A DNA stretch of 64,000 bases, from the sequence record MW825358.1. The stretch is one strand, 5' to 3'. Shown here in pieces: positions 1 through 64,000 of this stretch. The notes beneath the pieces were generated by a model that saw only the letters and a list, made by a program, of their open reading frames with translations, was not told the origin of the DNA and did no database searches. The stretch's first letter is position 1, and every line of letters starts with the position of its first letter. The translations under genes were made by a program, and so were the position numbers.

Positions 1-63
1 TTTTTTTTTTTGGTCTATCTGCCCGGTCTTACGGTATGATACTTCTTAACAAGGCCAGTTTCT

Positions 64-1551
64 ATGTCTAACGCCACTGGTAGTCCGGCCACGGGCTATA
101 AGACGGAAAGTCTGCTTAACAACATCATCAAGACCAAGACGCAAGAGGCCATCAAAACCTCTGCCTCAAAGTTTGTCAGCACCAGCGTGAACACTGCTGC
201 TCGGTCGGCCACCAGCACTATCTCCAGTGCAGCGGTCAACAAGGCCGTGGAGTCAGCCCGTTCAGCCTCTCAGCAGTTAAATGGATCGATGGGCGGTAAG
301 CTTGCCTCGGCCATTGGCTCTGGTGTGGTCTCTAAGCTGGCCGCGGCGGCCACCAAGAAAGTGACCAACCTGGCCTCTGGCGCTACCAGTACCGTTTCCA
401 GTTTGAGTAAGAACAAGATCGGTACGTCTTTGTCCAGTATGCTAGGCGGGTCTTCAGCAGGCTTGTTGGGCAACACCATCAGTCAGGTCAGTGAGTCTGG
501 CGCCAAGAACTTGGTGGCAGCAAAGATTGCACCGGGCTTCTTGGAAAACGGTCCTACCGATGATCTGTTGACCACCGACGTTTATGGCGTCAGTGATAAC
601 AACATCCTAGGTAACATTGCAGATGGCTTGGGAAGCTTTACCGCCGATGCCATTGATGATCTGCGCCGGAGCCAGTCCTTGGTGTCAGACTTGACCTCAA
701 TGGCCCTCTCAGGCGGAACCAACTGGTCTGTCTACAAAGACAACCTGAGCGATCGCATTATCTCCAGCCTGGGTGGGCGCTCTGGCTTGGTGCGTGGATT
801 GTCTGACTCCTTGAAGGGCACGATCGTTTCAGGTACGGGCCTGGCCTCAGATATCTACGATTCGGTGTCTGTGGCAGTAGCCTCCACAGTGGGGCAGCCT
901 TCGCGGCGCACCATTCGTTCAGGCAATGTCACCTCAGCACAAGAAGTGTTGGGTTTGATCAACACCATCACCAATCGAACAGCTATCACTGAAACGGTAG
1001 ATATCGGTGCGGTGTCGGCCCTGACCTCCGGGGTGATGCGCGAGGCTATTGCCTTGGGTGTACCGGATGCTGTCAGTGCACTGGTGGATGATGCGCAAAA
1101 TAACGAGGTCTCCTACAATGCGCTGCTGGCCAACATTCAAGTGGCCATTGAGTATTCGGATCTGGACACCTTGCAGTTGATGATCAATAAGATCGGGGCG
1201 GCCGGGATCAACGCGCACTTTCCTAATGCAGCTGCAGATTTGTTGGCGCATTATGAACTGCCGGCCAACACCACCTCTGAGGAGTATCTGGCAGAGTGGA
1301 CGACCTTGAAGTCTGTGTTAGACGCGTTGCGTCCAGGCTGGGGCAATGTCCTGCGTGATGGGTCCTACGTGAATAACCTGGCGTTCTATTCGCAGATCAG
1401 CGACGATGCCAAGACCTTGTTGGTGCGTCAAGAAGAACACATGGTGGCCTCCTTGATTGGCCGTAGCTATTCTCATGCGCCTGATATGATTGAGGAGCTG
1501 GAGAAGATGTACCCGCTGGTCCCGTTGGTCTACAACGAGACGGTAACCTAA
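64..1551 (+). CDS. Hypothetical protein, probably virion structural (495 aa; Ser/Ala/Gly/Thr-rich N-terminus)
   Basis: Long ORF ending at a bidirectional terminator, convergent with the tail module; TATG upstream. Function inferred from context only. Confidence 0.6.
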   Translation: MSNATGSPATGYKTESLLNNIIKTKTQEAIKTSASKFVSTSVNTAARSATSTISSAAVNKAVESARSASQQLNGSMGGKLASAIGSGVVSKLAAAATKKVTNLASGATSTVSSLSKNKIGTSLSSMLGGSSAGLLGNTISQVSESGAKNLVAAKIAPGFLENGPTDDLLTTDVYGVSDNNILGNIADGLGSFTADAIDDLRRSQSLVSDLTSMALSGGTNWSVYKDNLSDRIISSLGGRSGLVRGLSDSLKGTIVSGTGLASDIYDSVSVAVASTVGQPSRRTIRSGNVTSAQEVLGLINTITNRTAITETVDIGAVSALTSGVMREAIALGVPDAVSALVDDAQNNEVSYNALLANIQVAIEYSDLDTLQLMINKIGAAGINAHFPNAAADLLAHYELPANTTSEEYLAEWTTLKSVLDALRPGWGNVLRDGSYVNNLAFYSQISDDAKTLLVRQEEHMVASLIGRSYSHAPDMIEELEKMYPLVPLVYNETVT

Positions 1552-1554
1552 ACG

Positions 1555-1593
1555 GCATAAAAAAGCCCCTCCCAAACGGGAGGGGCTTTATGC
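1555..1593. terminator. Bidirectional intrinsic terminator flanked by GCATA/TATGC
   Basis: gcataaaaaa-gcccctccc-aaac-gggaggggc-tttatgc between convergent genes. Confidence 0.85.
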
Positions 1594-1682
1594 TGGCGGG
1601 GACTTCCCAAGTAGTAGCCTTATCGATACAAATCGATGGTGAAGCAAAGTGGGAAGTTCCCATAGCATTAGACTGCGCAAGA

Positions 1683-3908
1683 TTAATCCGGACGATCGGT
1701 TTCGGTAGAGATGGCATTGATCAAACGACCCAAGGTCGTATCACCCATCCACGAAGCCACACGTGCCGGAGACTTCCACGAGTTCCACGCCTGCATCTGA
1801 CGATACCTTGCCAGACGCCAACGACGATTGGCATAGACCATGTCCTGCCAGCTCAGACTACCTAAGACGGCCAAGTAGTCCGTAAAGCTGTTGTCGTCAT
1901 CGTAGGTGCCCTTTTGGAAGTACGAGGCAAACTCAGACACATTCAGTACATCGGCAGCGGCCTGGATGGCCTTATCGGTCGCACCGAAATTGGTCTGAAT
2001 CGGCAAGTGCATGATCGAGGACATATCCACGATGGAGAAGGTCACATCGATCCCCAACGCATCACCTTGCTGACTCCAACCCATATTACCCACACCGCGG
2101 GTGATGGACATCTGATCAATCATCCCCAAGCGAATGGCATGACGCCCTCGGCAGTACGCCTCGCAGATAAACGGGGCAGTATAGGAGCGCTTACCCGTTG
2201 ACAGCGGTAGGGCGCCAGCCAAGAGCATGGACAGAGGAATGTACAGATTCATCATCCGCGACATACGCGTGCCGTAAGGACTGCGCAGTTTGATGGTGTA
2301 CTCAGCGCGTGGGAGATTAGCTGTGGAGCCAGACCAGGTCTTGGGGATGTCCACAAAGGCATTACCGGCCAGGGCCAACAGCCCAGACATGTGGACGCCC
2401 TCCAAGGTTCCGTTGACCAAGTCTTTGGCTGCATTGATCACTCCGCCAACCAAATCACCGATCACAGGAACATCGGTGAAATTACCATTGGCCAGGTCAA
2501 AACGAGCTGAACGGGCCGAGGAAGAGGTGGAGTTAAACTTCTGAGCGATCTGCGATTCTTCTGTGGCATTGGAGAAAGACTCACCTGTAGAACCGGTGTA
2601 GTCTGCGCGGAATGTCACAAACTGCGAACCATCGCGGCGTTCGCCTTCGAACATTTCCCGCAAGCTACCCACCCATGAACCACTGGCCATGTTGTACTGC
2701 TCACGGGTCCCTGCCGATTCCACATCAATTTGCTTTGATGCTCCATCGTCGGTGGTGGCAGACGTACCTGCGCTGCCTGTCGTCCCATCAGGTGAGGCGT
2801 TACTTCCATCGCCTGTGGCGGTGCTAGACGGCGTGCCGTCAAGGTTGACGTAGGTATCAACGCCTGAAGACTGATTACGCGAGGAGGACAAGTAATAGCG
2901 ATCTCGGTACGCATCAATGCCTTCTGAAGGAATGGCCTTCAATCCGCCTTGATGGAACATGCGGTCGCGAAACTGGACCAACGCGGTGTCCAAGTTGCGC
3001 ACATCATCCAACGTATCCAGTTGGTTTTGCAGTTCAGTATTGAACTTGTTAGCCAAACGCTGGGCACGGGTGGCAATGGCATAGACGTCCATGCCTGCTG
3101 CCTGCCCATTGTCCGTGAAGAACACATCGGGCATCACACGCGCATACTCTTGGAGCATGTCTTGCTGACTGCCCATGTAATTGGCATCTTGCCCCATGAC
3201 CTTGCGCTGTGCTTCAGTCAGGGCCTGCGGGATCAGACCTAAGTTCACCGCAATACCGTTGGCGATTGTATTGACCGCATTCCAGTACGGGTACATGGCA
3301 GGCTTGAGGTAATAGTACTTCGAAGCAGGCCAGTTACCTAAGAACTTGATCACCTGACCACCCAAGATAATAGGCTGTAAGGGCAGGGCCAGTAAGAAGC
3401 CAACGGCCTTACCGGTGGTGTGGAACAAGGTGGAGGTACGACCGGTACGGGCCATCAAGGCCGCATCGGTGGAGTAGAAGTTACCGAAGAACTGAGTCAG
3501 GGAGTTATACTCAGGAACGCCAAAGCGCATCACCAAGTCCTGGCCGTAGTCATCAATACCTTCAGAATAAAAACGCCCCATACCCGCACTGGGTGTGGTA
3601 AAAGCCTTTTGAGTCGGATCGGCCGTCATAAAGCGGCCGGTGGACATCATCCAACGCAAAGCACCGGAGCTGTTCTGTGCATTGGTGGCGCCACGGGAAT
3701 ATCGATCGCTACCACCAATTCGAATATCCGCAAAGCGGGTAAACTGAGGCGGTGCGTTGATGGCAAAGTTGCCACCGATGGTGGTGTCTGTGAATTTGTA
3801 GGCTGCCGAGGTCAAAACTCGACGCCGCTTGTCCACATCATCCAACGCTGACTCCGGCAGCAGAAAGGACTGTTGGGCCCAGACTTTGTCCTTGATACGA
3901 AACGACAT
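1683..3908 (-). CDS. Tail tip/baseplate-hub protein, phiKZ gp182-like (741 aa)
   Basis: Directly downstream of the gp181-like gene; C-terminal AIRLGMIDQMSITRG...DVTFSIVD tube/hub-like segment; synteny recalled from phiKZ-like phages. Confidence 0.65.
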   Translation of the reverse strand: MSFRIKDKVWAQQSFLLPESALDDVDKRRRVLTSAAYKFTDTTIGGNFAINAPPQFTRFADIRIGGSDRYSRGATNAQNSSGALRWMMSTGRFMTADPTQKAFTTPSAGMGRFYSEGIDDYGQDLVMRFGVPEYNSLTQFFGNFYSTDAALMARTGRTSTLFHTTGKAVGFLLALPLQPIILGGQVIKFLGNWPASKYYYLKPAMYPYWNAVNTIANGIAVNLGLIPQALTEAQRKVMGQDANYMGSQQDMLQEYARVMPDVFFTDNGQAAGMDVYAIATRAQRLANKFNTELQNQLDTLDDVRNLDTALVQFRDRMFHQGGLKAIPSEGIDAYRDRYYLSSSRNQSSGVDTYVNLDGTPSSTATGDGSNASPDGTTGSAGTSATTDDGASKQIDVESAGTREQYNMASGSWVGSLREMFEGERRDGSQFVTFRADYTGSTGESFSNATEESQIAQKFNSTSSSARSARFDLANGNFTDVPVIGDLVGGVINAAKDLVNGTLEGVHMSGLLALAGNAFVDIPKTWSGSTANLPRAEYTIKLRSPYGTRMSRMMNLYIPLSMLLAGALPLSTGKRSYTAPFICEAYCRGRHAIRLGMIDQMSITRGVGNMGWSQQGDALGIDVTFSIVDMSSIMHLPIQTNFGATDKAIQAAADVLNVSEFASYFQKGTYDDDNSFTDYLAVLGSLSWQDMVYANRRWRLARYRQMQAWNSWKSPARVASWMGDTTLGRLINAISTETDRPD

Positions 3909-3921
3909 TTTGAGACCTCGA

Positions 3922-3958
3922 AAGTAAGAAAGAGCCGGGGAGGGGTGACCTCCCCGGC
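3922..3958 (-). terminator. Intrinsic terminator/attenuator after gp181-like gene
   Basis: gccggggagg-ggtga-cctccccggc hairpin followed on the minus strand by tctttcttacttt. Confidence 0.55.
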
Positions 3959-3974
3959 ATCTCGTGGGTACTAC

Positions 3975-6900
3975 TTACCCGTTGGTGAACCCCATGCTCA
4001 CCGGGACTTGCGTGCTTCGACGATCCGTGGGCCGCTGGGGAGCGGGACGGGTCTCCGGCGCGTTGTCTGCCGGCTTACGAGAGTTACTTGCTTCTTGCGA
4101 AGCCCCTGACAAACCCTTGCGCATTAACTCGCGCAATGTGTCAAGCGTACCTTGGGTATTGACTGCAATTTGCTTCTGCACGTCCAAGGACTGCTGCAAG
4201 ATCTCACCCACGCGCGACATCTGTGCCTGATCGGTCTGCTGTTGCAGTTGGGTCTGGACTTCTGCTGCGCGCACTTGCACCTGCCGTGCCTGACGCTCAC
4301 GCTCTGCCAGCTGGGCCTTCTTGGCTTCCTCAGCAGCATTCGCTGCCGCGGCGGCTTCCAAAGATCCGGCACTGGTGATACTGGGCGCTGAGGTGGCTTG
4401 GGCGTTGAGCATCCCAGCATAACCACCGCCTGTGGCCAACATGTTGGTCCCGCCTGTCGATGCAGACACGGCCGGCGACTTAGACGCTTGAACCGCACCC
4501 ACACCGCCACCGGCGTTGAGCGTGGTGGTGGTTGTGCTCGGCACTGCCGAAGGACTGGCTTGGGCTGCCGGGTTACCGGAGGCAGTGGCGGCAATAGCCG
4601 AGGAGCTGACCTTGGAAAGATCTGCCGTTCCACTACCTTGGACACGCCCACCGTACACAGCTTGGGCCTTGTTGACCTTTTGCTGCATCAGCTGGTAAAC
4701 CCCGCCGACCGTATTGGGCGCGCTCATGTTGGGCACGCTACGGTTGCCTTGCTTCTGCATCTGATAGAAGATCCACGGGTTGGCCTTGGCTTCCTTGGGG
4801 AAGCTTTGGACCGCGTTGAGCTTCGGATCAGCGGACAGGAACTTGGCAGCCCCACCTGCACCCATGAAGTGGGCCATGTACATGTCTGTCTCATTCACAC
4901 CGCGAGACAAACGCGACTTCAAGAAGTTGAAGTTATCCTTCAAGAACATGGCTCCCATCAGCGCATTGGCCTTGGGATCAAACGGGGAGGCATTGGGCGA
5001 CAGGCCAAACTTGGCACCGTACTTACCGATCATGTTACCCCAGGTTCCATTGATGAACTGGAACAACCCTGAGGCAGAGGAGGTCGGGGCCTTGGCACCT
5101 GGATTGAAGGTGGACTCGATCGAGGCAATGGCGTAGAGCATGTTCGGGTCAACACCCGTCATCTTGGCCACCGCATCAAACAAGGGCTTGAGCACTGCAA
5201 AGCGCTGCGCCGGCTTCATCCCTGCGATCTCAGCATTACTCGGCACGTTGGGCAGGGCATTGATGTCACCACCTGTGCCCTTACCTGGATGGCTCAGACC
5301 TGGACCGTAGCCCAAGGCACCTGCCACTCCCATTGCCGGGGTGATCGCCACATTGCCGATCGTTCCCAATGCCTGACCATAGTTGCCAGCTGAGGCTTGA
5401 CTGTAGGCGTTCTTGGTCCCCTGCCACATGCTCGAGGCAGTGTTAGAGACACCATCAACGGCCTTACCCAGCCAGTTACGCTCACCTTCCTTACCCAGTA
5501 GCCAATCCGAGGCCTTTTGCGCGCCGGACTTGAGCGAATCCATCATGTTATCGAGCATGCCCTTTTTCTGGTTGACAGCCGCAGCTGCACCAGCAAGCTT
5601 CTCTTCCACAGCAACCTTCTTATCGGCTTGCATCTTCAGCACCAGCATCGACCCGGAGATGATCTTCGAATCGGTATTGAGCTTTTCTTGGGCCGACCAA
5701 GGCGAGGCCACGTAGAACCACACCGACTCACCTTCCGATGACTTGGCGTTCATGATGTCTTGCGCCACTTCCATCAACTGAGCGGCCTTGAGGGTTTTCT
5801 CAGGCTGCTTCATATCAGCAGAAGGTGCTAACCGGTTGATCGCACCCATGTAGGCGGCGCAGATAGGCCAGAAGCGATTGCCGAACCAGAAGGCCCAGCG
5901 CTTGCGTGCCACCGGATCGGCAGCAGACTGACCAAACAATCCTGCCGCCTCGTAGTACAGGCGCTCACCATCGGTTTGCAACCGTGCATTGCCCGCAGAG
6001 GAAATCGAGACCTGGTTAAAGACCATCGTCTCCAATGCCGCCAGTGCACGCACGCGATCCGTATCCAGATCTTTCAGACCGTAGGCCCTGTAACGAATGG
6101 CCTGCAACGCTGAGACCTTACCGGTACGGGCCAAGGTGGTGGACAACAGGCTATCGGCACCCTTTGTCAGCGTGACCGCACCTGTGGTAGCCAACATCTT
6201 CTGCCCGCTGTTCTCTTCAATCTTCTTGACCGTCAAGTCCGCAGCATCTGCCTTGGCCTTTTCTTCATCGCGTTGATTGTCAAAGTAGTTCATCAGTAAT
6301 GAGGAACCCGGGGAGACCCAGTTCATCACCGACTTGACGCGGTTCTTGAACTTGTCCTTGGACTTATCAGCCTCAGACTTACCGGCTTCCTTCATGGCCA
6401 GGTTGTAGGCATCTTCAATCGCATTCAGATCCGTGACCGCTTCAGTACCTTCAAAGGGACCGGCCTTGATCGCATACAGGCTCTTGGAGATTGCCCAGGC
6501 AGCGGTCACCAACTTGGTTTGCTTGGCACCTTCCATGTCCTCATCTGCTTCCAGAATGGACTTGGTCGGATCGATGTTGCGCAGGTTCTTCACCCACGTC
6601 AAGAAGATCGGCTTGAAACGCTGGGCGTACCAGACGTTAAACACCATGCGTTGCTGAGCCTTGTTAGAGAACCACCCATCGTCCATGTCAAACAAGTCAT
6701 AGACGTCCTTCATGGTGATATCCTTACCACCCGAGTTGGACTTACCTAGGATCTCAAGACCACCGTTGCGCTCACCCACGTGATCCATCAACAATTCTTC
6801 CAGCTGATAGATCAGCTTGTTGTTAGCTGCATCGCCCGGCTCAACACCGTACTGCAGATAACGGAAGCGACGGATGGGTGTGAGCTTGCCGTACTTCAGT

Positions 6901-9900
6901 TGCTTATGGGCAAAGTAGATACCTGTACCGGCCGCAGCCAAAGCTGCCGCACCGATGGCCACGGGAATCCAGATCGGAGCACCCACCACAGCGGCCGCTG
7001 TACCAGCCGTACCAGCTGCAGCTGTCCCCAAGGCTGTACCTGCACTAACGCCACCTGCTGCCGCAGCCGTACCGGCTGCTGCCGTAGCGCCCGTGGCCGC
7101 AGCACCTGTGGCGCCTACCGCTGTTGCGGCCGCACCACCACCTGCACCTGCGCCCATCAAGCTACCCAGCCACGGAACCGCACGGGCCAGCTGTGCCATG
7201 AACATGACATTGGAGGCCGTACCGGCTGCGTCGCCGACGCCGTTGATCACCTTACCGGTGGTGGAATCCTCATCTGCACCCAGCGCGTCCATGGCATATC
7301 CCGTACCGCCTGAGATCAATGCACTGGTCAACAACGCCTTGGGGTTGAGCAGTCCCTTCAGACCACCGCCCTTCATGCGGGAGAAGAACCCCTTCTTACC
7401 ACGTGCAGCACGCTGACGACGCAAAGCGCGGGCTTGCTTGTTCCGGGCTCGAGAACCCTTCTTGCCGCCCACTTTCTTCTTACCGTCTTTGTCCTTGCCA
7501 TCATCACCACCGCCCATGATCACCGTGGTATCGCCACCGTCATCATCGTCTTCGTCCTCCTCCTCATCGCCACCAAATCCAAACAGGCCCTTGGCTTTGT
7601 TCTTAAAGAAAGACAGCAGTCCACCCACGCCCCACTTACGTTCGCGTTCGGCTTCTTGCTTCTGTGTGGCTTCATCCTTAGCTTCGGCATCGCGCTTATC
7701 AAACTGATCTTGCCAAGACCCCTTACGGGCCTTCTTACCCGGCAGGCGAGTATCCAGCACATTGAAGATGCGCTCTAACCATTCCACCTGCTTGGCGCCA
7801 TGCTTTTCAAACGGATTGAGCAAGGACCCTAAGAACTTAAACGGTGCGCCTAACAGACCACCGCCTAACCCCATCATTCCGCCAAAGAGTTTCCCGTAAC
7901 CCTTCAAGGCACCGCCGAACAACGCGCCAGCACCCTTGATCACAGAAACAGCTGCTCCACCTACTGCGCCAATCAAACGCGCAGCCGGGGTGGCCAGCGG
8001 TAGGCCCCAACGTCCGGTCAACCCCGGGTTGGAGATTTCATCTTCGTACAAGACTGTCTTGTCATCGGCTTGGGCCTTGTGTGCGCCCTTACCCAATTCC
8101 TTGATCTCGCCGTAGATGTCATCGTAGGTGGAGACCACCTTGCCCATCTTCTTCGGATTGACGTTGTAGTAGCGTCCCAGCTTCATCTTCTCAGCCTTCA
8201 GGCGTGGAGAGGACTCACCCTTGACGTACACGTCCACTTGCTTGTTAAAGGCCCACTTCATGGTGGTGGTCACCGCCTTCAGTCCTGCGCTGGCCACCTT
8301 GTAGGGTAGCGCCAACACTTGACCGTAAAAGCCTGCCACTGCAGAGCCAAAGCCCAACAGTGACTTGGTGGCCAAACGCACCAGACCTGCCGGGCCCTTG
8401 ACAAACAGTCCCTTCTCAAAGTCTTCTTGATCCAAGATCGTCTCACCGGTGGTCAGATCAATCACCGGGCCGGTGACATCATTCCATCGGGTGATCTTCT
8501 TCTTGGTATTGACATCTTGGTAGTGACCCATCTTGATACGCTGGGCGATCATGATCGGGCGACGCTCACCTTGGACATAGATGTCCTTGATACCGCGCAC
8601 CAGGTTCCCTAAGCGATGGGATCCGCCTTGTACCACAGCGCCCACACCGCTAGCAGCAGCGCCGACACTTCCGGCCATGCCACCTGCAACCTTCTTAGTC
8701 CACCACCACTGGGCTTTACCTACGCCCTTCAAAGCGGCCCATGCGCCCTTGGCACCTCCAATGGCCAGGGTGTCTAAGAATCCGCGGCGGAATGTTCCAC
8801 CACCTTCTCCGGCACCGGCATTGGGACCTTGGGCTTCGATCAGCCCTGCGATGACCTTGAGCATATCCAACTGCTCATTGCCCACACGCAACAGCTCAGC
8901 ATCATCCATCTTAAAGGCAGGCTGGGCTTCAAACCAGCTCTGGGCTTGAATTGGTGCGCTGGGAGCCGGTTCGGGTTGATCCAGCGGATCATCCTGACGT
9001 ACGGGGGCAGCAGTGCGCAAACGGGTCACATTGGCAGAACGGGCAGCGGTTGGATTGAAAGCGTCCTGTGCCCAATTGGGTGTACCGGCCGTGGAGGAGT
9101 TACTCCGTGCACGGATGGCCGCATCGACGTTGAACGTATAAGCCTTACCGCTACGATCCACCAGGCCGTTCTTGAGTTGGTCCACGCTAACGACAGGCTC
9201 ACCTGTGGTCAGATCAATCACCCCTGCCTTGATGTCCTTCCATTCCTTGATGGCACGCCCGGTCAGTTCATCAACGTAGGCACCACCAAACAACTTAGCA
9301 CCTTCCAAGACCGGCTTGGCACCGCCTGGGATAAACAGATCCAAGGCGGCCGCTTCCTTACCACGCAGCTTACCCATGGTTGCGGTGGCGGCTGAGATCT
9401 TGGCCCGTTCGGCAGGACTGAGTTTCTTTTGCTGCTTCAGATCACCATAGTCCGCATCTTGGATCATGTCCAACACACGTGACAGGTTCAAGTTGTCCTT
9501 CAGACCATCGCGGGTCAGCAGGCCTTGATCGGCCAACAGATCACGATAGCCTGCCGAGCGATACGCACCGGCGGCACTGATCGGGGCAACACTGCCAAAG
9601 TCCAAGGTGTTGTAGCTATCTGAGCGCTCAGACAACCAGACCTGATCGGCCTTACCGTCCTTACGTCGGCCGACCTTGGAGAAGATCGTGGCCAGCTCCA
9701 TCTTGGCTTGCGCATCTAACTCTGGGGTCACCGAACCTGGGGAGGTATAGCGACTGGGGTCAAAGGGCTCACCATTGCCGGAGTCTAACAGCAACTGACG
9801 GAACAGACCTTTGCGGGTCTTTTCCGAAATCGGCGTCTTACCGATTAACTCATCGATGAACTGCTCAACCTGATAGCGCACATTGGCCCGACGATCCTTG

Positions 9901-11354
9901 CCCAGGATCTTATTGGCCATATCACCGCTGGCGGTTTTGATATCCGTAAACTCACGGCGATCGGTGTTGTACACCTGACGCATGGCGGCCGGATCATGGA
10001 TACGTGCCAGATGGTTTTCCATCCGCGACAAGAACCCAGGGATGATCTCCACCAACGTGCGGCGCGATTGCTTGTCCCAACTGACCGGCTTGTCTTCATC
10101 ATCCAGTCCCCCACGACCCACGGTCGTGTTCATCTGGTAGGAAGCAAACAGGCTCTTGAGCAGCTCCTCGCCCATACCCAAGAACCCTTCACGCTTGGTG
10201 GGGGTGCGGGCATAACGGCTCAGATGCAACGGCAAGGACTTGGTCATGTCCGTGGTGCGGTGTAAGAACCCGCCCAACTGGGCCATGCGCGGGGAGCGCT
10301 GGGTCAACCACTTCGCTGCCTTGGGACCTAAGAAGTCAGCCCCTAAGTTCACCGCGCCAGAGCCTGCCATCTGGGCCAGCAATTCCATCATCGGAATGTC
10401 TTGACCCATCTCAGACATCCCCAAGGCGTCATTGGCACCACCGGCCAACTCACGCACCTGGGACTTTAACCGATCGGTCATGCGACCAAAGTAGTTACTG
10501 GCAAACTTACCGGCCGAATCTTGCATCGAACCGAGCATGCGCTGGCGGAAACTGGCCGAGGCTGAATGGCGCAGATCCTGTTTGGCAATATCGGGCATAG
10601 CCGTGTTGGTGACCAATGCATCCAGGCTGGCCTTGAGCATGCGGGCACTGTCAACTTGCAAACGCAGCTGATCACGGGTCAGGAAATATTGCCGGGTCTG
10701 CAGTTCCAAAGAACGACGCTGGAACTTGTTGGTGACCTCATCTTGGTAGTTCACCAAACGCATGATGCCTTGCTGCATCACGTTCAAGGCTTTGAGCTGA
10801 TTGCGGGCGTTGTGCTGAGATTCCAGATGCTGGAGCTGACGCTCCACCCGGTTCTCGGCATTTTGCCGGGCATCATTTTCCATTTGCACGCCAAAGACTT
10901 CACCTAAGGAGCGCTTGATCTCCTCAGCATCTTGCTGGCCTTGCGAATAGTTTTCAGAATGTTCGGTGTGCTTGGAGAACTCTTCCAAGCGTTGGGCCAC
11001 ACTGCGCGGTAGGAATTTCTTGGCTTTGGGCAAGTTACGCTGCGTAAGACGGCGCATGATGGGGAGCGAGGGCTCCAACTCCTTCATGGCGATATTATGT
11101 AGCTCTTGTCCTTGCCGATAGATTTCAGTGGCAGTATTAATGGCCGTGCCGTATCCTTTCGGCAGTGAATTAGACGCAATGGACCGCATGGTCGACGGCG
11201 TCTTCAGACCACTTAAGGCCCCTTGGGCGAAATTTGTCGCGACTCGTTGAATGACGCCACGTTTCTTAGTTTCAGACGTGGGGCCAAACGGGTCATCGAA
11301 CTCATAGTCCAATGAGCGATCCCAATCAAGATCGCCCAGCTTTTGCTTTGCCAT
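3975..11354 (-). CDS. Giant tail-associated lytic transglycosylase / tape-measure-like protein, phiKZ gp181-like (2459 aa)
   Basis: C-terminal SLT motifs: YAIASIESTFNP (catalytic Glu), SASGLFQF, DPKANALMGAMFL, YMAHFMGAG; central Gly/Ala-rich hydrophobic stretch; divergent from the virion RNAP beta' gene. Confidence 0.9.
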   Translation of the reverse strand: MAKQKLGDLDWDRSLDYEFDDPFGPTSETKKRGVIQRVATNFAQGALSGLKTPSTMRSIASNSLPKGYGTAINTATEIYRQGQELHNIAMKELEPSLPIMRRLTQRNLPKAKKFLPRSVAQRLEEFSKHTEHSENYSQGQQDAEEIKRSLGEVFGVQMENDARQNAENRVERQLQHLESQHNARNQLKALNVMQQGIMRLVNYQDEVTNKFQRRSLELQTRQYFLTRDQLRLQVDSARMLKASLDALVTNTAMPDIAKQDLRHSASASFRQRMLGSMQDSAGKFASNYFGRMTDRLKSQVRELAGGANDALGMSEMGQDIPMMELLAQMAGSGAVNLGADFLGPKAAKWLTQRSPRMAQLGGFLHRTTDMTKSLPLHLSRYARTPTKREGFLGMGEELLKSLFASYQMNTTVGRGGLDDEDKPVSWDKQSRRTLVEIIPGFLSRMENHLARIHDPAAMRQVYNTDRREFTDIKTASGDMANKILGKDRRANVRYQVEQFIDELIGKTPISEKTRKGLFRQLLLDSGNGEPFDPSRYTSPGSVTPELDAQAKMELATIFSKVGRRKDGKADQVWLSERSDSYNTLDFGSVAPISAAGAYRSAGYRDLLADQGLLTRDGLKDNLNLSRVLDMIQDADYGDLKQQKKLSPAERAKISAATATMGKLRGKEAAALDLFIPGGAKPVLEGAKLFGGAYVDELTGRAIKEWKDIKAGVIDLTTGEPVVSVDQLKNGLVDRSGKAYTFNVDAAIRARSNSSTAGTPNWAQDAFNPTAARSANVTRLRTAAPVRQDDPLDQPEPAPSAPIQAQSWFEAQPAFKMDDAELLRVGNEQLDMLKVIAGLIEAQGPNAGAGEGGGTFRRGFLDTLAIGGAKGAWAALKGVGKAQWWWTKKVAGGMAGSVGAAASGVGAVVQGGSHRLGNLVRGIKDIYVQGERRPIMIAQRIKMGHYQDVNTKKKITRWNDVTGPVIDLTTGETILDQEDFEKGLFVKGPAGLVRLATKSLLGFGSAVAGFYGQVLALPYKVASAGLKAVTTTMKWAFNKQVDVYVKGESSPRLKAEKMKLGRYYNVNPKKMGKVVSTYDDIYGEIKELGKGAHKAQADDKTVLYEDEISNPGLTGRWGLPLATPAARLIGAVGGAAVSVIKGAGALFGGALKGYGKLFGGMMGLGGGLLGAPFKFLGSLLNPFEKHGAKQVEWLERIFNVLDTRLPGKKARKGSWQDQFDKRDAEAKDEATQKQEAERERKWGVGGLLSFFKNKAKGLFGFGGDEEEDEDDDDGGDTTVIMGGGDDGKDKDGKKKVGGKKGSRARNKQARALRRQRAARGKKGFFSRMKGGGLKGLLNPKALLTSALISGGTGYAMDALGADEDSTTGKVINGVGDAAGTASNVMFMAQLARAVPWLGSLMGAGAGGGAAATAVGATGAAATGATAAAGTAAAAGGVSAGTALGTAAAGTAGTAAAVVGAPIWIPVAIGAAALAAAGTGIYFAHKQLKYGKLTPIRRFRYLQYGVEPGDAANNKLIYQLEELLMDHVGERNGGLEILGKSNSGGKDITMKDVYDLFDMDDGWFSNKAQQRMVFNVWYAQRFKPIFLTWVKNLRNIDPTKSILEADEDMEGAKQTKLVTAAWAISKSLYAIKAGPFEGTEAVTDLNAIEDAYNLAMKEAGKSEADKSKDKFKNRVKSVMNWVSPGSSLLMNYFDNQRDEEKAKADAADLTVKKIEENSGQKMLATTGAVTLTKGADSLLSTTLARTGKVSALQAIRYRAYGLKDLDTDRVRALAALETMVFNQVSISSAGNARLQTDGERLYYEAAGLFGQSAADPVARKRWAFWFGNRFWPICAAYMGAINRLAPSADMKQPEKTLKAAQLMEVAQDIMNAKSSEGESVWFYVASPWSAQEKLNTDSKIISGSMLVLKMQADKKVAVEEKLAGAAAAVNQKKGMLDNMMDSLKSGAQKASDWLLGKEGERNWLGKAVDGVSNTASSMWQGTKNAYSQASAGNYGQALGTIGNVAITPAMGVAGALGYGPGLSHPGKGTGGDINALPNVPSNAEIAGMKPAQRFAVLKPLFDAVAKMTGVDPNMLYAIASIESTFNPGAKAPTSSASGLFQFINGTWGNMIGKYGAKFGLSPNASPFDPKANALMGAMFLKDNFNFLKSRLSRGVNETDMYMAHFMGAGGAAKFLSADPKLNAVQSFPKEAKANPWIFYQMQKQGNRSVPNMSAPNTVGGVYQLMQQKVNKAQAVYGGRVQGSGTADLSKVSSSAIAATASGNPAAQASPSAVPSTTTTTLNAGGGVGAVQASKSPAVSASTGGTNMLATGGGYAGMLNAQATSAPSITSAGSLEAAAAANAAEEAKKAQLAERERQARQVQVRAAEVQTQLQQQTDQAQMSRVGEILQQSLDVQKQIAVNTQGTLDTLRELMRKGLSGASQEASNSRKPADNAPETRPAPQRPTDRRSTQVPVSMGFTNG

Positions 11355-11419
11355 TGTTTTCTCCAGGCCTGATTATCGTCAGGCCATAGGCCCTCATCAT
11401 AGTTTAAGGAACCTTCTAG

Positions 11420-13459
11420 ATGTCTCCCAACGAGCTTCCTTTCAATGTGGAGATTTTCCAGCCCACCCAAGCTGTCCTGGACATGCTCAAGCCAGTGTCC
11501 AGCGTGGACTACTACGAGAACACCAAGGGCGATCTCCATGAGGAGGGCCTGTTCTCGATTAGCATCTTCGGACGCATGGGTGATGAAGCGCGCGATAAGC
11601 GTTTCTCCTACATTGACATCAAGACCCAGATTTTCCATCCCATCATTTACAATCGTTTGATCCGTTTGAAGAAGCTCTACCAGGGCATCCTCAATGGTGA
11701 TCAATATGCCGTATGGGACGAGGCGCGCCGTGACTTCTTTCCTGCCAATGCGCTGGAAGGACAAACCGGCTTTGCCTTTTTCTGCGAGCACTGGAAAAAG
11801 ATCCAGTTCAACCGCAACACCTCTGACGTGCGCGAGATGCGTGTCAAGGTCATTGAGAAGTACCGCGATCGGGCCATGACCAGTAAGATCTTGGTGATCC
11901 CGGCGGGTATGCGTGATATTGAGGTGGACGAGAATGGTCGCACCAATGTCAATGAGATCAACGCGCTGTATCGAAAGTTGATTTCAATCTCGCGAGTGTT
12001 GCCAGATAATGCCGAGCCCAATGACCCTAACCAGAATCTGGCCCGGCGGTTATTGCAAGCCTGTTTCAATGATATCTACGATCTGATTGAAACCATGCTC
12101 TCTGGCAAGGAAGGCTTCTTCCAATCTAAGTGGTCCTCACGTAACGTGGTGAACTCCACCCGTAATGTGATCACCGCCATGGATACGTCTGTGGCCAAAC
12201 TCGGTGCGCGCAATGCCCCGCGCTTTACCGATACGATCGTAGGTCTTTGGCAGCTGTCCAAGGCTGTCTTGCCTGTAACGATCCACCACTTGAAAAACGG
12301 CTACCTGTCTGAAGTCTTTGCCTACGGCAATCGTACCGCACGCCTGGTCGATCCGACCACGCTCAAAGCTGAGATGGTCGATGTCTCCCCTGATGCCTTT
12401 GATCGGTGGAACACCGTAGAGGGGTTAGAGCGGGTGGTGTCCAGTTACAAAGAGTTCTCTTTGCGCAGTCGTCCTGTCACTGTCGATGAGCGCTATTTGG
12501 CGCTGTTGTATGCCCCCAAGGGCGCGGCGGTGTTCAAGCTCTTTTCTGACATCGATGAGTTGCCAGAAGGGGCTGACCGTAAAGACGTTCGCCCGGTTAA
12601 CTTGATGGAACTGCTGTACCTGTCTGGGTACAAGATCTGGAATGACCAGGTCGGCACGGTCACCCGCTATCCGGTGACCAACGTGGGCAGTTGCTATCCC
12701 ACCACGGTCTATGTCAAGACCACCGTGGTCGGTGAGATGCGTCGTGAGTTAGGTGATGACTGGCAGCCCCTGCCAGGCGATGAACATCTGGCCCCAGAGT
12801 TCCCCACCTATCAGCCCTTGGCTTATCAAGATAGTCTTGTCATCCCCAGCACCCGTCTTGCGGGTCTGGGAGCCGATAACCTTCTGTGCACAGCAGAAGG
12901 TAAGTCCTGTGCGCTGGCGACGGTGCGCTTGCATTTCCCTTAATTGCTGGGAACCCTTGTTAAACATACAGGCTACAACGTGGGACGAAAGTCCGAGCGT
13001 GAATGCTTGAAAACTGTATGGTAGAGGCAATCAGCAGCTGATCCCCTTTGTGATTCCGCTTTTTAGCGTTGATAGCATGGGGCGAGTTCAACGACTATCC
13101 CGTAGCTGGGAGTACACCGGAATGGCCGGTGGAAATAGGGAAACTTCTCGAATCTGCGTCTGGGCAAAACGCTGCGAGAAGAAGATATAGTCTGGCCTGC
13201 AGGGAGACCTGCAGCAGTGGAGCTGTAGTTGCGGCAGTCACCACGCACCTGAGGGGAAACGACCACAGGTGGAACACATGCGTTTGACGGAGACACGGCC
13301 AGCTTTGTGGCCATCTATACCGATGCCAAGAATGACATCATCAACTACCTGAATAGCAAGCAAGCCTACGTTGATCCCATCGGCGGTATTCGTACCAGTG
13401 CCGGGGTGGATACAGTCAACTTGTTCCTGCGCAGCTTTACCGGTAACCCCGACAGCTGA
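11420..13459 (+). CDS. Virion RNAP beta'-like subunit (phiKZ gp180-like), spliced join(11420..12877,13283..13459), 544 aa
   Basis: Exon 1 ends RLAGLGAD; exon 2 starts FDGDTASFVAI; joining restores the catalytic ADFDGD motif. Also LSGKEG, TRYP motifs of beta'. Confidence 0.92.
12878..13282 (+). mobile_element. Group I self-splicing intron (405 nt, no homing endonuclease ORF)
   Basis: 5' exon ends in U, intron ends in G; P AATTGCTGGGAA (12942), Q AATCAGCAGC (13029), R GTTCAACGACTA (13086), S AAGATATAGTC (13182); removal restores frame and the DFDGD motif. Confidence 0.93.
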
Positions 13460-13477
13460 CTTTCTTTAGGATTTGAC

Positions 13478-14818
13478 ATGCGCCCTAATTTACAAGACGA
13501 AGTCGAATCCAGCGCTGCGCTGTTGGATTCTCTGGAAAGCTACAACGAAACACTCCTGCAGGATCTGCAGGAGCAAGTGTCCATGGAGTCTCACCCACCC
13601 AAGATCGAGTATCTGCGTCAACGTGAGTTGAAAGATATCGAACAGCGTTTGGGTATGGAAGGCCTGGACATGCAGGGCGTCAAGGACTTGTTCTCAGCCA
13701 TTGGCCGAGGAGCCAATGCCTTAGGTCATGGCTTTATGAAGTTCTTAGATGCGATCCACCGTTTGGTCGATACCACCCATCTGGTGCGTGCGCGCCAACT
13801 GAAGGAGTCCTTCAAAGCCATCTCTAAGGAAGAGGCGGCTATTCAGAAGGGCCGCATGGAACGCCCCAAGATTGCCGCAGCCTTGGCGGTGGGCGGGGAA
13901 GTGTCAGGTTTATTGGGTCAAGCCAAAGGTCTGGTGGATTTCTCTCGTCGCACCACCACCAATGTCTTGCCCGAGCTGGCTTCGGTCAGCCGGCGCGTGG
14001 CGGCCCAGATCAATGCAAAGCGTTGGATGGGTAACGATGCGTTCAATGCAGAAGTGATAGAGCTGGCCAATATCTTGGGTACAGGCAAGCTGCCTATGGA
14101 GCGTTACCCAGACAAGGACTTTCAAAAGCTCTGGCCTGGTAACCGCACTATCTTCCGCACGATCAAGCCCAAGCGTCCACGCAAGGAACCTAACACCAAC
14201 TCTGTAACCGCGCGTAAGGTCGTGCAGGCCGTGAGCACTACTTCGGTGGGCATCAACGTCAAGTCTGATGTGGTCAAAGGTAAGGCAGATTCGATTCTGC
14301 CCGTACTGACGCCCGCCGAGGCCATCCAGCTCATCGAAGCGGCCGAGGCCTTGTTGCATGAGACTATTCGTGTCAAGGACGTGGCCAAGGGATATGCCAA
14401 GGATAAGGTTCCCTCGATGATCTCAATGATGATCTCTGGGTTCTTCCATCAAGCCGGGCGTGTCTATGATGACATGTTCACCGCCCAAGACGATGGCTAC
14501 CATGTGGTTGATATGTCAGGCGGTAAAGCCACCCGACATGAGGTGGGTACACGCAATACCCTTGGTAGCGTTGGTGCTTTGGCCGATGGCGTGCGCAAGG
14601 GCGCCAAGGTGGGACTGTTGTCTTTGGAAGAAGACACCGTTTCCATGGAAGATGACAAGGATGAACTGCGGGTGCAACTGGCATCGTGGGTCAGCCGTTA
14701 TCTGAAGCTGTCTTTGATTGATCACCACAAGACCAGCCGTGCTTTGCTTTTGCTCTTGGTGGCTGTTGCCCGCAGCTATCTGGATTATGCAGAAGAGAGC
14801 TTGGACTACTACCGTTGA
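13478..14818 (+). CDS. Probable internal head (ejection) protein with cleavable propeptide (446 aa)
   Basis: Acidic N-terminus with VSMES and LGMEG matching the S/A/G-x-E prohead-protease site, followed by an amphipathic helix; lies in the late virion-RNAP operon. Confidence 0.65.
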   Translation: MRPNLQDEVESSAALLDSLESYNETLLQDLQEQVSMESHPPKIEYLRQRELKDIEQRLGMEGLDMQGVKDLFSAIGRGANALGHGFMKFLDAIHRLVDTTHLVRARQLKESFKAISKEEAAIQKGRMERPKIAAALAVGGEVSGLLGQAKGLVDFSRRTTTNVLPELASVSRRVAAQINAKRWMGNDAFNAEVIELANILGTGKLPMERYPDKDFQKLWPGNRTIFRTIKPKRPRKEPNTNSVTARKVVQAVSTTSVGINVKSDVVKGKADSILPVLTPAEAIQLIEAAEALLHETIRVKDVAKGYAKDKVPSMISMMISGFFHQAGRVYDDMFTAQDDGYHVVDMSGGKATRHEVGTRNTLGSVGALADGVRKGAKVGLLSLEEDTVSMEDDKDELRVQLASWVSRYLKLSLIDHHKTSRALLLLLVAVARSYLDYAEESLDYYR

Positions 14819-14889
14819 TCCCATGCCCTTAACGACTGGACGGAGGGCCTCAAGCCTTCCGTCCAGTTATCCTGTCTAAAAGGTGCTAC

Positions 14890-17800
14890 ATGCTCACGTT
14901 TACCCAGCAAGAAGCCGACGTTTCGATCAGCATGGAAGCCATGCCGGTCTATGCGCCGTACTTCCGGCGCTATGGTGTCCTTCGCGCTGTCCAGCTGGCC
15001 ATGCCTAAGCTGAACAAGCTCGAGACTCTGGAGCTGCCTAAAGAGACCATCTTGCATTACATGCCCGAAGATGAGTCTGAATTTGGTTTGGATCAGGACA
15101 ACCCGATTCTGGCCAACAACACTCGCATCTTGATGACCCACCATGTCACCGAGTTGGGAGATAACAAGGGTAACCCGCGCACCTTACCGGTGCCGGCCAA
15201 CCAACTCAAGCGCGAGTACCACCGCAAGAACCGCCGTACCCGTGAGACCACTCGCCCAGAGTCGGTCATGCGCGATCCGGTGACCATTGCCGTGGAGAAC
15301 TATGCGCTGCTCAATCATCTTTATCGCTACCCGATCAACTACTTCCGCAGTTACTACAAGTGGTGGAACACCCAGGCTGCCTTGTGGAAGCGTGCGGGCG
15401 AGCTGGGTCGGGACTATCCCAACCGCCATCAGTTCTTGATGTGCAAGCTACCCACGTTGTTGCCTTCGATCAATTTGCTGCGCCGCGGTGAAGGGGAAAT
15501 GACCCGTAACCTGCTACCCAGCTTTGTTCAGCCTGAAGCGCTGATGGTGCTGGAGCTGTGGAAGTGGTTAGGTCCTAAGCGTGAGGCCTCGGTCCTGTCC
15601 CTGGCCAAGCCCGAACAGCTGCGGCAGATGAACTTGATCTTTGTTGAACAAGATCGTTGGATCGTGCTGAACCTGGGACTGTTGGACCAGTGGCGCAAGC
15701 GTGTGGAAGGCGAGGCCGATTGGCAGACCCATGGCGGTGTGCTCGAACCGATCATGTTGCAAAAGCGCTTCTTGCGCGTGCTGATGACCTTGATGGAAGT
15801 GCGCACGGTCAATGACAGCGATAACGTCCTGGCACCTGCCGCTCAGATTGACACGGCTGAAGTGCCGGTGGAAACCAGCGGAAATGGCGATGGGACCGTG
15901 GGTGATAGCTCCATGCTCGTGGCCCGGGCTGAGCCGGTCAAACTGGCCATCCCCACCGAAGACGGTAAGACCACCAAGGTCAAGCTGACGGCCAATCTGA
16001 ATTTGGATCGCCTGCCTGAGGCTTTGGTGGAGGAAACCGAAGAGAACATTGCCGCTATTGATGATGCCATCACCAAGGACTTAGAAGCGCTGGACCATTT
16101 AATGGCCCGCTTTGAAGAGCGCAAGCAAGATGGGCTGGAAGATTCGCCGGTGGATACCTCCACAGGTGAGGTCGATGCCATGCGCAAGTACGAACCGCAA
16201 AGCCGGACCTTGGAAGGCAGTGTCATGGCCGTGGTGGATATCCAGGCTGATGCCGGGCGGATCTCTGGTGCTGAATACCGGCGCATGAGTGCTTTGTCCA
16301 CCGCCTATCAGCGTTTGCCCAATCCTTTTGGGGAGGGGACCTTGGCTGATATGACCGTGGTGCCGGCAGAGGATCTGATCCTGCCCACCACCGCACAGAT
16401 GCCCGACATGGTCAGCGTGCCGGACAAGACCATGCTCAAGTCCACCATCAGCGACTTTGACAAGCAGTACCTGTCAAAGGTCTATCGCAAGGATCTGGTC
16501 CGCTCGATCTTGGCGGTACAACACGCCGGTGTGGCGGTGACGGGCTTGCAGATGGATGAGTACCGGGATGCTTTAAACCACTATGAAGAATACAGCCTGC
16601 AATTGACGCCGGCGGTGGGTAAGGTCTCTACGGTGAACTTCAAGCTGCCTGTCATTCGTGCCGATGGTACGTATATCGACAACGGAACCCGGTGCCGACT
16701 GCGCAAGCAGCGCGGTGATATGCCGATCCGCAAGATGTCACCGGCCGATGTGGTGCTCACCAGCTATTACGGTAAGCTCTTTGTCTCGCGCTCTGAAAAG
16801 CAAGTACACAACTACCCGGGTTGGCTGACAAACCAGATTGCCGCCCAGGCCATGGATGAGACCAACACCAAGATCACCAATTCGATGATTGCTGATGTGT
16901 CGGATACTGAAATCCGCACCCCGCGTATCTACTCGATGATGGCCGCTCGCTTCCGTTCTTTCCACGTCCATTACCCGGACATGGCCGATTACCAGTTCTT
17001 CTTTGACTACCATGCCCGTGAGGCCGAGTTTGGCAAGGAGCGCGTGGAGGCCGCAGAGCGGGATGGTTTGCTGGTCATCGGTAAGCAAGGGGAGAATCTG
17101 CTGGTGGTGGATAACACCAACACCATCTACCGGGCCCAAGGTCTGGAGCTGGAGACGATCGGGTCGATGGAGACCATCTTGGGTGTGTCGGGTATTGCCC
17201 CCACCGAGATGGCTGAGATCCGGGTGTTCTCTAAGCAGATTCCCATTGGCCTGCTGCTGGCTTATCAGTTGGGCGTGTCTGAGCTGTTCAAGCTCATGGG
17301 CGTAACCCCGCGCAAAGTCCCCACCGGTGTGCGTGCGCACCTGAGCGATGATGAAGTTGCCATTCGCTTTGAAGATGAGATGTGGATCTTCCCGCAAGAC
17401 CGCAGTGCCCGGACCTTGATCCTGTCGGGACTGGCCAGCTATGAGCGCATTACGCGTAACTATCCGGCCTACCTGTTTGATCGCAAGGACATTTACTTCA
17501 ACGTGTTAGAGCAGGCCGGTATTGGACTGCGCTATCTGCGTGAGATGGACATGATGGTGGAGATGTTTGTTGATCCCATCACCGAGGACATCTTGAAGGA
17601 GATGAAAGAGCCGACCGATTTCATTGGTCTGCTACTGCGCGCCTGTCAGCTGCTTGAGACTGATTGGTCTCCGGCTGAGACCGATATGGAACATCAGCGC
17701 TTGAAGGGGTATGAGCGCATTACCGGTACGGTGTATGCGGAGTTGATCAAGGCCATGCGCGTTCAGCGCTCACGCGGCTCCATTGCCAATGCCAAGATTG

Positions 17801-19281
17801 ACTTGCACCCCGATGCGGTGTGGATCAATATCCAACGCGATCCGGCAGTGAAGCTGGTGGAAGAATCCAACCCGGTGCACAACTTGCGCGAGCGAGAGGA
17901 AGTGACCTTCTCTGGTACTGGTGGTCGCAGTGCCCGTTCGATGGTAGCGCGCACCCGCGTGTTCCATAAGAACGACATGGGTGTGATCTCTGAGTCGACC
18001 AAAGACTCGGCGGATGTGGCCATCACGACATTCACCCCGGCCGATCCGACCTTGGTGGACGTGCGTGGTACCACCCGGCGCTTTGATCCGCGCAAAGACG
18101 GCATTACCTCAGTGATGTCCTCCCCTGCCCTGTTGTCTCCGGGCGCAGATCGTGATGATCCCAAGCGTGTGAACTTCATTCCCATCCAGCACAGCTCTGG
18201 TACCTTTGCCAAGGGCTATAAGCCCACTCCGCTGCGCACGGGCTATGAGCGTGTAATGGCACATCGGTGCGATGACATGTTTGCGGTGGCCTCTGAGCAA
18301 GAGGGCACGGTAACGGCGCTGACCGACAAGGGCATGGTGGTGACTTATCTTGACGGGAGCACCCGCTCCATTCAGTTGGGTCGTCGCTTTGGCAAGGCCG
18401 GTTCGATGTCATTCCCGCATCAACTCGCCACCAGCTTAACGCAAGGTCAGTCCTTTAAGAAGGGTGAGATCTTGGCCTACAACGAGCGCTACTTCCAACC
18501 GGATCTGCTGACCCCGGGACAGGTGGTGTGGAAGGCAGGCTTGCTGGTAACCACAGCGATCATGGAAAATCCAGATACTCTGGAAGACTCCTCGGTGATC
18601 TCTGCTGAGGTGGCTGAGGAGCTGGAAACGGAAGTTTCTTCGATTCGCGACATCATTGTCTCCTTCGACCAGGCGGTGCATGGGTTGATTGAACCTGGGA
18701 CCCCGGTCGATATCGATGATATCCTATGTACGATCGAGGACGCCGTCACGGCCGAGAACAACTTGTTTGACGATAGCTCGTTAGATACGTTGCGCTTGAT
18801 TGCCGCCAACACCCCGCGAGCCAAATACAAGGGTGTGGTCGAAAAGGTGGAGGTCTTCTACCATGGTGAGATGGACGACATGTCCGCCACCTTGTCAGAG
18901 ATTGCCAGTGCCTCAGATCGGGATCGTAAGCGTCAAGCCCGTGCGTTGCAGCAACCAGCGCTGACTGGCAAGGTCAATGCATCCACGCGTATCCAAGGCA
19001 GTCCCCTGCCGGTAGACAACTTGCTCATTCGTGTATACATCACCGGACCTGTACCGGCAGGTGTGGGCGATAAGGGTGTGTTTGCCAACCAGATGAAGAC
19101 CGTCTTTGGTCGTGTGATGCACGGCGTGAACGAAACGGCTTCCGGTACACCGTTGGGTGCGATCTTCAGCTACCAGTCCATTTCCAACCGTATTGTGCGG
19201 TCACCGGAAATCATCGGTGTTACCAACACTTTGCTCAAGCTCATTAGTAAACGCGTCGTCAAGGCGTACAAGGAAACCTAA
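14890..19281 (+). CDS. Virion RNAP beta-like subunit, phiKZ gp178-like (1463 aa)
   Basis: RVNFIPIQHS, GVGDKGVFANQMKTV (GDK motif), EDS motif; synteny with beta', small subunit and protease. Confidence 0.92.
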   Translation: MLTFTQQEADVSISMEAMPVYAPYFRRYGVLRAVQLAMPKLNKLETLELPKETILHYMPEDESEFGLDQDNPILANNTRILMTHHVTELGDNKGNPRTLPVPANQLKREYHRKNRRTRETTRPESVMRDPVTIAVENYALLNHLYRYPINYFRSYYKWWNTQAALWKRAGELGRDYPNRHQFLMCKLPTLLPSINLLRRGEGEMTRNLLPSFVQPEALMVLELWKWLGPKREASVLSLAKPEQLRQMNLIFVEQDRWIVLNLGLLDQWRKRVEGEADWQTHGGVLEPIMLQKRFLRVLMTLMEVRTVNDSDNVLAPAAQIDTAEVPVETSGNGDGTVGDSSMLVARAEPVKLAIPTEDGKTTKVKLTANLNLDRLPEALVEETEENIAAIDDAITKDLEALDHLMARFEERKQDGLEDSPVDTSTGEVDAMRKYEPQSRTLEGSVMAVVDIQADAGRISGAEYRRMSALSTAYQRLPNPFGEGTLADMTVVPAEDLILPTTAQMPDMVSVPDKTMLKSTISDFDKQYLSKVYRKDLVRSILAVQHAGVAVTGLQMDEYRDALNHYEEYSLQLTPAVGKVSTVNFKLPVIRADGTYIDNGTRCRLRKQRGDMPIRKMSPADVVLTSYYGKLFVSRSEKQVHNYPGWLTNQIAAQAMDETNTKITNSMIADVSDTEIRTPRIYSMMAARFRSFHVHYPDMADYQFFFDYHAREAEFGKERVEAAERDGLLVIGKQGENLLVVDNTNTIYRAQGLELETIGSMETILGVSGIAPTEMAEIRVFSKQIPIGLLLAYQLGVSELFKLMGVTPRKVPTGVRAHLSDDEVAIRFEDEMWIFPQDRSARTLILSGLASYERITRNYPAYLFDRKDIYFNVLEQAGIGLRYLREMDMMVEMFVDPITEDILKEMKEPTDFIGLLLRACQLLETDWSPAETDMEHQRLKGYERITGTVYAELIKAMRVQRSRGSIANAKIDLHPDAVWINIQRDPAVKLVEESNPVHNLREREEVTFSGTGGRSARSMVARTRVFHKNDMGVISESTKDSADVAITTFTPADPTLVDVRGTTRRFDPRKDGITSVMSSPALLSPGADRDDPKRVNFIPIQHSSGTFAKGYKPTPLRTGYERVMAHRCDDMFAVASEQEGTVTALTDKGMVVTYLDGSTRSIQLGRRFGKAGSMSFPHQLATSLTQGQSFKKGEILAYNERYFQPDLLTPGQVVWKAGLLVTTAIMENPDTLEDSSVISAEVAEELETEVSSIRDIIVSFDQAVHGLIEPGTPVDIDDILCTIEDAVTAENNLFDDSSLDTLRLIAANTPRAKYKGVVEKVEVFYHGEMDDMSATLSEIASASDRDRKRQARALQQPALTGKVNASTRIQGSPLPVDNLLIRVYITGPVPAGVGDKGVFANQMKTVFGRVMHGVNETASGTPLGAIFSYQSISNRIVRSPEIIGVTNTLLKLISKRVVKAYKET

Positions 19282-19284
19282 GTC

Positions 19285-19500
19285 ATGTCCAATGAAAATG
19301 CGCAGAAGGGTCTGATGCGCACCAACGTTCCGCTGCTGGCCAACAGCATCGAGTTGGGCGCGCGGGCCATCATGAACGTGGCTGGCAACTCCATCGCAAA
19401 CGCGGTGGAGGGTCAGCCGATCACACCAGCTTACCTGCATTCGGCTATCGCAGCGCGCATGCAGTCCCTGCTGGTCATCAACAACAAGCGCGGGAGCTGA
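19285..19500 (+). CDS. Small hypothetical protein (71 aa)
   Basis: Tightly packed between RNAP beta and the next head gene, same strand, typical codon use. Confidence 0.65.
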   Translation: MSNENAQKGLMRTNVPLLANSIELGARAIMNVAGNSIANAVEGQPITPAYLHSAIAARMQSLLVINNKRGS

Positions 19501-19505
19501 TTCCA

Positions 19506-20936
19506 ATGCTCAACAAAACCTCTGTGGCCATGGCCCAAGTTCTCTCCCAGGCCCTGGCGGTGCGTGGTGTGGAATTGGCCCCGGTCAATAACACCCCGGT
19601 GCAGGTCCTGACCGAACTGTCCACCCAGTCGCTGGTGCTTGAAGAAGGCCTGCGTCTGTCCGAGGGCGGCTTTGAGCGTCCTGACGTGGCTGTGAGCCTG
19701 GAAAACGACGCCGACTTTGACGGCGGTGTGGGCGGTATCGGTGCACACGAAGAGCAGATGGAGCAATCCACCAAGATGCTCTCCACCGTGCTTACCACCA
19801 CGCTGGACCTGGCCCAAAACGTGGTCACCCCGATGATCGATCGCGTGGTCCAGGCTGTCAGCGCCACCATCGATAACAAGATGGCTGCGGTGGCCGTGCC
19901 GCTGGAGATCATCCAGCAGCGTCCTGATCCGATCTTCGATTCGCCCTACCTGCAAGAAGCCGTGTCTCGCCATGCCGGTCAGAACATTCTGGTGCCGATC
20001 AAGTCCTTGGGGCTGGCCAAGCCGGACATCCTGGAGCTGGTCAAGACCGGTCATGCCGGGATGGATGCCCAGGTGGCGGAATTCATCGAGCGCAATGGTC
20101 TGGAATTTGCCGAAGGCGTGTGGAGTGACCTGTTCGTTTCCACCACCGGTTCAAGCGGTGATGTCTACGGTCGCATCAGTCAGGCCAAGGCGGCCGTGCT
20201 GGCGTACTTCTACGCCTCGCGTCTGCTCAATGAGACCCCCGATGGTCTGAACATGGAACTGAGCGACTGGCGTGCGTATATCGCCGGGATTCTCTCCTCA
20301 TCCGGTGCGGCCATCGTGGCCTACCTGCAATCGCGTGACTGGGCCCGTAAGCACGGTCCGCTGGTGCTGGGTGCCCCGCTGGGTCAGAACCCGCAAGGTC
20401 AGGTTGTGGTCGATGGCGATAAGTACGTGGCCTATCTGGCTGCCGGTGGTACGCCTGAGGCCATCTTCGGTGAGGTCTATGGTGATCGGAATTTCTCGGC
20501 GACTTACCTGCTGGAGAACAACGAGCGCCTGGCCGGTTACTGGAACAAGATCCTGGGACTGTGGCAGCAGCAGATTGCCTCCAAGCGCTTTGATGCCCTG
20601 GCAGAAGGTCTGGACAAGGCCATGCGTGCTGAGATTGCCAACCTGGACGAATCCTTGGGTCTGGCCAAGGAAGGCTGCTACACCCGTCTGCGTGAGCGTC
20701 TGCAACATCTGAAGGCCCGCGATCTGGAAGACCTGTGGCACCTGGCCCGCAAGGCCGTGTGTCGGGTGATCTTCCCGCAGACGGACATCGAGTCGCTGCT
20801 GCTGGCGATTGATGAGCAGTCCAAGGCCCATGAAGGTGTGGACGTGCGCGAGCTGGCCCTGTACGCCACGGTGGAACTGGTGGCCCGTTGGTTGGTCGAT
20901 CAGATCACCTCGCGCGATCTGGCCCCGCAACACTGA
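19506..20936 (+). CDS. Virion/head protein, phiKZ gp177-like (476 aa)
   Basis: Synteny; VSLEN cleavage-type motif in N-terminal part; strong C-ending codon bias. Confidence 0.65.
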   Translation: MLNKTSVAMAQVLSQALAVRGVELAPVNNTPVQVLTELSTQSLVLEEGLRLSEGGFERPDVAVSLENDADFDGGVGGIGAHEEQMEQSTKMLSTVLTTTLDLAQNVVTPMIDRVVQAVSATIDNKMAAVAVPLEIIQQRPDPIFDSPYLQEAVSRHAGQNILVPIKSLGLAKPDILELVKTGHAGMDAQVAEFIERNGLEFAEGVWSDLFVSTTGSSGDVYGRISQAKAAVLAYFYASRLLNETPDGLNMELSDWRAYIAGILSSSGAAIVAYLQSRDWARKHGPLVLGAPLGQNPQGQVVVDGDKYVAYLAAGGTPEAIFGEVYGDRNFSATYLLENNERLAGYWNKILGLWQQQIASKRFDALAEGLDKAMRAEIANLDESLGLAKEGCYTRLRERLQHLKARDLEDLWHLARKAVCRVIFPQTDIESLLLAIDEQSKAHEGVDVRELALYATVELVARWLVDQITSRDLAPQH

Positions 20937-20947
20937 AGGTGAGTTAA

Positions 20948-21673
20948 ATGGATCCTTCAGTCTGGAAACGTGATGCCAGCAAGGTCAATGCCGCGCTGGT
21001 CAAGCAGCTGGATGGTTCAGTGCTCACCACTCGTCCGATCAAGATCTATGTGCCTGAGCGGTACACAGAGAAGGGGTTGGCCGAGATTGGCTCAGAGACC
21101 TTTATCGTGGGTATCTACGCGATTGTGGTGGATGATAAGTATTACGCAGTGAGTAAGATCAATGCGACCATGCGTATCAAACCCACCACAATCTCCACGG
21201 TCAAGTTCGACGGGACTTCGTATTTGGAGTTCTACTTTGAACCGGGGAGTGTGGTCATTGCGACCACCTCCCTGATCAAATCTGACACCTTGGTGTATCA
21301 CATCTTCAACTACTTTATCTCCAACGGCGCTGTGCCGTGGTTTTTGGAGTATGAGGATGTGGCCACCTTGTTTGAGAGCGCCGAGCGCCATGCTGGGGTG
21401 CGGTTAACCAAGAGTCACTCGATCCTTGAGATGTTTGCGGCCGCCATTACGCGCGACCCGCAGCAACGCACTAAGTATTATCGGCACACCCTCGAAGACA
21501 CCAATGTCAAGCCAGACAAGCCTGTGACCTTTATTGCCTTGCGCAATATCTCATTGGGCGCCACGAACACCACAGCACGTCTGCAAGGTTCGTACTGGTC
21601 TGACGGTATGACCTCAGCTCTTGCTAACCCCTCCACCCGGACGGAACGCATTGAGCAACTTCTGCGCAGTTAA
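20948..21673 (+). CDS. Virion RNAP small subunit, phiKZ gp176-like (241 aa)
   Basis: Size and position immediately upstream of the prohead protease; C-terminal TTARLQGSYWSDG motif recalled from this family. Confidence 0.6.
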   Translation: MDPSVWKRDASKVNAALVKQLDGSVLTTRPIKIYVPERYTEKGLAEIGSETFIVGIYAIVVDDKYYAVSKINATMRIKPTTISTVKFDGTSYLEFYFEPGSVVIATTSLIKSDTLVYHIFNYFISNGAVPWFLEYEDVATLFESAERHAGVRLTKSHSILEMFAAAITRDPQQRTKYYRHTLEDTNVKPDKPVTFIALRNISLGATNTTARLQGSYWSDGMTSALANPSTRTERIEQLLRS

Positions 21674-21682
21674 GGAAATGCA

Positions 21683-22453
21683 ATGAACGGTTTCTCCCTT
21701 TCCTGCACCGCGCTGGTGGGTACCAACAAAGCCGGTACACTCAAGCCGGATGCAGACGGCTACTACACCGTGGTCTTAGGCGCATTGGATGTGTATAACT
21801 CATCCGGCGCTTTCTACCCCGAAGCCCCTGCCCGTCATCTGTTCCAACAGTCTGCCTCGCTGATGCGTCGTATTGCCTCGGGTAATCTCCGTGGTGAGTA
21901 TGGTCATCCGCGGATGCAGCCTGGCCAGACCCCGGATGAGTTCGTCGATCGCGTGCGCGATATCTACGAGCCCAACGTGTGCATGCACATCCGCAAGGTC
22001 ACGGTGGATTACACTTCTTTCCGTACGCCCGACGGGAAGCCGCAAATCACCATCATCGGTGAGGTGCGTCCTTCCGGTCCGCGGGGCCCGGCATTGAAGG
22101 AGCAGTTTGAAAATCGTTTTGAAGATGTGTGCTTTTCCATTCGCTCACTGACCCAAGACGAAATCCGTTACGGTCGCCGTAACAAGAACTTGAAGCTGAT
22201 CGTGACGTGGGACTACGTCAACGAACCTGGTCTGGCCGCTGCCCACAAGTGGAATGCGCCGGGTCTAGAATCGCATAGCGACAAGAGCGATGATGAGATT
22301 CAGTTGCTGCCAGGCTTCTTGCAGCAGATGATCCAGTCTCGCCCGCACTCGGCTGTGGCGATGGAGTCCTCTGGCGGTGTGTCCTTAGAATCATTGGCAG
22401 AAGCCCTTGAGACCAATGACCAAGTCAAGCGTCCGGCCTCAGCCCGCTGGTAA
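21683..22453 (+). CDS. Prohead (head maturation) protease, phiKZ gp175 / T4 gp21-like
   Basis: LRGEYGHP (His), CFSIRS (Ser), TWDYVNEPG (Asp); C-terminal GLE/AME/SLE autocleavage-type sites. Confidence 0.9.
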   Translation: MNGFSLSCTALVGTNKAGTLKPDADGYYTVVLGALDVYNSSGAFYPEAPARHLFQQSASLMRRIASGNLRGEYGHPRMQPGQTPDEFVDRVRDIYEPNVCMHIRKVTVDYTSFRTPDGKPQITIIGEVRPSGPRGPALKEQFENRFEDVCFSIRSLTQDEIRYGRRNKNLKLIVTWDYVNEPGLAAAHKWNAPGLESHSDKSDDEIQLLPGFLQQMIQSRPHSAVAMESSGGVSLESLAEALETNDQVKRPASARW

Positions 22454-22456
22454 GCA

Positions 22457-22491
22457 GCATAAACGCCCCACCTTCGGGTGGGGCTTTATGT
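22457..22491 (+). terminator. Intrinsic terminator ending the late RNAP/protease operon
   Basis: gcataaa-c-gccccacc-ttcg-ggtggggc-tttatg. Confidence 0.85.
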
Positions 22492-22495
22492 TGTT

Positions 22496-22532
22496 GATTG
22501 AAAAAAGATACACAACCACATTATCCCTATGA
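22496..22532 (+). promoter_or_regulatory. Putative strong early promoter (GATTGAAA-N19-ATCCCTATGA)
   Basis: Same boxes and spacing as the elements at 25479 and 58878. Confidence 0.6.
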
Positions 22533-22584
22533 ATGAGACACCTATACTTTCATTCCCCAGCCACCCAACACAGGAGTGCGTGTC

Positions 22585-22683
22585 ATGTTTGAAACAGCAG
22601 TAGGCAAAGGTCACAGCACCGGCTACGGTGACGGCCTGAGCAACGGTGTCGGCGAAAGCAAGGACATCATCGGTGGTTTCTGA
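22585..22683 (+). CDS. Unannotated 32-aa Gly-rich peptide MFETAVGKGHSTGYGDGLSNGVGESKDIIGGF
   Basis: AGGAG RBS at 22572-22576, ATG 22585, TGA 22683; own upstream promoter motif and downstream terminator. Confidence 0.7.
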   Translation: MFETAVGKGHSTGYGDGLSNGVGESKDIIGGF

Positions 22684-22690
22684 GCAATTC

Positions 22691-22723
22691 TAAAGCCCCT
22701 GTCTTCGGGCAGGGGCTTTATGC
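22691..22723 (+). terminator. Intrinsic terminator after the 32-aa peptide
   Basis: taaagcccctgtc-ttcg-ggcaggggctttatgc. Confidence 0.8.
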
Positions 22724-22802
22724 TCGTCTTCACATTTGATGTAACTTTTGACGTAACCCCGACATTGAGTGGGTCTATTTCCGCGCTCGAGCGCATGCTG
22801 CC

Positions 22803-24080
22803 ATGGAACACTTTTTTCAAAGTTACAACGAGTTGCTGAAAACCAACCCGTTTCTTGCAAGTATCTTACCTGTCTATTTGATGGGTTTGGTTACCTTCGT
22901 CTTGCGTTCTGTTCCGGCACGTATCTGGTCCACCACGCGTAATCAAGCCACCACCACCTTAAGTCTGCTCTCCACCGGTGCCGGCTCTGCGGATATGCAA
23001 TACCACAGTTTCTTGCGCTGGTTTGTGGGGCGTGGGTTTATGAAGTGGTCGCGTTCATTGGCTGTAGAATCGGCCTGGACGCGCAATGCAGATGGTGAGG
23101 TGTTGCCGGGCAATGGCACCCACTACTTCCTGTGGAAGGGTCGGCCGTGCTGGCTGACCAAATCCCGCGTTGAGCAAAGCGGAACGACCAATCAAATCAC
23201 CCATTCCATTACCGTAGGAATGTTGGGGCGTCGCCAAGACCTTCTCAAAGAGATGGTCGAAGAATTTCGTTGGAAGCCCAACAAAGACCGCGGTCATCTG
23301 TTCTATCCAGATGGCGAAGGCTATTGGTGCTCCAGCACCCGCGTATCATTGCGCAACCTAGACTCGGTCATTTTAAATGCCGGAGTCAAGGAAGAGATGA
23401 TCGCCAAAATGCAATGGTTCTTTGAGAACCGTCAGTGGTATACCGATCGCGGCTTGCCCTATCGGTTGGTCATCTTGCTGGAAGGTCCGCCAGGGACAGG
23501 TAAGAGTTCGCTGCTGCGCGCTATTACTTCACACTTCAAGCGTAATCTGTGTCCCATCAATTTGGCAGGCACCTCGGATGAGAAGCTACCCAAGCTGCTG
23601 AGGCAAGTCCCTGATGACTCGTTCATTGTGATGGAAGACTTTGACTCCTGCCCTGCGGTACTCAAGGCAGAATGGCAGTCAGAGAACGCCTCGCCGGTCG
23701 GTCAGATGGCCGAGGCGATCATGCGCCATGGTAAGTCTGCGTTCTTACAGGCCATTGATGGTGTGGATGTGCTCGATGGACAGGTGATCTTCTTAACCAC
23801 CAATTACATTGAGCGCATTGAACCTGCGGTCATTCGCGATGAGCGGGTGAACCACATCATCCATCTGGGTCTGCTGGAGAACGAGGCAATTCATCGTTAT
23901 ATCGCCAAGGTCTTCCCAGATCAACACCGTGAGCCTAAGATGACCTACGCACCGATTGCAGGTGCGACGTTGCAAAAGCTGTACATGCGTCACCACCGTA
24001 CCTATCTGGATTTCGTCTCAGCGATTCCAGTAGCCAACCCCGACACTGTGTCGGATAAACCCCAAGAGGAGATTGTGTAA
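22803..24080 (+). CDS. BCS1-like membrane-anchored AAA+ ATPase (425 aa)
   Basis: N-terminal hydrophobic helix FLASILPVYLMGLVTFVLR; WYTDRGLPYRLVILLEGPPGTGKSS (Walker A), IVMEDFD (Walker B), IFLTTNYIERIEPAVIR (sensor/SRH). Confidence 0.8.
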   Translation: MEHFFQSYNELLKTNPFLASILPVYLMGLVTFVLRSVPARIWSTTRNQATTTLSLLSTGAGSADMQYHSFLRWFVGRGFMKWSRSLAVESAWTRNADGEVLPGNGTHYFLWKGRPCWLTKSRVEQSGTTNQITHSITVGMLGRRQDLLKEMVEEFRWKPNKDRGHLFYPDGEGYWCSSTRVSLRNLDSVILNAGVKEEMIAKMQWFFENRQWYTDRGLPYRLVILLEGPPGTGKSSLLRAITSHFKRNLCPINLAGTSDEKLPKLLRQVPDDSFIVMEDFDSCPAVLKAEWQSENASPVGQMAEAIMRHGKSAFLQAIDGVDVLDGQVIFLTTNYIERIEPAVIRDERVNHIIHLGLLENEAIHRYIAKVFPDQHREPKMTYAPIAGATLQKLYMRHHRTYLDFVSAIPVANPDTVSDKPQEEIV

Positions 24081-24460
24081 TGGGTCAAGTCACCCGTCAT
24101 GAAGTTGCTGAGCTGATCAAGAAGTTTGAAGACACTGTGTTGCCGAAGCAAATGAGTCTGGGAATGCCCGGGCTTCTCTACGCCGGTATCAATGCTGTCA
24201 AGGCCGAGTTCGATAAGACGCAAGGTTCTCCCTCGGTCCTGCTCCGTAACTACGCACGGGTACTGAAGCATTACGTGGAAGCTCCCAAGGACCCGCGCAA
24301 CATCTTCTACGCCAACTACGTCATTACCGCCGTGCATAACGGTGCTGATGTCACCAAGGCGCTGAAGCGAGCACGGGTGGAGTGTGATCCGGCCAAGAGT
24401 CAGGACGAGCTGCGCAAGGCGGTGAAGGCCTTGCAGAAAACCCCAGCCGTTGCGGCTTAA
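24080..24460 (+). CDS. Hypothetical protein (126 aa)
   Basis: TAATG stop/start overlap with the upstream gene; GAGGAG RBS. Confidence 0.75.
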   Translation: MGQVTRHEVAELIKKFEDTVLPKQMSLGMPGLLYAGINAVKAEFDKTQGSPSVLLRNYARVLKHYVEAPKDPRNIFYANYVITAVHNGADVTKALKRARVECDPAKSQDELRKAVKALQKTPAVAA

Positions 24461-24529
24461 GTACCAGCTATGGGCAGGTGGGTAACCACCTGCTCTATGC
24501 TCTCAATTCGTCAACAGGAGATCAATGTG

Positions 24530-24868
24530 ATGTATTACCTTGCCACCGTGCTCGTGCGTGGTTCGCTGGACCAGCTGATTAAGACGGCAATCCCGCCGCA
24601 GATCGAACTGCCCTATGTCGTCAAGAAGCAAGGCGATGACACGCTCGAGGTGCTGGTGTGGGGAACCTCGCCCGAAGACATCAAGGCACGCTGGGCCGAT
24701 AAGGGACTGATCGTCCATGTCACCGCCCCGTTCGATTATATCGAATACACCTCCCAGCAAGTCCTGCCGGCCTGGTTTGATCTGTCCCAGTGGACTCAGA
24801 TCCAAGAGCAGACCGTCAACAACATCACCTACTACCGGATCAATCAAGATGTCCGAAGCGCCATCTAG
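24530..24868 (+). CDS. Hypothetical protein (start ATG 24530 or GTG 24527)
   Basis: AGGAG RBS at 24516-24520; ORF track 24470..24868. Confidence 0.7.
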   Translation: MYYLATVLVRGSLDQLIKTAIPPQIELPYVVKKQGDDTLEVLVWGTSPEDIKARWADKGLIVHVTAPFDYIEYTSQQVLPAWFDLSQWTQIQEQTVNNITYYRINQDVRSAI

Positions 24869-25112
24869 GATGCCTGGCCAGGCACCGGTGTGGGAAAACG
24901 TCAAAGGTGGTAAGATCAAAGCCACCTTGACCATGACCAATCCCAAGAGTGCTTGGTTTAAGGGACAAAAGCCCCACGTGTGGGAAGAGATCGTCGGCGA
25001 TGACCGCCCGGCGATGGAAGCACATATCGCCCAGACCCTGGCCTGGCTGTCCCACTACGATACCTATTACAGTCTCAAGGACTGGAAGTACGAGGTCAAA
25101 TGGAAGGGTTGA
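24849..25112 (+). CDS. Hypothetical protein (~87 aa, Trp-rich)
   Basis: Chained short overlaps with both neighbours; start could be 24870. Confidence 0.6.
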   Translation: MSEAPSRMPGQAPVWENVKGGKIKATLTMTNPKSAWFKGQKPHVWEEIVGDDRPAMEAHIAQTLAWLSHYDTYYSLKDWKYEVKWKG

Positions 25113-25477
25113 TTGCAAGGGAACGTATCCAACAGTTCCATGTCGATGTGGATGCCATTCGGATGCGTACACTCGAACGCCTGGAGACGCTAAAAGGACG
25201 AGCAGCAGGACAGGTGTTTGACCTGCAAGGGGCGCAGGATCAAGATCATGAACAGGCCGTGTTACTTCAGTGGCAGATCGCAGATCTGTTGGCCGAACTG
25301 CAAGGGGATGAGCGCTACGCAGTTGAACTGAAGCGCTTGGCCAACTGTTTACTTGACACGCGGGAGATTACCTTGCAAGCCAAGATCCGCGTAGATGAAC
25401 TGGCTATCTGTGAACAATACCTGCCCTGGCCCAAATGGTTTTGGTACCACGCCAGCAAACTTCAGCATCGCCATTAG
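25100..25477 (+). CDS. Hypothetical helical protein (125 aa)
   Basis: GAGG RBS, overlap with the upstream stop. Confidence 0.7.
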   Translation: MEGLIARERIQQFHVDVDAIRMRTLERLETLKGRAAGQVFDLQGAQDQDHEQAVLLQWQIADLLAELQGDERYAVELKRLANCLLDTREITLQAKIRVDELAICEQYLPWPKWFWYHASKLQHRH

Positions 25478-25478
25478 G

Positions 25479-25518
25479 GATTGAAACACATTTAGAACCT
25501 ATACCATCCCTTTGTCAT
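25479..25518 (+). promoter_or_regulatory. Putative strong promoter shared with chmA
   Basis: 33/40 nt ungapped identity to 58878-58917. Confidence 0.75.
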
Positions 25519-25646
25519 AGTAGCGCGAAAGTGTACTGTGGCAGCGCTGCAACAGCTGCAAACCTGTAAAACCTTACCTGGCAGGGTAAGTTAGTGCAGG
25601 ATCTACTAGAAACCTTTTCATTCCAATCGAACAAAGGAAATACCGC

Positions 25647-26141
25647 ATGAGCACTGCAACCGCCACCAAGAAGACCCCGGCCGCCGCCACGACCGAAGTC
25701 AAGATCTCCGATGCCGTCCGCACCCTGGCCGACCTGGTCAGCACCCAGATCACCATCGACAAGGACGGTGTGGCCACCGTGCCGGCCGACTTCTACGAGT
25801 CGACCCTGCCGGAAAACCTGACCATCCAGCAGGTCAAGGCCGTGCAGAAGCATCGCGGCGAGGTGGTCTCGGCTGTGGCCCTGGCCCTGGGCGAGAAGGC
25901 CCTGCCGATCATGAAGAAGAACACCGGCCTGGACAAGGCGACCGTGGGCTTCAAGGTCGGCAACGACAAGAGCGAAGTGGCCGTGCACCGCAGCCGCGAG
26001 TTCGGCGATGGCAAGGGTGGTAAGGTGACCAAGTACGGTTACACCACCATCGAGTACACCGCTTCCGGCGCCACCAATGCCGGCGACTTCAAGAAGGTGC
26101 GTCAGCACACCTCCGACGAGTTCGCCAAGGCTTTCGGTTAA
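25647..26141 (+). CDS. Hypothetical, probably highly abundant protein (164 aa, Lys/Ala/Thr-rich)
   Basis: Extreme C-ending codon bias like chmA and sheath; AAGGAAATA RBS; own terminator. Confidence 0.85.
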   Translation: MSTATATKKTPAAATTEVKISDAVRTLADLVSTQITIDKDGVATVPADFYESTLPENLTIQQVKAVQKHRGEVVSAVALALGEKALPIMKKNTGLDKATVGFKVGNDKSEVAVHRSREFGDGKGGKVTKYGYTTIEYTASGATNAGDFKKVRQHTSDEFAKAFG

Positions 26142-26160
26142 TCCAGCCAGCGGCCGCTTG

Positions 26161-26192
26161 AGCAGCGGGACCTTCGGGTCCCGCTGCTTTTA
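26161..26192 (+). terminator. Intrinsic terminator
   Basis: agcagcgggacc-ttcg-ggtcccgctgct-ttt. Confidence 0.85.
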
Positions 26193-26229
26193 GTTGTATG
26201 TCTCTTTTTTGTAACGGGGAAGGATTTGG

Positions 26230-26397
26230 GTGTCAAACGACCGTCAACATTGCAAGACCATTGACATGGTCCGTCAGCTGGTCACCGAGCGTCACTATAG
26301 CGCCGAACAAGTGGCCATCTTTTTGAACACCAACCTCAAGCGTGCTAAGGCTTTAATCGCTGAGGTCAAACGCCAAGATAACGAGGAGCTGGCTTGA
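26230..26397 (+). CDS. Small HTH-like protein (55 aa, GTG start; not in ORF track)
   Basis: MSNDRQHCKTIDMVRQLVTERHYSAEQVAIFLNTNLKRAKALIAEVK...; GGGGAAGGA RBS; YSAEQVAIFLNTNLKRAK resembles an HTH. Confidence 0.6.
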   Translation: MSNDRQHCKTIDMVRQLVTERHYSAEQVAIFLNTNLKRAKALIAEVKRQDNEELA

Positions 26398-26567
26398 TCA
26401 AGGACAACCTGTTCGCACGCCTGGAAGCTGACTTTGATCGCTTGCTTGGAAACGAAGCACAACGTCCGCCACAGGGCAACGCTGGTCAATCCTCAGCACA
26501 GCGCCTGGAAGTAACGCAATCACACCACAGGCCCTTACAGGAGCCTGTAGACCCACCTGTTAAATAA
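26394..26567 (+). CDS. Small hypothetical protein (57 aa, TTG start; not in ORF track)
   Basis: TTGA overlap with upstream stop, GAGGAG RBS; MIKDNLFARLEADFDRLLG...PPVK. Confidence 0.5.
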   Translation: MIKDNLFARLEADFDRLLGNEAQRPPQGNAGQSSAQRLEVTQSHHRPLQEPVDPPVK

Positions 26568-26576
26568 GGGATCGCC

Positions 26577-26975
26577 ATGCCTAGGGTTTTTACCATTCAG
26601 GTCGGAAAGTGGCGTTTAGCCAAAGATCGGGACATCAAGATGATGGACACTACGGTCAAGTCTGGCTATTCGCTGTTTGCCCCGACCTGGGACATGGTCT
26701 TGGGCATTAAGCAAGGTTCCATGACAGAAGAAGAATACACCGAGCTATACTGGCGTATCCTCAATCAGTCGTGGAAACAAAACCAACAGAAGTGGATGGA
26801 CTTTCTTAAGGATGATGATCAATACGCACTGGCTTGCTATTGCAAAGCTGGGGCTTTTTGTCACCGCCATCTGTTGATCAAGTTCTTAGAAAAGCTGTGT
26901 GCCAAACTGGAGCTTCCCTTTGAATACTACGGGGAGCTTACCGATGAACCATCTACCCCAGGCAAGAACTCATGA
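26577..26975 (+). CDS. DUF488/YeaO-like protein (132 aa)
   Basis: FAPTWDMV and ALACYCKAGAFCHRHLL motifs typical of phage DUF488-like proteins. Confidence 0.65.
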   Translation: MPRVFTIQVGKWRLAKDRDIKMMDTTVKSGYSLFAPTWDMVLGIKQGSMTEEEYTELYWRILNQSWKQNQQKWMDFLKDDDQYALACYCKAGAFCHRHLLIKFLEKLCAKLELPFEYYGELTDEPSTPGKNS

Positions 26976-27442
26976 CTAGTGTGACATTCTTTGGCAACCC
27001 GCGCCCGCTCGGTTTCTTTGAGCGCTTGTTCAAACGCGAGCAGCAAGCACCCACCGCGGAGCCGGAAGTGCGTGGTTCTACTCCCATCGAGGTCGACGGG
27101 GAAGTGGATAACAGCGTCATTCTTCTCCAGCGGATTAATGAGCTGGTCGGGATGACGGGCGTGGAGCTGTTTGCCAGTCGCATCTATCAGCTCTATCGCC
27201 AGGTGGTGGACGATACCACGCGCCACAGTGTAGAAACGCTGGATCAAACCAGCGAATCACCGCTGACTGATCACTACGACTTTCTGATCATGGCCCAGTG
27301 GTTGGAAGATGTCCTACCGCAGGACATTCGCCAGAAACTGCTGAGCATGCATATCGCCCTGGACGATCTGGAAGAAAAGATCGGGACCTTAAGCCAGCAG
27401 CGGTGGGAAAAGCTGCGTATGTGGAGTAAAGGCCATGACTGA
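26972..27442 (+). CDS. Hypothetical protein (156 aa)
   Basis: ATGA overlap with the upstream gene. Confidence 0.75.
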   Translation: MTSVTFFGNPRPLGFFERLFKREQQAPTAEPEVRGSTPIEVDGEVDNSVILLQRINELVGMTGVELFASRIYQLYRQVVDDTTRHSVETLDQTSESPLTDHYDFLIMAQWLEDVLPQDIRQKLLSMHIALDDLEEKIGTLSQQRWEKLRMWSKGHD

Positions 27443-27926
27443 AGAATCAACGCCGCCTGAAGAAGTCCAGCCGCTCCCCGACTATGTACGAAGTGTCCCC
27501 TACGCCACTGCGGTACTGGCGTACAAGTTCATGCTCTCCGGGATCGTCTCCCGGCTGCTGCTGTACTTGAATGGGGAGTTGGATAAAGAGCTGATCCAAA
27601 CGGCGATGGATACCCTGCGCAATAACGGGGACATTGTCAGGCAGATCTTGAAGTCTGAGCACTCTCCCATGCGCACGGTTTATGACCGGTTGCTGGAACT
27701 GGGAGTGATTGAAGACCAAAAGCTCATCCCCGAGGCTATGCTCTTTATCAATCTGCCAGATGACCTTAAGTTCCGCATCATGACCGAAGATGATGAGGCG
27801 CGACTTGAGGAAGGTCGACAGCAGCAGATCAAGACCTGGGAGAAGATTCGCCTGAACAGCGAGACCGAACCCACCGCCAGTCCCTACACCCTCCTGATCA
27901 ACCCCGACGAGAACGTGAGCGAGTAA
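27435..27926 (+). CDS. Hypothetical acidic protein (163 aa)
   Basis: Overlapping operon arrangement. Confidence 0.75.
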   Translation: MTEESTPPEEVQPLPDYVRSVPYATAVLAYKFMLSGIVSRLLLYLNGELDKELIQTAMDTLRNNGDIVRQILKSEHSPMRTVYDRLLELGVIEDQKLIPEAMLFINLPDDLKFRIMTEDDEARLEEGRQQQIKTWEKIRLNSETEPTASPYTLLINPDENVSE

Positions 27927-28579
27927 TGTCAGCAATTGCTTACGATGGTGTCACCTTAGCCGGTGATCGCAAATCAACCAAACGCAACGCGGAAGGGGTT
28001 CGGGAAGTAACGTCCTTGGAGAAGGAGAAGATCCGTATTGATTTTGACCGGGCCGTGTTTGCCGGTCATCGAATCTATGCGATTGGTCGGGCAGGACGTG
28101 TCCCGGTTAGTACCTTCCTGCTTACGCTGTTTGATCAGAACAAGGATCTGGCAGGTCAAGAGACGTGGATTGAAAAACAGCTCCGGGTAAAGTTCTCAGA
28201 ACCTCCTGCCTCGGCGGCGCTGTTGATCATGACGGAAAACGCCATCCACCGTCTAAAGGTGCGCAAGAACTACCAGGTTACCGTGGAGTCTTATCCGCGG
28301 GGAAAAAAGTTGGCTATTGGGTCAGGGCGTCTGCTAGCTGAACAGGCCATGGAGATTTTTAATCTCGATGCCAAGGCAGCGGTTGCTTTACAAGAGTTGC
28401 ACAACGATAGCTGCGGTGGGGGTGTGGTCTACACCAGCCGTAAGCGGATTCGTGAGGGGCGACCCAATAGAGTAGAATCCTTCACCACCCCGGAGGACAT
28501 CAAGCGGTATGTCTTGTTGCGCACAGTTCGATCTTCTGCCAAAGTCCTTAGTAAGCTTACCACTGGAGAAACGTCATGA
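27926..28579 (+). CDS. HslV/proteasome-beta-like Ntn-hydrolase (217 aa)
   Basis: N-terminus MSAIAYDGVTLAGDRK, AIGSG motif, C-terminal DSCGGGV. Confidence 0.7.
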   Translation: MSAIAYDGVTLAGDRKSTKRNAEGVREVTSLEKEKIRIDFDRAVFAGHRIYAIGRAGRVPVSTFLLTLFDQNKDLAGQETWIEKQLRVKFSEPPASAALLIMTENAIHRLKVRKNYQVTVESYPRGKKLAIGSGRLLAEQAMEIFNLDAKAAVALQELHNDSCGGGVVYTSRKRIREGRPNRVESFTTPEDIKRYVLLRTVRSSAKVLSKLTTGETS

Positions 28580-28776
28580 GTGATCTGTATTCTACGTGGA
28601 ACTTTGGGACAGCATATTTCAAGATCCCGATCTTGGTGGATGTAGGTGAGGTGGCAGGAAAGCTGCGCAAGGCAGGTAAGAGTGCCAATGACGTGGCTGA
28701 GTACTTTCGCCAGATGGAAGGGGTTATCGAGCTGGAACACCCGGCTCCGCATGCAGAACGTTTGTATGGTTGGTAA
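28576..28776 (+). CDS. Hypothetical protein (66 aa)
   Basis: GGAG RBS, ATGA overlap. Confidence 0.7.
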   Translation: MSDLYSTWNFGTAYFKIPILVDVGEVAGKLRKAGKSANDVAEYFRQMEGVIELEHPAPHAERLYGW

Positions 28777-28784
28777 GATCAACG

Positions 28785-28860
28785 GCATATTGTCCCCTAC
28801 CTTCGGGTAGGGGCATATGGCGCCATAAACCCCGCCACCTTTCTTAAGGGTGGCGGGGGT
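28785..28860. terminator. Tandem hairpins/terminators
   Basis: gtcccctacc-ttcg-ggtaggggc then ccccgccacc-tttcttaag-ggtggcgggg. Confidence 0.65.
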
Positions 28861-28993
28861 ACTACGGTCCAAGGGGTAGCGAATCCCTTGATCGGGTATG
28901 GACGCAAGGGGAGAGAGAAGCCCTGCGCCAGCCAGATTCAATTGAAGTTTGAGAAACAACTTCTACATACTATTCCTCAATCGAGAAGAAGAA

Positions 28994-29488
28994 ATGACCG
29001 CTCAATTCATCGTCAGTACCGTCCTTACCATCAACGGCATCAAGCAGCCGGCCAAGTACTTGGACATGCTCGCCAAGCATATTCAGAAACACTTGCCGGC
29101 CGGCGGAAGTATGGATTGCGACGGCGCAGTGGTGGCGCACCATTGGCCGGCAAGTGCGGCCAATGTGAAGCAGCTCGAAACCATCTTTGCCGAGATCAGT
29201 AAAGGTGGATTAGCACACCACTTGGCGTACAGCATGACCTACGATGCTGACCCGCGTGCGATCTTGACTATCTCCACGTTCGTACGTGACACGCACGCAA
29301 ATAAGTTTGCTGTGCTCTACGCATTGGTCCGCTGGGACGGTACGATCGAGTATAGTTATCAGGTCAACGTCGATCCTGAGGTAGGGATCGACGAATCTGA
29401 TGTCGTGTTTGCTGAAAACGTGACCGTTCCTGCAGCGCAGGTCGTGGCTTACTTCGGTCTGAGTACTGATCCGTCCAATCTCCACTAA
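28994..29488 (+). CDS. Hypothetical protein (164 aa)
   Basis: Purine-rich RBS before ATG 28994; ends at a convergent terminator. Confidence 0.75.
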   Translation: MTAQFIVSTVLTINGIKQPAKYLDMLAKHIQKHLPAGGSMDCDGAVVAHHWPASAANVKQLETIFAEISKGGLAHHLAYSMTYDADPRAILTISTFVRDTHANKFAVLYALVRWDGTIEYSYQVNVDPEVGIDESDVVFAENVTVPAAQVVAYFGLSTDPSNLH

Positions 29489-29491
29489 GCG

Positions 29492-29537
29492 GCATAACCA
29501 GAGGACTCCCGTAAAGGGAGTCCTCTGGAAGCTATGC
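29492..29537. terminator. Bidirectional terminator flanked by GCATA/TATGC
   Basis: ccagaggactccc-gtaaa-gggagtcctctgg between convergent genes. Confidence 0.85.
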
Positions 29538-29558
29538 GCTTTTTCTTTTGTCCAACAA

Positions 29559-30431
29559 TTACATCGTGTTGCCACTGGTGGCTTCGTTGGACAGCTGCTC
29601 GGTGTAGCCGTTGTCGGCACCGGACACGTACGGGTCGATGGCCGTCACGAACGCATTTTGCAGGTTCGGGTTCAGGCCGGTCAGGTTCATTGCATCCAGA
29701 CGAGACTGGGCAAATTCCGTGACCTTGGCACCGACCTGGGTCAGCGAGGTGAACTCGACGGTGTAATCCACCGACTCACCAGCCTGGGTCAGGTCACGAC
29801 GGCCGGTGTTCTCGGCGATCTGGTTGGTCGGACGCATGTTCGTGCAGAGCCAGGCCTTGGTGACCTTGGTGAAGGTCGGGTCGGGTTCGAAGAACAGCAT
29901 CGTGGCGCCGGTGTAATCCGGCAGCAGATCGGACGGACGACGGCCGGTGGACAGGATCGCCGGACCCTTGGTGATCGGATCCATCATCAGCTGGGTGACC
30001 CAGCCTTCCAGGAACGCGCGCACCGGCTGACCGTACTTCTCCGTCCACACGAAGGTGGGGGTGGAGCGGGCACGGGTCACGTTGCTCAGATCCTGCTGCA
30101 TTTCACCAGCACCGCCGACGGCGTTCTCAACGTGCTCAACCGTCAAGGTCGAGTTGAGGCCTTCGATGGACTTGGCGTGCAGTTCGACCAGGGACTTCAG
30201 AGTCTGTTCCCAGATCTCCGGATTGTCCAGATCGCGGAAGCCGCGCGGGGCGGCAACCAGCAAGCAGATGACGTTGCGACGCACGTAGGCCGAGTTGGAC
30301 ACGTAACCGGTGAAGTCGGTCATCGGGCCCTGCTGACCACCCACTTCCAGGTTCAGCATCGGAGCCTGGGTGGCCTGGGCGTAGGCGCTGTTGGGGCCAA
30401 GAATGGCATTTTGGAGACGGGTGTTGCTCAT
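29559..30431 (-). CDS. Tail tube protein (phiKZ gp30-like, 290 aa)
   Basis: Downstream of sheath; AWLCTNMRP, FFEPDP motifs; strong codon bias. Confidence 0.85.
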   Translation of the reverse strand: MSNTRLQNAILGPNSAYAQATQAPMLNLEVGGQQGPMTDFTGYVSNSAYVRRNVICLLVAAPRGFRDLDNPEIWEQTLKSLVELHAKSIEGLNSTLTVEHVENAVGGAGEMQQDLSNVTRARSTPTFVWTEKYGQPVRAFLEGWVTQLMMDPITKGPAILSTGRRPSDLLPDYTGATMLFFEPDPTFTKVTKAWLCTNMRPTNQIAENTGRRDLTQAGESVDYTVEFTSLTQVGAKVTEFAQSRLDAMNLTGLNPNLQNAFVTAIDPYVSGADNGYTEQLSNEATSGNTM

Positions 30432-30473
30432 GGGTATTTTCCTCGAGGAGTGTTAATGCGTGACGAGGGCTGC

Positions 30474-32585
30474 TTACGCAGCCTCCGCCAGGTCGCTCGA
30501 GCGGTGAGCCACAACCGTCGTGGTCCCCACAGTACGCATGTTCTCGCCGTACATGTGGATCTCCGTGTGCCAGCTCCAACCACGCTGCTCATCAGCAGCG
30601 GTGAAGAAGGTGTTCGGACGGATGGTCACGCGGTTGTCGTAACGTCCTTCCACGCGATCGGAGATCAGCTGGTTGGAACGCATGACAAACTGCGCGTTGG
30701 TCATCTTGCCGCTGACGCCGACCAGATCACGGAACGCCTTCTGACCCACCTTCTCCAGATCCACGGCAATGACCATGTTGAAGAAGCTGTTCAGCACCGA
30801 CGAGTCGTCGTCGTACACGGTCTGCAGAGCAGGCACGTACACCGAACGCATGTCGTAGTTCTGAGCCCACACCAGACCGTTCTTCCAGTCCGCATTACGC
30901 GCCGTGGCGTTCTTGGACGTGACGTTCAGGTTCTTGAAGCGGGTGATCTGGTTGTTGGGGGACGAGTCGAACGAAGCCGACGAGTTCCAGATGCCGGAAC
31001 CGGCACCCATGTAGGCTGCGCACTTACCAGCGAACTCGATGGTCAGCGGCAGGAGGTTATCCTGCGGACCCTTGTACTTGGAATCGATCAGCTGGCCGGA
31101 GTGGCCGATGATCACCGCACGGCACACCGAGGTACCATGGATTTCCGATTCCGGATACAGGCGCGCTGCATTCTTGAGCGAGATGGCCATCGAGGACTCG
31201 AGCGCACCGGTGTTCTGGGGCTGGCTGATATCCTGCGTCGATACCGCAGTCCACACGTCCTTACGGTGACCCAGCGGCACGAAGTGCGCCAGCTTGGTTT
31301 CCAGGGTGTAGCCGGAGTCGATATACGCCGAGAACGGGTAGATCGCATCATCGAGCAGATCGAATTCACCGCCGGCGTAGTTGGTGAGGATGTCCCGCAC
31401 CAGCAGGTCGTGGGCCGCAAAGCTCATCGTACCATCGCTACCACCTTGTGCCCACACAGCGGTGCTGTCGGTGAACAAGGTACCGCCTTGGGCGGGGCCT
31501 TCCAGCTGGAAGGTGTAGTAGGGCACGCCGTGCAGATCGGTGGCGCCGATGATGTTGACCAGATTCAGGAATTCCGAATCGGCATCCATCTCCAGTTCCG
31601 GCAGCAGGCCCGAGGGGGCTTCTGCGGCGGCAACCATAGCCAGGATCTGCTTGAGGTTGCTCTGGTAGATCTTGATCTTACCAAAGGGGCCATAGATCGG
31701 GGTGACACCGGCGGTGTCCGTGGCCGACCAGGTCTTCTCGAACAGATCGCTCAAGGACAGCTCGGTATCGGTACCGGTATCGATCACGCCTTCAGCAAAG
31801 CTGAAATCGATCGACTGGTCACCGGCCAGGGTCTCCACCACGGTGACCGTGGAGTCGGCGCTTTCGCGATCGACCAGGGCCAGACGATACAGGTAGGACT
31901 TGACCGAGGTAGCCAGGGTGTCATTGAGCGGGGCACCGGACTGGCTCGTCGGGGCAACCAGGCGAATACCTTGGTTGTTACCGTCGGCGCCGAAGTGCGA
32001 GGCTTCCAGCTCGAAGATCGGGTAGGTGGTGGACTGTGCATCGGTGCTGGAGGTCAGACCACCAGCCTTGGACGTGACCGCACCAAAGGCCTGAGTGGTG
32101 GAACCGGCCATCCAATCGTTGATCACCCAACGGGCACGATAGCCGGCCACACGCGCCTGGGCGCCGGTGAGCGGAATCTTGTTACCGTCATTACCCAGAC
32201 GGAAGGTGCCGTCGGAGTTGCGCTCGTACTGCTGGATCTGATCGGCAACGATATCCAGCGAGAGCAGCACGCGGGCGTTGGGACCGGCATCGGCAGGCTT
32301 CAGACGCTGCACGAACACAGAACCACCGCCGCCGATGACGGTAGCCGCCAACTCGGACTGGTGGTTGTGGTAGGCATAGCGCGGATCAAGCGTCTTGGTA
32401 CCGAACAGGGTGCTGAACGCACCGCCGGTGGCCAGGGTCGGCTTGGTCGGGCCCTTCTGGGCGTAAAGGAAAACGTGAGGCAGGAAAGTCGGGATCTGCT
32501 CGGCTTCGCTGACGGGCGCACGGGTGCTTGCGTCTTTGATACCGGTGAGATCCAAATACGGAGCAGCGCTGATGTAGTTGCTCAT
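30474..32585 (-). CDS. Contractile tail sheath protein (phiKZ gp29-like, 703 aa)
   Basis: GIKDAS...PTFLPHVFLYAQKGP, FGTKTLDPR, DSGYTLETK, C-terminal MRTVGTTTVVAHR; strong codon bias. Confidence 0.9.
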   Translation of the reverse strand: MSNYISAAPYLDLTGIKDASTRAPVSEAEQIPTFLPHVFLYAQKGPTKPTLATGGAFSTLFGTKTLDPRYAYHNHQSELAATVIGGGGSVFVQRLKPADAGPNARVLLSLDIVADQIQQYERNSDGTFRLGNDGNKIPLTGAQARVAGYRARWVINDWMAGSTTQAFGAVTSKAGGLTSSTDAQSTTYPIFELEASHFGADGNNQGIRLVAPTSQSGAPLNDTLATSVKSYLYRLALVDRESADSTVTVVETLAGDQSIDFSFAEGVIDTGTDTELSLSDLFEKTWSATDTAGVTPIYGPFGKIKIYQSNLKQILAMVAAAEAPSGLLPELEMDADSEFLNLVNIIGATDLHGVPYYTFQLEGPAQGGTLFTDSTAVWAQGGSDGTMSFAAHDLLVRDILTNYAGGEFDLLDDAIYPFSAYIDSGYTLETKLAHFVPLGHRKDVWTAVSTQDISQPQNTGALESSMAISLKNAARLYPESEIHGTSVCRAVIIGHSGQLIDSKYKGPQDNLLPLTIEFAGKCAAYMGAGSGIWNSSASFDSSPNNQITRFKNLNVTSKNATARNADWKNGLVWAQNYDMRSVYVPALQTVYDDDSSVLNSFFNMVIAVDLEKVGQKAFRDLVGVSGKMTNAQFVMRSNQLISDRVEGRYDNRVTIRPNTFFTAADEQRGWSWHTEIHMYGENMRTVGTTTVVAHRSSDLAEAA

Positions 32586-32789
32586 TTGGAAAAAGCTCCT
32601 TAGAACTGGGACCAGTTTACTTGAGCCAACTCAAATTCCGGAACGCGACTCCGAAATACAACCAAGTTGACGCAGGCAGGACAGACTTATGCTATAGCAA
32701 TGGAGTGATGTCGCGCATCATAGTAATACGCACATGATCAGTCACTGCGTGCATACGTTTCCCCTATACTTTTCCGCAGGAGTGGCCTG

Positions 32790-33716
32790 ATGTTTTCTTC
32801 CCCGTACCAAACGACTGCGTGTTCGGCCTACCAACATCAGGTGCCGGCCATCCAGTCCGCGCTCAAGCGCGCCTTGATTCACGATGATCTGGCCCCTGCC
32901 GAAAGCCTGAAGGGGACCAAGTTCCCCGGCGTGTATATGGTCCCGCCTCATGCCAAGGAAGTCCCCAATTTCACTATGCCCATCGAGTTTGAAAGCCCCA
33001 ACGGGCTGGCCGTGGCGGTGGACATCCGTGGACTGGTCAAGAGCACAGGTGAGTCTTCCTTTAAGATCCAAGCCCCGGCTGAGTACGCCGGTCTGGTCTT
33101 GCGCGGTGCGCTGACCTTAGGTTGGCTCAAGGGCGATCAAAGCACCATGCGCCGGTTCAATGACCTGGCCGCTAAGGTGTTTGTGCGCCTGCTCTCTGAA
33201 TCCTTAGTGCGCCGCTTAGGCCTGAGTCCTTATGACCAGCCGGCAGTGGTGGTGGTGTGCGGTCTGTTCTATTACTGCAACTTCATCGACGGCAAGCAAG
33301 CCGTGTCCAAGGCAGAGAAAGACAAGATCGCCGTGGCCGTGGCTCGGTTGTCCCGGATTGCCCCTAACACCGTGGCTGAGATCCTGGAGCAAGAGCTGCC
33401 GCCGATCCAGTCGCTGGATTCGTTCTGCGATGCCTTGCGTGCTGTGCTCAACAACCCACGTCTTGAGAATGTCAATGCGGCATTTATCATGACCTTGATG
33501 GGCGGTCTGTGGTATGGCGGCAATGCCCGTCAGATCATGGCCGTGGCCCTGGAGTATCCGCCGGTGTGGCTGAGCCTGATTTACCAGGCCGTGGATGATC
33601 GCAGTTTCTCAGGCGCCGGTCTGACCAAGATGGTGGACACGGAAAACCGCAACAATGCTGCGCGGGCTTTCAGCCTGGATGTGGCACAATACTTGGAGCA
33701 ATTGAGCGATGAGTGA
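32790..33716 (+). CDS. Virion structural protein, phiKZ gp28-like (308 aa)
   Basis: Divergent from sheath, first of three genes before terL as in phiKZ-like phages; ALEYPP motif. Confidence 0.65.
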   Translation: MFSSPYQTTACSAYQHQVPAIQSALKRALIHDDLAPAESLKGTKFPGVYMVPPHAKEVPNFTMPIEFESPNGLAVAVDIRGLVKSTGESSFKIQAPAEYAGLVLRGALTLGWLKGDQSTMRRFNDLAAKVFVRLLSESLVRRLGLSPYDQPAVVVVCGLFYYCNFIDGKQAVSKAEKDKIAVAVARLSRIAPNTVAEILEQELPPIQSLDSFCDALRAVLNNPRLENVNAAFIMTLMGGLWYGGNARQIMAVALEYPPVWLSLIYQAVDDRSFSGAGLTKMVDTENRNNAARAFSLDVAQYLEQLSDE

Positions 33717-36285
33717 TTACCTTATCAGCCATGCGTTGAAGAACGTGTGGTGCAGTCCTCGCCAGGACATGCAGGTAATCTATCGCCCCATGCGCATTAC
33801 CAGTCCACGTGGTGCTCGCACCAACGTGGACGTGGTGTGGAACACCATTACCTTACCGACTCCCAATGACGTGTATCACGTCTACCAGATCGGACAGTAT
33901 CCTGCCATGCTCATGGGACTGAGTCCTAACAAGGGCGTGTGGCGTTCATTGGCCCAGCTGATGAAAGAACAGGAACTGATTGCAGATGTGTATACCGCCG
34001 ATGGATTACACCTGACGCGCTTTAACACCTTTGTATTGGTGATGGAAGACCAAAATGTGTTGGTGGCGGTACGAGAGCAAAAACGCGTGGTGGATCTGAA
34101 GGACACCCCGATTTTCTTGCGCCTGTATTCCAATGCCTTTTTCGGGACCGCCCGCTCAGATGACTTTGCACATGAGATTCATTGCGAAGGCGCTCGGGTT
34201 GCCACTCTGGATCAGGCTTTAAACTTCCAACGACAATACCATCAATACCGCGATCGCACGGTCGGTGCGACCTGGCTGTATGTCAATGGCTATTACCGCT
34301 ATGACTACACCCCGGCTGAATATGTCGCAGGGGACTATGTTGAGTTTGTCTATGACTCCACAGTCAAGGCCATCAAGGAGTTCTCAGTTGCTGAGCTGCC
34401 CACCTTTGACTCGATCAAAGATGCCAAGCGCAAGTACCTGCTTCACTATCCCGGTCCGCAAGTGGACGGGGTGCTGATTGACTACCGTGATGACATCGAT
34501 GTGTATGTCTTCAAGCCCGGTAACAACGGGCGCTTTCAAGGTCTGTATTACCACAAGAACAATGACGATGCCCTACGTCAGGTGACCCACCGCGACTACG
34601 CCATTGGCGTAGACTATTTAATCGGCTATCAGCAAAAGCTGCCCGTCGGTACGCAGTTGAGTGATCTGAAGGTACGCTTGTTCATTCGCGAGGCCGGTTA
34701 CGCACGACCCTTGGTCTTTGAACACCATCGCATCCAAGAGCTGTACAAGCTGGGTGAGGAAGATCTGACCAAGGCGTTGCTGGGCCTGGAGTCCTCGGTG
34801 CATTGGTGGCGTGCAGATGAGTTGGAAAACTCAGACTACATCAAGATCATGGATGCCAATCCGCGCTTGGTCAACATTGACCTGGTGGAAGATGCCTACG
34901 GCTACAATGCCATTTCCAAGCTAGTGGGTAACACGCCCAGTAAGGTGATCAACAGTGCCGGCCGTAAGATGGTTCCGCTGCCCTATGTGCTGCAAACCAA
35001 TTCCACGGTCTATGAGCTGGATGCTAACGGTAAGTTGATCAACAGCTACGTGCATACCTCCGGTGCTGAGTACACGCCCTTTAACGCCAGCTGTGCGATG
35101 GTTGAGATCATTGCAGGCCGAGGTGGGAACAAGTTGGATCTGGTGTTTAACACCCCAGGTCAGACTCTTGATCCTAAGCTGAGCTATCGCTTCTATGTGG
35201 CCCCCATCGTACATGGGGTACTGCAAAACGATCAGTGGGCCGATGTCACCGGTGATGTCAGTAAGTACGAGGTGGTCAACGGTCAGGTCGTGTGGTATGT
35301 GGACCGAACCTATAACGCGGTGGCTGTCAAGTCCGATGCGACCTTCCTCAACTACGAAATCACCCAGGCCGCAGATAATGGCGTCCTGCGCTTTTCGGTC
35401 AACGCCACCAGTATCACCAATGGCGTGTCAGGCTCGGGTGTCTTGTATATCCCGCCGGGACGTTTGGATCTGTGGTTGAACAACGAGTGTCTGATTGAAG
35501 GACTGGACTATTACGTCAAGTGGCCGCAAGTGGTGATCACCAACAAACGCTACTTACTCGATGGTCAAGCGCAGAAGATCCGTATCCGAGGCACAGGCTT
35601 TGTCAAGTCTGATATGTCGCGTCACGTTCCCAAGGAAGTGGGCTTTGTTCGCTGGGGTAAACTCTCCCGCAACAACCGCTATGACCTGCGCGATGATCGG
35701 GTGATTCGTTTGGTGGTGGGAGGTCGGACGTATCATCGGGACGATATCTATTTCACAGAAGGCGATCCGAGCCTGTGGATGGATAACGTGGCCAATGGCG
35801 CGCCTTACACCTTGGAAGATCTGATTGTTCCCTTGCGCAAGGTGGTCCCCACCGACACCTATGCCCTGCGTGAGTTGTCTATGGAAGTAGATCAAGCCAT
35901 CTCAGATTACTTGAGCTTGAAGCTTCCGGAGAACATCCCGCAGAACCCTGATCCGATTGCCCAAAAGTATGAGATCTACAGTCCCTTTGCAGCCTCGGTC
36001 ATGTACGACTTGTTAGGTGGGCGCTTGTCAACGGAGCAATTCCGTGGCCAGTACAGCGACCAGCAAGTACGTGAGTTCTTAAAGGGCTATGAGTGGCTGC
36101 TGGACTATGAGCCCACTCGACGCGAGTTGGATTTGACCCACGTGTCCATTCACCCGCACGATCGGACCACGGTCATCGAGTTGGATGCCTATCAGTACTT
36201 CTTGCTTAATCGCGCCATCAAGGTCTTCTTGGAGGACAAGGTGGACATCACGCGCTTTGTGCGCATCAAAGACTCCTTTATCTGA
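33709..36285 (+). CDS. Virion structural protein, phiKZ gp27-like (858 aa)
   Basis: Synteny; N-terminal NVWCSPRQD motif. Confidence 0.7.
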   Translation: MSDYLISHALKNVWCSPRQDMQVIYRPMRITSPRGARTNVDVVWNTITLPTPNDVYHVYQIGQYPAMLMGLSPNKGVWRSLAQLMKEQELIADVYTADGLHLTRFNTFVLVMEDQNVLVAVREQKRVVDLKDTPIFLRLYSNAFFGTARSDDFAHEIHCEGARVATLDQALNFQRQYHQYRDRTVGATWLYVNGYYRYDYTPAEYVAGDYVEFVYDSTVKAIKEFSVAELPTFDSIKDAKRKYLLHYPGPQVDGVLIDYRDDIDVYVFKPGNNGRFQGLYYHKNNDDALRQVTHRDYAIGVDYLIGYQQKLPVGTQLSDLKVRLFIREAGYARPLVFEHHRIQELYKLGEEDLTKALLGLESSVHWWRADELENSDYIKIMDANPRLVNIDLVEDAYGYNAISKLVGNTPSKVINSAGRKMVPLPYVLQTNSTVYELDANGKLINSYVHTSGAEYTPFNASCAMVEIIAGRGGNKLDLVFNTPGQTLDPKLSYRFYVAPIVHGVLQNDQWADVTGDVSKYEVVNGQVVWYVDRTYNAVAVKSDATFLNYEITQAADNGVLRFSVNATSITNGVSGSGVLYIPPGRLDLWLNNECLIEGLDYYVKWPQVVITNKRYLLDGQAQKIRIRGTGFVKSDMSRHVPKEVGFVRWGKLSRNNRYDLRDDRVIRLVVGGRTYHRDDIYFTEGDPSLWMDNVANGAPYTLEDLIVPLRKVVPTDTYALRELSMEVDQAISDYLSLKLPENIPQNPDPIAQKYEIYSPFAASVMYDLLGGRLSTEQFRGQYSDQQVREFLKGYEWLLDYEPTRRELDLTHVSIHPHDRTTVIELDAYQYFLLNRAIKVFLEDKVDITRFVRIKDSFI

Positions 36286-36389
36286 GTTTTGAGTTTGCAA
36301 CAAAGCGGCACTGGTCTGGAGCAGTTAAGGCTACTACATTCGCCCCAGCCAGTGCCGCTGTCTTGCACGAGCCGCCTTTAGGACACGAC

Positions 36390-38093
36390 ATGTCAAACAG
36401 CACCCTTCCTTCTACGATCATTATCGATCCCGACCGCGGGTATCGAGAGTGGTTGGTTTCTGAAATCTACGACCCGGCCAAACCGGCCAATGGTCTGTAT
36501 GTCCCCAACGTCAACGATTCTGTGCGCGATTGGGACCAAGGTATCATGCGGGTGATCGCGGTCGATTACACCACTGGTATCTCGACGTTGAAAAAGTGGA
36601 CCGAACCGGGCGATCCGGGCTCGGTGGACGATCAGGACATTCTGCTGGGCGCAGGTCCGGGTACGCAGTCTGAGTCTTATCGCTGCTACCTTGATACCTC
36701 GGTCATGCCCCACACCCTTTCTTGCGATGCGCGCCTGCGTTTTTACGGCACCACCGTTCGTTGGGTGAAGATCTTCTTGGGCACGGACATCTCCTCACGC
36801 GGTACGGTGATCTCGGCCTACTACGACACGGCCGGTAACCTGCTTGGTGAGAACATTCCAGTGGAACTGGTGCGTTCTTACTTGGATGGTATTTACGATC
36901 CAGGTCTTGCCAGCACGGAGAACAACATCGCCGTTAAGCGTCCGATGGTGGGTCACACCACCAAGGAATTGCCCGATGGTGAGGTGGTCACGGTGGTGGC
37001 CTACGATGCGGCAGGTCAGGCGATCTCTCAGGCCAAGTTGCTAATCAAGAATTCGGCCTTTATCCGTCAGACCGATGCCTCGCTCAAGTACGTGGCCAGC
37101 ATTGCCATCGAGACGCCGTTCTTGCTGGGCTCTGATCCGACCACAATTGAATACCCGATCAATATGCCGGTGGACAACCTGGGACTGATCGGTGTGGTGA
37201 CCTACTCCGATGGTTCCCAGTCGCGCCTGCCGGTGGATGGCACCAAGTTCCAGATCGCAGGTCTGCGTAACTACGTGGCTACGATCCAAGGTCAGACTGT
37301 GGATCTGCTGTTGACCTATCAGCTCGGCGCCTCGGAGTCGGCCTATCTGGATACTCCGGCCCCCAACGGCCGTATTGCCAAGGCCTATCATGCCCGTACC
37401 AAGGAATCTGATGGTGCCTACAGCGTCAAGCTGTTCGGCTATCCGACCTGGGTGGATGCACTGACCGGCTATCGCATGGAGTACTACCTGTACAACCTGG
37501 ATCGTCAGCAAGTCTACCGCGTGACCAATCTGGTGACCCCGCAGTCCAACATGCCGGTGTTTGATCCGATCTTGATCGGCACCAAGCAGTACGTGTCGGT
37601 GGGTGTGAACATGCAACAGGTCGATCCGCTGTTTGATGACTGGCGCCATACCCAGATGCTGGAAGTGACCTTGCTGCGCCAAGGCAACCAGATCGACGGA
37701 GATAACTGGACGGTGGGCTTTACCTCTGGTAAGCCGGCCTACGGTGCAGGTGTCAAGGCCCTGGGTCGCATCATCAACGTGGGCAATGCCAAGCTGGATA
37801 TCTCCTGCGGTGTGGAAACCCTGGCCGAGTGGCTGGCCTTGGTGTACACCCCGATTCAACCGCTGTACAACTCGCGCACCGAACCGGGCCCGCTGGATCC
37901 CAACTTCATGGTTGTGGTCTCTGGCAACCACCGGGTGGAAGTGCCGATCGCATCGTGGGATGATGAGATCACGGTGGAAGGCCTGCCTGGCGAAGGCAAG
38001 CTGATCTACCTGGAATTCATCCGTCGCACGGCCGACAACGATTTGCAGCTGGGTGCAGCTGGCATGATCATGCACCAACAGCAAAACGTTTAA
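36390..38093 (+). CDS. Virion structural protein, phiKZ gp26-like (567 aa from ATG 36390)
   Basis: Synteny directly upstream of the terminase. Confidence 0.7.
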   Translation: MSNSTLPSTIIIDPDRGYREWLVSEIYDPAKPANGLYVPNVNDSVRDWDQGIMRVIAVDYTTGISTLKKWTEPGDPGSVDDQDILLGAGPGTQSESYRCYLDTSVMPHTLSCDARLRFYGTTVRWVKIFLGTDISSRGTVISAYYDTAGNLLGENIPVELVRSYLDGIYDPGLASTENNIAVKRPMVGHTTKELPDGEVVTVVAYDAAGQAISQAKLLIKNSAFIRQTDASLKYVASIAIETPFLLGSDPTTIEYPINMPVDNLGLIGVVTYSDGSQSRLPVDGTKFQIAGLRNYVATIQGQTVDLLLTYQLGASESAYLDTPAPNGRIAKAYHARTKESDGAYSVKLFGYPTWVDALTGYRMEYYLYNLDRQQVYRVTNLVTPQSNMPVFDPILIGTKQYVSVGVNMQQVDPLFDDWRHTQMLEVTLLRQGNQIDGDNWTVGFTSGKPAYGAGVKALGRIINVGNAKLDISCGVETLAEWLALVYTPIQPLYNSRTEPGPLDPNFMVVVSGNHRVEVPIASWDDEITVEGLPGEGKLIYLEFIRRTADNDLQLGAAGMIMHQQQNV

Positions 38094-38101
38094 CCCCATC
38101 G

Positions 38102-38137
38102 CCCTACAGCAGTGAGCACAAGCTCACTGCTGTAGGG
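38102..38137 (+). promoter_or_regulatory. Perfect 16-bp hairpin upstream of terL (attenuator or processing site)
   Basis: ccctacagcagtgagc-acaa-gctcactgctgtaggg; no U-tract. Confidence 0.5.
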
Positions 38138-38160
38138 GTTGGTTTGAGGTATTCTTTCGT

Positions 38161-40410
38161 ATGATCCTTTTTGAAAAAGACTGGCAGCTCTATCCAACTG
38201 CCATTGCAGACTTTCAAACGACGAACCAAACGTTCATTCGTATGGCTCAGCTCTACGACTCGATGGGCATTCGCAACAATGTCTTTCATCTGTCATTGCT
38301 GAATCCTGAACTGCAAGGGGTGGATCCGTTTTCTGAGAATCTCACCATCCAGCAGAAGATCGACATCGGTCTTGAGTGCGCAATCAATCCGTGGTACTTC
38401 CTCCGTGAAATCGTACGCGTGCCTCCGCAATCAGGTCCGCGTCCTGTTCGACTCAAAGGCAACCGAGGTAACATCGGGTTGTTCTGGTCGTTCTTCAACC
38501 ATATCGACGTGGCGTTGATCCAACCCCGTCAGACTGGTAAGTCCGTCTCCACTGACTGCTTGATGACCAACATCACGTATATGTCCACGGACAATACCAC
38601 CACCACCATGATTACCAAGGATAACGATCTGCGTCGTAAGAACGTGGAGCGTTTGAAGAAGATCCGTGACTTGTTGCCCAAGTACCTGATCCATATCACC
38701 CCTGAAGATGCTGACAATCAGATCGAGCTGACCTACAAGCGTCGTAAGAATGCGTACATGACGGCTGTGGCCCAAAACAGTGAGTCAGGCGCCAACAACG
38801 TGGGTCGTGGTTTGACCTCCCCGATCTTGCACTCAGACGAAGGTCCGTTTACCGCGTTCATCAACGTCATTCTGCCGGCGGCGCTGGCCGCAGGTACCGC
38901 AGCTCGTCAAGAAGCACGTGAGAATGGCCGGCCCTATGGCAATATCTTCACCACCACGGCCGGTAAGAAAGACAGCCGTGAAGGTAAGTACATGCACGAG
39001 CTGATCTTTGGCGGTGCGGTGTGGGATGAGCGTTTGGCCTTTGATAGTCGCAATGAGGATGAACTGCGCGAGCGGGTGGTGGCTAACTGTGCGGGTATTC
39101 CCGGACAGAAGGGTGCCAAGCGTGCCTTGTTCAATATCACCTTGTCTCACCGTCAGTTAGGCTATTCTGATGAATGGCTGTTGGAGTCCATGGCCAACGC
39201 CGGCGGTACACCTGAGTCCTTGGCCCGTGACTTCTTAAACTTCTGGTCTTCTGGCTCTTTGCGTTCACCGCTGTCTCAAGAGCTGAATGAGAAGATCTTA
39301 AAATCGGTGATCGATGCGACGTATCTGGATTTCTCTCCTGAGAACTACTGTCTGAATTGGTTCATCCCCAAAGAAGACATTGCGCTGCGTATGGCCAATG
39401 GTCGCTTCGTGGCAGGACTGGATACCTCAGAGGCGGTGGGTCGCGATACCATTGCATTGGTGATTGTCGATGTGGAGACCTTAGAGGTTGTTGCTACTGG
39501 TACCTATAACGAAACCAACCTAATTCGTTTCTCCCACTATCTGGGTAACATCTTGATTCGCTTCCCGCGAATTACTTTGATCCCAGAGCGCAAGTCCACC
39601 GGTGGAATGATCGTGGATTATCTGACCTTGCAGTTAGTCAAGGCAGGGCAAGATCCGTTCAAGCGCATCTTCAATTATATCGTAGATAATGCATCTACTG
39701 ATCGAGAAGAATACGCCGAGCTTAATCGTCCCTTGGAGCTGCGTACCGAGCAGTTCTACGATACGCGTAAAGCCAAGTTCGGTTTCATGACCACCTCCAG
39801 CTCACGTACCCTGCTCTATACCACCGTGTTGCAAAACGCGGCTAAGAACGGTGGTGCTTTGGTGAACTCAGAACGTCTGTCCCAAGAGCTGCGCTCGCTG
39901 GTCGTCAAGAATGATCGCATCGACCATGCCTCTTCCGGACACGATGACCATGTCATTGCCTGGCTATTGGCCAACTGGTTACTCACCCACGGTCGCAACC
40001 TGCAACACTACGGGATTGACTCAGCCCGAGTGATGTCGGCGCTGTATGGGGTGGAGGCCAAGGAAGAATCGCCTGAAGAGACCTACCGCAGGTTGGAACA
40101 GCAACGCCTGCTGGAAGACGCTGCAGAACTCCTAGAGCAACTCAATCGGGAAAGTGACCCGTGGGTGCTGGCCAAGCTGGAAGGTCGCTTGCGCTCGCTC
40201 TCAGGGCGTTTGGTCGAAGAGGATGATACTTCCTACGTCCAGACGATCGATGCGGCCATCTCTGAATCGCGCGAGAACCGTGAAAAGCTCAAGCGTCTGC
40301 AAGGACGTGGGGGGACGGCCGGCGGCTTTAAACCCATGGACCGCTCTGTGGCCTACGGCAATCAGAACAACTTTGCTGCAATCCCTGGGCATAGCTTTTC
40401 TGTGTACTAA
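38161..40410 (+). CDS. terL: Terminase large subunit (749 aa)
   Basis: QPRQTGKS (Walker A), ILHSDEGPF (Walker B), AGLDTSE and HDDHVIA RNase H-fold acidic motifs. Confidence 0.93.
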   Translation: MILFEKDWQLYPTAIADFQTTNQTFIRMAQLYDSMGIRNNVFHLSLLNPELQGVDPFSENLTIQQKIDIGLECAINPWYFLREIVRVPPQSGPRPVRLKGNRGNIGLFWSFFNHIDVALIQPRQTGKSVSTDCLMTNITYMSTDNTTTTMITKDNDLRRKNVERLKKIRDLLPKYLIHITPEDADNQIELTYKRRKNAYMTAVAQNSESGANNVGRGLTSPILHSDEGPFTAFINVILPAALAAGTAARQEARENGRPYGNIFTTTAGKKDSREGKYMHELIFGGAVWDERLAFDSRNEDELRERVVANCAGIPGQKGAKRALFNITLSHRQLGYSDEWLLESMANAGGTPESLARDFLNFWSSGSLRSPLSQELNEKILKSVIDATYLDFSPENYCLNWFIPKEDIALRMANGRFVAGLDTSEAVGRDTIALVIVDVETLEVVATGTYNETNLIRFSHYLGNILIRFPRITLIPERKSTGGMIVDYLTLQLVKAGQDPFKRIFNYIVDNASTDREEYAELNRPLELRTEQFYDTRKAKFGFMTTSSSRTLLYTTVLQNAAKNGGALVNSERLSQELRSLVVKNDRIDHASSGHDDHVIAWLLANWLLTHGRNLQHYGIDSARVMSALYGVEAKEESPEETYRRLEQQRLLEDAAELLEQLNRESDPWVLAKLEGRLRSLSGRLVEEDDTSYVQTIDAAISESRENREKLKRLQGRGGTAGGFKPMDRSVAYGNQNNFAAIPGHSFSVY

Positions 40411-40413
40411 CCA

Positions 40414-40450
40414 GCATAAGCCCCCTCCCAAACGGGAGGGGGCTGTATGT
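40414..40450. terminator. Bidirectional terminator
   Basis: gcataa-gccccctccc-aaac-gggagggggc-tgtatg. Confidence 0.85.
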
Positions 40451-40455
40451 TGTTC

Positions 40456-40827
40456 TTATCCCACTGCAACCTGCTGAGTCTGACGCATCTGACGCATGGC
40501 CGCCACCGAGGCTTTCAACAAGCACCCGTGCATGACCAATTCAATGGCTTGTTCCAAATCCAACTTGGACAACGTCGAATAGACAAAGACCTGTCCGTCT
40601 TTCTGGAGGATCTCTGCTTCAATACTCCACAAGGTCACCACCTTATCTGCCACCCACGGCAACACCGAAGTCTTGGTGAGCGTCAAAGGACGATAAGAGA
40701 TATTGACCTTGCGATGATCTTTCTGCATCGCGGTGGCGACCATGCGAATGATCGATTGGGTCTCACCGATGCGCGAGGTGACGCGGCTCAGGTTTTTCAG
40801 CAGGGATTTGAGATTCATAGCTCGCAC
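40456..40827 (-). CDS. Hypothetical protein (123 aa)
   Basis: Third gene of a minus-strand chain ending at a terminator. Confidence 0.65.
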   Translation of the reverse strand: MRAMNLKSLLKNLSRVTSRIGETQSIIRMVATAMQKDHRKVNISYRPLTLTKTSVLPWVADKVVTLWSIEAEILQKDGQVFVYSTLSKLDLEQAIELVMHGCLLKASVAAMRQMRQTQQVAVG

Positions 40828-41231
40828 GTAATGGTCTGGTAGGAGGGCTTGAGTCGATCAAGGAAAGCATGCAACGCGTAGGTATGCGGGTACTGGGAGC
40901 CCCTCAGTAACGTATTACACAGCAGCGGATAGACCACCGGTTCAAACAGCTGCGGCTGCAGCTGTGCGCGAATGGCTTCCGGTGCGAACGCCACGACCCG
41001 ATAGACGGTCTGTACCGTGTTGGGCGTCCACCAGTGCTTAAAGCGGGTCTCGTAGGTGATCTGCGAGATTTCCACACCAATTTCGACATCATCATCAACC
41101 AAAGAAGGACGCAGCACCACCTTGGAGTGGGCCACCTTACCTTGGTATTCAACCGTTGAGCGATCTCCTAAGAGCCAATCCCAAAATACGCCGAGCTGTT
41201 CGTAAAACCGATCCATGAGTATTCCTTGCAT
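40815..41231 (-). CDS. Hypothetical protein (138 aa)
   Basis: Chained minus-strand ORF; start may be 41216. Confidence 0.7.
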   Translation of the reverse strand: MQGILMDRFYEQLGVFWDWLLGDRSTVEYQGKVAHSKVVLRPSLVDDDVEIGVEISQITYETRFKHWWTPNTVQTVYRVVAFAPEAIRAQLQPQLFEPVVYPLLCNTLLRGSQYPHTYALHAFLDRLKPSYQTITCEL

Positions 41232-41243
41232 GGGGGTTATTGA

Positions 41244-42464
41244 TCAGCTTTGATAGTACTGCATTGCCATTGCCCGCAGGACCAGATACAACTGGACACC
41301 GGTACGGACAGAGGCAATCACCGAAGCGTTCTTGGTGTGGATGGCGTTGGTCACCACTTTCTCTGACAACTCCTTGGTTTTGAGCAAGGACGGATCAGAC
41401 ATGCGTGAGGCCATATACATCGAGCGCAGCTTGGTGATCAGTGGGGTCAACCCACCACGACTGTTATACAGCTCTCGATCTGAGGCAATCAGCTCAAAAG
41501 CGTAGATGAGGGTTTCATCGGCCAGCTCAGTGATATACTGCTGGCGCGGTGCTTGGCGGTTCTTACTCATCCATTCCAACGTCTCAACCAGACGACGTGG
41601 ATCCATCGTGTGCATACCATCGGCCACTACGTCCACCAGTTCTTCGCGGACAAAGCTTTTGGGATCATCCATCACCGTGTGCAAGTAGCGGATAAAGGTG
41701 GTGAACTGACGGGTCTTATCCATCAAGATCACACTGCCATCCACCGCCTCACGCACAGAGCGTTCACTGCCCACCTTGACACCTCGGGCGTGCAGCTCAT
41801 AGAAAATCTTACAAATGGACTTGATCAATTCTTTCAGGCGGTTCTGAATGTCATTGACCATGTTGATAACGTCTTTGTCATTGCGCATCTCCATATACGC
41901 ACGGCGATGGACCGAGCGGGAGGAGACCATGTCTTCTGCACGTGTTTCCAGCAGAGCATGCCATGACGGGGCAGTTTTGATCAGGTACTTCTTGGACATC
42001 TGCGCCAAGGTCGCCAATGCCGTGCCTTCATCGGCCGGAAAGCGAAAGTAGTGCGAGAGGATCGAACCCAAGAACTTATACTGCAAAATCTGGATGGTCA
42101 ACCTGGCACCTTCCTCTTTTAAGGCCGGTGCAAGGGACGAGGTCATAATGCGGTGGGTTAACCACACGCATGACAGGTTGAACACGTCATTGGCGCGCAC
42201 CCAATCTTGGTTGTGCGGCAAACGCTTAATGCCCTCTTCTGCTTGCAGGTCATCAATGTCTAGGACTTCGATAAACCACTTCTCTCGCTCTTGTGGGCGA
42301 AAGCGCATGGGATGGACACCGGTGAGCTGACCGCCGAAGAACGAGATATGGTCTTCACTGCGGTTGACGAACTCACGTTCAAACTGCCGGATGCGAGCAA
42401 TGAGCTTGGCGTCCACGACAAAGTCGGGCGCTGAGGCTTCAAAGACGGACTTAATCGTGTCCAC
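41244..42464 (-). CDS. Conserved phiKZ-family helical protein (gp32-like; GTG start at 42464)
   Basis: GGAG RBS 6 nt before GTG; HISFFGGQLTGVHPMRF and SVRTGVQLYLVLRA motifs recalled from phiKZ-like phages. Confidence 0.65.
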   Translation of the reverse strand: MDTIKSVFEASAPDFVVDAKLIARIRQFEREFVNRSEDHISFFGGQLTGVHPMRFRPQEREKWFIEVLDIDDLQAEEGIKRLPHNQDWVRANDVFNLSCVWLTHRIMTSSLAPALKEEGARLTIQILQYKFLGSILSHYFRFPADEGTALATLAQMSKKYLIKTAPSWHALLETRAEDMVSSRSVHRRAYMEMRNDKDVINMVNDIQNRLKELIKSICKIFYELHARGVKVGSERSVREAVDGSVILMDKTRQFTTFIRYLHTVMDDPKSFVREELVDVVADGMHTMDPRRLVETLEWMSKNRQAPRQQYITELADETLIYAFELIASDRELYNSRGGLTPLITKLRSMYMASRMSDPSLLKTKELSEKVVTNAIHTKNASVIASVRTGVQLYLVLRAMAMQYYQS

Positions 42465-42646
42465 GTAACACTCCGGGGGCTTTGAGGTAAAGGTTCTACA
42501 CAATTAGCCGCCGGGTGGAGTGCATACCACTAGCCAGCTCAGTGGAAATTTACGTGATCTTCACGTGAAGAGGCCGTTCTAGGGGTGTGAAACCCCCTTA
42601 CGTATTTCCTTACTTGGAGTGCTAGGCTTGTAGGAGAATTTAAACA

Positions 42647-42696
42647 GTAGTACTACTTACGTAGTACTACCTACTGTTATGTTACTATTAGTACTA
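42647..42696. repeat. Palindrome cluster GTAGTACTAC-ttac-GTAGTACTAC ... TAGTACTA
   Basis: Two identical self-complementary 10-mers 4 nt apart plus a third 8-mer in an AT-rich intergenic region. Confidence 0.8.
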
Positions 42697-42898
42697 TAAT
42701 GGGAAGGTAGGGTCCCAAAGGCCAGACCTGCGAAGCAGGCTGGGACTTTAAAAGCCAAAAAAAAACAAGGGAGGATGCGGTAGCGCCTCCCGGGCTTTGA
42801 GGCCCGTCCGGCTCGAGGGGAAGGAAAAGAGCAAAAGCGGTCTAACCCAAGCTTACCCTATGTACCTTCACTTTTTTAGAATCTCGGAGTTAGACCGT

Positions 42899-43846
42899 AT
42901 GACTAGCACCCGCAGCCCCGGCGCGCGCCGGGTCGACGTGTTTGCCACCGTTTCGATGGAAGCGCAGATGCGCGCTTTGAATCTCAATGCAGACCTGCGC
43001 TTTGCCAGTGACAGCGTCTCGCTGGAAACCCAGCAGATGGAAGAACAGCGCCAACTCAACCAGCTGGCCGATCACCATGAGCAATTGAAGAAGCTGCTCA
43101 AGGGCGAAAAGCCCACCGGCACCCCGCACCTGTTCGTGCTGGAACCGGAGCTGCTCAAGGCCGGTGGTCAAGAAGCTCAGTCTGTGCTGCAAGCCCTGGC
43201 CCAAAGCCAGTTCAATTGCAACCAGTCCACCGTGGTGGCCTTGCTGCCGCCCAGCGCTGAGCGCAGTCAGGCCGGTGAGCTGGTGGCTCAGACCTTGAAG
43301 GACGGTATCCTCAAGGACTTAGGGCTGGAGGCCATTGAAACCTACGAGGGCCTGCAAAAGCACTTTGGGACTTTCATTAGCCCTGAGATTCGGGAGATTC
43401 CTTCGATGGAAGCCCAAATCAATGAAGACTTTGTCACTGAGCAGGTCAAGGAACGCAAAGTTTCCACGACCCCCTTTAGTCAGGACGATATCGATTTCAT
43501 TGAAGAACACATGGGTCAAAAGCTTCCAGCTGATTTGAAGAAGCTTTATCTCCAGGTAGGTAGTTTTCGTGTCGACGGATTGACTGTGTACTCAGCCCAT
43601 TCTGCCATGACCGAAACCTCGGCAATGATGCAATCCAACAGGCATCTGCCGTATACCTATTTTGTCTTTGGCCGCAAAGTATTTAATACCAACATCGATC
43701 GTATTAAGGCAGGAGATGAGTTCAAGCTGATTTGCGATCTGAAGACCCGAAAGGTTGGCTACCTTCCCAGCGCCGGGGGTGTGGTCGCCCGCCCGAGTTC
43801 TGCGCTATACCCCTTCATTGCCAGTCTGATCCATTTTAACGACTAA
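42899..43846 (+). CDS. Putative head-packaged protein with C-terminal SMI1/KNR4 (SUKH) domain (315 aa)
   Basis: GGAG RBS before ATG 42899; SME, SLE, GLE, SME sites in the N-terminal half; PFSQDDIDFIEEHMGQKLPADLKKLYLQVG...LPYTYFVFG...LYPFIASL matches the SMI1/KNR4 pattern. Confidence 0.72.
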   Translation: MTSTRSPGARRVDVFATVSMEAQMRALNLNADLRFASDSVSLETQQMEEQRQLNQLADHHEQLKKLLKGEKPTGTPHLFVLEPELLKAGGQEAQSVLQALAQSQFNCNQSTVVALLPPSAERSQAGELVAQTLKDGILKDLGLEAIETYEGLQKHFGTFISPEIREIPSMEAQINEDFVTEQVKERKVSTTPFSQDDIDFIEEHMGQKLPADLKKLYLQVGSFRVDGLTVYSAHSAMTETSAMMQSNRHLPYTYFVFGRKVFNTNIDRIKAGDEFKLICDLKTRKVGYLPSAGGVVARPSSALYPFIASLIHFND

Positions 43847-43850
43847 GCAT

Positions 43851-43887
43851 CATACAGCCCCTGCCTAAAAGGGCAGGGGTTTTATGC
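43851..43887 (+). terminator. Intrinsic terminator
   Basis: catacagcccctgcct-aaa-agggcaggggttttatgc. Confidence 0.8.
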
Positions 43888-43891
43888 TGTC

Positions 43892-43928
43892 GATTCAAAT
43901 CAGATTCACCGCTATAATACCATGGTGA
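43892..43928 (+). promoter_or_regulatory. Degenerate copy of the chmA-type promoter, contains TATAAT
   Basis: GATTCAAA...TATAATACCATGGTGA; same GATT.AAA-to-TGA spacing as 58878 (about 19/37 identity by eye). Confidence 0.4.
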
Positions 43929-43992
43929 GGCCCTGCGTCATTCAATTGTAATCAATACGATTGAAAGGGAAATCAAACACATACTACGACTA

Positions 43993-44121
43993 TGACAGCG
44001 ATCCTGTACTGCCAACGCGGTGCAGATCGTCACATGCCCTCTATGGTGGGGGTACAGCACAGTGCCTGTCAGACCTGCTAGCCCCAGTCTGGCAGGGTGC
44101 GGGCTGTCTGTATCCCCACCA
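43993..44121 (+). ncRNA. Putative structured RNA / 5' leader with two long hairpins
   Basis: Hairpin 43993-44032 and ~78-nt hairpin 44044-44121 with several G-U pairs. Confidence 0.5.
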
Positions 44122-44166
44122 CCTTCATTCCATCCAATAACTCCCTCATTCGGAAAGGAACCTAAC

Positions 44167-44733
44167 ATGCCACTTGCCGACATCACTCTGGCCATTATCA
44201 CCACTCACCCTGACAAGCAGAACCCGAGTTTCGAGTACTACTTCCCCACCCCCAGCGGCCGTCCCCTAGTAAGGTTGGATTATTTCCTCAGCACCCAAGT
44301 CCGCGACAGGTTTGCAGATCAGCCCGCTACCCTCAATCCGGCCCAGTTCGAAGAAAGTCTGGTGTCGTATCTGGAACAGCTCGGGGCGCGTGGGGCGGTG
44401 TTTGATCATCTCAATACCGTTGCAAATGACGTAGTCTACACGGTCGATCCGTTGACCAAGAAAATCACAGAAGCCGTTGCAGACTACTACGTCAACCAGA
44501 CCTTGTTGCTGTCCTGGGATCGACCCATGTCTAACGGGAAGACCCGCACCGAAGTCCGGGCGGTGGTGTTCAGTGCTGCCAGCACCAATCACCTGGGGGT
44601 CGTCTCAGCCTTTCCCCATGAGCGGTCTGTTGTCTTGGAAGAAGTGCGAGAAGTCCTGGAAGGAAGCGATCTGCCGTCCAACTTCGCTGAGGAAGTGACG
44701 GAGCTGTACTTCAGTAGCATCATTGGCCTGTAA
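44167..44733 (+). CDS. Hypothetical protein (188 aa from ATG 44167)
   Basis: AAAGGAA RBS before 44167. Confidence 0.75.
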   Translation: MPLADITLAIITTHPDKQNPSFEYYFPTPSGRPLVRLDYFLSTQVRDRFADQPATLNPAQFEESLVSYLEQLGARGAVFDHLNTVANDVVYTVDPLTKKITEAVADYYVNQTLLLSWDRPMSNGKTRTEVRAVVFSAASTNHLGVVSAFPHERSVVLEEVREVLEGSDLPSNFAEEVTELYFSSIIGL

Positions 44734-44819
44734 CCCTCATAGCTGATCCAGAGGTTCATCTTCTGGGGTATGTCCTAAATACAACAAGAACCATCCCTCA
44801 CCTTAAGGAAAATCGTGTC

Positions 44820-45359
44820 ATGGAAACCTTCTACAAGAACGTGCGGAACTTCTTTCGCAGCATCATCTTCAATTCCAGCAATCCGCACCTGATCGGTCGG
44901 GACCACAAGCACCTGGAAGATCAGTACAAGCGTCGCTTCACCGCTCCGGACGTGGCAGCGCAGGTGTTGTTTGACCTGCTCACTGCTGATGACTACTTCA
45001 CCCAGGCACTCGATGAGTTTGAAGGTGAGCGTCTGGTGCGGGTGTGCGTGGTCGGCGATGAACTGCGGGCCAACCTGTTCCGCCTGGAGCGCTTTCCTTC
45101 CGGTCCGCTGTCTCCGGCCTTCAACGAGGACTGGCGCCGAGATGATATCGCCCATATCCAGATCACGGTCAATCCCCACCCGCTCGATGACGGCACCTTC
45201 CAGATCCGTCGTCGCTTCCGACTGCTCACGGCCGACAAGCCCACCGACCTGTCCTACGACTACTTCGAGCCCTTCGCCTCTTACGTGCGGGTGTTGACGC
45301 ACGAAGAAAACGCGCTGGTCTCCCAGTCCTGCGCACCCACCTGGCGCAAAGCCGCCTAA
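44820..45359 (+). CDS. Hypothetical protein (179 aa)
   Basis: AAGGA RBS, C-ending codon bias. Confidence 0.75.
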   Translation: METFYKNVRNFFRSIIFNSSNPHLIGRDHKHLEDQYKRRFTAPDVAAQVLFDLLTADDYFTQALDEFEGERLVRVCVVGDELRANLFRLERFPSGPLSPAFNEDWRRDDIAHIQITVNPHPLDDGTFQIRRRFRLLTADKPTDLSYDYFEPFASYVRVLTHEENALVSQSCAPTWRKAA

Positions 45360-45374
45360 CTCCAAGGAACTCCC

Positions 45375-45995
45375 ATGAAGAACTTTCTCTTGATCCTGAC
45401 TGTGCTGTTCCTGGTCGGCTGCAGTGACAGTGCCGCCACCAGCGGTCTGCTCTCCCGGCCCAAGGACTCGACCCCACCGGTGGCCGGTGAGGCCTATGTC
45501 GACCTGCAAGGCAATCCAGTCCAGGCCGGTACACCGCTGCTGCCGGAAGACACCAGCCCGGTGGACAAGGTTGCCGTCCAACCCACTACCGAGACTACTC
45601 GGCCGGCCACCAGCTTTCCCGACGATACTACCGAAGGGATCGTGGACCAGACCGAGCTGAAACAAGCGTTCATCACCAAGGACCCGGGCCGCTTTGTCGG
45701 CCTGCCCACGGGGCTGAGCGAAAACGGATATCCAGTATATCCGGCTACGTGTAGTTTTTACCCAGACCACGCAGAATGTGAACTGCTTTCTGGTGAAGTC
45801 GTCGATGAGGCGTATCTGGAACAGCATACCACGGTGATCCGCAACATCGATGTGTTGCACGGGGACATGACCTGTGGTACGATGATCTGCGTGGACAAGG
45901 ACGGCAACGTTTTAGGCCACGTCTCCAAAGCCATGCAAGGCTGGAGAAGCAACAACTGCACTTGGCGCCAATACGGCGACGCCATCTGTAAGTGA
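45375..45995 (+). CDS. Lipoprotein (206 aa)
   Basis: MKNFLLILTVLFLVG-C lipobox; Pro/Thr linker; Cys-rich C-terminal domain. Confidence 0.8.
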   Translation: MKNFLLILTVLFLVGCSDSAATSGLLSRPKDSTPPVAGEAYVDLQGNPVQAGTPLLPEDTSPVDKVAVQPTTETTRPATSFPDDTTEGIVDQTELKQAFITKDPGRFVGLPTGLSENGYPVYPATCSFYPDHAECELLSGEVVDEAYLEQHTTVIRNIDVLHGDMTCGTMICVDKDGNVLGHVSKAMQGWRSNNCTWRQYGDAICK

Positions 45996-46031
45996 AACAC
46001 CCGCCGTAAATAAAATAGGAAACTCACCAAA

Positions 46032-46484
46032 ATGCAAGAATCGATTCGTATCCAGTACAACCCCTTCGCCAACCCGGCCGCTGTGGATGCCTTCATGGAC
46101 ACCCTGAGCGAGCAGTTGGCCGCAGAAGGTTCGGCCCCGACCATCACCTCCGAAAAGGTTGGCCCGTTCGCTTTGGACGGCCAGCAGTTCCGTGTGGTGT
46201 GGACCGGCAGCTACGCCTTCTCCTCGCCGGACCAGTACTACAACTTCGGGCAGAGCGATCTGCGCGTGGAAGTGGAAACCACTGACCTGGATTTCTCGAC
46301 CTTCGAGAAGTTCACCGCCGGTCGTGAGCGGGCCATCAAGATGGCCTATCGCGAGGCCCTGCGTGGGGTGTACAACATGTCGGCCTCGTTGGCAGAAGGG
46401 CATCACACCCCGACCCTGCCCAAAGATGCTTACATCCGCAACACGCTGGAAGAAGCGCTCGCCGCGTTCCCCAACAGCAACTAA
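46032..46484 (+). CDS. Hypothetical protein (150 aa)
   Basis: AGGA RBS, strong codon bias, downstream terminator. Confidence 0.8.
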   Translation: MQESIRIQYNPFANPAAVDAFMDTLSEQLAAEGSAPTITSEKVGPFALDGQQFRVVWTGSYAFSSPDQYYNFGQSDLRVEVETTDLDFSTFEKFTAGRERAIKMAYREALRGVYNMSASLAEGHHTPTLPKDAYIRNTLEEALAAFPNSN

Positions 46485-46489
46485 GCAAC

Positions 46490-46525
46490 ATAGCCCTCCT
46501 CCCCGTTGGGGAGGAGGGTATATGC
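46490..46525 (+). terminator. Intrinsic terminator
   Basis: gccctcctcccc-gttg-gggaggagggt-atatgc then U-tract. Confidence 0.8.
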
Positions 46526-46594
46526 TGTCTTTTTTGCCTACCACCGACCATCGTATGGTCATCCCCCGACCCTTAGAAAAAAGGATCTTCATCT

Positions 46595-47086
46595 ATGTCA
46601 ACGTTTGAAAACTTCACGGTGCGTACTTCGGCCCTGTTCAACAACCCCACGCTGGTGGCGCAGCTGGAAGCTCAGCTGCTGGCCATCGCCCCGACCCAGG
46701 GCGAGCGCTATGTCAACATCGAAAAGACTCCTGCACCCGCCAACAGCTACATCAAGCCTGAACAAGGCGTGCTGAGCGTGAGCTGGGTAGTGAACTGCAA
46801 CATCACGGGTATTTGGGGTCAGGTCAATTTGGTCTACCCCACTATCACCGAGGTGGTGTATTCGGATGACCCCACCGGTGTGGACCTGATGCGCAAGGCC
46901 ATCGCTGCGCGGCAGCGCATTGCCGCCAAACTGGAAACCTGGTTCATCAACAACGCCCACCTGCTCATCGAAGGCGTCCGTCAAGAAGCGGCCCAGGATG
47001 AATTCAGCGATACGACCAAGGAAACGTGGGTGCAGCGTGCCCGCACTCAGTACGCAGAAGCGCGCAAGGATCTGATGCGCGTGTAA
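46595..47086 (+). CDS. Hypothetical protein (163 aa)
   Basis: AAAGGA RBS; bounded by terminators. Confidence 0.8.
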   Translation: MSTFENFTVRTSALFNNPTLVAQLEAQLLAIAPTQGERYVNIEKTPAPANSYIKPEQGVLSVSWVVNCNITGIWGQVNLVYPTITEVVYSDDPTGVDLMRKAIAARQRIAAKLETWFINNAHLLIEGVRQEAAQDEFSDTTKETWVQRARTQYAEARKDLMRV

Positions 47087-47090
47087 GCAA

Positions 47091-47128
47091 CATAGACCCG
47101 GGCCCTGAAAAGGGCCCGGGCTTTATGC
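47091..47128. terminator. Bidirectional terminator
   Basis: cccgggccct-gaaa-agggcccggg-ctttatgc between convergent genes. Confidence 0.85.
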
Positions 47129-47146
47129 TGTCTTTTCTTTTTTGGA

Positions 47147-47947
47147 TCAGTTGTTACCGCCGACCAACCAGCGCAGGCTGCGCTCCTTAGAGCGCGGGTC
47201 ATTCATATACAGCACCTTGGTCCAGACCTCGCGGATATAATCCGCATACATCTGGTTGGCATCTGAATACGAATCAACGATCTCGCGGAACCGGCCCAAC
47301 TCCATACCACCGACCAGCTGCCCCATTCCCATCGGGATCACCGCATTGGTGTAGATATAGGCCTTCACAGCCAACAGCACCAACTTCTGAAAATGCGGAT
47401 AGGTCTGCGGGTTGAGCTGAGAGAACTCATCGTCATTTTCCAAATAGCAACGCAAGAAGGCGTTGCGCGGCAATGACATGTAATCGGTCACCAAGATGGT
47501 GTTCTCGGCAATCAACCGGACATAGGCGGTGGAGACCACCGGGATACCGGCCTGGGCCTGCATCATTCCCTGGGAGGCTTCCATGATCTGGCTATAGCCT
47601 TCCACCCCCATATACGAGCTGTTCATCATGGTGGACTGACCAATGGTCAAGGCCACGACACGAGAGATCCGTCGGTTTTGGGTCAGACTCATCGGGATGC
47701 GATAGACCAGCTTGTATTGGTCTACCATCTCCGGGTTCACACTGACCAGGGGTAGTTCCACCTGCGTGCCGCCCAGTAAATTGCAGTCTTCCATGACCCG
47801 TGCGGTAATGACCTTTTCCCGGATCATTGCATCGAGCGAAGCGGGGGTCGCCGTCCGCCCGAACTCGCGGGTCACAAACACTTCCTGCAAGATCTCCTTG
47901 GGAATGTCAAATTTGACTTCCTGGATGGCTTTTTGGATTGCGCCCAT
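47147..47947 (-). CDS. Conserved phiKZ-family protein upstream of phuZ (266 aa; possibly virion)
   Basis: AGGAG RBS; divergent from the phuZ operon as in relatives. Confidence 0.7.
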   Translation of the reverse strand: MGAIQKAIQEVKFDIPKEILQEVFVTREFGRTATPASLDAMIREKVITARVMEDCNLLGGTQVELPLVSVNPEMVDQYKLVYRIPMSLTQNRRISRVVALTIGQSTMMNSSYMGVEGYSQIMEASQGMMQAQAGIPVVSTAYVRLIAENTILVTDYMSLPRNAFLRCYLENDDEFSQLNPQTYPHFQKLVLLAVKAYIYTNAVIPMGMGQLVGGMELGRFREIVDSYSDANQMYADYIREVWTKVLYMNDPRSKERSLRWLVGGNN

Positions 47948-48115
47948 TGTCTAGGCTCCTTATGGATAAGTAGGATCATAAGGTATGCAAGTGCCCTGAA
48001 ACAACCAACTTTCAAAAATAGAATATCCTAATGATCACCTGCCCTGTGAAGCTGTAATTTTTAGTGGATGATCACCCATCGTTTGTAGTCTGTCTTTCAC
48101 TTACAGGAGCCTGAC

Positions 48116-48619
48116 GTGAAACAACGTCCCTTCCGTACTAATACCGATTGGGTTGTCAGTAGCGAACACGACTTCACCCCGCGCGGTGTGGAGGAGGAAG
48201 TCCATTTCGCCCTGGCCCAGTACTTGATTCACCGAGACCCCGAGTTGGCATCGTTGCAGTACCATCTCGGCCTTCCCATCATCCTGCGGATGGAGATCGG
48301 CAAGCGCACGATCCATCTGCGGGTCTATGACAAGAACAAGTTGTTGAACAATCCTGATCGACTGGCCTCACGCCGAGCCGAACCGGATTCGGCCTTGTTC
48401 TTGGAGTTCGGTCCCCTGGACAGTCCGGTCCCCACCATCAGCAAACTGCCGTTGGAGTATCGCCTTGATGCCCAATCGCAAGTTCCCATGATGTATGCGG
48501 TGCGCCGGATGAGCAATGACCAGGTGCTCCAGCTCAACGATATTCAGGCCAAGCTTTTGCGAGGTCTGCCGTCCATCGCTGCCTTCCCCTCACCCCCGCT
48601 GGGTGTGGTGGCAGCTTAA
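48116..48619 (+). CDS. Hypothetical protein (167 aa, GTG start)
   Basis: AGGAG RBS; immediately upstream of phuZ. Confidence 0.75.
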   Translation: MKQRPFRTNTDWVVSSEHDFTPRGVEEEVHFALAQYLIHRDPELASLQYHLGLPIILRMEIGKRTIHLRVYDKNKLLNNPDRLASRRAEPDSALFLEFGPLDSPVPTISKLPLEYRLDAQSQVPMMYAVRRMSNDQVLQLNDIQAKLLRGLPSIAAFPSPPLGVVAA

Positions 48620-48646
48620 CCGCCGTTTTTACACAAAGGTACCTTC

Positions 48647-49627
48647 ATGAGCAACAACATTCCCAAGGGCATTCTCAGGCTGTACGGTGCTGGCGGTGCT
48701 GGCATCAATGTCATCGGCAGCTGGAACTCGATGGATAAAGCATCGATTGACGGCACGGCCGAATGCCGGGTGGCCTATCTGGACACCTCCCGCTCCAACC
48801 TGCCGGTCAATGTCAACGAGGACAACCTGTTCCTGATCGAGGACGTGGACGGTTCGGGCAAGGTGCGTGCGGAGAACCACCAGGAGATCTCGCGCTCGAT
48901 CAAGGCCATGATCCAAAAGCACACCCCGGGCGATCTGAACGTGGTGGCCTTCTCCGCCTCCGGTGGTTCTGGTTCGGTGATTGGTCCGCTGGTCATGACG
49001 GCCCTGGCCGAGGCCGGCCACCCGGTAGTGGGGCTGGTGATTGGTTCGGAAGAATCGGCCATCACCTCCAAGAACACCCTCAACACGCTCAAGTCGCTGG
49101 ACAACATGTCCCGCAAGAAGGGCCTGCCGCTGGTGATCTCCTACGCCCACAACAGCGCCGACACCCCGCGTTCGAAGGTGGACAACGACTGCCGCTTCCT
49201 GTTGGCCTCCCTGGCCGTTTTGGCCTCGCGTCAGAACCGCGAGTTGGACACCAAGGACCTGGCCAACTGGATCAACTTCCCCAAGGTCACCTCGGTTGAG
49301 CCGCAGCTCTCGCTGCTGCACGTCTACCGCAAGGCTGAGGATGTGGATGCAGCCTCCAGCCCGATCTCGGTGGCCTCCCTGCTCAAGACCCCGGATGATC
49401 CGACCTTCTCGATCGTCCCGGAGTATATCACCGTGGGTTTTCCCCTCAACCCGGTCAAGGACTTCGAGCAGCTGCACTACGTGATCACCGTCGATGGGGT
49501 GCAGACCATCTCCAAGCTCAACCATGAGCGTGTGGAGGCGGCCGGTAAGATCGCCAGTGCGCGTGTCAAGCATGACTCCATCGTCTCGGCCACCGATGTG
49601 GCTGGCGATGATGGCATGATCCTGTAA
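48647..49627 (+). CDS. phuZ: PhuZ phage tubulin (326 aa)
   Basis: LYGAGGAGINV, YLDTSRSN, DGSGKVR, FSASGGSGSVIG tubulin signature; acidic C-terminus DDGMIL. Confidence 0.95.
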   Translation: MSNNIPKGILRLYGAGGAGINVIGSWNSMDKASIDGTAECRVAYLDTSRSNLPVNVNEDNLFLIEDVDGSGKVRAENHQEISRSIKAMIQKHTPGDLNVVAFSASGGSGSVIGPLVMTALAEAGHPVVGLVIGSEESAITSKNTLNTLKSLDNMSRKKGLPLVISYAHNSADTPRSKVDNDCRFLLASLAVLASRQNRELDTKDLANWINFPKVTSVEPQLSLLHVYRKAEDVDAASSPISVASLLKTPDDPTFSIVPEYITVGFPLNPVKDFEQLHYVITVDGVQTISKLNHERVEAAGKIASARVKHDSIVSATDVAGDDGMIL

Positions 49628-49635
49628 TACCAACC

Positions 49636-49671
49636 GCATAACCCCCTCCCGCTTTGGGAGGGGGCTTGTGC
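49636..49671 (+). terminator. Terminator-like hairpin after phuZ
   Basis: gcataa-ccccctccc-gcttt-gggaggggg-cttgtgc. Confidence 0.7.
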
Positions 49672-49683
49672 AGGAGTCTTGAA

Positions 49684-49884
49684 ATGAATGACAAGTTTGT
49701 TTGTGATACCTGTGGGACGGTGGACCGTCTCGAATTTGCCTACCCTGACGGCAAGCTCCCCACTGGAGAATTCAAGTGCACCCAATGCCAAACCGGCACC
49801 TGGCATCACCTGACCACCAAACGCGCCTACGACCCAAGCAAGGACCTGGTCGTCAATCGGCCTTCCGGTTTGGGGCTGAGCTAG
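49684..49884 (+). CDS. Zn-ribbon protein (66 aa)
   Basis: CDTC...CTQC; AGGAG RBS. Confidence 0.8.
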   Translation: MNDKFVCDTCGTVDRLEFAYPDGKLPTGEFKCTQCQTGTWHHLTTKRAYDPSKDLVVNRPSGLGLS

Positions 49885-49916
49885 GACTGGTCATCCCCCA
49901 TACACCTCAATCTTTG

Positions 49917-50342
49917 ATGACCCGCGAAGAGTTGGTGGTGATGGAGGATTTAGGGTTGGATGGACACTGGCTGATGGCCACCATTGCCGCCCAGCTGTAC
50001 AAAGAAGAATTTGATCCTGATCACAGCGAAGGCGGGTACTTGCGGGGCCGCAATGCGCAGTTGGTCATGCTGGAAGAATCCTTGTACGGTGATATCACCG
50101 CAGGCTTTGAAGCCGAAGGATTTGATGACCAACAGTTACATCGCATGGATGGCTACTTAGAAGAGAACATGCACGTGATCATGGGGGCTGTGGAGAAAAT
50201 CCTCGATGCCCTACAAGAAGTGCTTTGGCATTACTTACCGCCTGAGCATTGCTTGTATCGAAGTGTCAACCGCTACCTCAATGGCTATTCCCATGAAGTT
50301 GGGGCTGGCCATCTTCACTTTGACTTTTGCGATCCGCCATGA
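49917..50342 (+). CDS. Hypothetical acidic protein (141 aa)
   Basis: Start of the phuZ-DNA polymerase gene chain. Confidence 0.7.
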   Translation: MTREELVVMEDLGLDGHWLMATIAAQLYKEEFDPDHSEGGYLRGRNAQLVMLEESLYGDITAGFEAEGFDDQQLHRMDGYLEENMHVIMGAVEKILDALQEVLWHYLPPEHCLYRSVNRYLNGYSHEVGAGHLHFDFCDPP

Positions 50343-50779
50343 AGACCATCGTCCTGCCCTACGATAGCGATGAGTGGTTCACCCTTGAGGACCACTCGTT
50401 GATGGAAGGTTTAGGGTTGAACCCGGCCAAGGTCATTGATCAGATCCTGTTTTGCTGGACCGTCTACGTCCATGGTGCGCCCGATGAGATCTATGAGCGC
50501 ACAGTCAATGACCTGCATGAGATCTACGAGCAGGCCTTTGCTGAGGGCGAGCCGGCCGCGGTGACCTATCAGCAATATCTGGCCGATGAGAACACAGGTG
50601 ATGCCATCTCCGCCTTACTTAGTCTGACCGCCCAGCGCTTGCACCATCTGCTCAACGATCTTCCGCAAGATGTGTTCCAATTTGGGATCAATGATGATCT
50701 CTACCAGTACCTGCGAGTGGAAGCCTTGTCTGAACAGGGACGTTTCCTCAAGCTGGTCATTGATGACGTCTCGCCCTGA
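50339..50779 (+). CDS. Hypothetical acidic protein, possible distant member of paralog family (146 aa)
   Basis: ATGA overlap; MKTIVLP N-terminus, C-terminal beta hairpin. Confidence 0.7.
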   Translation: MKTIVLPYDSDEWFTLEDHSLMEGLGLNPAKVIDQILFCWTVYVHGAPDEIYERTVNDLHEIYEQAFAEGEPAAVTYQQYLADENTGDAISALLSLTAQRLHHLLNDLPQDVFQFGINDDLYQYLRVEALSEQGRFLKLVIDDVSP

Positions 50780-50919
50780 CCTCGTGTCAGGGCGTTATGC
50801 CGTCTATAACCGTCTCTAAGCTGCGCTAAGCTGACTACGTAGTTATTAACGTAGTAGGCCTATCTAATGTACACAATGCCCGTACAGCGCGATTGAGAGC
50901 CATTCTCCATGAGCCCCCC

Positions 50920-51309
50920 ATGCCCAACAAGCCCAGAATTTATTGGACCAAGTTCGTTTACAGTCTCACGCCTGTTCTAGATTGCCTTGAGTCTAGCTTA
51001 GAGGAAGTCCACCAATCCCTGGAGAACCAGGGCATACCGGTAGACAAAGACATCCTCTTTGCAGCCTGGGTGATCATGCGCTTGGAGCGCGATCTGTTTT
51101 TGAACTTGGAGGTCAATGCGCTTAGAGGTCAGGTCTATCAAGCCGCCTCGGTCATCCCACCCCAGTTTTTGCACAACCATCAAGACATCGCTCAGGTGCT
51201 GCTGCGCCAGATCGAACCGAGCTTGCTGGTTGGCGACACCATTCCCTACACGGAGCGGTTGTGTCGAGTGGAGATCTATTCTCACACCCTGACACTGCAC
51301 TTCCTCTAA
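50920..51309 (+). CDS. Hypothetical protein (129 aa)
   Basis: ORF after a palindrome-rich spacer; start uncertain. Confidence 0.65.
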   Translation: MPNKPRIYWTKFVYSLTPVLDCLESSLEEVHQSLENQGIPVDKDILFAAWVIMRLERDLFLNLEVNALRGQVYQAASVIPPQFLHNHQDIAQVLLRQIEPSLLVGDTIPYTERLCRVEIYSHTLTLHFL

Positions 51310-51325
51310 GCGAGCCTGTCTTGAA

Positions 51326-52021
51326 ATGAATAACCTTCCACCGTCCACTGTGTACGTCGTGCCAGGGATTGAGATTGTCCAGGGACTCTTGGATCGGTTT
51401 GAACTCTACGCCTCCAATGAGAAAAAGGCCTCTCATCAGTTGGTGCGCAAAATGCTTGATCATCGCCCCCTGAAGGGCGATACAGTACAAGGCATCAATT
51501 TCAAGTCGGTCAGCGCCTTGGTCTATGCCCTGTACTTAGATGCAATCGAGCAACGCTCCCATTGGGCGGCCCTGGCAGGTCCCTCAGATGCCTATGAGCG
51601 GCAGATGGGTAAGATGATCGCCGGCTACAGTGAGGCCCCGATGGAATTTACCGCCCGGGTGTTCATGGACGTGGTCGATGAGGCTGAGATTTCCGTAGAG
51701 GAATCGATGCGGTTGATTGAGGCCGGTGGTAAGACCTGGAATGTCTGGTATGTCCGGCAGCTAGGTCCTTCGATCATGCTGGAAAAAGGTCCGGACTATC
51801 GCATCTTGGATTGGGAGCGTCGCATGGCCGCTGCGGCCGAGCTGATCGACGGTGAGGACCTGCCGCCGGAAGCTTGGCGTCCGGATGGGGAAGCCCGCCG
51901 CTTTGCCCAGCTCATGCGCAAGGCACAAACCACCTGCACTGTCACCGGCTTTGAAGCGAGCCGGCAGTTGGACACCACCCGAATCAAGAGCAAGCCTGCA
52001 CGTGTAACAAGGAGGCGCTAA
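51326..52021 (+). CDS. Hypothetical protein (231 aa)
   Basis: Chained ORF; IMLEKGPDYRILDWE motif. Confidence 0.75.
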   Translation: MNNLPPSTVYVVPGIEIVQGLLDRFELYASNEKKASHQLVRKMLDHRPLKGDTVQGINFKSVSALVYALYLDAIEQRSHWAALAGPSDAYERQMGKMIAGYSEAPMEFTARVFMDVVDEAEISVEESMRLIEAGGKTWNVWYVRQLGPSIMLEKGPDYRILDWERRMAAAAELIDGEDLPPEAWRPDGEARRFAQLMRKAQTTCTVTGFEASRQLDTTRIKSKPARVTRRR

Positions 52022-52464
52022 TGAGCCGTGCCAACCCGGAAGGTCGGATTGTATTGATTGCAGGCCGTGAGATCTTGGACATGATCGAAGGGTTGCTGTA
52101 TGAGCGGGTTGGACCGGTGGCCTTGGTGGTGGATCTGAAGGCCATCATGGAATCGCAATTGGAAGAGTTCTTCTACGGAGGACAAATCCAAGACACGGTC
52201 TATGATCAGCTCTCAGCCTACCGTGTTCCCACTGATGTCATTCATTACTTCCAGACTACGATCTTGCAGTACTTAAGTGAGCGCATGAGTCTGGCGCTCC
52301 ATGGAATCCGTCCGGCCTATCACTACAGCTTTGAACTCACCGGTGCCGGTGATATCATGGTCTACGAACAACCCCCCACTCCTGTCTTTGGAGGGGCTCG
52401 GGTACAACGTGAGGAGTGCAATGATAATCGTCATTCCCATTCGCGAGATCTGGCAACGCTTTGA
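52021..52464 (+). CDS. Hypothetical protein, paralog-family candidate (147 aa)
   Basis: TAATG overlap; RIVLI N-terminus, FELTGAGDIMV near C-terminus. Confidence 0.75.
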   Translation: MSRANPEGRIVLIAGREILDMIEGLLYERVGPVALVVDLKAIMESQLEEFFYGGQIQDTVYDQLSAYRVPTDVIHYFQTTILQYLSERMSLALHGIRPAYHYSFELTGAGDIMVYEQPPTPVFGGARVQREECNDNRHSHSRDLATL

Positions 52465-52963
52465 CGAGCAAAGCGCAGGTCTGAAGAATTTGGGGGTTAC
52501 GGTGGAACTGGCGGTGCAGACAGCATTTGGCTTTGCAGTCCAATCGGCGCAAGGCCAGGCGATGCAATCACCCCAAAGCGCGGTAAGTTTTGAGATGTTG
52601 GTGCTTCATCTCTTACGTCTGCTCAATGACCAGCTGCCTAGTAACGGGCAGCTGGTCTATGACCGCAATTCCCCGCAACTCCACCATCTGGTAGATGTCA
52701 TCGGCGAAATTTCTTACATGCTTGCCGATACTGTAATCCGCCAACTTGGCCAGTTCCCCTTGACCCTACGTCTTGAACGGTTCACCGGCCCAGACTTAGT
52801 GCTCTCTTTAGACGACGAGGATAATCGTGAGTCTGTTCATCGTTCTTTCTCCGACCGTCGGGCCCCGCGATATCAGCGAACACACCGAACAACTGGAGCA
52901 GCTGCATCTGGACTATCCGGATCTGCTCCAATTGGCCCTAAACAACTGGGGCGTTCTGGCTGA
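52421..52963 (+). CDS. Hypothetical protein, paralog-family member (ATG 52421)
   Basis: GAGGAG RBS; MIIVIP...LERFTGPDLVLSL; 3' end overlaps next gene by 137 nt. Confidence 0.7.
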   Translation: MIIVIPIREIWQRFDEQSAGLKNLGVTVELAVQTAFGFAVQSAQGQAMQSPQSAVSFEMLVLHLLRLLNDQLPSNGQLVYDRNSPQLHHLVDVIGEISYMLADTVIRQLGQFPLTLRLERFTGPDLVLSLDDEDNRESVHRSFSDRRAPRYQRTHRTTGAAASGLSGSAPIGPKQLGRSG

Positions 52964-53216
52964 TACCAACCCGGAAAACCGCTTGGCCCTCCAAGCGGCA
53001 TTGGAGAGTCACTTTACCATTCACCATCCCCGCCGCCTGCGCAGCTATGCCCACATGCAAGCGGTGGTCAATGTCGTACAACAATGTCTGGGTCGTTTCT
53101 ACGATGACCTTCAACATCAACTTGGTCCGATCCTAGATGATACTGGGATGGATGTTCAAGTCAGTCTTCATCGGCTGATTGATAAGGACATCATGGTCCG
53201 TCTGGAGAAGCCCTAA
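52827..53216 (+). CDS. Hypothetical protein, paralog-family member (129 aa, GTG start)
   Basis: GAGGA RBS; FIVLSP...LHRLIDKDIMVRL. Confidence 0.75.
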   Translation: MSLFIVLSPTVGPRDISEHTEQLEQLHLDYPDLLQLALNNWGVLADTNPENRLALQAALESHFTIHHPRRLRSYAHMQAVVNVVQQCLGRFYDDLQHQLGPILDDTGMDVQVSLHRLIDKDIMVRLEKP

Positions 53217-53677
53217 TGAGCAAGATCGCTGCGCCGATCACGGTGGTCTTGTCAGCCAAAGAACTGATCTGTGAACACCAACCGTCTGAGTACCTGTATG
53301 AGATGGTAGGGGTCACCACCAAAGAGCTAGTGGAGATGTTCATTGGACAATGGGATACGGACTACGACTACCAGTTCTTTGGTGGTCAGTTCGAAGATCC
53401 TCACACCGTCCCACGTCTGTCAGCTCGCTTGATGGTCATGGACCTGATCTTTGGAGAGTTTGAGCGCCGGCAGGATTCTGAAGGGGTGGTGCGTCCACCC
53501 TTCACCACGGAAGATCGCGTGGCAGTGGAATTTGCCATGTCCAGTTTGTGGGCCTCTGTTGCGTTGTCTATCTTCCAAAGCCTGGAGACCATGCACGTTA
53601 CCAACCAGCAATTGCAAGGTGTGCAGTTTGAGCGCTGGACCGGGAATGACCTGGTCTTGTCCATCCCCGCCGCGTAA
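53216..53677 (+). CDS. Hypothetical protein, paralog-family member (153 aa)
   Basis: TVVLSA...FERWTGNDLVLSI. Confidence 0.75.
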   Translation: MSKIAAPITVVLSAKELICEHQPSEYLYEMVGVTTKELVEMFIGQWDTDYDYQFFGGQFEDPHTVPRLSARLMVMDLIFGEFERRQDSEGVVRPPFTTEDRVAVEFAMSSLWASVALSIFQSLETMHVTNQQLQGVQFERWTGNDLVLSIPAA

Positions 53678-53687
53678 AGGACGGATC

Positions 53688-54116
53688 ATGTCTTCTTTAA
53701 ATCGACCGCTGACACTCAGGCGTGATCCAAAAGCACCGACCGTTGGGCTGATCATGGGCACCACCTTCTTGCAAGACCGCTATAGCGGGGCCATGCATTA
53801 TTGGACAGGGACCCACTCACTGATGATCATCTGCGCCATCTTGCTGGATCTTTTTGTGACCACCGATGGGGCCACTTACAGCCCTGAGGAGATCCGCGAT
53901 CACCTGGCAGCAGAGATGCACGCTTCAGGATTGGTCAAGCAGCAAGAAGATGCTCTGCCTCATCCTGTGATGGGTCTGATTGCCCATGAGATCTACTTGG
54001 AGATGTGCCAGCAGTTGTGGCCTCAGTTCCTAGATCTTAGACCTGACCCTCGTACGGTCTGCCTTCGTCGTGCCGATCATCTGGTGTTAGAAATCGGCTT
54101 TACTCCTCTTGCTTAA
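53688..54116 (+). CDS. Hypothetical protein (142 aa)
   Basis: AAGGACGGA RBS before ATG 53688. Confidence 0.7.
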   Translation: MSSLNRPLTLRRDPKAPTVGLIMGTTFLQDRYSGAMHYWTGTHSLMIICAILLDLFVTTDGATYSPEEIRDHLAAEMHASGLVKQQEDALPHPVMGLIAHEIYLEMCQQLWPQFLDLRPDPRTVCLRRADHLVLEIGFTPLA

Positions 54117-54128
54117 GATTGGTTCCCC

Positions 54129-54497
54129 ATGCCTGCACCTGCCATTGTGGTTTTAAGTGGTGCGGTGGCATATGAGCGAGTTGGGCGGTTGCTCAACTCG
54201 ATGGTTCACGCCAACCCCGATCGGAATGAGTTCGGTCGGGTGTTGGTGGAACTACTCACCATGCCCAACCGCAACAATACCTCTCAGATGGCCGATATCA
54301 CCCAACACTATCTCCGGCAGTTTATCCTACCGGGGGATGATCCTGGGTTTGATCAGCAAATCGTCTTTGAGGCCCTGACCTACGGCGCCCATGAATTTGC
54401 CCGTAGTTGGTATGAACAAGTCCCGCACGATATCCCTCTCAGTGCCTATTGCTTTGAGCGTTGGCTCAATGGCGATCTGGTACTGAAAAGACGATAG
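54129..54497 (+). CDS. Hypothetical protein, paralog-family member (122 aa)
   Basis: AIVVLSG...FERWLNGDLVLKRR. Confidence 0.75.
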   Translation: MPAPAIVVLSGAVAYERVGRLLNSMVHANPDRNEFGRVLVELLTMPNRNNTSQMADITQHYLRQFILPGDDPGFDQQIVFEALTYGAHEFARSWYEQVPHDIPLSAYCFERWLNGDLVLKRR

Positions 54498-54536
54498 TCT
54501 ATGACCTTTCTTTTTTTCTTTGCGTAGGCCTAGACC

Positions 54537-54944
54537 ATGCTCGAATACTCTGATATCAAGTTGGAGACCACCGTCTCCTTTGACCTGTACCCGGCCAGTT
54601 ATCTGGGCACGAGCGTCAAGAACGCCAAAGTTGTCGCCCTGGTCAATGCCGCCACGGCTATTCGCTTAGGTTTTGATCCGGTGGCCCTGCATGCGGCGGT
54701 GTATCCCACCTTACCGCCTGGCACCCCCAATCGCTATGATGGCTATCAGTATCTGATCTTGCGCACCACCGCAGGTCAGGAGATCCTCATTGGCGTGCCG
54801 TGGATCAAGGAAAGCACCTGGGTGGAGGAGGTCATCAACAATGTGACCTTCTATTGTGAGAATCTCACCCCTGATCAGCGTGCTCGCGCTGTGCAAGCAT
54901 TGTCGGCCATCGGCATTGCAGTGGCCAAGCAAGAATTGAGTTAA
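54537..54944 (+). CDS. Conserved phiKZ-family protein upstream of DNA polymerase (gp49-like, 135 aa)
   Basis: TVSFDLYP, HAAVYPTLP, IGVPWI motifs; synteny. Confidence 0.65.
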   Translation: MLEYSDIKLETTVSFDLYPASYLGTSVKNAKVVALVNAATAIRLGFDPVALHAAVYPTLPPGTPNRYDGYQYLILRTTAGQEILIGVPWIKESTWVEEVINNVTFYCENLTPDQRARAVQALSAIGIAVAKQELS

Positions 54945-54973
54945 ACGCTTTTTTCTTACTTGGAAGGCTTTAT

Positions 54974-55130
54974 GGTGTAGACGACACAGGCGGGTGACGT
55001 CTAAAACCTTTCGGCATGGTTCTCGATTACCCAGCTGGAAGATCTATGAGGCGTTAGCCTCACCACCTAGGCGCTGCTGCCTATGGCGCGGCTCGACAGT
55101 GGAGAGGAGGTCCCTTCGGGGACCTCCTTC
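54974..55130 (+). ncRNA. Putative structured RNA/attenuator ending in an intrinsic terminator
   Basis: Stems TAGACG/CGTCTA, GAGGC/GCCTC, TAGGC/GCCTA, CTCCAC/GTGGAG, then gaggtccc-ttcg-gggacctc-U tract. Confidence 0.4.
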
Positions 55131-55214
55131 TTTTTATGCCGTCTTTTAGAAAATACTGAGACCTGTGGTTTTTTATCGAGCACCCTAATCCAATGTGTGC
55201 CCAAGGTAACGACC

Positions 55215-57521
55215 ATGCATCACTTTGTTAATCCCAGCGACACCTATCGTCGCAACGTCGACCTGCAACGCACTTATCGAGAAGCGGCCCTGTCTTATCT
55301 GACGGTCATGACCAAGGCTAGCAAAGAAGAGGCCCAGGCCTATCTTGATAAAGTGATCAGCGCAGGCGGTAAATTCGAATTTAAAGACCCGCCCGTGATG
55401 GCGCTGGTCCGCGGTACCAATGGTGACCGTCAACAACACACCATGCGCTTTAGTGAGTTTCTCAAGTCGGTCTATGAAAAGCGGCAGATGCTCTCGCCGT
55501 CCATGACCGCCTATATGCACCCAGATGATCGCAAGTCCTTGCTGGCCGTGTACATCGATGCGAACTTAAATAAGCGCAAAGTGGCCAAGCATGAGATGTT
55601 TGTGGCCGAGATGGCAGGTGATGTGGTAGGTGCCAAGATTGGTAACTCCAAGCAAACCACCTTTAAGATCAAGAACAACTCCCTCTCAGGTGCCCACAGC
55701 AGTCCGTACACGATTTTGTGGAACAAGTCCTCACACTCCACTTTGACCTCGACCTGTCGTGTTGCCACCTCTTACGGCAATACGAACAATGAGAAGTTCT
55801 TGTACGGAAACCGCCATTACTGGTGCCCAGATATTGCCCGCAACAACATCATCTCCATCATCACCCATACCGACCTGGACCAGATTGATCAGGTCATGCG
55901 CAAGCACGGTATCGTAGCGCCCAGCACCGAGGCCATGTACCAATTGCTGCACCGGTGCTGTGATCACTATTGGCGCGATGACACAGAGATGCAGCGGTTG
56001 TATGCCCTGGTGGATGCATTGGATGATGTCCAGCGCGCCGCGGTGGCCTATGTCTCTGACTTCTACCACCTGGCCCAGTCCAATCCTGGCTTTTGCCGAG
56101 AGTTCCTCAAGCGCCTGTCCTATCACCCCACCACCCCTTTGCCGATGGATGAGGCCAAGACGTGGGTCAAGAAGATGGACGGTAACCTTGAAGCGTTCAT
56201 CTTCATGCTCTGCTCCAAGGAGCTAGACGGTGGTACGTTGGGTAATGCTTGGGGTGATTTGGGTAAGACCAATCCTGAGCTGAAGAACGTCAAGCTCGAA
56301 GATGCCCGTCCGCATCACTACGGTATTGTCGGGGCCAACTCAAAGAACGTGATTGAGACCTTGGATTACTACGAGGACTTTATCCGCGCTTTCTGGGTGA
56401 CCGATAACCTACCCTCTTCGGTGTTTCATGCCCCAGCCATCATCCGGCGCGGCGCGGTGACCTCCGATACGGACTCCACGATCTTCACCGTGCAATACTG
56501 GACCCAGTGGTACCGGGGACAGTTGGATTTCACCAAAGAGTCTGAAGACATTGCCTCGACCATGGTGTATCTGGCCGGGCAGCTGATTCGTCATATTCTG
56601 GCCACCACTTCCGGGGCCATGGGTGTGTCTAAACAGTACGTCAACAAGCTCTCGATGAAGAACGAGTTTTACTTCCCGGTGTTTGCTCTGACCTCACGTG
56701 CTAAGCATTATTATGCCTATCGCGCTGCCCAGGAAGGTAACGTCTTTAAGAAGATGAAAACCGAGTTCAAGGGTGTGGCCCTGCGCAACTCCAACGTGCC
56801 CAAGGAAATCACTGCCAAGGCGCACTGGCTGATGTGCTACATCATGGACAATGTCATTGCCGGGCAGAAATTGAGTCTGACCAAGATCTTGCGCTTTGTG
56901 GCCAAGATTGAAGATGAGATCCAGCAAAAGGTCTTTAGTGGTTCGTTTGATCTGCTCACCAAGATGCAGATTAAAGGAAAGGAAGCCTATAAGAACCCAG
57001 AGTCCTCCAACTACCTCCACTACGAAATGTGGGAAGAGGTCTTTGCCACCACCTACGGTCACGCCCCGGCTCCGCCCTACACCGCAGTTAAGGTGCCGGT
57101 GGAACTGGATCGCAAGACCGATGTGGCCAATTGGCTCAATGGCATGGAAAATCAGGCCGTGGCCGATAAGCTTCGGGCCTGGATGGAGCGGCAGAACAAA
57201 ACCAGCTTTACCATGTTCATGCTGCCAGAGCCGGTTCTGGCTACCTCAGGTATCCCAAAGGAGATTGTCTCGGCGGTGAACATCCGACCGCTGATCAGTC
57301 AGACCCTGGAGTCGTTCTACTTGATCCTGGAATCCTTAGGCTACTTTGTCAAGAACGAAAACCAGACCCGCCTGATCTCTGATGAAAGGTGGTTGTTGGC
57401 TTCAGATTGGCCCTTGGAGGAAATTGGCCCGGACATCAAGGGTCAGGCCAAGGAGATCGAGGTCATTGATGTAGATGAGGAAGAAGACGAAGATGAAGGC
57501 TTTTCCATGAGCTTTGATTAA
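55215..57521 (+). CDS. Family B DNA polymerase, polymerase-domain half of the split phiKZ-type enzyme (gp50-like, 768 aa)
   Basis: KQTTFKIKNNSLSGA (motif B), VTSDTDSTIF (motif C), KHYYAY, EFKGVAL. Confidence 0.9.
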   Translation: MHHFVNPSDTYRRNVDLQRTYREAALSYLTVMTKASKEEAQAYLDKVISAGGKFEFKDPPVMALVRGTNGDRQQHTMRFSEFLKSVYEKRQMLSPSMTAYMHPDDRKSLLAVYIDANLNKRKVAKHEMFVAEMAGDVVGAKIGNSKQTTFKIKNNSLSGAHSSPYTILWNKSSHSTLTSTCRVATSYGNTNNEKFLYGNRHYWCPDIARNNIISIITHTDLDQIDQVMRKHGIVAPSTEAMYQLLHRCCDHYWRDDTEMQRLYALVDALDDVQRAAVAYVSDFYHLAQSNPGFCREFLKRLSYHPTTPLPMDEAKTWVKKMDGNLEAFIFMLCSKELDGGTLGNAWGDLGKTNPELKNVKLEDARPHHYGIVGANSKNVIETLDYYEDFIRAFWVTDNLPSSVFHAPAIIRRGAVTSDTDSTIFTVQYWTQWYRGQLDFTKESEDIASTMVYLAGQLIRHILATTSGAMGVSKQYVNKLSMKNEFYFPVFALTSRAKHYYAYRAAQEGNVFKKMKTEFKGVALRNSNVPKEITAKAHWLMCYIMDNVIAGQKLSLTKILRFVAKIEDEIQQKVFSGSFDLLTKMQIKGKEAYKNPESSNYLHYEMWEEVFATTYGHAPAPPYTAVKVPVELDRKTDVANWLNGMENQAVADKLRAWMERQNKTSFTMFMLPEPVLATSGIPKEIVSAVNIRPLISQTLESFYLILESLGYFVKNENQTRLISDERWLLASDWPLEEIGPDIKGQAKEIEVIDVDEEEDEDEGFSMSFD

Positions 57522-57539
57522 TCCGTTCGCGACCGCCGG

Positions 57540-57587
57540 GCATAAGCCCCCTACTGACGCTGTAAAGGCGTCAGTAGGGGGCGATGC
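57540..57587. terminator. Bidirectional terminator
   Basis: gccccctactgacgc-tgtaaag-gcgtcagtagggggc between convergent genes. Confidence 0.85.
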
Positions 57588-58676
57588 TCAATCTAGGTAC
57601 GGGATCACACCGTAGTCCAACAGGACCATCAGGTCATCGTACATGTCAGCGGGTAAGGCCGAGCGCAAGGAGGTATTGCCGTCCATATAGCGCAACCACC
57701 GCTTGATGTAGTTCAGGTACATTTGATTGCGTGCGTTTTCTGTCGTGCGGTTCCACTGCACCAAGAAGGTAAGCAAGGTAATGCGAGAAAGCATGATCGC
57801 CCATTGGAGTTGGGTGTTAAACGCCATCTCCGGAAGCTTCAGGACGTGATGTAAATTCTCAGCGCAAACCGTAGGAATGTGAGACACCAACGTGTCAAAG
57901 TCCCATCGCTTTGGTTCCACCTGTGCCAGGAATTTTTCCAGCACATGGTCTACCTCCGCAGACCAGTCGGTCAGGTAGAACGGGTGGCGGAAAGGTTCAG
58001 CCACAGGCTGCATTCCAAAGTAAAGGCCCATGAGCCGATTGAGGATGGCGATATCGACTTGGCTGTCAAGCATGTTGGGAAGCGGGTAGGCTTGCAGGAA
58101 CTGAGCAATGGTGCGAGGGGATTCGTCCACCTCGTTATTTGCCCGGCGCCAGAGCAAGTACTGCGTGGCCAACATGGGAACATTGATGGTAATCACTGCC
58201 ACACCGGGTTCAGACGACGCGAACTGAGCATCGGCCACGGGCAGCTTGAGGGTACACATCGGGTGGGACAGATAACGAATTGGAGCTAGCTCCTGCCAAT
58301 TCTTAATGCCTGCTGCGACGTCCCAACTATCGGTGTTAGCCAGGATGACTTCTGAGACGTTCTTGCCCAGGAACGGACCCGGACGCCAGACCTGCCCTTT
58401 AGACAGTGCTGAGGTGAACTTGAAACTTTGAGTGAACAACAGCGCCGTGTCAGCGACTTTGTCATTATAGACTTCTGGGGTCAGTTTGGTGGAGACAGGA
58501 AGATTGCTTAACAAGCGAATCAACACGTGTCCACCAGGCATCCCTCTGGGGTTTAAACGACGGTAGTGCTTGACCCGGTCCACCGAGGCGCGCAAGCCAT
58601 CACGGATGCGGCGAAACTCGGGGAATGTCATCCCCCCACCTAAGTGCAGGGGCGACTCTCGCAACAACTGATACAT
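57588..58676 (-). CDS. Conserved phiKZ-family protein (gp52-like, 362 aa from ATG 58676)
   Basis: GGAGG RBS; lies between DNA polymerase and chmA as in relatives. Confidence 0.7.
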   Translation of the reverse strand: MYQLLRESPLHLGGGMTFPEFRRIRDGLRASVDRVKHYRRLNPRGMPGGHVLIRLLSNLPVSTKLTPEVYNDKVADTALLFTQSFKFTSALSKGQVWRPGPFLGKNVSEVILANTDSWDVAAGIKNWQELAPIRYLSHPMCTLKLPVADAQFASSEPGVAVITINVPMLATQYLLWRRANNEVDESPRTIAQFLQAYPLPNMLDSQVDIAILNRLMGLYFGMQPVAEPFRHPFYLTDWSAEVDHVLEKFLAQVEPKRWDFDTLVSHIPTVCAENLHHVLKLPEMAFNTQLQWAIMLSRITLLTFLVQWNRTTENARNQMYLNYIKRWLRYMDGNTSLRSALPADMYDDLMVLLDYGVIPYLD

Positions 58677-58877
58677 GTCGCCTCCAGTGGGACGGTGAGA
58701 AAGCAAGGGAAAAGGGCTATAGGATTAGGCCCTTCTACAAGGCCCAGGGGTAAGCTTAAATAAATTCTTACTCTGAAAGGCGTATAGTGTGGAGATACTC
58801 CTCCAGCTGACCGTCGCAACCGGCCAGCGCAATGCGAGGTATTGTGTCTTCAATCTTCAAAGGGTACATTTGGGCTT

Positions 58878-58917
58878 GATTTAAAAACATTTCGAACCCT
58901 TACTATCCCTTTGACAT
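58878..58917 (+). promoter_or_regulatory. Putative chmA promoter
   Basis: GATTTAAAAACATTTCGAACCCTTACTATCCCTTTGACAT; 33/40 identical to 25479-25518. Confidence 0.75.
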
Positions 58918-58990
58918 TGGTAACGAGAAATCGAAACCGGTGTTCGCGCGAACATCAATCGAAAGACTTTTCTACAAGGAAATAAAAAGC

Positions 58991-60934
58991 ATGAGCGTCA
59001 ACGATCGCAACAACCAGAACAACCAGTCGAAGCCGGCCGCCACCGGCAGCAACGAGCAGGTCTTCGGCGAGAGCTTCCAGGGCACCGCCGGTTCCCAGAA
59101 TGCTGGTGCCTCGGCTGGTCGTCCGCAGTCCGGTCGCGCCAACCTGGGCAACGCCCTGGGTCTGCGTGGCGCCGAGCGTCTGCAGGGCCTGCGTACCGGC
59201 ATGGGCCGCAAGCGTGGTTCGGCCGACCTGCAGAAGCTGCGTGACACCCTGATGGAGTCCTTCGCCTCCTTCACCAACTCCCAGGTGATCCCGGAAGCGC
59301 AGAACTTCAAGCTGATCATCATCGACCGCAACCGCCTGAACAAGAAGGTCGACCTGCTGGTGGCCGTGCTGCCGGTGAACATCGGCGGGACCACCCACGC
59401 TGCCATCCACACCCTGCTGCTGGAAGACGCCAACGACAAGTACGATCCCATCACGATGCAGATCGCCGGTCAGACCAAGTACTACAGCACGGTCGTGAGC
59501 GACGTGTATAGCCAGGACCTGTGGGGCACGATCGTCCAGTTCGTCTCCAACGAGGCGGGCGTGAACCTGACCCCGTACGACGCCGGTCACCAGACCCTGC
59601 CGGCCGAGCTGGATGTCACCGACAAGGACACCCTGCACCAGATCGCCTTCTTCGTCACCGAGGCCCTGGTTCGTACCACGATGAACTCGATCACCAAGTC
59701 CAACGACGACATCGTCTCCCTGGACCAGCTGGACGAGAACACCGTGGCGCAGGCCACGATCGACTTCACCAACGTCAACAGCCGTACCGCCGCGGGTCTG
59801 CCGCTGCGTGCCGACTTCGACGTGCAGCTGCGCTACAGCCAGCCGACCAAGTCCGGTGAGAGCCAGACCGAGAAGTCGTTCGACCTGGGTAGCTCCATGC
59901 CGCTGGGCGGCGCCCAGGGCTTCGTGGACATCACCTACGTGATGCCGCCGGCACCGGGCTTCGGTCAGCAGCAGAAGACCCAGCTGTACAAGGCCCTGAT
60001 CGTGCTCACCCGTCTGGACACCGCGCAGGACTTCATCACGCCGGAACTCCAGCTGCTGGCCCTGGCCGGCTCGACCCTGATCAGCCGCAACATGAACTGG
60101 GCTCGCGTGTGGTCGCAGCAGTTCCGTGCCCCGGGTACGGACCTGAACGACATCGGCGCGGTCGGTTACGAGCTGCAGCTGGCTGGCAATGCCGAGCGGA
60201 TCGACACCACCTCGGCGGCGTTCGATGACGTGGCCCTGGCCAAGCTGGTCCAGCTCGCCATCGATCCCAAGCCGGTGATGATGTTCGACGTGGAAGAGTC
60301 CGGTGAGCTGTCCTGGCTGAACCGCATCCTGCTCGACGCCGCCAACGGCTCGGTCGATGCCGGTCGCAGCATCATCCAGGCGGCGGACAACCTGACCGGT
60401 GGCAAGTTCAGCCAGCAGTGGAACGGCGGCGCGACCGATCTGGTCGTGGACGATGGCAACCGCATCCACCTGGGTTACTACACCGACCACAACGGCGACA
60501 AGCGCGACATCCGCGACCTGAGCTACCTGTCGGTCCTGAACCGCTTCGGCGAGCAGGATCTGTCGGTGGTGGAGAAGTGGCAGGAAACCTTCGACGCTCA
60601 GGACATCGACGCCGAAGTGCGCCTGGCCGATCGCGAAGCCCTGATCCGCAAGATCCTCGGCCCGACCGTTCGCATCACTGGCTACGCCCGCCGTCTGGTG
60701 TTCGCACCGGATCTGCTGGATTGCCTGCTCGATGCGGCTGGTGAAGCCGGTCTGCGCATCCGTCCGGAGAACACCCTGGTCGGCTTCGGTACCACCGCAC
60801 AGCGTGGTCGCTCGTTCTACGAGTCGATGGGCTACGGTGGCCAGGGCGGCCGCAACACGTTCTCCTTCTCGGCGGGCGGTAACGGTCGTGGCTTCAACCG
60901 CCAGTTCACCGGCCGTGGTTCGTGGCGCGGTTAA
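58991..60934 (+). CDS. chmA: Chimallin, phage nuclear shell protein (647 aa)
   Basis: Between gp52-like and nvRNAP beta' genes; size; disordered N/Q-rich N-terminus and G/R/F-rich C-terminus; ITPELQLLALA and YARRLVF segments; strongest codon bias in the window. Confidence 0.88.
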   Translation: MSVNDRNNQNNQSKPAATGSNEQVFGESFQGTAGSQNAGASAGRPQSGRANLGNALGLRGAERLQGLRTGMGRKRGSADLQKLRDTLMESFASFTNSQVIPEAQNFKLIIIDRNRLNKKVDLLVAVLPVNIGGTTHAAIHTLLLEDANDKYDPITMQIAGQTKYYSTVVSDVYSQDLWGTIVQFVSNEAGVNLTPYDAGHQTLPAELDVTDKDTLHQIAFFVTEALVRTTMNSITKSNDDIVSLDQLDENTVAQATIDFTNVNSRTAAGLPLRADFDVQLRYSQPTKSGESQTEKSFDLGSSMPLGGAQGFVDITYVMPPAPGFGQQQKTQLYKALIVLTRLDTAQDFITPELQLLALAGSTLISRNMNWARVWSQQFRAPGTDLNDIGAVGYELQLAGNAERIDTTSAAFDDVALAKLVQLAIDPKPVMMFDVEESGELSWLNRILLDAANGSVDAGRSIIQAADNLTGGKFSQQWNGGATDLVVDDGNRIHLGYYTDHNGDKRDIRDLSYLSVLNRFGEQDLSVVEKWQETFDAQDIDAEVRLADREALIRKILGPTVRITGYARRLVFAPDLLDCLLDAAGEAGLRIRPENTLVGFGTTAQRGRSFYESMGYGGQGGRNTFSFSAGGNGRGFNRQFTGRGSWRG

Positions 60935-60967
60935 TACACCACGCGTGAGCGTCGTGTAGATGGCTAG

Positions 60968-61001
60968 GAAAGACCGCCCTTCGGGGCGGTCTTTCTTTTT
61001 T
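60968..61001 (+). terminator. Intrinsic terminator after chmA
   Basis: gaaagaccgccc-ttcg-gggcggtctttc-tttttt. Confidence 0.9.
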
Positions 61002-61184
61002 GCCGCTTAGGTGTAAATTCGAACATCTAAACGTAATAGCATGTCCCTGTTTCGCCGAGTAACTAGGACCTAGAACAAATCGAATACCCGGCAATGCAAC
61101 CGTAGGGGAAGAACCATTGACGCCATTAATCTAAACCCCGAAGAGGTCACCGACACCCCGTATCGCGCCCGCCGGCGTATCGGG

Positions 61185-63056
61185 TTGGATCACAAACGCC
61201 AGTATGATGGTATTGCCATTCGACTGGTGGATCTGGATGAAGTCTTCAACACCGCAGCCACCTTACCGGTGATTGTCAACGCCTTCAATACCGAAACGGT
61301 CGATGATCGTCAGGTGCTGGATTCGTTGATCTACACCCACTATGACGGCGACTCGCTGAACATGGTGCCCACCTGTGAATGCCAGCGCATGCGTGGTGCT
61401 GGTAAGATCGGTCTGGTGTGTCCGCGTTGTGGTGGTACGGTCACGCCCGCCAGCGAACGACCGCTTGAATCACTGCTGTGGTTGGCCCCGCCTGAAGGCG
61501 TGGAAACCTTCATCAATCCCCAAGCCTGGACGATGTTGTCCAAGGCCCTTACCCACGGTGGTATTAATGGACTGGCCTGGTTGTGCGATCCGCACATGCC
61601 AGTGGGTCCTGAACCCCATCGTGAAATCCGTCGCCTGATTGATCAAGGATTTGATCGGGGCATCAACAACTTCTACCAGAACTTTGACACGATCATCGAT
61701 CAGCTGTTTAATATCGGTGTGATTGCAGGGTCTAACCGTCAGCAAAAGGCGGATCTGTACGAGTTCATCAAGGCCAATCGCAAACGCATCTTCTGCAAGC
61801 ACCTGCCAGTGCCTTCGCGGATGGGCTTTGTGACCGAACGCTCGATCACCGGCACCTTTGCCGATTCGACCATGAAGCTGGCCATCGATGCGATCCGTAC
61901 GATCTCCGATACCGTCCACTCGCTGCGTCCGCTGGATCTGGGACGTCGTCAGTCGCGCTCGGTCAAGGCCAATGACCTGATGGCGCAATACCACCAGGAG
62001 TTCATGAGCAGCACGCTCACCTCCAAGCGTGGCTGGTTGCGCAAACACGTGTTCGGCTCCCCGTTGTACTTTACCTTCCGGGCAGTGATTTCCTCGCTGT
62101 CTGATGAGCACGAGTATGATGAGTTGCACCTGCCGTGGGGTGTGGCAGTGTCCACCTATGCACTGCACCTGACCTCGAAGATGTATCGGATGATTAATGA
62201 AGAAACCGGTCGTCCGTTCACACCCAATGAGGTGCTCAAGCATCTGCGTGAGCATACCTTGCGGTATAGCCCCTTGTTGGACCGGCTCTTTGATGAGCTG
62301 ATTGCCGAATGTCCATACAAGGGATTGCCAGTGCTGTTCAACCGTAATCCTTCACTGGACCGCGGTTCGATTCAGCAGTTCTTCGTGACCAAGATCATCA
62401 AAGACCCGGAGATCAACGCCATCTCTATGTCTGTGTTGACGCTTAAGGCTCTTTAACGGGTCCTTCCGACAGTAATGTCGGTCGATCATCTCTCTAATTG
62501 CTGGGACCTCTGACGCCAACTATCTTCGGATAGGCGGACACACTACTAAAGCGGAGTGGGTAACCACAAACGTCCAGTTTAAATAACGTGTGTCTTTTTG
62601 CAGACAATCAGCAGCCAAGCTTCCTAACGGCATTACAAGTAACGTCGCGGTCACATGAAACCGCAGCCTAACAATACGGGTGACGTGAAGTAATTGATGC
62701 GTGGAAGAAGGTTCATCGACTAGCCGAAAGGCGTAGGGTGCAAGCGCATCCGAAATGGGAGACTTCCGCGACGGCGGAAGAAGATATAGTCAGTACCTAG
62801 ATGTGAATCTAGGCGGGAGTCAGCGCTCCGGGTCCGTGTAGCGAACGGATTGGACAAATAGCCAAATGCCGATTTCGACGGCGATGCGCTCAACGGCATG
62901 CCTTTGTTGGACAACCGTCACGCTTACGCCTTCAGTGCACTCGCCCCGCACCAAGGTGTGTTGGATCTGGACCGTCCGCGGGCCATGTCCAAGAACCAGA
63001 TCATGCCGCCTCCGGTGGCTTCCACGATCGCCAACTGGCTTCACCACGGCAAGTAA
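61185..63056 (+). CDS. Non-virion RNAP beta'-like subunit (phiKZ gp55-like), spliced join(61185..62450,62862..63056), ~486 aa; start uncertain
   Basis: Zn finger CECQ...CPRC, LRKHVFGS, FNRNPSL; exon 1 ends LTLKA, exon 2 starts PNADFDGD. Confidence 0.92.
62451..62861 (+). mobile_element. Group I self-splicing intron (411 nt, no homing endonuclease ORF)
   Basis: 5' exon ends in U, intron ends in G; P AATTGCTGGGAC (62496), Q AATCAGCAGC (62606), R GTTCATCGACTA (62711), S AAGATATAGTC (62781). Confidence 0.93.
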
Positions 63057-63120
63057 GAAAGCAGGGACGTTAAAGTCCCTGCTGTTGTACCCTACCTACC
63101 TATAAATCGAGGTTGATCAA

Positions 63121-63447
63121 ATGTCTGAGAAGAACTTCACCCGTGCCCTGGCCCTGTCGCTGAATAACCTTCTGCCGATGGCCAAGACCACACTGGAGGT
63201 GATGGATAACCAGATCGAACACGCCGATGCCCATGCCAGCCGGCTGGAGCACGAAGTGGGTGATAAGGCTGCCGCTGAGGACGTCCGCCAGTCCCAGGCG
63301 ACCGATGTCATCTCCCATCGCGCCGCAGTGCGCCGTATCCACCGGGCCGAAACCCTGCTGGCTCAGTTCAACGAAACGGAGCAGCATGTCAAGGATCTGG
63401 AGGAAGATCACTTCGACGGCGAGTTCGAGATCAAGTTCCCCGAGTAA
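63121..63447 (+). CDS. Hypothetical coiled-coil protein (108 aa)
   Basis: GAGG RBS, strong codon bias, downstream terminator. Confidence 0.8.
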   Translation: MSEKNFTRALALSLNNLLPMAKTTLEVMDNQIEHADAHASRLEHEVGDKAAAEDVRQSQATDVISHRAAVRRIHRAETLLAQFNETEQHVKDLEEDHFDGEFEIKFPE

Positions 63448-63450
63448 CCG

Positions 63451-63488
63451 GCATAATGCGGAGGACCTTCGGGTCCTCCGTACTGTGC
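63451..63488 (+). terminator. Intrinsic terminator
   Basis: gcggaggacc-ttcg-ggtcctccgt flanked by GCATA/TGTGC. Confidence 0.8.
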
Positions 63489-63507
63489 CCCAACTAGATT
63501 TTTCTTC

Positions 63508-64000
63508 ATGACAATCTATCCGAAGATCCCGGGTCTGAACGTGCTGGTTGGGGGCGTGCGCCTGTCTCTCAAACCAATACTTTCCAGCAACCCTGATCCT
63601 GAGCTACGTGTACAGGTGCGCGCCGGGTTGACCGGCGATGTCGTCACGCATGGCTACTACATCGGTCTGCATGATGAAATCGGACGCCACAAACTCGAGT
63701 TGACCGAGCGCGATCTCAACCACATTACTCGGATGTATTTTCAACGCATCCGCACGCGCTTGGAATTGGAAGCCATTTTGCGCGGTAGCAATCTGTGGTG
63801 GACAACCATCTACCTGAAGTTGTGCCCGAATGTGGAGAATTTTGTCATACGCAATGTGACTTCTGAATGGGAAAAGATGGCGGCAGGCCACATCCCTGAT
63901 GATGAACTCTATATCGAGATCATCCGCGGTGAAGATGGGTTTTTAGCGTATCGACAGGATCATTACGTAACCGCTTTGTCGGACGTCGTAGATGGCGATA
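63508..64000 (+). CDS. Hypothetical protein, truncated by window end
   Basis: ATG 63508 (MTIYPKIPGLNVLVGG...) stays open to the end of the window. Confidence 0.65.
   Translation, partial: MTIYPKIPGLNVLVGGVRLSLKPILSSNPDPELRVQVRAGLTGDVVTHGYYIGLHDEIGRHKLELTERDLNHITRMYFQRIRTRLELEAILRGSNLWWTTIYLKLCPNVENFVIRNVTSEWEKMAAGHIPDDELYIEIIRGEDGFLAYRQDHYVTALSDVVDGD

Follow-up and report, generated by a model that had tools for sequence, protein, structure and literature searches.

The segment 12878-13282 of the analysed 64,000-nucleotide stretch of DNA (the window) is very probably a complete group I intron. It lacks an endonuclease and interrupts the gene for the N-terminal part of the β' subunit of a virion RNA polymerase (vRNAP) of the phiKZ gp180 type. 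The coordinates of the window are those of Xanthomonas phage vB_XciM_LucasX (MW825358.1), with which positions 11420-13459 are 100% identical. All features of this gene and its intron given below lie on the plus strand.

The interrupted gene

The first exon of the β' gene (11420-12877) comprises 486 codons and ends with ...LAGLGAD. The second exon (13283-13459) comprises 58 codons and the stop, begins with FDGDTASF and is in frame with the first. An earlier first-pass annotation, made from the sequence alone, had noted a truncated 507-aa β' open reading frame ending in non-homologous residues and had proposed that removal of 12878-13282 restores the ADFDGD motif and adds 58 aa. Both statements were borne out. 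The truncated frame occupies 11420-12943, and its last 21 residues are non-homologous and intron-encoded (the read-through tail of the unspliced product is ...GADNLLCTAEGK), while the joined product reads ...LAGLGAD|FDGDTASF... and has a length of 544 aa. This product can be aligned from the first to the last residue with four intronless homologues, namely those of Xoo-sp14 (550 aa), the phiKZ-type phage KTN4 (550 aa), Erwinia phage pEa_SNUABM_37 (538 aa) and Burkholderia phage FLC9 (542 aa), with the junction lying within GAD|FDGD. Exon 1 shares 42-54% identity with the intronless homologues, KTN4_220 included. It matches the profile phrog_2986 ("RNA polymerase beta subunit", E = 1.2e-183) at positions 4-484 of 539, and exon 2 matches the same profile at positions 485-538 of 539. 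The two matches are directly contiguous, therefore nothing is lost or doubled at the joint.

The orthologue KTN4_220 is annotated as a virion-associated β/β' protein. The β' gene is flanked by genes for a gp181-like protein of 2459 aa (in KTN4 annotated as a structural peptidoglycan hydrolase) and for a gp178-like β subunit of 1463 aa, in the order found in phiKZ-type phages. On the basis of this synteny and of general knowledge of phiKZ, we take the split gene to be of the type of phiKZ gp180, a vRNAP subunit.

In GenBank the two halves are treated as separate genes and the intron is not annotated. LUCX_4 (11420-12943, "similar to putative RNA polymerase beta subunit") runs 66 nt into the intron. 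LUCX_5 (13307-13459, hypothetical) starts at an internal GTG at 13307, 8 codons past the junction, and for this reason is devoid of FDGD. The paper describing LucasX does not mention introns and reports neither transcriptomics nor mass spectrometry (PMC9009655). A literature search retrieved no paper describing this LucasX intron, and the papers naming OMKO1 together with introns were unrelated to it. Among sequencing runs, a single DNA run, probably from the source sample, was listed for this sequence, and no RNA run. The present analysis corrects the public records in that LUCX_4 and LUCX_5 are most probably one gene, encoding the catalytic subunit of the packaged polymerase. The equivalent annotated pairs in the phages RTH11 and OMKO1 are likewise one gene.

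Boundaries and fold of the intron

The intron has a length of 405 nt, contains no substantial reading frame and adopts an IA-type architecture (P1-P10 with P5a-c, P7.1, P7.2, P9.1 and P9.2). The group I model of Rfam (RF00028, gathering score 50 bits) matches positions 12876-13214 over its full length (1-253) with 56.8 bits and E = 9.4e-12 in the 64-kb window. The score is only modestly above the threshold because the peripheral insertions are large. P, Q, R and S, which the first-pass annotation had recognised, all align to the model with high posterior probability, and the U ahead of the insert and its closing G were found as T12877 and G13282.

The 5' splice site is defined by P1 (12875-12906), in which G12875, A12876 and U12877 of the exon are paired with C12906, U12905 and G12904, respectively, so that the wobble pair U12877·G12904 is located at the splice site. 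This pairing of GAU (12875-12877) with the guide GUC (12904-12906), previously put forward as a possible one, is drawn by the minimum free energy (MFE) fold unprompted and is kept in all five same-site introns described below. The hairpin suggested to precede the guide also appears in the MFE fold, as a P1 extension of 9 bp (12879-12887/12893-12901) that is enclosed by P1 and stacked on it. The guide residues A12902-A12903 may pair with U13283-U13284 of the second exon to form a P10 of 2 bp (UU/AA). The P2 hairpin (12909-12928, 8 bp) is capped by a GNRA loop, which is GCGA in LucasX and GUGA in its relatives.

The 5' part of the catalytic core, up to the closing strand of P3, spans positions 12934-13143 and is delineated by the Rfam alignment and by compensatory changes. 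It consists of P3 (12934-12939/13138-13143), P4 (12945-12950/13031-13036), P5 (12955-12958/13024-13027), P5a (12965-12971/13014-13020), P5b-c with a GAAA loop at 12987-12990, P6 (13043-13046/13079-13082) and the 5' strand of P7 (13093-13097). P7.1 (13098-13111) and P7.2 (13115-13131) are inserted between the 5' strand of P7 and the 3' strand of P3. The 3' part of the intron, from P8 to the terminal G (13144-13282), contains P8 (13144-13150/13175-13181), J8/7 with the 3' strand of P7 (13182-13192), P9.0 (13195-13196/13280-13281), P9 with a GAGA loop (13197-13214), P9.1 (13217-13244), P9.2 (13246-13271) and the terminal G13282. Every helix listed, those of the P3/P7 pseudoknot included, is fully paired in the LucasX intron, and the z-score of its MFE, calculated for the single sequence, is -2.58. 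The presence of both P7.1 and P7.2 would assign the intron to subgroup IA (IA2-like), a label given by anatomy only.

Introns at the same and shifted sites in other phages

Introns free of reading frames occupy the same GAU|UUY site in the Xanthomonas phage RTH11 (L002:7453-7857, 405 nt), in a relative from IMG/VR (L124:3968-4368, 401 nt), in the Pseudomonas phage OMKO1 (L007:2316-2796, 481 nt) and in a further IMG/VR phage (L074:370-757, 388 nt). The Pseudomonas phage fMGyn-Pae01 gives the same blastn match as OMKO1. The ORF-less same-site introns of RTH11, OMKO1, fMGyn-Pae01 and the IMG/VR contigs are homologous ribozymes which are unannotated in the records examined. As compared with the LucasX intron, that of OMKO1 has ~110 extra nt in the loop of P1 and is free of in-register extensions of the P7.2 and P9.2 types.

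The gene is present in roughly 314 phage records. Four more introns came from a survey of its 80 top-ranking relatives in IMG/VR, of which only these 4 are interrupted in the codons concerned. The intron of L184 (L184:4465-5873, 1409 nt) is located at the same site (GAU|UUC) and carries a reading frame of 330 aa with a match to HNH_3 (25.6 bits, cut-off 24.8). That of L198 (L198:4462-5596, 1135 nt) is also at the same site and carries a reading frame of 208 aa with no family match. The other two, both without a reading frame, are shifted: by +1 nt (GAC U|UC) in L199 (L199:4457-4854, 398 nt) and, by the rule of a preceding U and a terminal G, by +2 nt in L165 (L165:4461-4910, 450 nt). All eight introns in these codons score above the Rfam threshold, with 63-91 bits.

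In L199 the Asp codon is GAC, splicing is placed after the U that follows it, and GGUC replaces GUC as the guide. This change of the guide agrees with the predicted P1 pairing; L199 can be regarded as a case in which P1 has followed a sliding splice site.

The phage of L184 is LucasX-like (69% protein identity). The 3' half of its intron is 70% identical to the OMKO1 intron, and the reading frames of L184 and L198 both sit in the region of the P1 loop. In the contig L074 (IMGVR_UViG_3300042566_001512, 209 kb) the segment 370-1183 contains two group I introns of 388 and 414 nt (83.6 and 88.8 bits), which flank a micro-exon of 12 nt, TTCGACGGCGAT, coding exactly for FDGD. The same contig has 7 Rfam group I matches above the threshold and 3 below it.

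Covariation and conservation of the fold

Covariation was assessed by a script counting changes helix by helix and, independently, by RNAalifold on the introns of LucasX, RTH11 and L124; both give the same picture. The count yields 22 pairs with double compensatory changes among these three Xanthomonas-type introns, and RNAalifold yields 126 pairs, 25 of them changed on both sides. In the three close relatives the compensated pairs are distributed over the P1 extension (4), P2 (5), P5 (2), P5a (4-5), P7.1 (1-4), P7.2 (3), P9 (1) and P9.2 (2). Comparison of the five same-site introns adds covariation in P6 (2 pairs), P7 (1 pair) and P9.0. The latter occurs in three compensating forms (GC/GC, GU/AC and AC/GU), which fixes the 3' splice site. 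P3, P4 and P9.1 are without covariation evidence since they are invariant among the close relatives. The apparent non-pairs of P8 in RTH11 and L124 are a product of 1-nt alignment indels. In all three pairwise comparisons the introns are more similar to each other than the exons are (80.8-93.0% vs 67.8-79.0% identity).

These data bear on the idea that the insert is a dead relic, with β' being a pseudogene or with LUCX_4 and LUCX_5 being made separately and assembled. Such an arrangement would be in line with the two CDS listed in GenBank and with the natural division of jumbo-phage RNAP subunits into several polypeptides (PMC7598289). It is nevertheless highly improbable. FDGD is present in neither of the annotated pieces, so that an essential enzyme encoded in a single copy would be left without any polypeptide bearing its catalytic triad. 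Moreover, the ribozyme is constrained, with at least 22 compensated pairs and an identity exceeding that of the exons, and the same arrangement is retained in three diverged genomes.

Absence of an endonuclease

The first-pass annotation had found no endonuclease motif in the longest internal reading frame of the intron. In agreement with this, the longest sense frame (72 aa, 13069-13287) has no match in Pfam or PHROGs, nor has an antisense frame of 83 aa (13063-13314). Thus, a search of the internal frames against Pfam and PHROGs reveals no homing endonuclease encoded in the LucasX intron.

The neighbouring LUCX_6 was considered as a free-standing homing endonuclease acting in trans and was rejected. 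Its sole match is a sub-threshold one to phiKZ_IP, the internal head proteins of phiKZ (18.9 bits, cut-off 27), and it has no match in PHROGs. LUCX_6 (13478-14818, 446 aa) is situated between the β' and β genes of the vRNAP in LucasX, RTH11 and L184; in Xoo-sp14, KTN4, pEa37 and FLC9 these two genes abut.

Proposed splicing and its consequence

The boundaries and the fold suggest the following course of splicing, which the intron itself would catalyse. In the pre-mRNA the exon triplet GAU would pair with the guide GUC, so that the U12877·G12904 wobble marks the point of cleavage. An exogenous guanosine, bound at P7, would then attack after U12877. G13282, docked via P9.0 and the 2-bp P10, would next allow the exons to be ligated (...GCCGAU/UUUGAC...). 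The predicted junction of the spliced RNA is GGAGCCGAU/UUUGACGGAGAC, and the predicted tryptic peptide across the exon junction is LAGLGADFDGDTASFVAIYTDAK. Only the spliced mRNA would encode the 544-aa subunit with its complete Mg-binding ADFDGD loop. Without splicing, translation would stop at UAA 12941-12943 and the product would keep one of the three catalytic Asp residues, and for this reason splicing would be needed for the packaged polymerase.

LucasX encodes chimallin (PF25677, 197.8 bits; phrog_4795), hence its transcription is presumably separated from the ribosomes. This would distinguish it from phage T4, the introns of which are assisted by translation. It is conceivable that the segment, although a genuine group I intron, does not act autonomously, with efficient splicing depending on an RNA chaperone or a maturase-like factor, encoded by the phage or the host, or on particular conditions. 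Such help might be needed since the exon part of P1 is limited to 3 bp and P10 to 2 bp. In addition, in phages with a chimallin shell transcription takes place apart from the ribosomes that help T4 introns to fold, and splicing of T4 introns is stated to depend on translation (Sandegren and Sjoberg 2007, as cited in PMC10914365). On the other hand, the core and the stabilising peripheral helices are intact and covarying (the GNRA loops of P2 and P9, the GAAA loop of P5c, P7.1 and P7.2), and many phage introns of the IA type self-splice in vitro without any factors (PMC11878797). We consider this dependence unlikely.

A second intron in the non-virion polymerase

LucasX contains another ORF-less group I intron at 62451-62861 (Rfam, 54.7 bits). 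Its flanking exons, 61185-62450 and 62862-63056, are annotated as LUCX_60 and LUCX_61 and form the N-terminal β' gene of the non-virion RNAP. Removal of this intron joins ...LTLKA to PNADFDGD..., and the exons match phrog_2987 at positions 2-414 and 415-476. LUCX_60 and LUCX_61 are thus also one gene, belonging to the non-virion enzyme. The paralogous β' genes were compared by their PHROG profiles, BLASTP between the two being uninformative. The second intron is inserted 12 nt before the position that corresponds to the site of the first one. The two introns precede the natural end of the respective N-terminal β' genes by 58 and 64 codons. It has been proposed in a review that split RNAP genes originate from intron mobility (PMC7598289).

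The second intron is absent from RTH11 and from the L124 genome. The possibility that the two LucasX introns are duplicates of each other was rejected: they have only universal core motifs of 12-15 nt in common.

If both introns act as proposed, in each of the LucasX polymerases the mRNA of the catalytic subunit would need splicing before an active enzyme could be formed, with transcription being separated from translation.

Mobility of the intron family

The gp180-type genes of OMKO1, which has the intron, and of KTN4, which does not, differ by 71 mismatches. Of the 71, 62 fall in the 384 nt that immediately precede the insertion site (~16% divergence), while the remaining 1083 nt upstream contain 3 (0.3%). 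Judging from the sequences, this pattern would represent a one-sided co-conversion tract. Together with the HNH-bearing intron of L184, the tract indicates homing into this site. In the LucasX clade the intron is present in all three close genomes, and the nearest intronless phage has only 54% protein identity. As far as the sequences tell, the signs of spread would belong to the intron family; for LucasX itself they point to retention only. The number of Rfam group I matches per genome is 2 in LucasX (both in β' genes), 1 in RTH11 and 1 in the L124 genome. OMKO1 has five group I introns in total.

Why an intron without an endonuclease persists may be considered separately from its identity. 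It is possible, albeit doubtful, that it is not only a tolerated parasite but is kept as a shield, destroying the target site for the homing endonucleases of competing phages. This proposal is compatible with the group I intron explanation and concerns only the persistence of the intron. The LucasX-like IMG/VR phage L184 has an HNH_3-encoding intron at the same GAU|UUC site, the OMKO1 tract suggests that homing into the site occurs, and the HNH endonuclease of the PhiPA3 intron nicks the vRNAP gene of intronless phiKZ and lowers the fitness of that phage (PMC11620839). However, cutting of an intronless LucasX-type site by an endonuclease is as yet conjectural, and the intron may equally well persist because it is hard to delete precisely from a codon that is essential to the active site.

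One may speculate that the NADFDGD codons of both jumbo-phage RNAPs are a contested homing site across Chimalliviridae-type phages, where ORF-less introns are retained as immunity by occupancy against co-infecting HNH introns; we put this forward tentatively. If it is true, the introns must fold and splice in the ribosome-free phage nucleus and might be adapted to splice independently of translation. Introns recur at the AD|FDGD codons, in ORF-less, HNH-bearing and 1-2-nt-shifted forms and, in one case, as two introns around the 12-nt FDGD micro-exon. The site lends itself to comparative studies of the homing cycle and of the ideas, raised by PhiPA3 gp210, that an intron may serve as a weapon or as a shield.

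Comparison with known systems

That group I introns occupy active-site codons in essential genes of phages is textbook knowledge, and the LucasX intron is a further example of this well-known kind of element, not a new kind. It shares the placement of P7.1 and P7.2 with the IA2 introns of phages (T4 td, nrdB and sunY; Twort; the DNA polymerase introns of the SPO1/Bastille type), as well as the insertion into a codon for the active site of an essential enzyme, the 5' U·G pair and the terminal G. In contrast to these classical introns, its host gene encodes β' of a multisubunit RNAP, and its transcription is presumably shielded from ribosomes. The lack of a reading frame is common among phage introns: 13 of 45 in Bastillevirinae have no nuclease loop (PMC11878797).

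A closely related characterised case is PhiPA3 gp210, an HNH-bearing intron in the chimallivirus vRNAP β gene gp211/209 (Birkholz et al. 2024, PMC11620839). Both this intron and that of LucasX are group I introns of nucleus-forming jumbo phages that interrupt a virion RNAP gene beside conserved Asp codons of the catalytic region. The two differ in that the PhiPA3 intron resides in the β subunit gene and has an HNH homing endonuclease as a weapon, whereas that of LucasX resides in β' and is ORF-less.

The predicted endonuclease "introns" gp56, gp72 and gp179 of phiKZ showed no splicing in full-length transcriptomics (PMC10914365). Like the LucasX intron, they are mobile-element insertions associated with RNAP genes. 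The LucasX intron differs from them in having a complete covarying ribozyme fold.

Two minor observations concern more distant sequences. The 33 nt at 13085-13117 (the R element, P7 and the start of P7.1) match the Brochothrix phages A9, ADU4 and BtpYZU04 at 100%; the matching sequence lies in a ribonucleotide-reductase region, and P7.1 differs even between LucasX and RTH11. In Serratia phage Totoro and its relatives (L008:2469-2763) another β' gene is interrupted after ...NCDFDG, one codon short of the end of DFDGD, by a related intron core that carries an HNH gene.

Follow-up and report, generated by a model that had tools for sequence, protein, structure and literature searches.

Why should the gene for an anonymous 164-aa protein (LUCX_18) and the gene for chimallin (LUCX_59) carry nearly the same 40 bp upstream, which RNA polymerase would read this element, and does the sharing tell anything about the anonymous protein? 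The question was raised by a window of 64,000 nucleotides, which was identified as bases 1-64000 of Xanthomonas phage vB_XciM_LucasX (accession number, MW825358.1) by a 100% match of positions 25000-27000 at identical coordinates. LucasX is a jumbo phage with a genome of 305,651 bp and a G+C content of 55%; its host is Xanthomonas citri, and it encodes chimallin. Both genes are labelled 'hypothetical protein' in the GenBank record, and promoters, a nucleus and a shell are all unmentioned in the LucasX genome paper. The original prediction took the element as the mark of a small regulon and the basic 164-aa protein as a candidate shell- or DNA-associated partner of the phage nucleus.

The shared element and its transcription units

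LUCX_59 was identified as chimallin by a full-length match to the Pfam profile PF25677 (3.3e-58, 197.8 bits against a cut-off of 27), by its assignment to phrog_4795 'nuclear shell protein' in PHROG (3.4e-83), and by tblastn, in which the matches were annotated nuclear shell proteins. The order of chimallin and the following gene, LUCX_60, is that of gp054-gp055 in phiKZ, and gp054 is also paired with gp055 in the core-gene table. The features of the units are as follows.

25479-25518, + strand: predicted early promoter of LUCX_18 (33/40 positions shared with 58878-58917; 34 bits in the genome-wide scan; kept in eight related phages; in the phiKZ register)
25514-25646, + strand: predicted 5' leader of LUCX_18, 133 nt (5'-terminal, palindromic and two-part hairpins, then a strong RBS)
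25647-26141, + strand: LUCX_18, 164 aa, member of the phiKZ gp186 / phrog_9746 / phrog_16459 family
26160-26199, + strand: intrinsic terminator of LUCX_18 (13-pair stem, T-rich tail)
58878-58917, + strand: predicted early promoter of the chimallin gene (predicted start, G 58913; the chimallin gene of phage RTH11 has the same element and leader)
58913-58990, + strand: predicted chimallin leader, 78 nt (5' hairpin, GC-rich palindrome, RBS string as in LUCX_18)
58991-60934, + strand: LUCX_59, chimallin (ChmA), 647 aa (PF25677, phrog_4795, tblastn)
60961-61003, + strand: terminator 3' of chimallin (GenBank annotation; stem and T-run visible)
22496-22535, + strand: predicted early promoter (C-rich variant) of LUCX_12, directly 3' of a terminator
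22585-22730, + strand: LUCX_12 (32 aa, 22585-22683) and its terminator (22684-22730), from the annotation
43892-43931, + strand: predicted early promoter of the general class, first of a tandem pair 5' of LUCX_37 (37 bits; preceded by a terminator, 43847-43891)
43959-43998, + strand: second predicted tandem early promoter 5' of LUCX_37 (35 bits)
47998-48037, + strand: predicted early promoter of the general class, 5' of LUCX_43 (37 bits)

The ungapped match of 33/40 positions between 25479-25518 and 58878-58917 was confirmed; by the binomial distribution, at least 33/40 is expected with a probability of 5e-14 per position pair and about 1e-4 over all same-strand pairs of the window. The window was scanned with the core pattern at its fixed spacing of 15 nt, allowing up to two mismatches, and three sites were returned (22498, 25481, and 58880) against 0.14 expected from shuffled sequences, by which the same boxes and spacing at 22496 were confirmed as well. 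The site at 43892, which had been called a weak occurrence, is a weaker match to the two 40-mers, yet it is a good member of the genome-wide motif described below.

The shared ribosome-binding and start contexts also stood up. Over both strands, the genome has five copies of the 9-mer RBS string, and only two of them stand before start codons, those of LUCX_18 and chimallin, which have the same 8-mer start context. The codon bias of the two genes is extreme, as predicted: LUCX_18 has a GC3 of 0.89 and chimallin one of 0.876, where the median is 0.64 (ranks 2 and 3, respectively, among 364 crude ORFs), and that of the major capsid gene (0.80) lies below both. LUCX_18, chimallin, and LUCX_12 are each monocistronic, with their own promoter and their own terminator. 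The anatomy of the LUCX_18 and chimallin units is that of genes made early and abundantly, and the two genes are probably co-expressed at a high level, because they share the promoter variant described below, the RBS, the codon bias, and the monocistronic layout with own terminators.

Promoter motif in LucasX and in phiKZ

A weight matrix was seeded on the sites of the window, refined in four rounds and scanned over the whole 305-kb genome (the window and five further pieces). At a threshold of 25 bits, 27 strong sites were obtained with scores of 25-45 bits, which are flattering because the matrix was trained on the sites scored; their strand, their placement and the cross-phage test given below are independent of the training. 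All 27 lie on the + strand and all 27 are intergenic, mostly 33-300 nt upstream of annotated starts. In 20 first-order Markov genomes of the same dinucleotide content, the best score was 20 bits, and 0.2 sites reached 15 bits or more. The window holds six of the sites (22496, 25479, 43892, 43959, 47998, and 58878), and a seventh lies just outside it at 64143.

The motif is about 37 bp long and consists of boxes at fixed spacing. With columns numbered from the first base of the 40-mer at 25479, these are ATT (columns 2-4), AAA (6-8), a T-run (13-15), A at 17 and 19, an AT-rich block (22-30; TATA, any base, TA, pyrimidine, C), and TG (35-36). Conserved columns are 2, 4, 6-8, 12, 14-17, 19, 21-25, 27-30, 35-37 (TG then A), and 41, each shared by 17-27 of the 27 sites; the columns of the AT-rich block are common to 18-27 of them. 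Several sites abut the T-run of a preceding terminator. The sites at 74837 and 246570 precede LUCX_77-79 and LUCX_286-287, respectively; both groups contain RNA polymerase beta-like genes, and their positions match those of the phiKZ non-virion polymerase genes gp071-074 and gp123. None of the 27 sites stands in front of capsid, sheath or terminase genes anywhere in the genome. The interval between chimallin and LUCX_60 (61003-61185) was also inspected, and the promoter candidate found there did not fit the motif cleanly. Enrichment of k-mers in intergenic DNA returned mostly terminator words and did not recover the promoter, and a sub-threshold match to a CRISPR repeat in Rfam, which overlaps the LUCX_18 promoter, was taken as chance.

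The idea of a small regulon did not survive the genome-wide scan, since at least 27 copies of the motif stand before many unrelated genes. The grouping of LUCX_18 with chimallin holds as membership of a four-member promoter sub-type and fails as a private regulon, and in this weaker form the co-regulation of the two genes survives. The 40-bp element is very likely one copy of a general early promoter of LucasX, neither a private chimallin element nor a sigma-70 site.

According to a review, a conserved motif stands before the early operons of every jumbo phage that encodes RNA polymerases; its AT-rich block spans about 10 nt with a centre near -10, and the motif is assigned to the virion RNA polymerase (PMC7598289). 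In phiKZ early promoters, Wicke et al. described a T-rich motif upstream of -19, and the phiKZ chimallin gene, gp054, has a primary start with the early motif and a secondary start of the middle type (PMC8244752). Sites were collected in the phiKZ genome (accession number, AF399011.1) by the 8-mer block found upstream of gp054, which has 42 copies there, 33 of them on the + strand. Relative to this block, the phiKZ boxes lie at -20 to -18 (ATT), -16 to -14 (AAA), -9 to -7 (T-run), -5 and -3 (A), and +13/+14 (TG), and these offsets are exactly those of the LucasX boxes. The LucasX and phiKZ matrices were most similar at shift 0 (275), and none of 24 other shifts exceeded 171. When a matrix made from 24 phiKZ sites alone was run over both LucasX strands (611 kb), the top nine positions were all LucasX motif sites, including 25479 and 22496; the chimallin site at 58878 came slightly below the top nine. 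LucasX and phiKZ promoters agree in the block, in the upstream boxes, and in occurring in many copies with a strand bias, and LucasX encodes a virion polymerase. The polymerase genes of the window are as follows.

14890-19281, + strand: RNA polymerase beta-like subunit of 1463 aa, homologous to the phiKZ gp178 family of virion RNA polymerase (full-length match to phrog_3148, E=0)
11420-12943, + strand: second RNA polymerase beta-like subunit gene (phrog_2986 at 1e-183)
61185-62456, + strand: LUCX_60, RNA polymerase beta-like subunit directly 3' of chimallin (phrog_2987 at 3e-129)

The first of these families, phrog_3148, is also the one that Gerovac et al. give for 'PHIKZ178 - vRNAP beta' in their supplement (PMC10914614). 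By this likeness, the reader of the LucasX promoters would be the multisubunit virion RNA polymerase and their timing would be early. Because the block of known promoters is centred near -10, the transcription start is predicted at the conserved G of TG, at 25514 for LUCX_18 and at 58913 for chimallin. These predicted starts fit the positions of stable hairpins, which begin within three bases of them in LUCX_18, chimallin, LUCX_12, and the orthologous leaders; in LUCX_12, the 5' hairpin begins at the predicted start itself. The two phages are distant (their chimallins are about 28% identical), and the likeness could in principle be a convergent AT-rich architecture.

LUCX_18, its leader and its family

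Four of the 27 promoters carry a variant, a C-rich run followed by T/A-T-G at columns 30-36, where most other sites have purine-G-T-G. They are the promoters at 22496 (LUCX_12), 25479 (LUCX_18), 58878 (chimallin), and 64143 (LUCX_65), against 0.2 expected (P=5e-5). Two more matches to the variant stretch alone (12/13) were seen immediately 5' of LUCX_92 and LUCX_323 on the minus strand, where the upstream boxes are absent. Orthologues of LUCX_18 were collected from Xanthomonas phage RTH11 and seven metagenome contigs (proteins 42-58% identical), and in all nine upstream regions, that of LucasX included, the promoter lies at the same distance and has the C-rich stretch. The promoter and leader of RTH11 chimallin are likewise as in LucasX chimallin. 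The genes behind the variant form a mixed set: codon usage is ordinary in LUCX_65 (GC3 rank 107 among the 364 crude ORFs), and LUCX_12 is an ORF of 32 aa. PHROG searches with LUCX_12, LUCX_65, and LUCX_120 returned no matches.

The 5'-terminal hairpin folds in 9/9 leaders of the LUCX_18 type, with z from -2.0 to -4.1, and the palindromic hairpin of the LUCX_18 leader shows symmetrical changes between phages. When the nine leaders were aligned, 87.8% of the cells were paired, against 28-64% with slid partners, and seven cells were compensatory, a number reached by none of 500 shuffles. No Rfam family matched the LUCX_18 leader. Judged by the alignment, the leader is conserved beyond what the coding divergence predicts; with a set of nine related sequences, which is small, a conserved, structured leader RNA is rated as probable.

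The LUCX_18 protein is basic (pI 9.2, 164 aa), as had been noted. It matched four PHROG families, none with a function (best phrog_9746 at 4e-24; also phrog_16459 at 4e-9), no Pfam family, and no PDB sequence at E values up to 10. A word search found 18 close relatives, and a profile search found 1135 clusters (50% identity) at E of 1e-3 or below and 617 at 1e-10 or below; one of the matched proteins, of 1595 aa, carries the domain eight times. By tblastn, the family was found in jumbo phages of Erwinia (RAY, Ea35-70), Serratia (PCH45), Salmonella, Burkholderia, Ralstonia, and Klebsiella, and also in one Bacillus phage. phiKZ was not reached by tblastn, whether the query was LUCX_18 or a shorter relative. 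When the family HMM was run over all phiKZ ORFs, a single match was obtained, PHIKZ186 (200099-200503) at 5.8e-13, and PHIKZ186 is listed as phrog_16459 in the supplement of Gerovac et al. (PMC10914614); the loop is closed by this family, which is common to LUCX_18 and PHIKZ186. LUCX_18 is a member of the phiKZ gp186 family. The Erwinia phage orthologue, RAY gp173, is absent from the published 68-gene chimallivirus core list; the 'gp173' in the table of Prichard et al. is a gene of Goslar, and RAY gp173 is unmentioned there.

In the AlphaFold model of LUCX_18 (pLDDT 81.5), about 20 N-terminal residues form a disordered tail, and the model further shows short helices, a helix of 32 residues, three long antiparallel strands, and a C-terminal helix. 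The structure search proposed earlier, when run against the PDB, gave a best E of 0.03 at TM 0.2 and no relative; an actin-capping-protein fold was considered and rejected at TM 0.2. By Foldseek, the model matched unnamed proteins of Eowyn, PhiEaH1, Noxifer, Psa21, KTN4, Phabio, and RSF1 (2.5e-13 to 1e-5). In Pfam, PDB, and viral fold searches, LUCX_18 showed no likeness of sequence or fold to ChmB, ChmC, PicA/Imp, or nucleoid and DNA-binding proteins.

Published data on phiKZ were consulted for gp186. In the RNA-seq data (PMC10914614, supplement), the values of replicate 1 are 0.4, 174, 467, 903, 1749, and 1971 for gp186 and 0.5, 166, 435, 927, 1770, and 1831 for chimallin, and the second replicate agrees equally; from these near-identical mRNA time courses, the two genes are co-expressed in phiKZ too. 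The phiKZ promoters of gp054 and of the gp185 operon belong to the same subtype, and another subtype stands before gp005, gp105, and gp260. Among the nine genes examined in all, the value at the first infected time point divided by that at the last was 0.30-0.32 for the subtype of gp005, gp105, and gp260 and 0.09-0.16 for that of gp036, gp054, gp068, gp121, gp185.1, and gp186. The non-virion polymerase and ChmA mRNAs build up more slowly than the PhiKZ014, -105, and -216 mRNAs (PMC10914614). The co-expression of chimallin with the gp186 family therefore holds in a second, distant phage as a timing class that includes polymerase genes and is not specific to the nucleus.

In the gradient proteomics of phiKZ, the peak of gp186 lies in fraction 3 and about 1% of the protein is pelleted, whereas the pellet contains 34% of chimallin; the protein intensity (log10) of gp186 is 10.02 against 11.78 for chimallin, or about 60-fold lower (PMC10914614). 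This low intensity, together with the failure to pellet, argues against a stoichiometric partner of the shell. The pI is 8.7-9.35 in the close clade, with a median of 7.9 over 167 family members, and 4.3 and 4.9 in phiKZ gp186 and RAY gp173, respectively; neither a nucleus role nor a DNA role follows from the basic charge, because it is not conserved across the family. The proposed shell or DNA association was thus not supported, since no such fold was found, the basic pI is limited to the clade, and gp186 stays in the light part of the gradient; what indirect evidence there is tends to speak against a stable association of LUCX_18 with either. In an antisense-oligomer screen, plaque counts fell strongly when the 'early expressed transcript PhiKZ186' was knocked down (bioRxiv 10.1101/2024.07.31.605949); gp186 is unmentioned in the main text of the transposon-mutagenesis preprint. 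The most that we can commit to is that LUCX_18 would be a soluble early protein made when the shell protein is made, with a phiKZ relative that is important for plaque formation.

Weighing of the readings and comparison with known systems

The explanation held to be most probable is that the element is an early promoter of the phiKZ type read by the virion RNA polymerase, and that LUCX_18 is an early protein of the gp186 family. The virion RNA polymerase would enter the cell with the DNA and read the element, and the host sigma-70 enzyme would not be used; at least 27 such promoters would serve early gene blocks on the + strand, and chimallin, LUCX_18, LUCX_12, and LUCX_65 carry the C-rich variant, which lies between the AT-rich block and the predicted start. 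The chimallin and LUCX_18 units are each self-contained, with a promoter, a hairpin-capped leader, the identical strong RBS, host-adapted codons, and a terminator. As a best guess, LUCX_18 would be a small soluble alpha/beta protein acting at the establishment of infection, while the shell is built.

The C-rich variant could instead mark a sub-regulon for 'nucleus establishment', in which the stretch immediately 5' of the start would set a common timing, or a common boost, for the four genes and LUCX_18 would be a functional partner of chimallin, perhaps a factor for its assembly or maturation. This reading is possible but unlikely. The restriction of the variant to 4/27 promoters (P=5e-5) and its retention before the LUCX_18 orthologues of eight relatives and before RTH11 chimallin agree with it, as do the 9-mer RBS string and the top GC3 ranks, which are common to LUCX_18 and chimallin only; LUCX_65, however, has the variant and a GC3 rank of 107. 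The phiKZ promoters of gp054 and gp185-186 are of the same subtype and have the same kinetics, but that subtype also holds gp068, gp121, and gp036 and is thus a timing class and not a nucleus class, and what sets the phiKZ subtypes apart lies 5' of the AT-rich block, while the LucasX variant is found 3' of it. The strong cut in plaque counts upon gp186 knock-down would suit a partner of chimallin, but gp186 does not co-sediment with pelleted chimallin.

A reading of the element as a middle-class promoter, used by the non-virion phage RNA polymerase or by both phage enzymes, seems quite improbable. It would account for the secondary start of the middle type at phiKZ gp054, where the primary start is of the early type (PMC8244752), and for the slower rise of the ChmA and gp186 mRNAs relative to the fastest early mRNAs of phiKZ (first/last ratio 0.09 against 0.30). 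The LucasX motif, however, aligns with the early motif of phiKZ and not with the weak middle motif near -22/-24 (PMC7598289, PMC8244752), and the same motif stands before non-virion polymerase-like genes, which cannot initially rely on their own product.

A host sigma-70 promoter with a short spacer, to which the original prediction had likened the core, is very improbable. The likeness of the first box to a -35 hexamer, and of part of the AT-rich block to a -10 hexamer, is superficial: the spacer is 15 nt, no consensus match at 16-18 nt spacing was found in 25300-26300, the columns conserved over the 27 sites extend beyond the two hexamers to the T-run, the flanking A's, and the TG at 35-36, the G of the -35-like box is not conserved, and the architecture is that of phiKZ early promoters, attributed to the virion enzyme (PMC7598289). 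A functionless leftover of a local duplication, or a chance match, to which the initial comparison of two sequences only was open (chance about 1e-4 for the window), is already refuted by copy number and conservation, as 27 copies stand in one orientation before genes and relatives whose flanking non-coding DNA has diverged retain the element at orthologous positions.

With the early-promoter reading preferred here, 27 predicted early transcription units are now mapped in LucasX, which was published without promoter annotation. The architecture of phiKZ early promoters is kept box for box in a phage of 55% G+C whose chimallin is only about 28% identical, and this shared architecture helps the annotation of early genes from sequence in other nucleus-forming phages. 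An anonymous gene is now tied to phiKZ gp186 and to a family of more than 1100 clusters at 50% identity that is worth characterising, and LUCX_18, as a probable early protein that is uncharacterised, is a reasonable lead. The conserved leader RNA adds a minor lead on post-transcriptional control in these phages. A further reading, that the gp186 family is a widespread early factor, co-regulated with chimallin in distant nucleus-forming phages and needed when the compartment is set up, to which the Xanthomonas-phage clade adds control by a conserved, structured leader absent from RNA family libraries, is speculative and distinctly unlikely.

Among known early proteins, PhiKZ014, an abundant ribosome-binding protein (PDB 8CD1), is like LUCX_18 in being early, well expressed, of small to medium size, and obscure in ancestry; no match of sequence or fold between the two was returned from the PDB, and PhiKZ014 is found with ribosomes, whereas gp186 is found in light fractions. 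The homology of LUCX_18 to phiKZ gp186 is given by the profile match (5.8e-13) and by the predicted fold, through the homologues of KTN4, Phabio, and Psa21. LUCX_18 differs from gp186 in being 30 residues longer, basic instead of acidic, and provided with a conserved Thr/Ala-rich N-terminal tail, and it is monocistronic with its own promoter and structured leader, whereas gp186 is the third gene of the operon gp185-185.1-186. The kind of promoter is already known as the jumbo-phage early promoter, and the LucasX instance is new. In the AT-rich block, LucasX has C or T where phiKZ has T, and the LucasX block ends in pyrimidine-C; the surroundings of the LucasX promoters are far richer in G+C than those of phiKZ, and the variant position lies between block and start in LucasX and upstream of the block in the phiKZ subtypes. 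The two sets of promoters are alike in their boxes, their offsets, an AT-rich block of 8-9 nt, the TG 5 nt further on, and their strand bias, and in both phages they precede early operons, that of chimallin included.

Predicted structured leaders of LUCX_18 and chimallin

The 5' leader of LUCX_18 (window 25514-25646, counted from the predicted transcription start) is predicted to be a structured RNA conserved across nine related phages, in which a 5' hairpin, a palindromic hairpin and a two-part hairpin were recognized. The palindromic hairpin carries symmetric changes between phages, and a search of Rfam gave no family match to this leader.

Counterparts of the LUCX_18 leader
L007 2815-2949: LUCX_18-orthologue locus of Xanthomonas phage RTH11
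L009-L015, approximately 1361-1500: loci of the metagenome relatives

A hairpin was also located at the start of the chimallin leader (window 58913-58990; RTH11 counterpart, L008 1391-1476), and a perfect, GC-rich palindrome of 12 nt lies approximately 29-40 nt past the predicted start. RTH11 retains both elements, and a single compensatory change separates the two phages' versions of the first hairpin.

The LUCX_18/gp186 family and its gene neighbourhood

LUCX_13, which encodes a BCS1-like AAA ATPase, and a gene for a DUF488-N3a protein flank the LUCX_18 gene (window 22803-24080), and the gene order was conserved in all relatives examined (metagenome loci L011, L013 and L014). The LUCX_18/gp186 domain is present in eight copies in one metagenome protein of 1595 aa (P0074). 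Because a member was found in the 200-kb Bacillus phage AgentSmith (MW749006.1, 73995-74366), the family may extend beyond phages that encode chimallin.

Promoters, terminators and start codons in LucasX

LUCX_12, a Gly-rich ORF of 32 aa without a match in the PHROG search, is the sole ORF of a unit bounded by a chimallin-type promoter and a terminator (window 22496-22730); the product of this unit could be a small protein or an RNA of approximately 200 nt. Upstream of LUCX_37, tandem early promoters 67 nt apart (window 43892-43998) are followed by a leader of approximately 170-240 nt. In many LucasX terminators the terminal T-run is identically interrupted (TTTATGC...), and the base immediately after a terminator is often the first base of the next promoter.

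Loci of this pattern
Window 22454-22496
Window 22684-22740
Window 43847-43891
Genome 174925

LUCX_192 has an annotated start that overlaps both a terminator and an early promoter scoring 35 bits (L004 9409-9456, genome 173409-173456); its true start probably lies further downstream. Among the ORFs of the genome, the highest GC3 (0.913) is that of the part of LUCX_120 from 117415 (L003 3319-3762, genome 117319-117762). Its RBS resembles those of LUCX_18 and chimallin, so the gene, which had no PHROG match, probably starts 96 nt downstream of its annotated start and is probably highly expressed. On the minus strand, the C-rich promoter half was matched at 12/13 positions at genome 93077 (L002) and 297251 (L006), 8 nt upstream of the start codons of LUCX_92 and LUCX_323, respectively. 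LUCX_92 itself precedes an RNA polymerase-like gene. Both sites lack the upstream boxes; if used, they would give almost leaderless mRNAs.

Early-promoter subtypes in phiKZ

In phiKZ (loci L017-L022), two early-promoter subtypes are told apart by the 9 nt preceding the AT-rich block. For the nine genes compared with published RNA-seq, their kinetics differ, with first/last ratios of approximately 0.30 versus 0.09-0.16, and the slower subtype includes chimallin, gp068 and gp185-186.

Follow-up and report, generated by a model that had tools for sequence, protein, structure and literature searches.

We estimate at roughly 90% the probability that positions 62451-62861 of a 64,000-nt stretch of the genome of Xanthomonas phage LucasX (MW825358.1; this whole stretch is referred to as the window) represent a true self-splicing group I intron, of subgroup IA, without an endonuclease gene, inserted between the Ala and Pro codons that precede an NADFDGD motif. 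The assignment is based on its sequence, secondary structure and covariation, on the reading frame restored by its removal, and on its distribution among relatives. In blastn, the region matched MW825358.1 with 100% identity and at coordinates equal to those of the window. LucasX, a lytic jumbo phage with a genome of 305,651 bp, infects X. citri; it is a viable isolate, and its description does not mention an intron (PMC9009655). The interrupted gene, LUCX_60, encodes a homolog of phiKZ gp55 (36% identity, E 2e-98) with no match to gp180, and follows LUCX_59 (phrog_4795), the gene of the nuclear shell protein chimallin. In phiKZ, gp55 is part of the non-virion RNA polymerase (nvRNAP) and gp180 of the virion RNA polymerase (vRNAP). 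The nvRNAP beta'-N gene is present in one copy on the LucasX genome, and displays the following organization.

61185-62450, plus strand, exon 1 of the nvRNAP beta'-N gene (LUCX_60, phiKZ gp55 homolog), ending with ...LTLKA
62451-62861, plus strand, group I intron 2, 411 nt, ORF-less, IA-type, in the nvRNAP beta'-N gene of LucasX
62862-63056, plus strand, exon 2, PNADFDGD... to the stop codon, corresponding to phrog_2987 positions 415-476
62865-62885, plus strand, codons of the catalytic NADFDGD motif, in exon 2
63049-63097, plus strand, Rho-independent terminator 3' of the gene, as annotated in MW825358

In GenBank, the two parts of this gene are separate hypothetical proteins, LUCX_60 (61185-62456, 'similar to RNA polymerase beta subunit') and LUCX_61, which comprises only 62898-63056. 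Excision of intron 2 fuses the two into a protein of 486 residues reading ...LTLKA|PNADFDGD at the junction. The predicted junction in the ligated mRNA is ...AAGGCT / CCAAAT..., and the predicted tryptic peptide spanning it is APNADFDGDALNGMPLLDNR. In a profile search against phrog_2987, exon 1 aligned to positions 2-414 and exon 2 to 415-476, and the coverage was thus contiguous. The joined protein was aligned with the uninterrupted protein of phage RTH11 (WJJ55231) without a gap across the junction, the stretch LTLKAPNADFDGDALNG being identical in both, and the two LucasX exons are conserved to the same degree as in intronless relatives. Exon 2 corresponds to residues 434-495 of chain A in PDB entry 7OGP. 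This chain is designated 'PHIKZ055 | PHIKZ056.1' and contains PNADFDGD, indicating that the spliced product of gp55 is accepted in structural work.

The intron itself was examined with Rfam cmscan, counting introns that scored above the RF00028 gathering score of 50. The region 62441-62813 matched the full model (1-253) with 54.7 bits (E 3.9e-11), a borderline score 4.7 bits over the cut-off. In the whole 305,651-bp record two group I introns were counted, both of them inside the window. At the 5' splice site, U62450, the last nucleotide of exon 1, forms a U.G wobble pair in P1. The Rfam alignment and RNAfold gave slightly different registers, pairing U62450 with G62460 or with G62459, and the U.G pair was kept in both. 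P1 includes one mismatch or bulge, and P10 amounts to 2 bp at maximum. Of the U/G boundary pairs in this vicinity, U62450 and G62861 alone restore the frame. A group I intron at this position had been proposed in a preliminary description of this DNA, and is borne out by the RF00028 match, the U.G wobble, the terminal omega G and the restored frame. The description had also placed the split at KA|PNADFDGD, 12 nt upstream of the AD|FDGD site occupied in the virion beta' gene, and the RTH11 alignment and the phrog coordinates confirm that it did so correctly.

The Ala codon in front of the intron is GCU in LucasX, GCG in RTH11 and GCA in the IMG/VR relative L009; the LucasX codon thus supplies the U required at the splice site. 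The G+C content of intron 2 is 51%, near the 54-60% of the host gene, and that of the phiKZ introns is 37-38%. Both the GCU codon and the G+C content would fit an intron that has become resident. When the exon-1 frame is followed into intron 2, a stop codon is met two codons inside, and in-frame stops total 10. There is no ORF in intron 2, its longest open stretch being 38 codons, and it does not encode the homing endonuclease that defines a mobile group I intron. Neither did we find, anywhere in LucasX, a homolog of the HNH endonucleases carried by the nvRNAP introns of phiKZ (gp56) and of the IMG/VR genome UViG_3300024996_000006. As it has no endonuclease of its own and LucasX has none of the gp56 type, intron 2 is most likely an immobile resident, one that probably persists because imprecise loss would wreck an essential active site.

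We then describe the structure. The Rfam alignment and RNAfold gave intron 2 a complete set of core helices, P1 to P9, including the P3/P7 pseudoknot, in addition to P7.1 and P7.2.

62445-62465, plus strand, P1, exon AAGGCU with the internal guide GG[U]CCUU (62459-62465), from the Rfam alignment and RNAfold of 62441-62490
62466-62481, plus strand, P2 hairpin, CCGACA/UGUCGG with a GUAA tetraloop
62489-62494 with 62757-62762, plus strand, P3, 6 bp, both-side changes at 4 of 6 pairs in the family alignment
62498-62504 with 62608-62614, plus strand, P4, enclosing P5, invariant in 10 of 10 introns
62509-62512 with 62601-62604, plus strand, P5, with an extension of about 90 nt
62615-62624 with 62703-62711, plus strand, P6, with an extension of about 78 nt that is absent from relatives
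62718-62722 (GACUA) with 62787-62791 (UAGUC), plus strand, P7, the guanosine-binding helix, invariant in 10 of 10 introns
62723-62732, plus strand, P7.1, GAAA-capped, a mark of subgroup IA
62736-62751, plus strand, P7.2, a mark of subgroup IA, with covarying pairs
62763-62780, plus strand, P8 hairpin, 7 bp
62796-62813, plus strand, P9, GUGA-capped, found in the Rfam alignment, by folding and in the family alignment
after P9 and up to 62852, plus strand, P9.1 and P9.2 hairpins, followed by a tail to the terminal G
62861, plus strand, terminal G (omega G), which with the two preceding bases reads TAG in the exon-2 frame

Subgroup IA is the usual class of group I introns in phages. With the predicted P7.1 and P7.2 situated between P7 and P3', intron 2 is assigned to this subgroup by the established classification criteria (PMC3984707). 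The segment of the two hairpins, 62723-62751, is similar to its counterpart in the phiKZ and UViG introns. The P5 extension includes a UUCG-capped hairpin that is unique to intron 2 among the 10 related introns. Covariation was evaluated in an alignment of the intron 2 core with nine related introns (alignment A1, n=10). Scored against a structure derived from LucasX intron 2, itself one of the ten aligned sequences, 90.2% of the cells were paired, compared to 31-44% when the partners were slid. Compensatory changes, with both sides altered, were present at 28 of the 49 pairs, and the observed covariation was matched in none of 500 shuffles. Positions that are invariant in the core of this alignment are all intact in intron 2.

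These results bear on whether the gene might simply be broken, with an inactive ribozyme and a gene that is either a pseudogene or expressed in two pieces. The borderline Rfam score and the two separate CDSs in GenBank could be read in this manner, and no ligated junction was found in the RNA-labelled runs that share sequence with this region; the run searches matched only the DNA source run and two short, low-depth, unspliced-looking contigs of a relative. A long-read transcriptome of phiKZ likewise contained no spliced reads for the predicted introns (bioRxiv 10.1101/2023.10.13.562163), and splicing in vivo is thus poorly documented at the RNA level for this intron family. On the other hand, the invariant core is intact and the helices have been maintained through compensatory changes. 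The gene is the single copy for a part of the essential nvRNAP, and its exons are as conserved as those of phages without the intron. In addition, there is no start codon between the TAG that ends intron 2 and the NADFDGD codons, and with this TAG directly before exon 2 the catalytic loop can be translated only after exon ligation. A dead intron or a broken gene is therefore extremely unlikely. Taking into account that the ribozyme is intact, that the loop is not expressible otherwise and that the phage is viable, we infer that intron 2 splices. The pre-mRNA would fold into the ribozyme, an external guanosine would attack after U62450, and the freed exon 1 would then attack after G62861. The ligated mRNA would encode the complete 486-residue subunit, while unspliced RNA would give only a product of 423 residues without the three catalytic aspartates.

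The other group I intron of the window interrupts the vRNAP gene.

12878-13282, plus strand, group I intron 1, 405 nt, in the vRNAP beta'-N gene (LUCX_4/5), inserted at GLGAD|FDGD

Intron 1 matched RF00028 at 12876-13214 with 56.8 bits in cmscan, and the exons on its two sides covered positions 4-484 and 485-538 of phrog_2986. GenBank again lists separate hypothetical proteins, LUCX_4 (11420-12943) and LUCX_5 (13307-13459). LUCX_4 is 41% identical to phiKZ gp180 (E 4e-135) and shows no match to gp55. It is flanked by the genes of a gp181-like protein of 2459 residues and a gp178-like beta subunit of 1463 residues, and the gene order in this RNAP neighbourhood is that of phiKZ. The gp55 and gp180 matches and the gene neighbours agree with the names non-virion and virion beta' that had been given to the two split genes, and the reported intron sizes of 411 and 405 nt were both reproduced. 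The intron 2 site lies upstream of the intron 1 site by 12 nt, the codons P-N-A-D. At the AD|FD site, the vRNAP genes of RTH11, phiKZ and fMGyn-Pae01 are also occupied.

As the two introns interrupt one and the same motif in paralogous genes and are structurally of one family, we considered the possibility that intron 2 is a recent intragenomic copy of the vRNAP intron, generated by ectopic homing into the paralogous gene. Such an event, or homogenization, is suggested for phiKZ, whose beta' introns in gp55 and gp180 are 71% identical and have nearly identical 3' thirds, from P9 to the 3' end. The LucasX introns, however, agree at 49% of the alignable columns, less than any other pair in the ten-intron matrix, and are not the near-identical sequences that would have pointed to duplication. 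Their sites are 12 nt apart, their guide sequences differ, and so do the peripheral extensions of P5, P6 and P8. The identity of 49%, together with the presence of intron 1 and absence of intron 2 in RTH11, argues against recent duplication, and with the different insertion site a recent-copy origin is largely refuted; we regard it as highly improbable.

Local alignments gave a similar picture. The similarity of introns 1 and 2 is about 4 SD above shuffled sequences and is carried by conserved core segments, the vRNAP introns of LucasX and RTH11 being the weakest local matches of intron 2 (about 4 SD). Its best local alignment was with the ribozyme of the phiKZ gp55 intron, with a score of 313 against 131±15 for shuffles (about 12 SD). 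Over alignable columns, the identity of intron 2 was 55-63% to the remaining seven aligned introns, and 60% to the nvRNAP intron of UViG_3300024996_000006 and 58% to that of phiKZ. In a phylogenetic tree, the vRNAP introns of LucasX and RTH11 grouped together (99.9/100) apart from intron 2, which joined the UViG intron at PN|AD with weak support (92.6/63). The tree is poorly resolved, with bootstraps of 48-63 on deep nodes, and thus serves only to reject a sister relationship of the two LucasX introns. Intron 2 can be aligned over its length to the introns of phiKZ, the UViG and Serratia phage 2050HW, and its host phage encodes chimallin; judged by sequence, it belongs to the chimallivirus RNAP-gene intron family of the phiKZ gp55/gp180 type.

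The preliminary description had regarded the two introns as independent acquisitions with only the core boxes in common. Judging from the 49% identity and the RTH11 distribution, it was right in that they are not copies of one another, and the similarity is indeed carried by the core. They also share P7.1/P7.2 and a similar 3' tail, and the architecture common to all of these introns makes 'unrelated' too strong a term; both are of one IA-type family. Introns 1 and 2 are separate lineages of that family. Intron 2 is a divergent member of the RNAP-gene introns of phiKZ-like, nucleus-forming phages, and its acquisition or retention was independent of intron 1.

We next turn to the distribution among relatives, where presence and absence differ between the two sites. 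In RTH11, the nearest sequenced relative (about 74-77% nucleotide identity), the nvRNAP gene is uninterrupted and the vRNAP gene is split at AD|FD, as in LucasX, by an intron 83% identical to intron 1. L009 (78% protein identity) likewise has an nvRNAP gene without an intron. In PhiPA3, 201phi2-1, Psa21, Phabio, D6 and Viktualia, the exon-1 and exon-2 matches are contiguous, indicating that no intron is present; these phages and others compared have no intron in the nvRNAP gene. In phiKZ, gp55 is followed by an intron with the HNH gene gp56 and then by PHIKZ056.1, the split being at PN|AD, and the vRNAP gene (gp180/gp179) is split at AD|FD, a site at which the fMGyn-Pae01 intron is endonuclease-free. 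The phiKZ introns in gp55 and gp180 are on record in a passage of PMC11512511. UViG_3300024996_000006 (L008), whose nvRNAP protein is 72% identical to LUCX_60, harbours an intron of 1408 nt at PN|AD (4273-5680) with an HNH/NUMOD1 gene, and in the nvRNAP gene of Serratia phage 2050HW an intron without an ORF lies at DFDG|D. There are accordingly four insertion points within 21 nt, KA|PN, PN|AD, AD|FD and DFDG|D, at offsets 0, +6, +12 and +21. Occupancy of the beta' catalytic loop is thus sporadic. The site of intron 2 differs from that of every described family member compared, and KA|PN has so far been seen only in LucasX and a close relative in run X5. The phage in runs X4 and X5, closely related to LucasX, may have a pair of introns separated by a micro-exon of just 21 nt.

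Close relatives of intron 2 itself were not found: blastn against 50,697 phage records returned core segments only, from introns of Bacillus, Escherichia, Vibrio and Erwinia phages. An exact 24-mer of its P9 was absent from IMG/VR and the JGI metagenomes. A degenerate P7-P7.2-P3' pattern identified 17 IMG/VR loci of the wider intron family; no locus surpassed the phiKZ and UViG introns in similarity, and the CAUCGAC variant specific to LucasX was absent from all 17. LucasX retains the AAT codon for Asn that occurs in alleles with an intron at PN|AD, which raised the possibility that the intron had slid from PN|AD to KA|PN. The first six bases of intron 2 do not resemble CCAAAT, and sliding is therefore unsupported.

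Among known systems, the phiKZ gp55 intron resembles intron 2 in gene, catalytic loop and ribozyme family, with local likeness notably in P6, P7.2 and P3'. It differs in its position 6 nt downstream, its length (1372 nt), its HNH-NUMOD endonuclease gene and its G+C content (38% as against 51%), and has neither the P5a hairpin nor the long P6 extension of intron 2. The UViG intron is similar in P7, P7.2 and P3' but contains an ORF of 362 residues (338 from the first ATG) with HNH and NUMOD1, whereas intron 2 is ORF-less. Introns of the gp180 type share the motif and the IA-type architecture in the paralogous gene; those of LucasX, RTH11 and fMGyn-Pae01 are ORF-less, and the size (405 nt) is like that of intron 2. 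Unlike KA|PN, their AD|FD site is conserved from Xanthomonas to Pseudomonas phages. The Serratia phage 2050HW intron (296 nt) is in the same gene, of the same family and also ORF-less, but lies 21 nt downstream and has a core nearer to the vRNAP-type introns. Further afield, the self-splicing IA2 introns of T4 (td, nrdB, sunY) and of SPO1-type DNA polymerase genes also occupy conserved sites of essential enzymes and, like intron 2, have an in-frame stop shortly downstream of the 5' splice site (PMC3984707); the blastn core matches of intron 2 include polymerase and RNR introns of Bacillus phages. The T4 and SPO1-type introns reside in other genes, most of them contain endonuclease genes, and they splice with ribosomes trailing the polymerase, which is not the case in nucleus-forming phages.

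The crowding of insertion sites raises the possibility that the 21 nt of the catalytic loop are a contested landing strip, and that ORF-less introns are retained because, by breaking the target sites, they immunize both polymerase genes against HNH endonucleases of co-infecting chimalliviruses. A shielding role of this kind had been suggested in the preliminary description. HNH-bearing introns do target the same stretch in relatives (phiKZ gp56 and UViG_3300024996_000006), and four sites inside 21 nt fit such a role. Interference by an RNAP-intron endonuclease has been documented for PhiPA3 gp210 against phiKZ (PMC11620839). The gp210 intron (Birkholz et al. 2024, PMC11620839), the case behind the interference named in the preliminary description, is a group I intron that, like those of LucasX, interrupts a chimallivirus RNAP gene at catalytic residues; it lies in the vRNAP beta subunit gene and encodes an active HNH nickase, whereas intron 2 lies in beta' and encodes nothing. 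The convergence of ORF-less introns and free-standing endonucleases on a single site is known as 'collaborative homing' (PMC3984707). However, intron 2 is inserted 6 nt upstream of PN|AD, and the 3'-exon sequence from PN onward remains contiguous. Intron nickases of the I-HmuI-type HNH class recognize mainly the 3' exon and can cut alleles that contain the intron, which weighs against a shield. Selfish persistence also accounts for the data equally well. We thus find immunization of the two genes doubtful. If true, it would represent a defensive use of introns, beyond that of a selfish residue.

It could also be imagined, in line with the timing switch put forward in the preliminary description, that splicing of both introns depends on time or conditions and thereby sets the production of each polymerase. 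Both beta' genes need splicing, a passage of PMC3984707 describes T4 intron splicing as varying with translation and growth state, and transcription is separated from translation in nucleus-forming phages (PMC12908238). Nevertheless, RTH11, L009, PhiPA3, 201phi2-1, Psa21 and Phabio manage without an nvRNAP intron, indicating that intron 2 is not a required part of the programme, and intron 2 displays no riboswitch-like or ligand-sensing addition. Such a timing switch seems very unlikely. The best-supported reading is the ordinary one, an immobile self-splicing intron whose removal is required to produce the sole catalytic subunit of the nvRNAP.

That both beta' genes are split at the catalytic loop is already known from phiKZ (gp55/gp56 and gp180/gp179), and current concepts are unchanged by intron 2 of LucasX; what is new here is the KA|PN insertion site and the missing annotation. 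In the LucasX and RTH11 records, the halves of split beta' genes are entered as separate hypothetical proteins, and the catalytic subunit of each polymerase is consequently mis-described. The published RNAP gene count omits the LucasX beta' halves. With the KA|PN site, the insertion points number four in a very short stretch of an essential active site that group I introns have repeatedly occupied in nucleus-forming phages. LucasX and RTH11 represent a natural pair, with and without the intron, infecting Xanthomonas, and are suited for addressing whether introns protect against the intron endonucleases of competitors, as well as for studying how group I introns splice when transcription is physically apart from translation.

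The vRNAP beta'-N gene of LucasX (window 11420-13459) is recorded as two unrelated CDSs, LUCX_4/5, and that of its nearest sequenced relative, RTH11, is likewise divided between WJJ55172/55173 (1489-3534 of the RTH11 locus L006). In neither record is the 405-nt intron at AD|FDGD annotated. At the 5' end of this intron lies a hairpin in which most stem positions are changed between LucasX (CCUUCUG/CAGAAGG, window 12880-12900) and RTH11 (CCCGUAG/CUACGGG, L006 2955-2975), with pairing complete in both. The UAAGUC guide that follows the hairpin is conserved in the two phages. A 446-aa gene (window 13478-14818) separates vRNAP beta' from beta in LucasX, unlike in phiKZ, which has no gene at this position. 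The product of the LucasX gene displayed a weak, sub-threshold similarity to internal head proteins of phiKZ (PF12699), scoring 18.9 bits where the cut-off is 27.

Concerning phiKZ itself, the introns of gp55 (L004 3214-3540) and gp180 (L020 2347-2657, minus strand) show almost no differences between P9 and the 3' end and diverge upstream. This pattern suggests that the two beta' paralogs have exchanged intron sequence by recombination or gene conversion.

We also found a free-standing homolog of the intron HNH endonuclease in RTH11 (E 4.7e-10; L038, RTH11 279602-280060). RTH11 encodes this homolog and lacks the nvRNAP intron, whereas LucasX harbours the intron and does not encode the homolog.

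In the genus Moabitevirus, Serratia phage 2050HW possesses an nvRNAP intron at DFDG|D (L005 2290-2585). As the exon-2 match in Serratia phage Moabite runs contiguously from PNADFDGD, the intron seems to be absent there, and the pair would then represent a further presence/absence polymorphism of the nvRNAP intron.

Two low-depth contigs from RNA-labelled sequencing runs of another sample (X4, X5) matched window 62776-62881 at 96% and window 62883-63056 at 97%, and both matches break exactly at 62882/62883 (DFDG|D). Beyond the break, one contig continues into sequence that resembles the 2050HW intron at its 5' end and guide (GCCGUC), and in the other an intron-like end (...AATTTG) precedes the match. 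Taking into account this shared break point and its intron-like flanks, a close relative of LucasX probably harbours two group I introns in the nvRNAP beta'-N gene, with a 21-nt micro-exon coding for PNADFDG between them.
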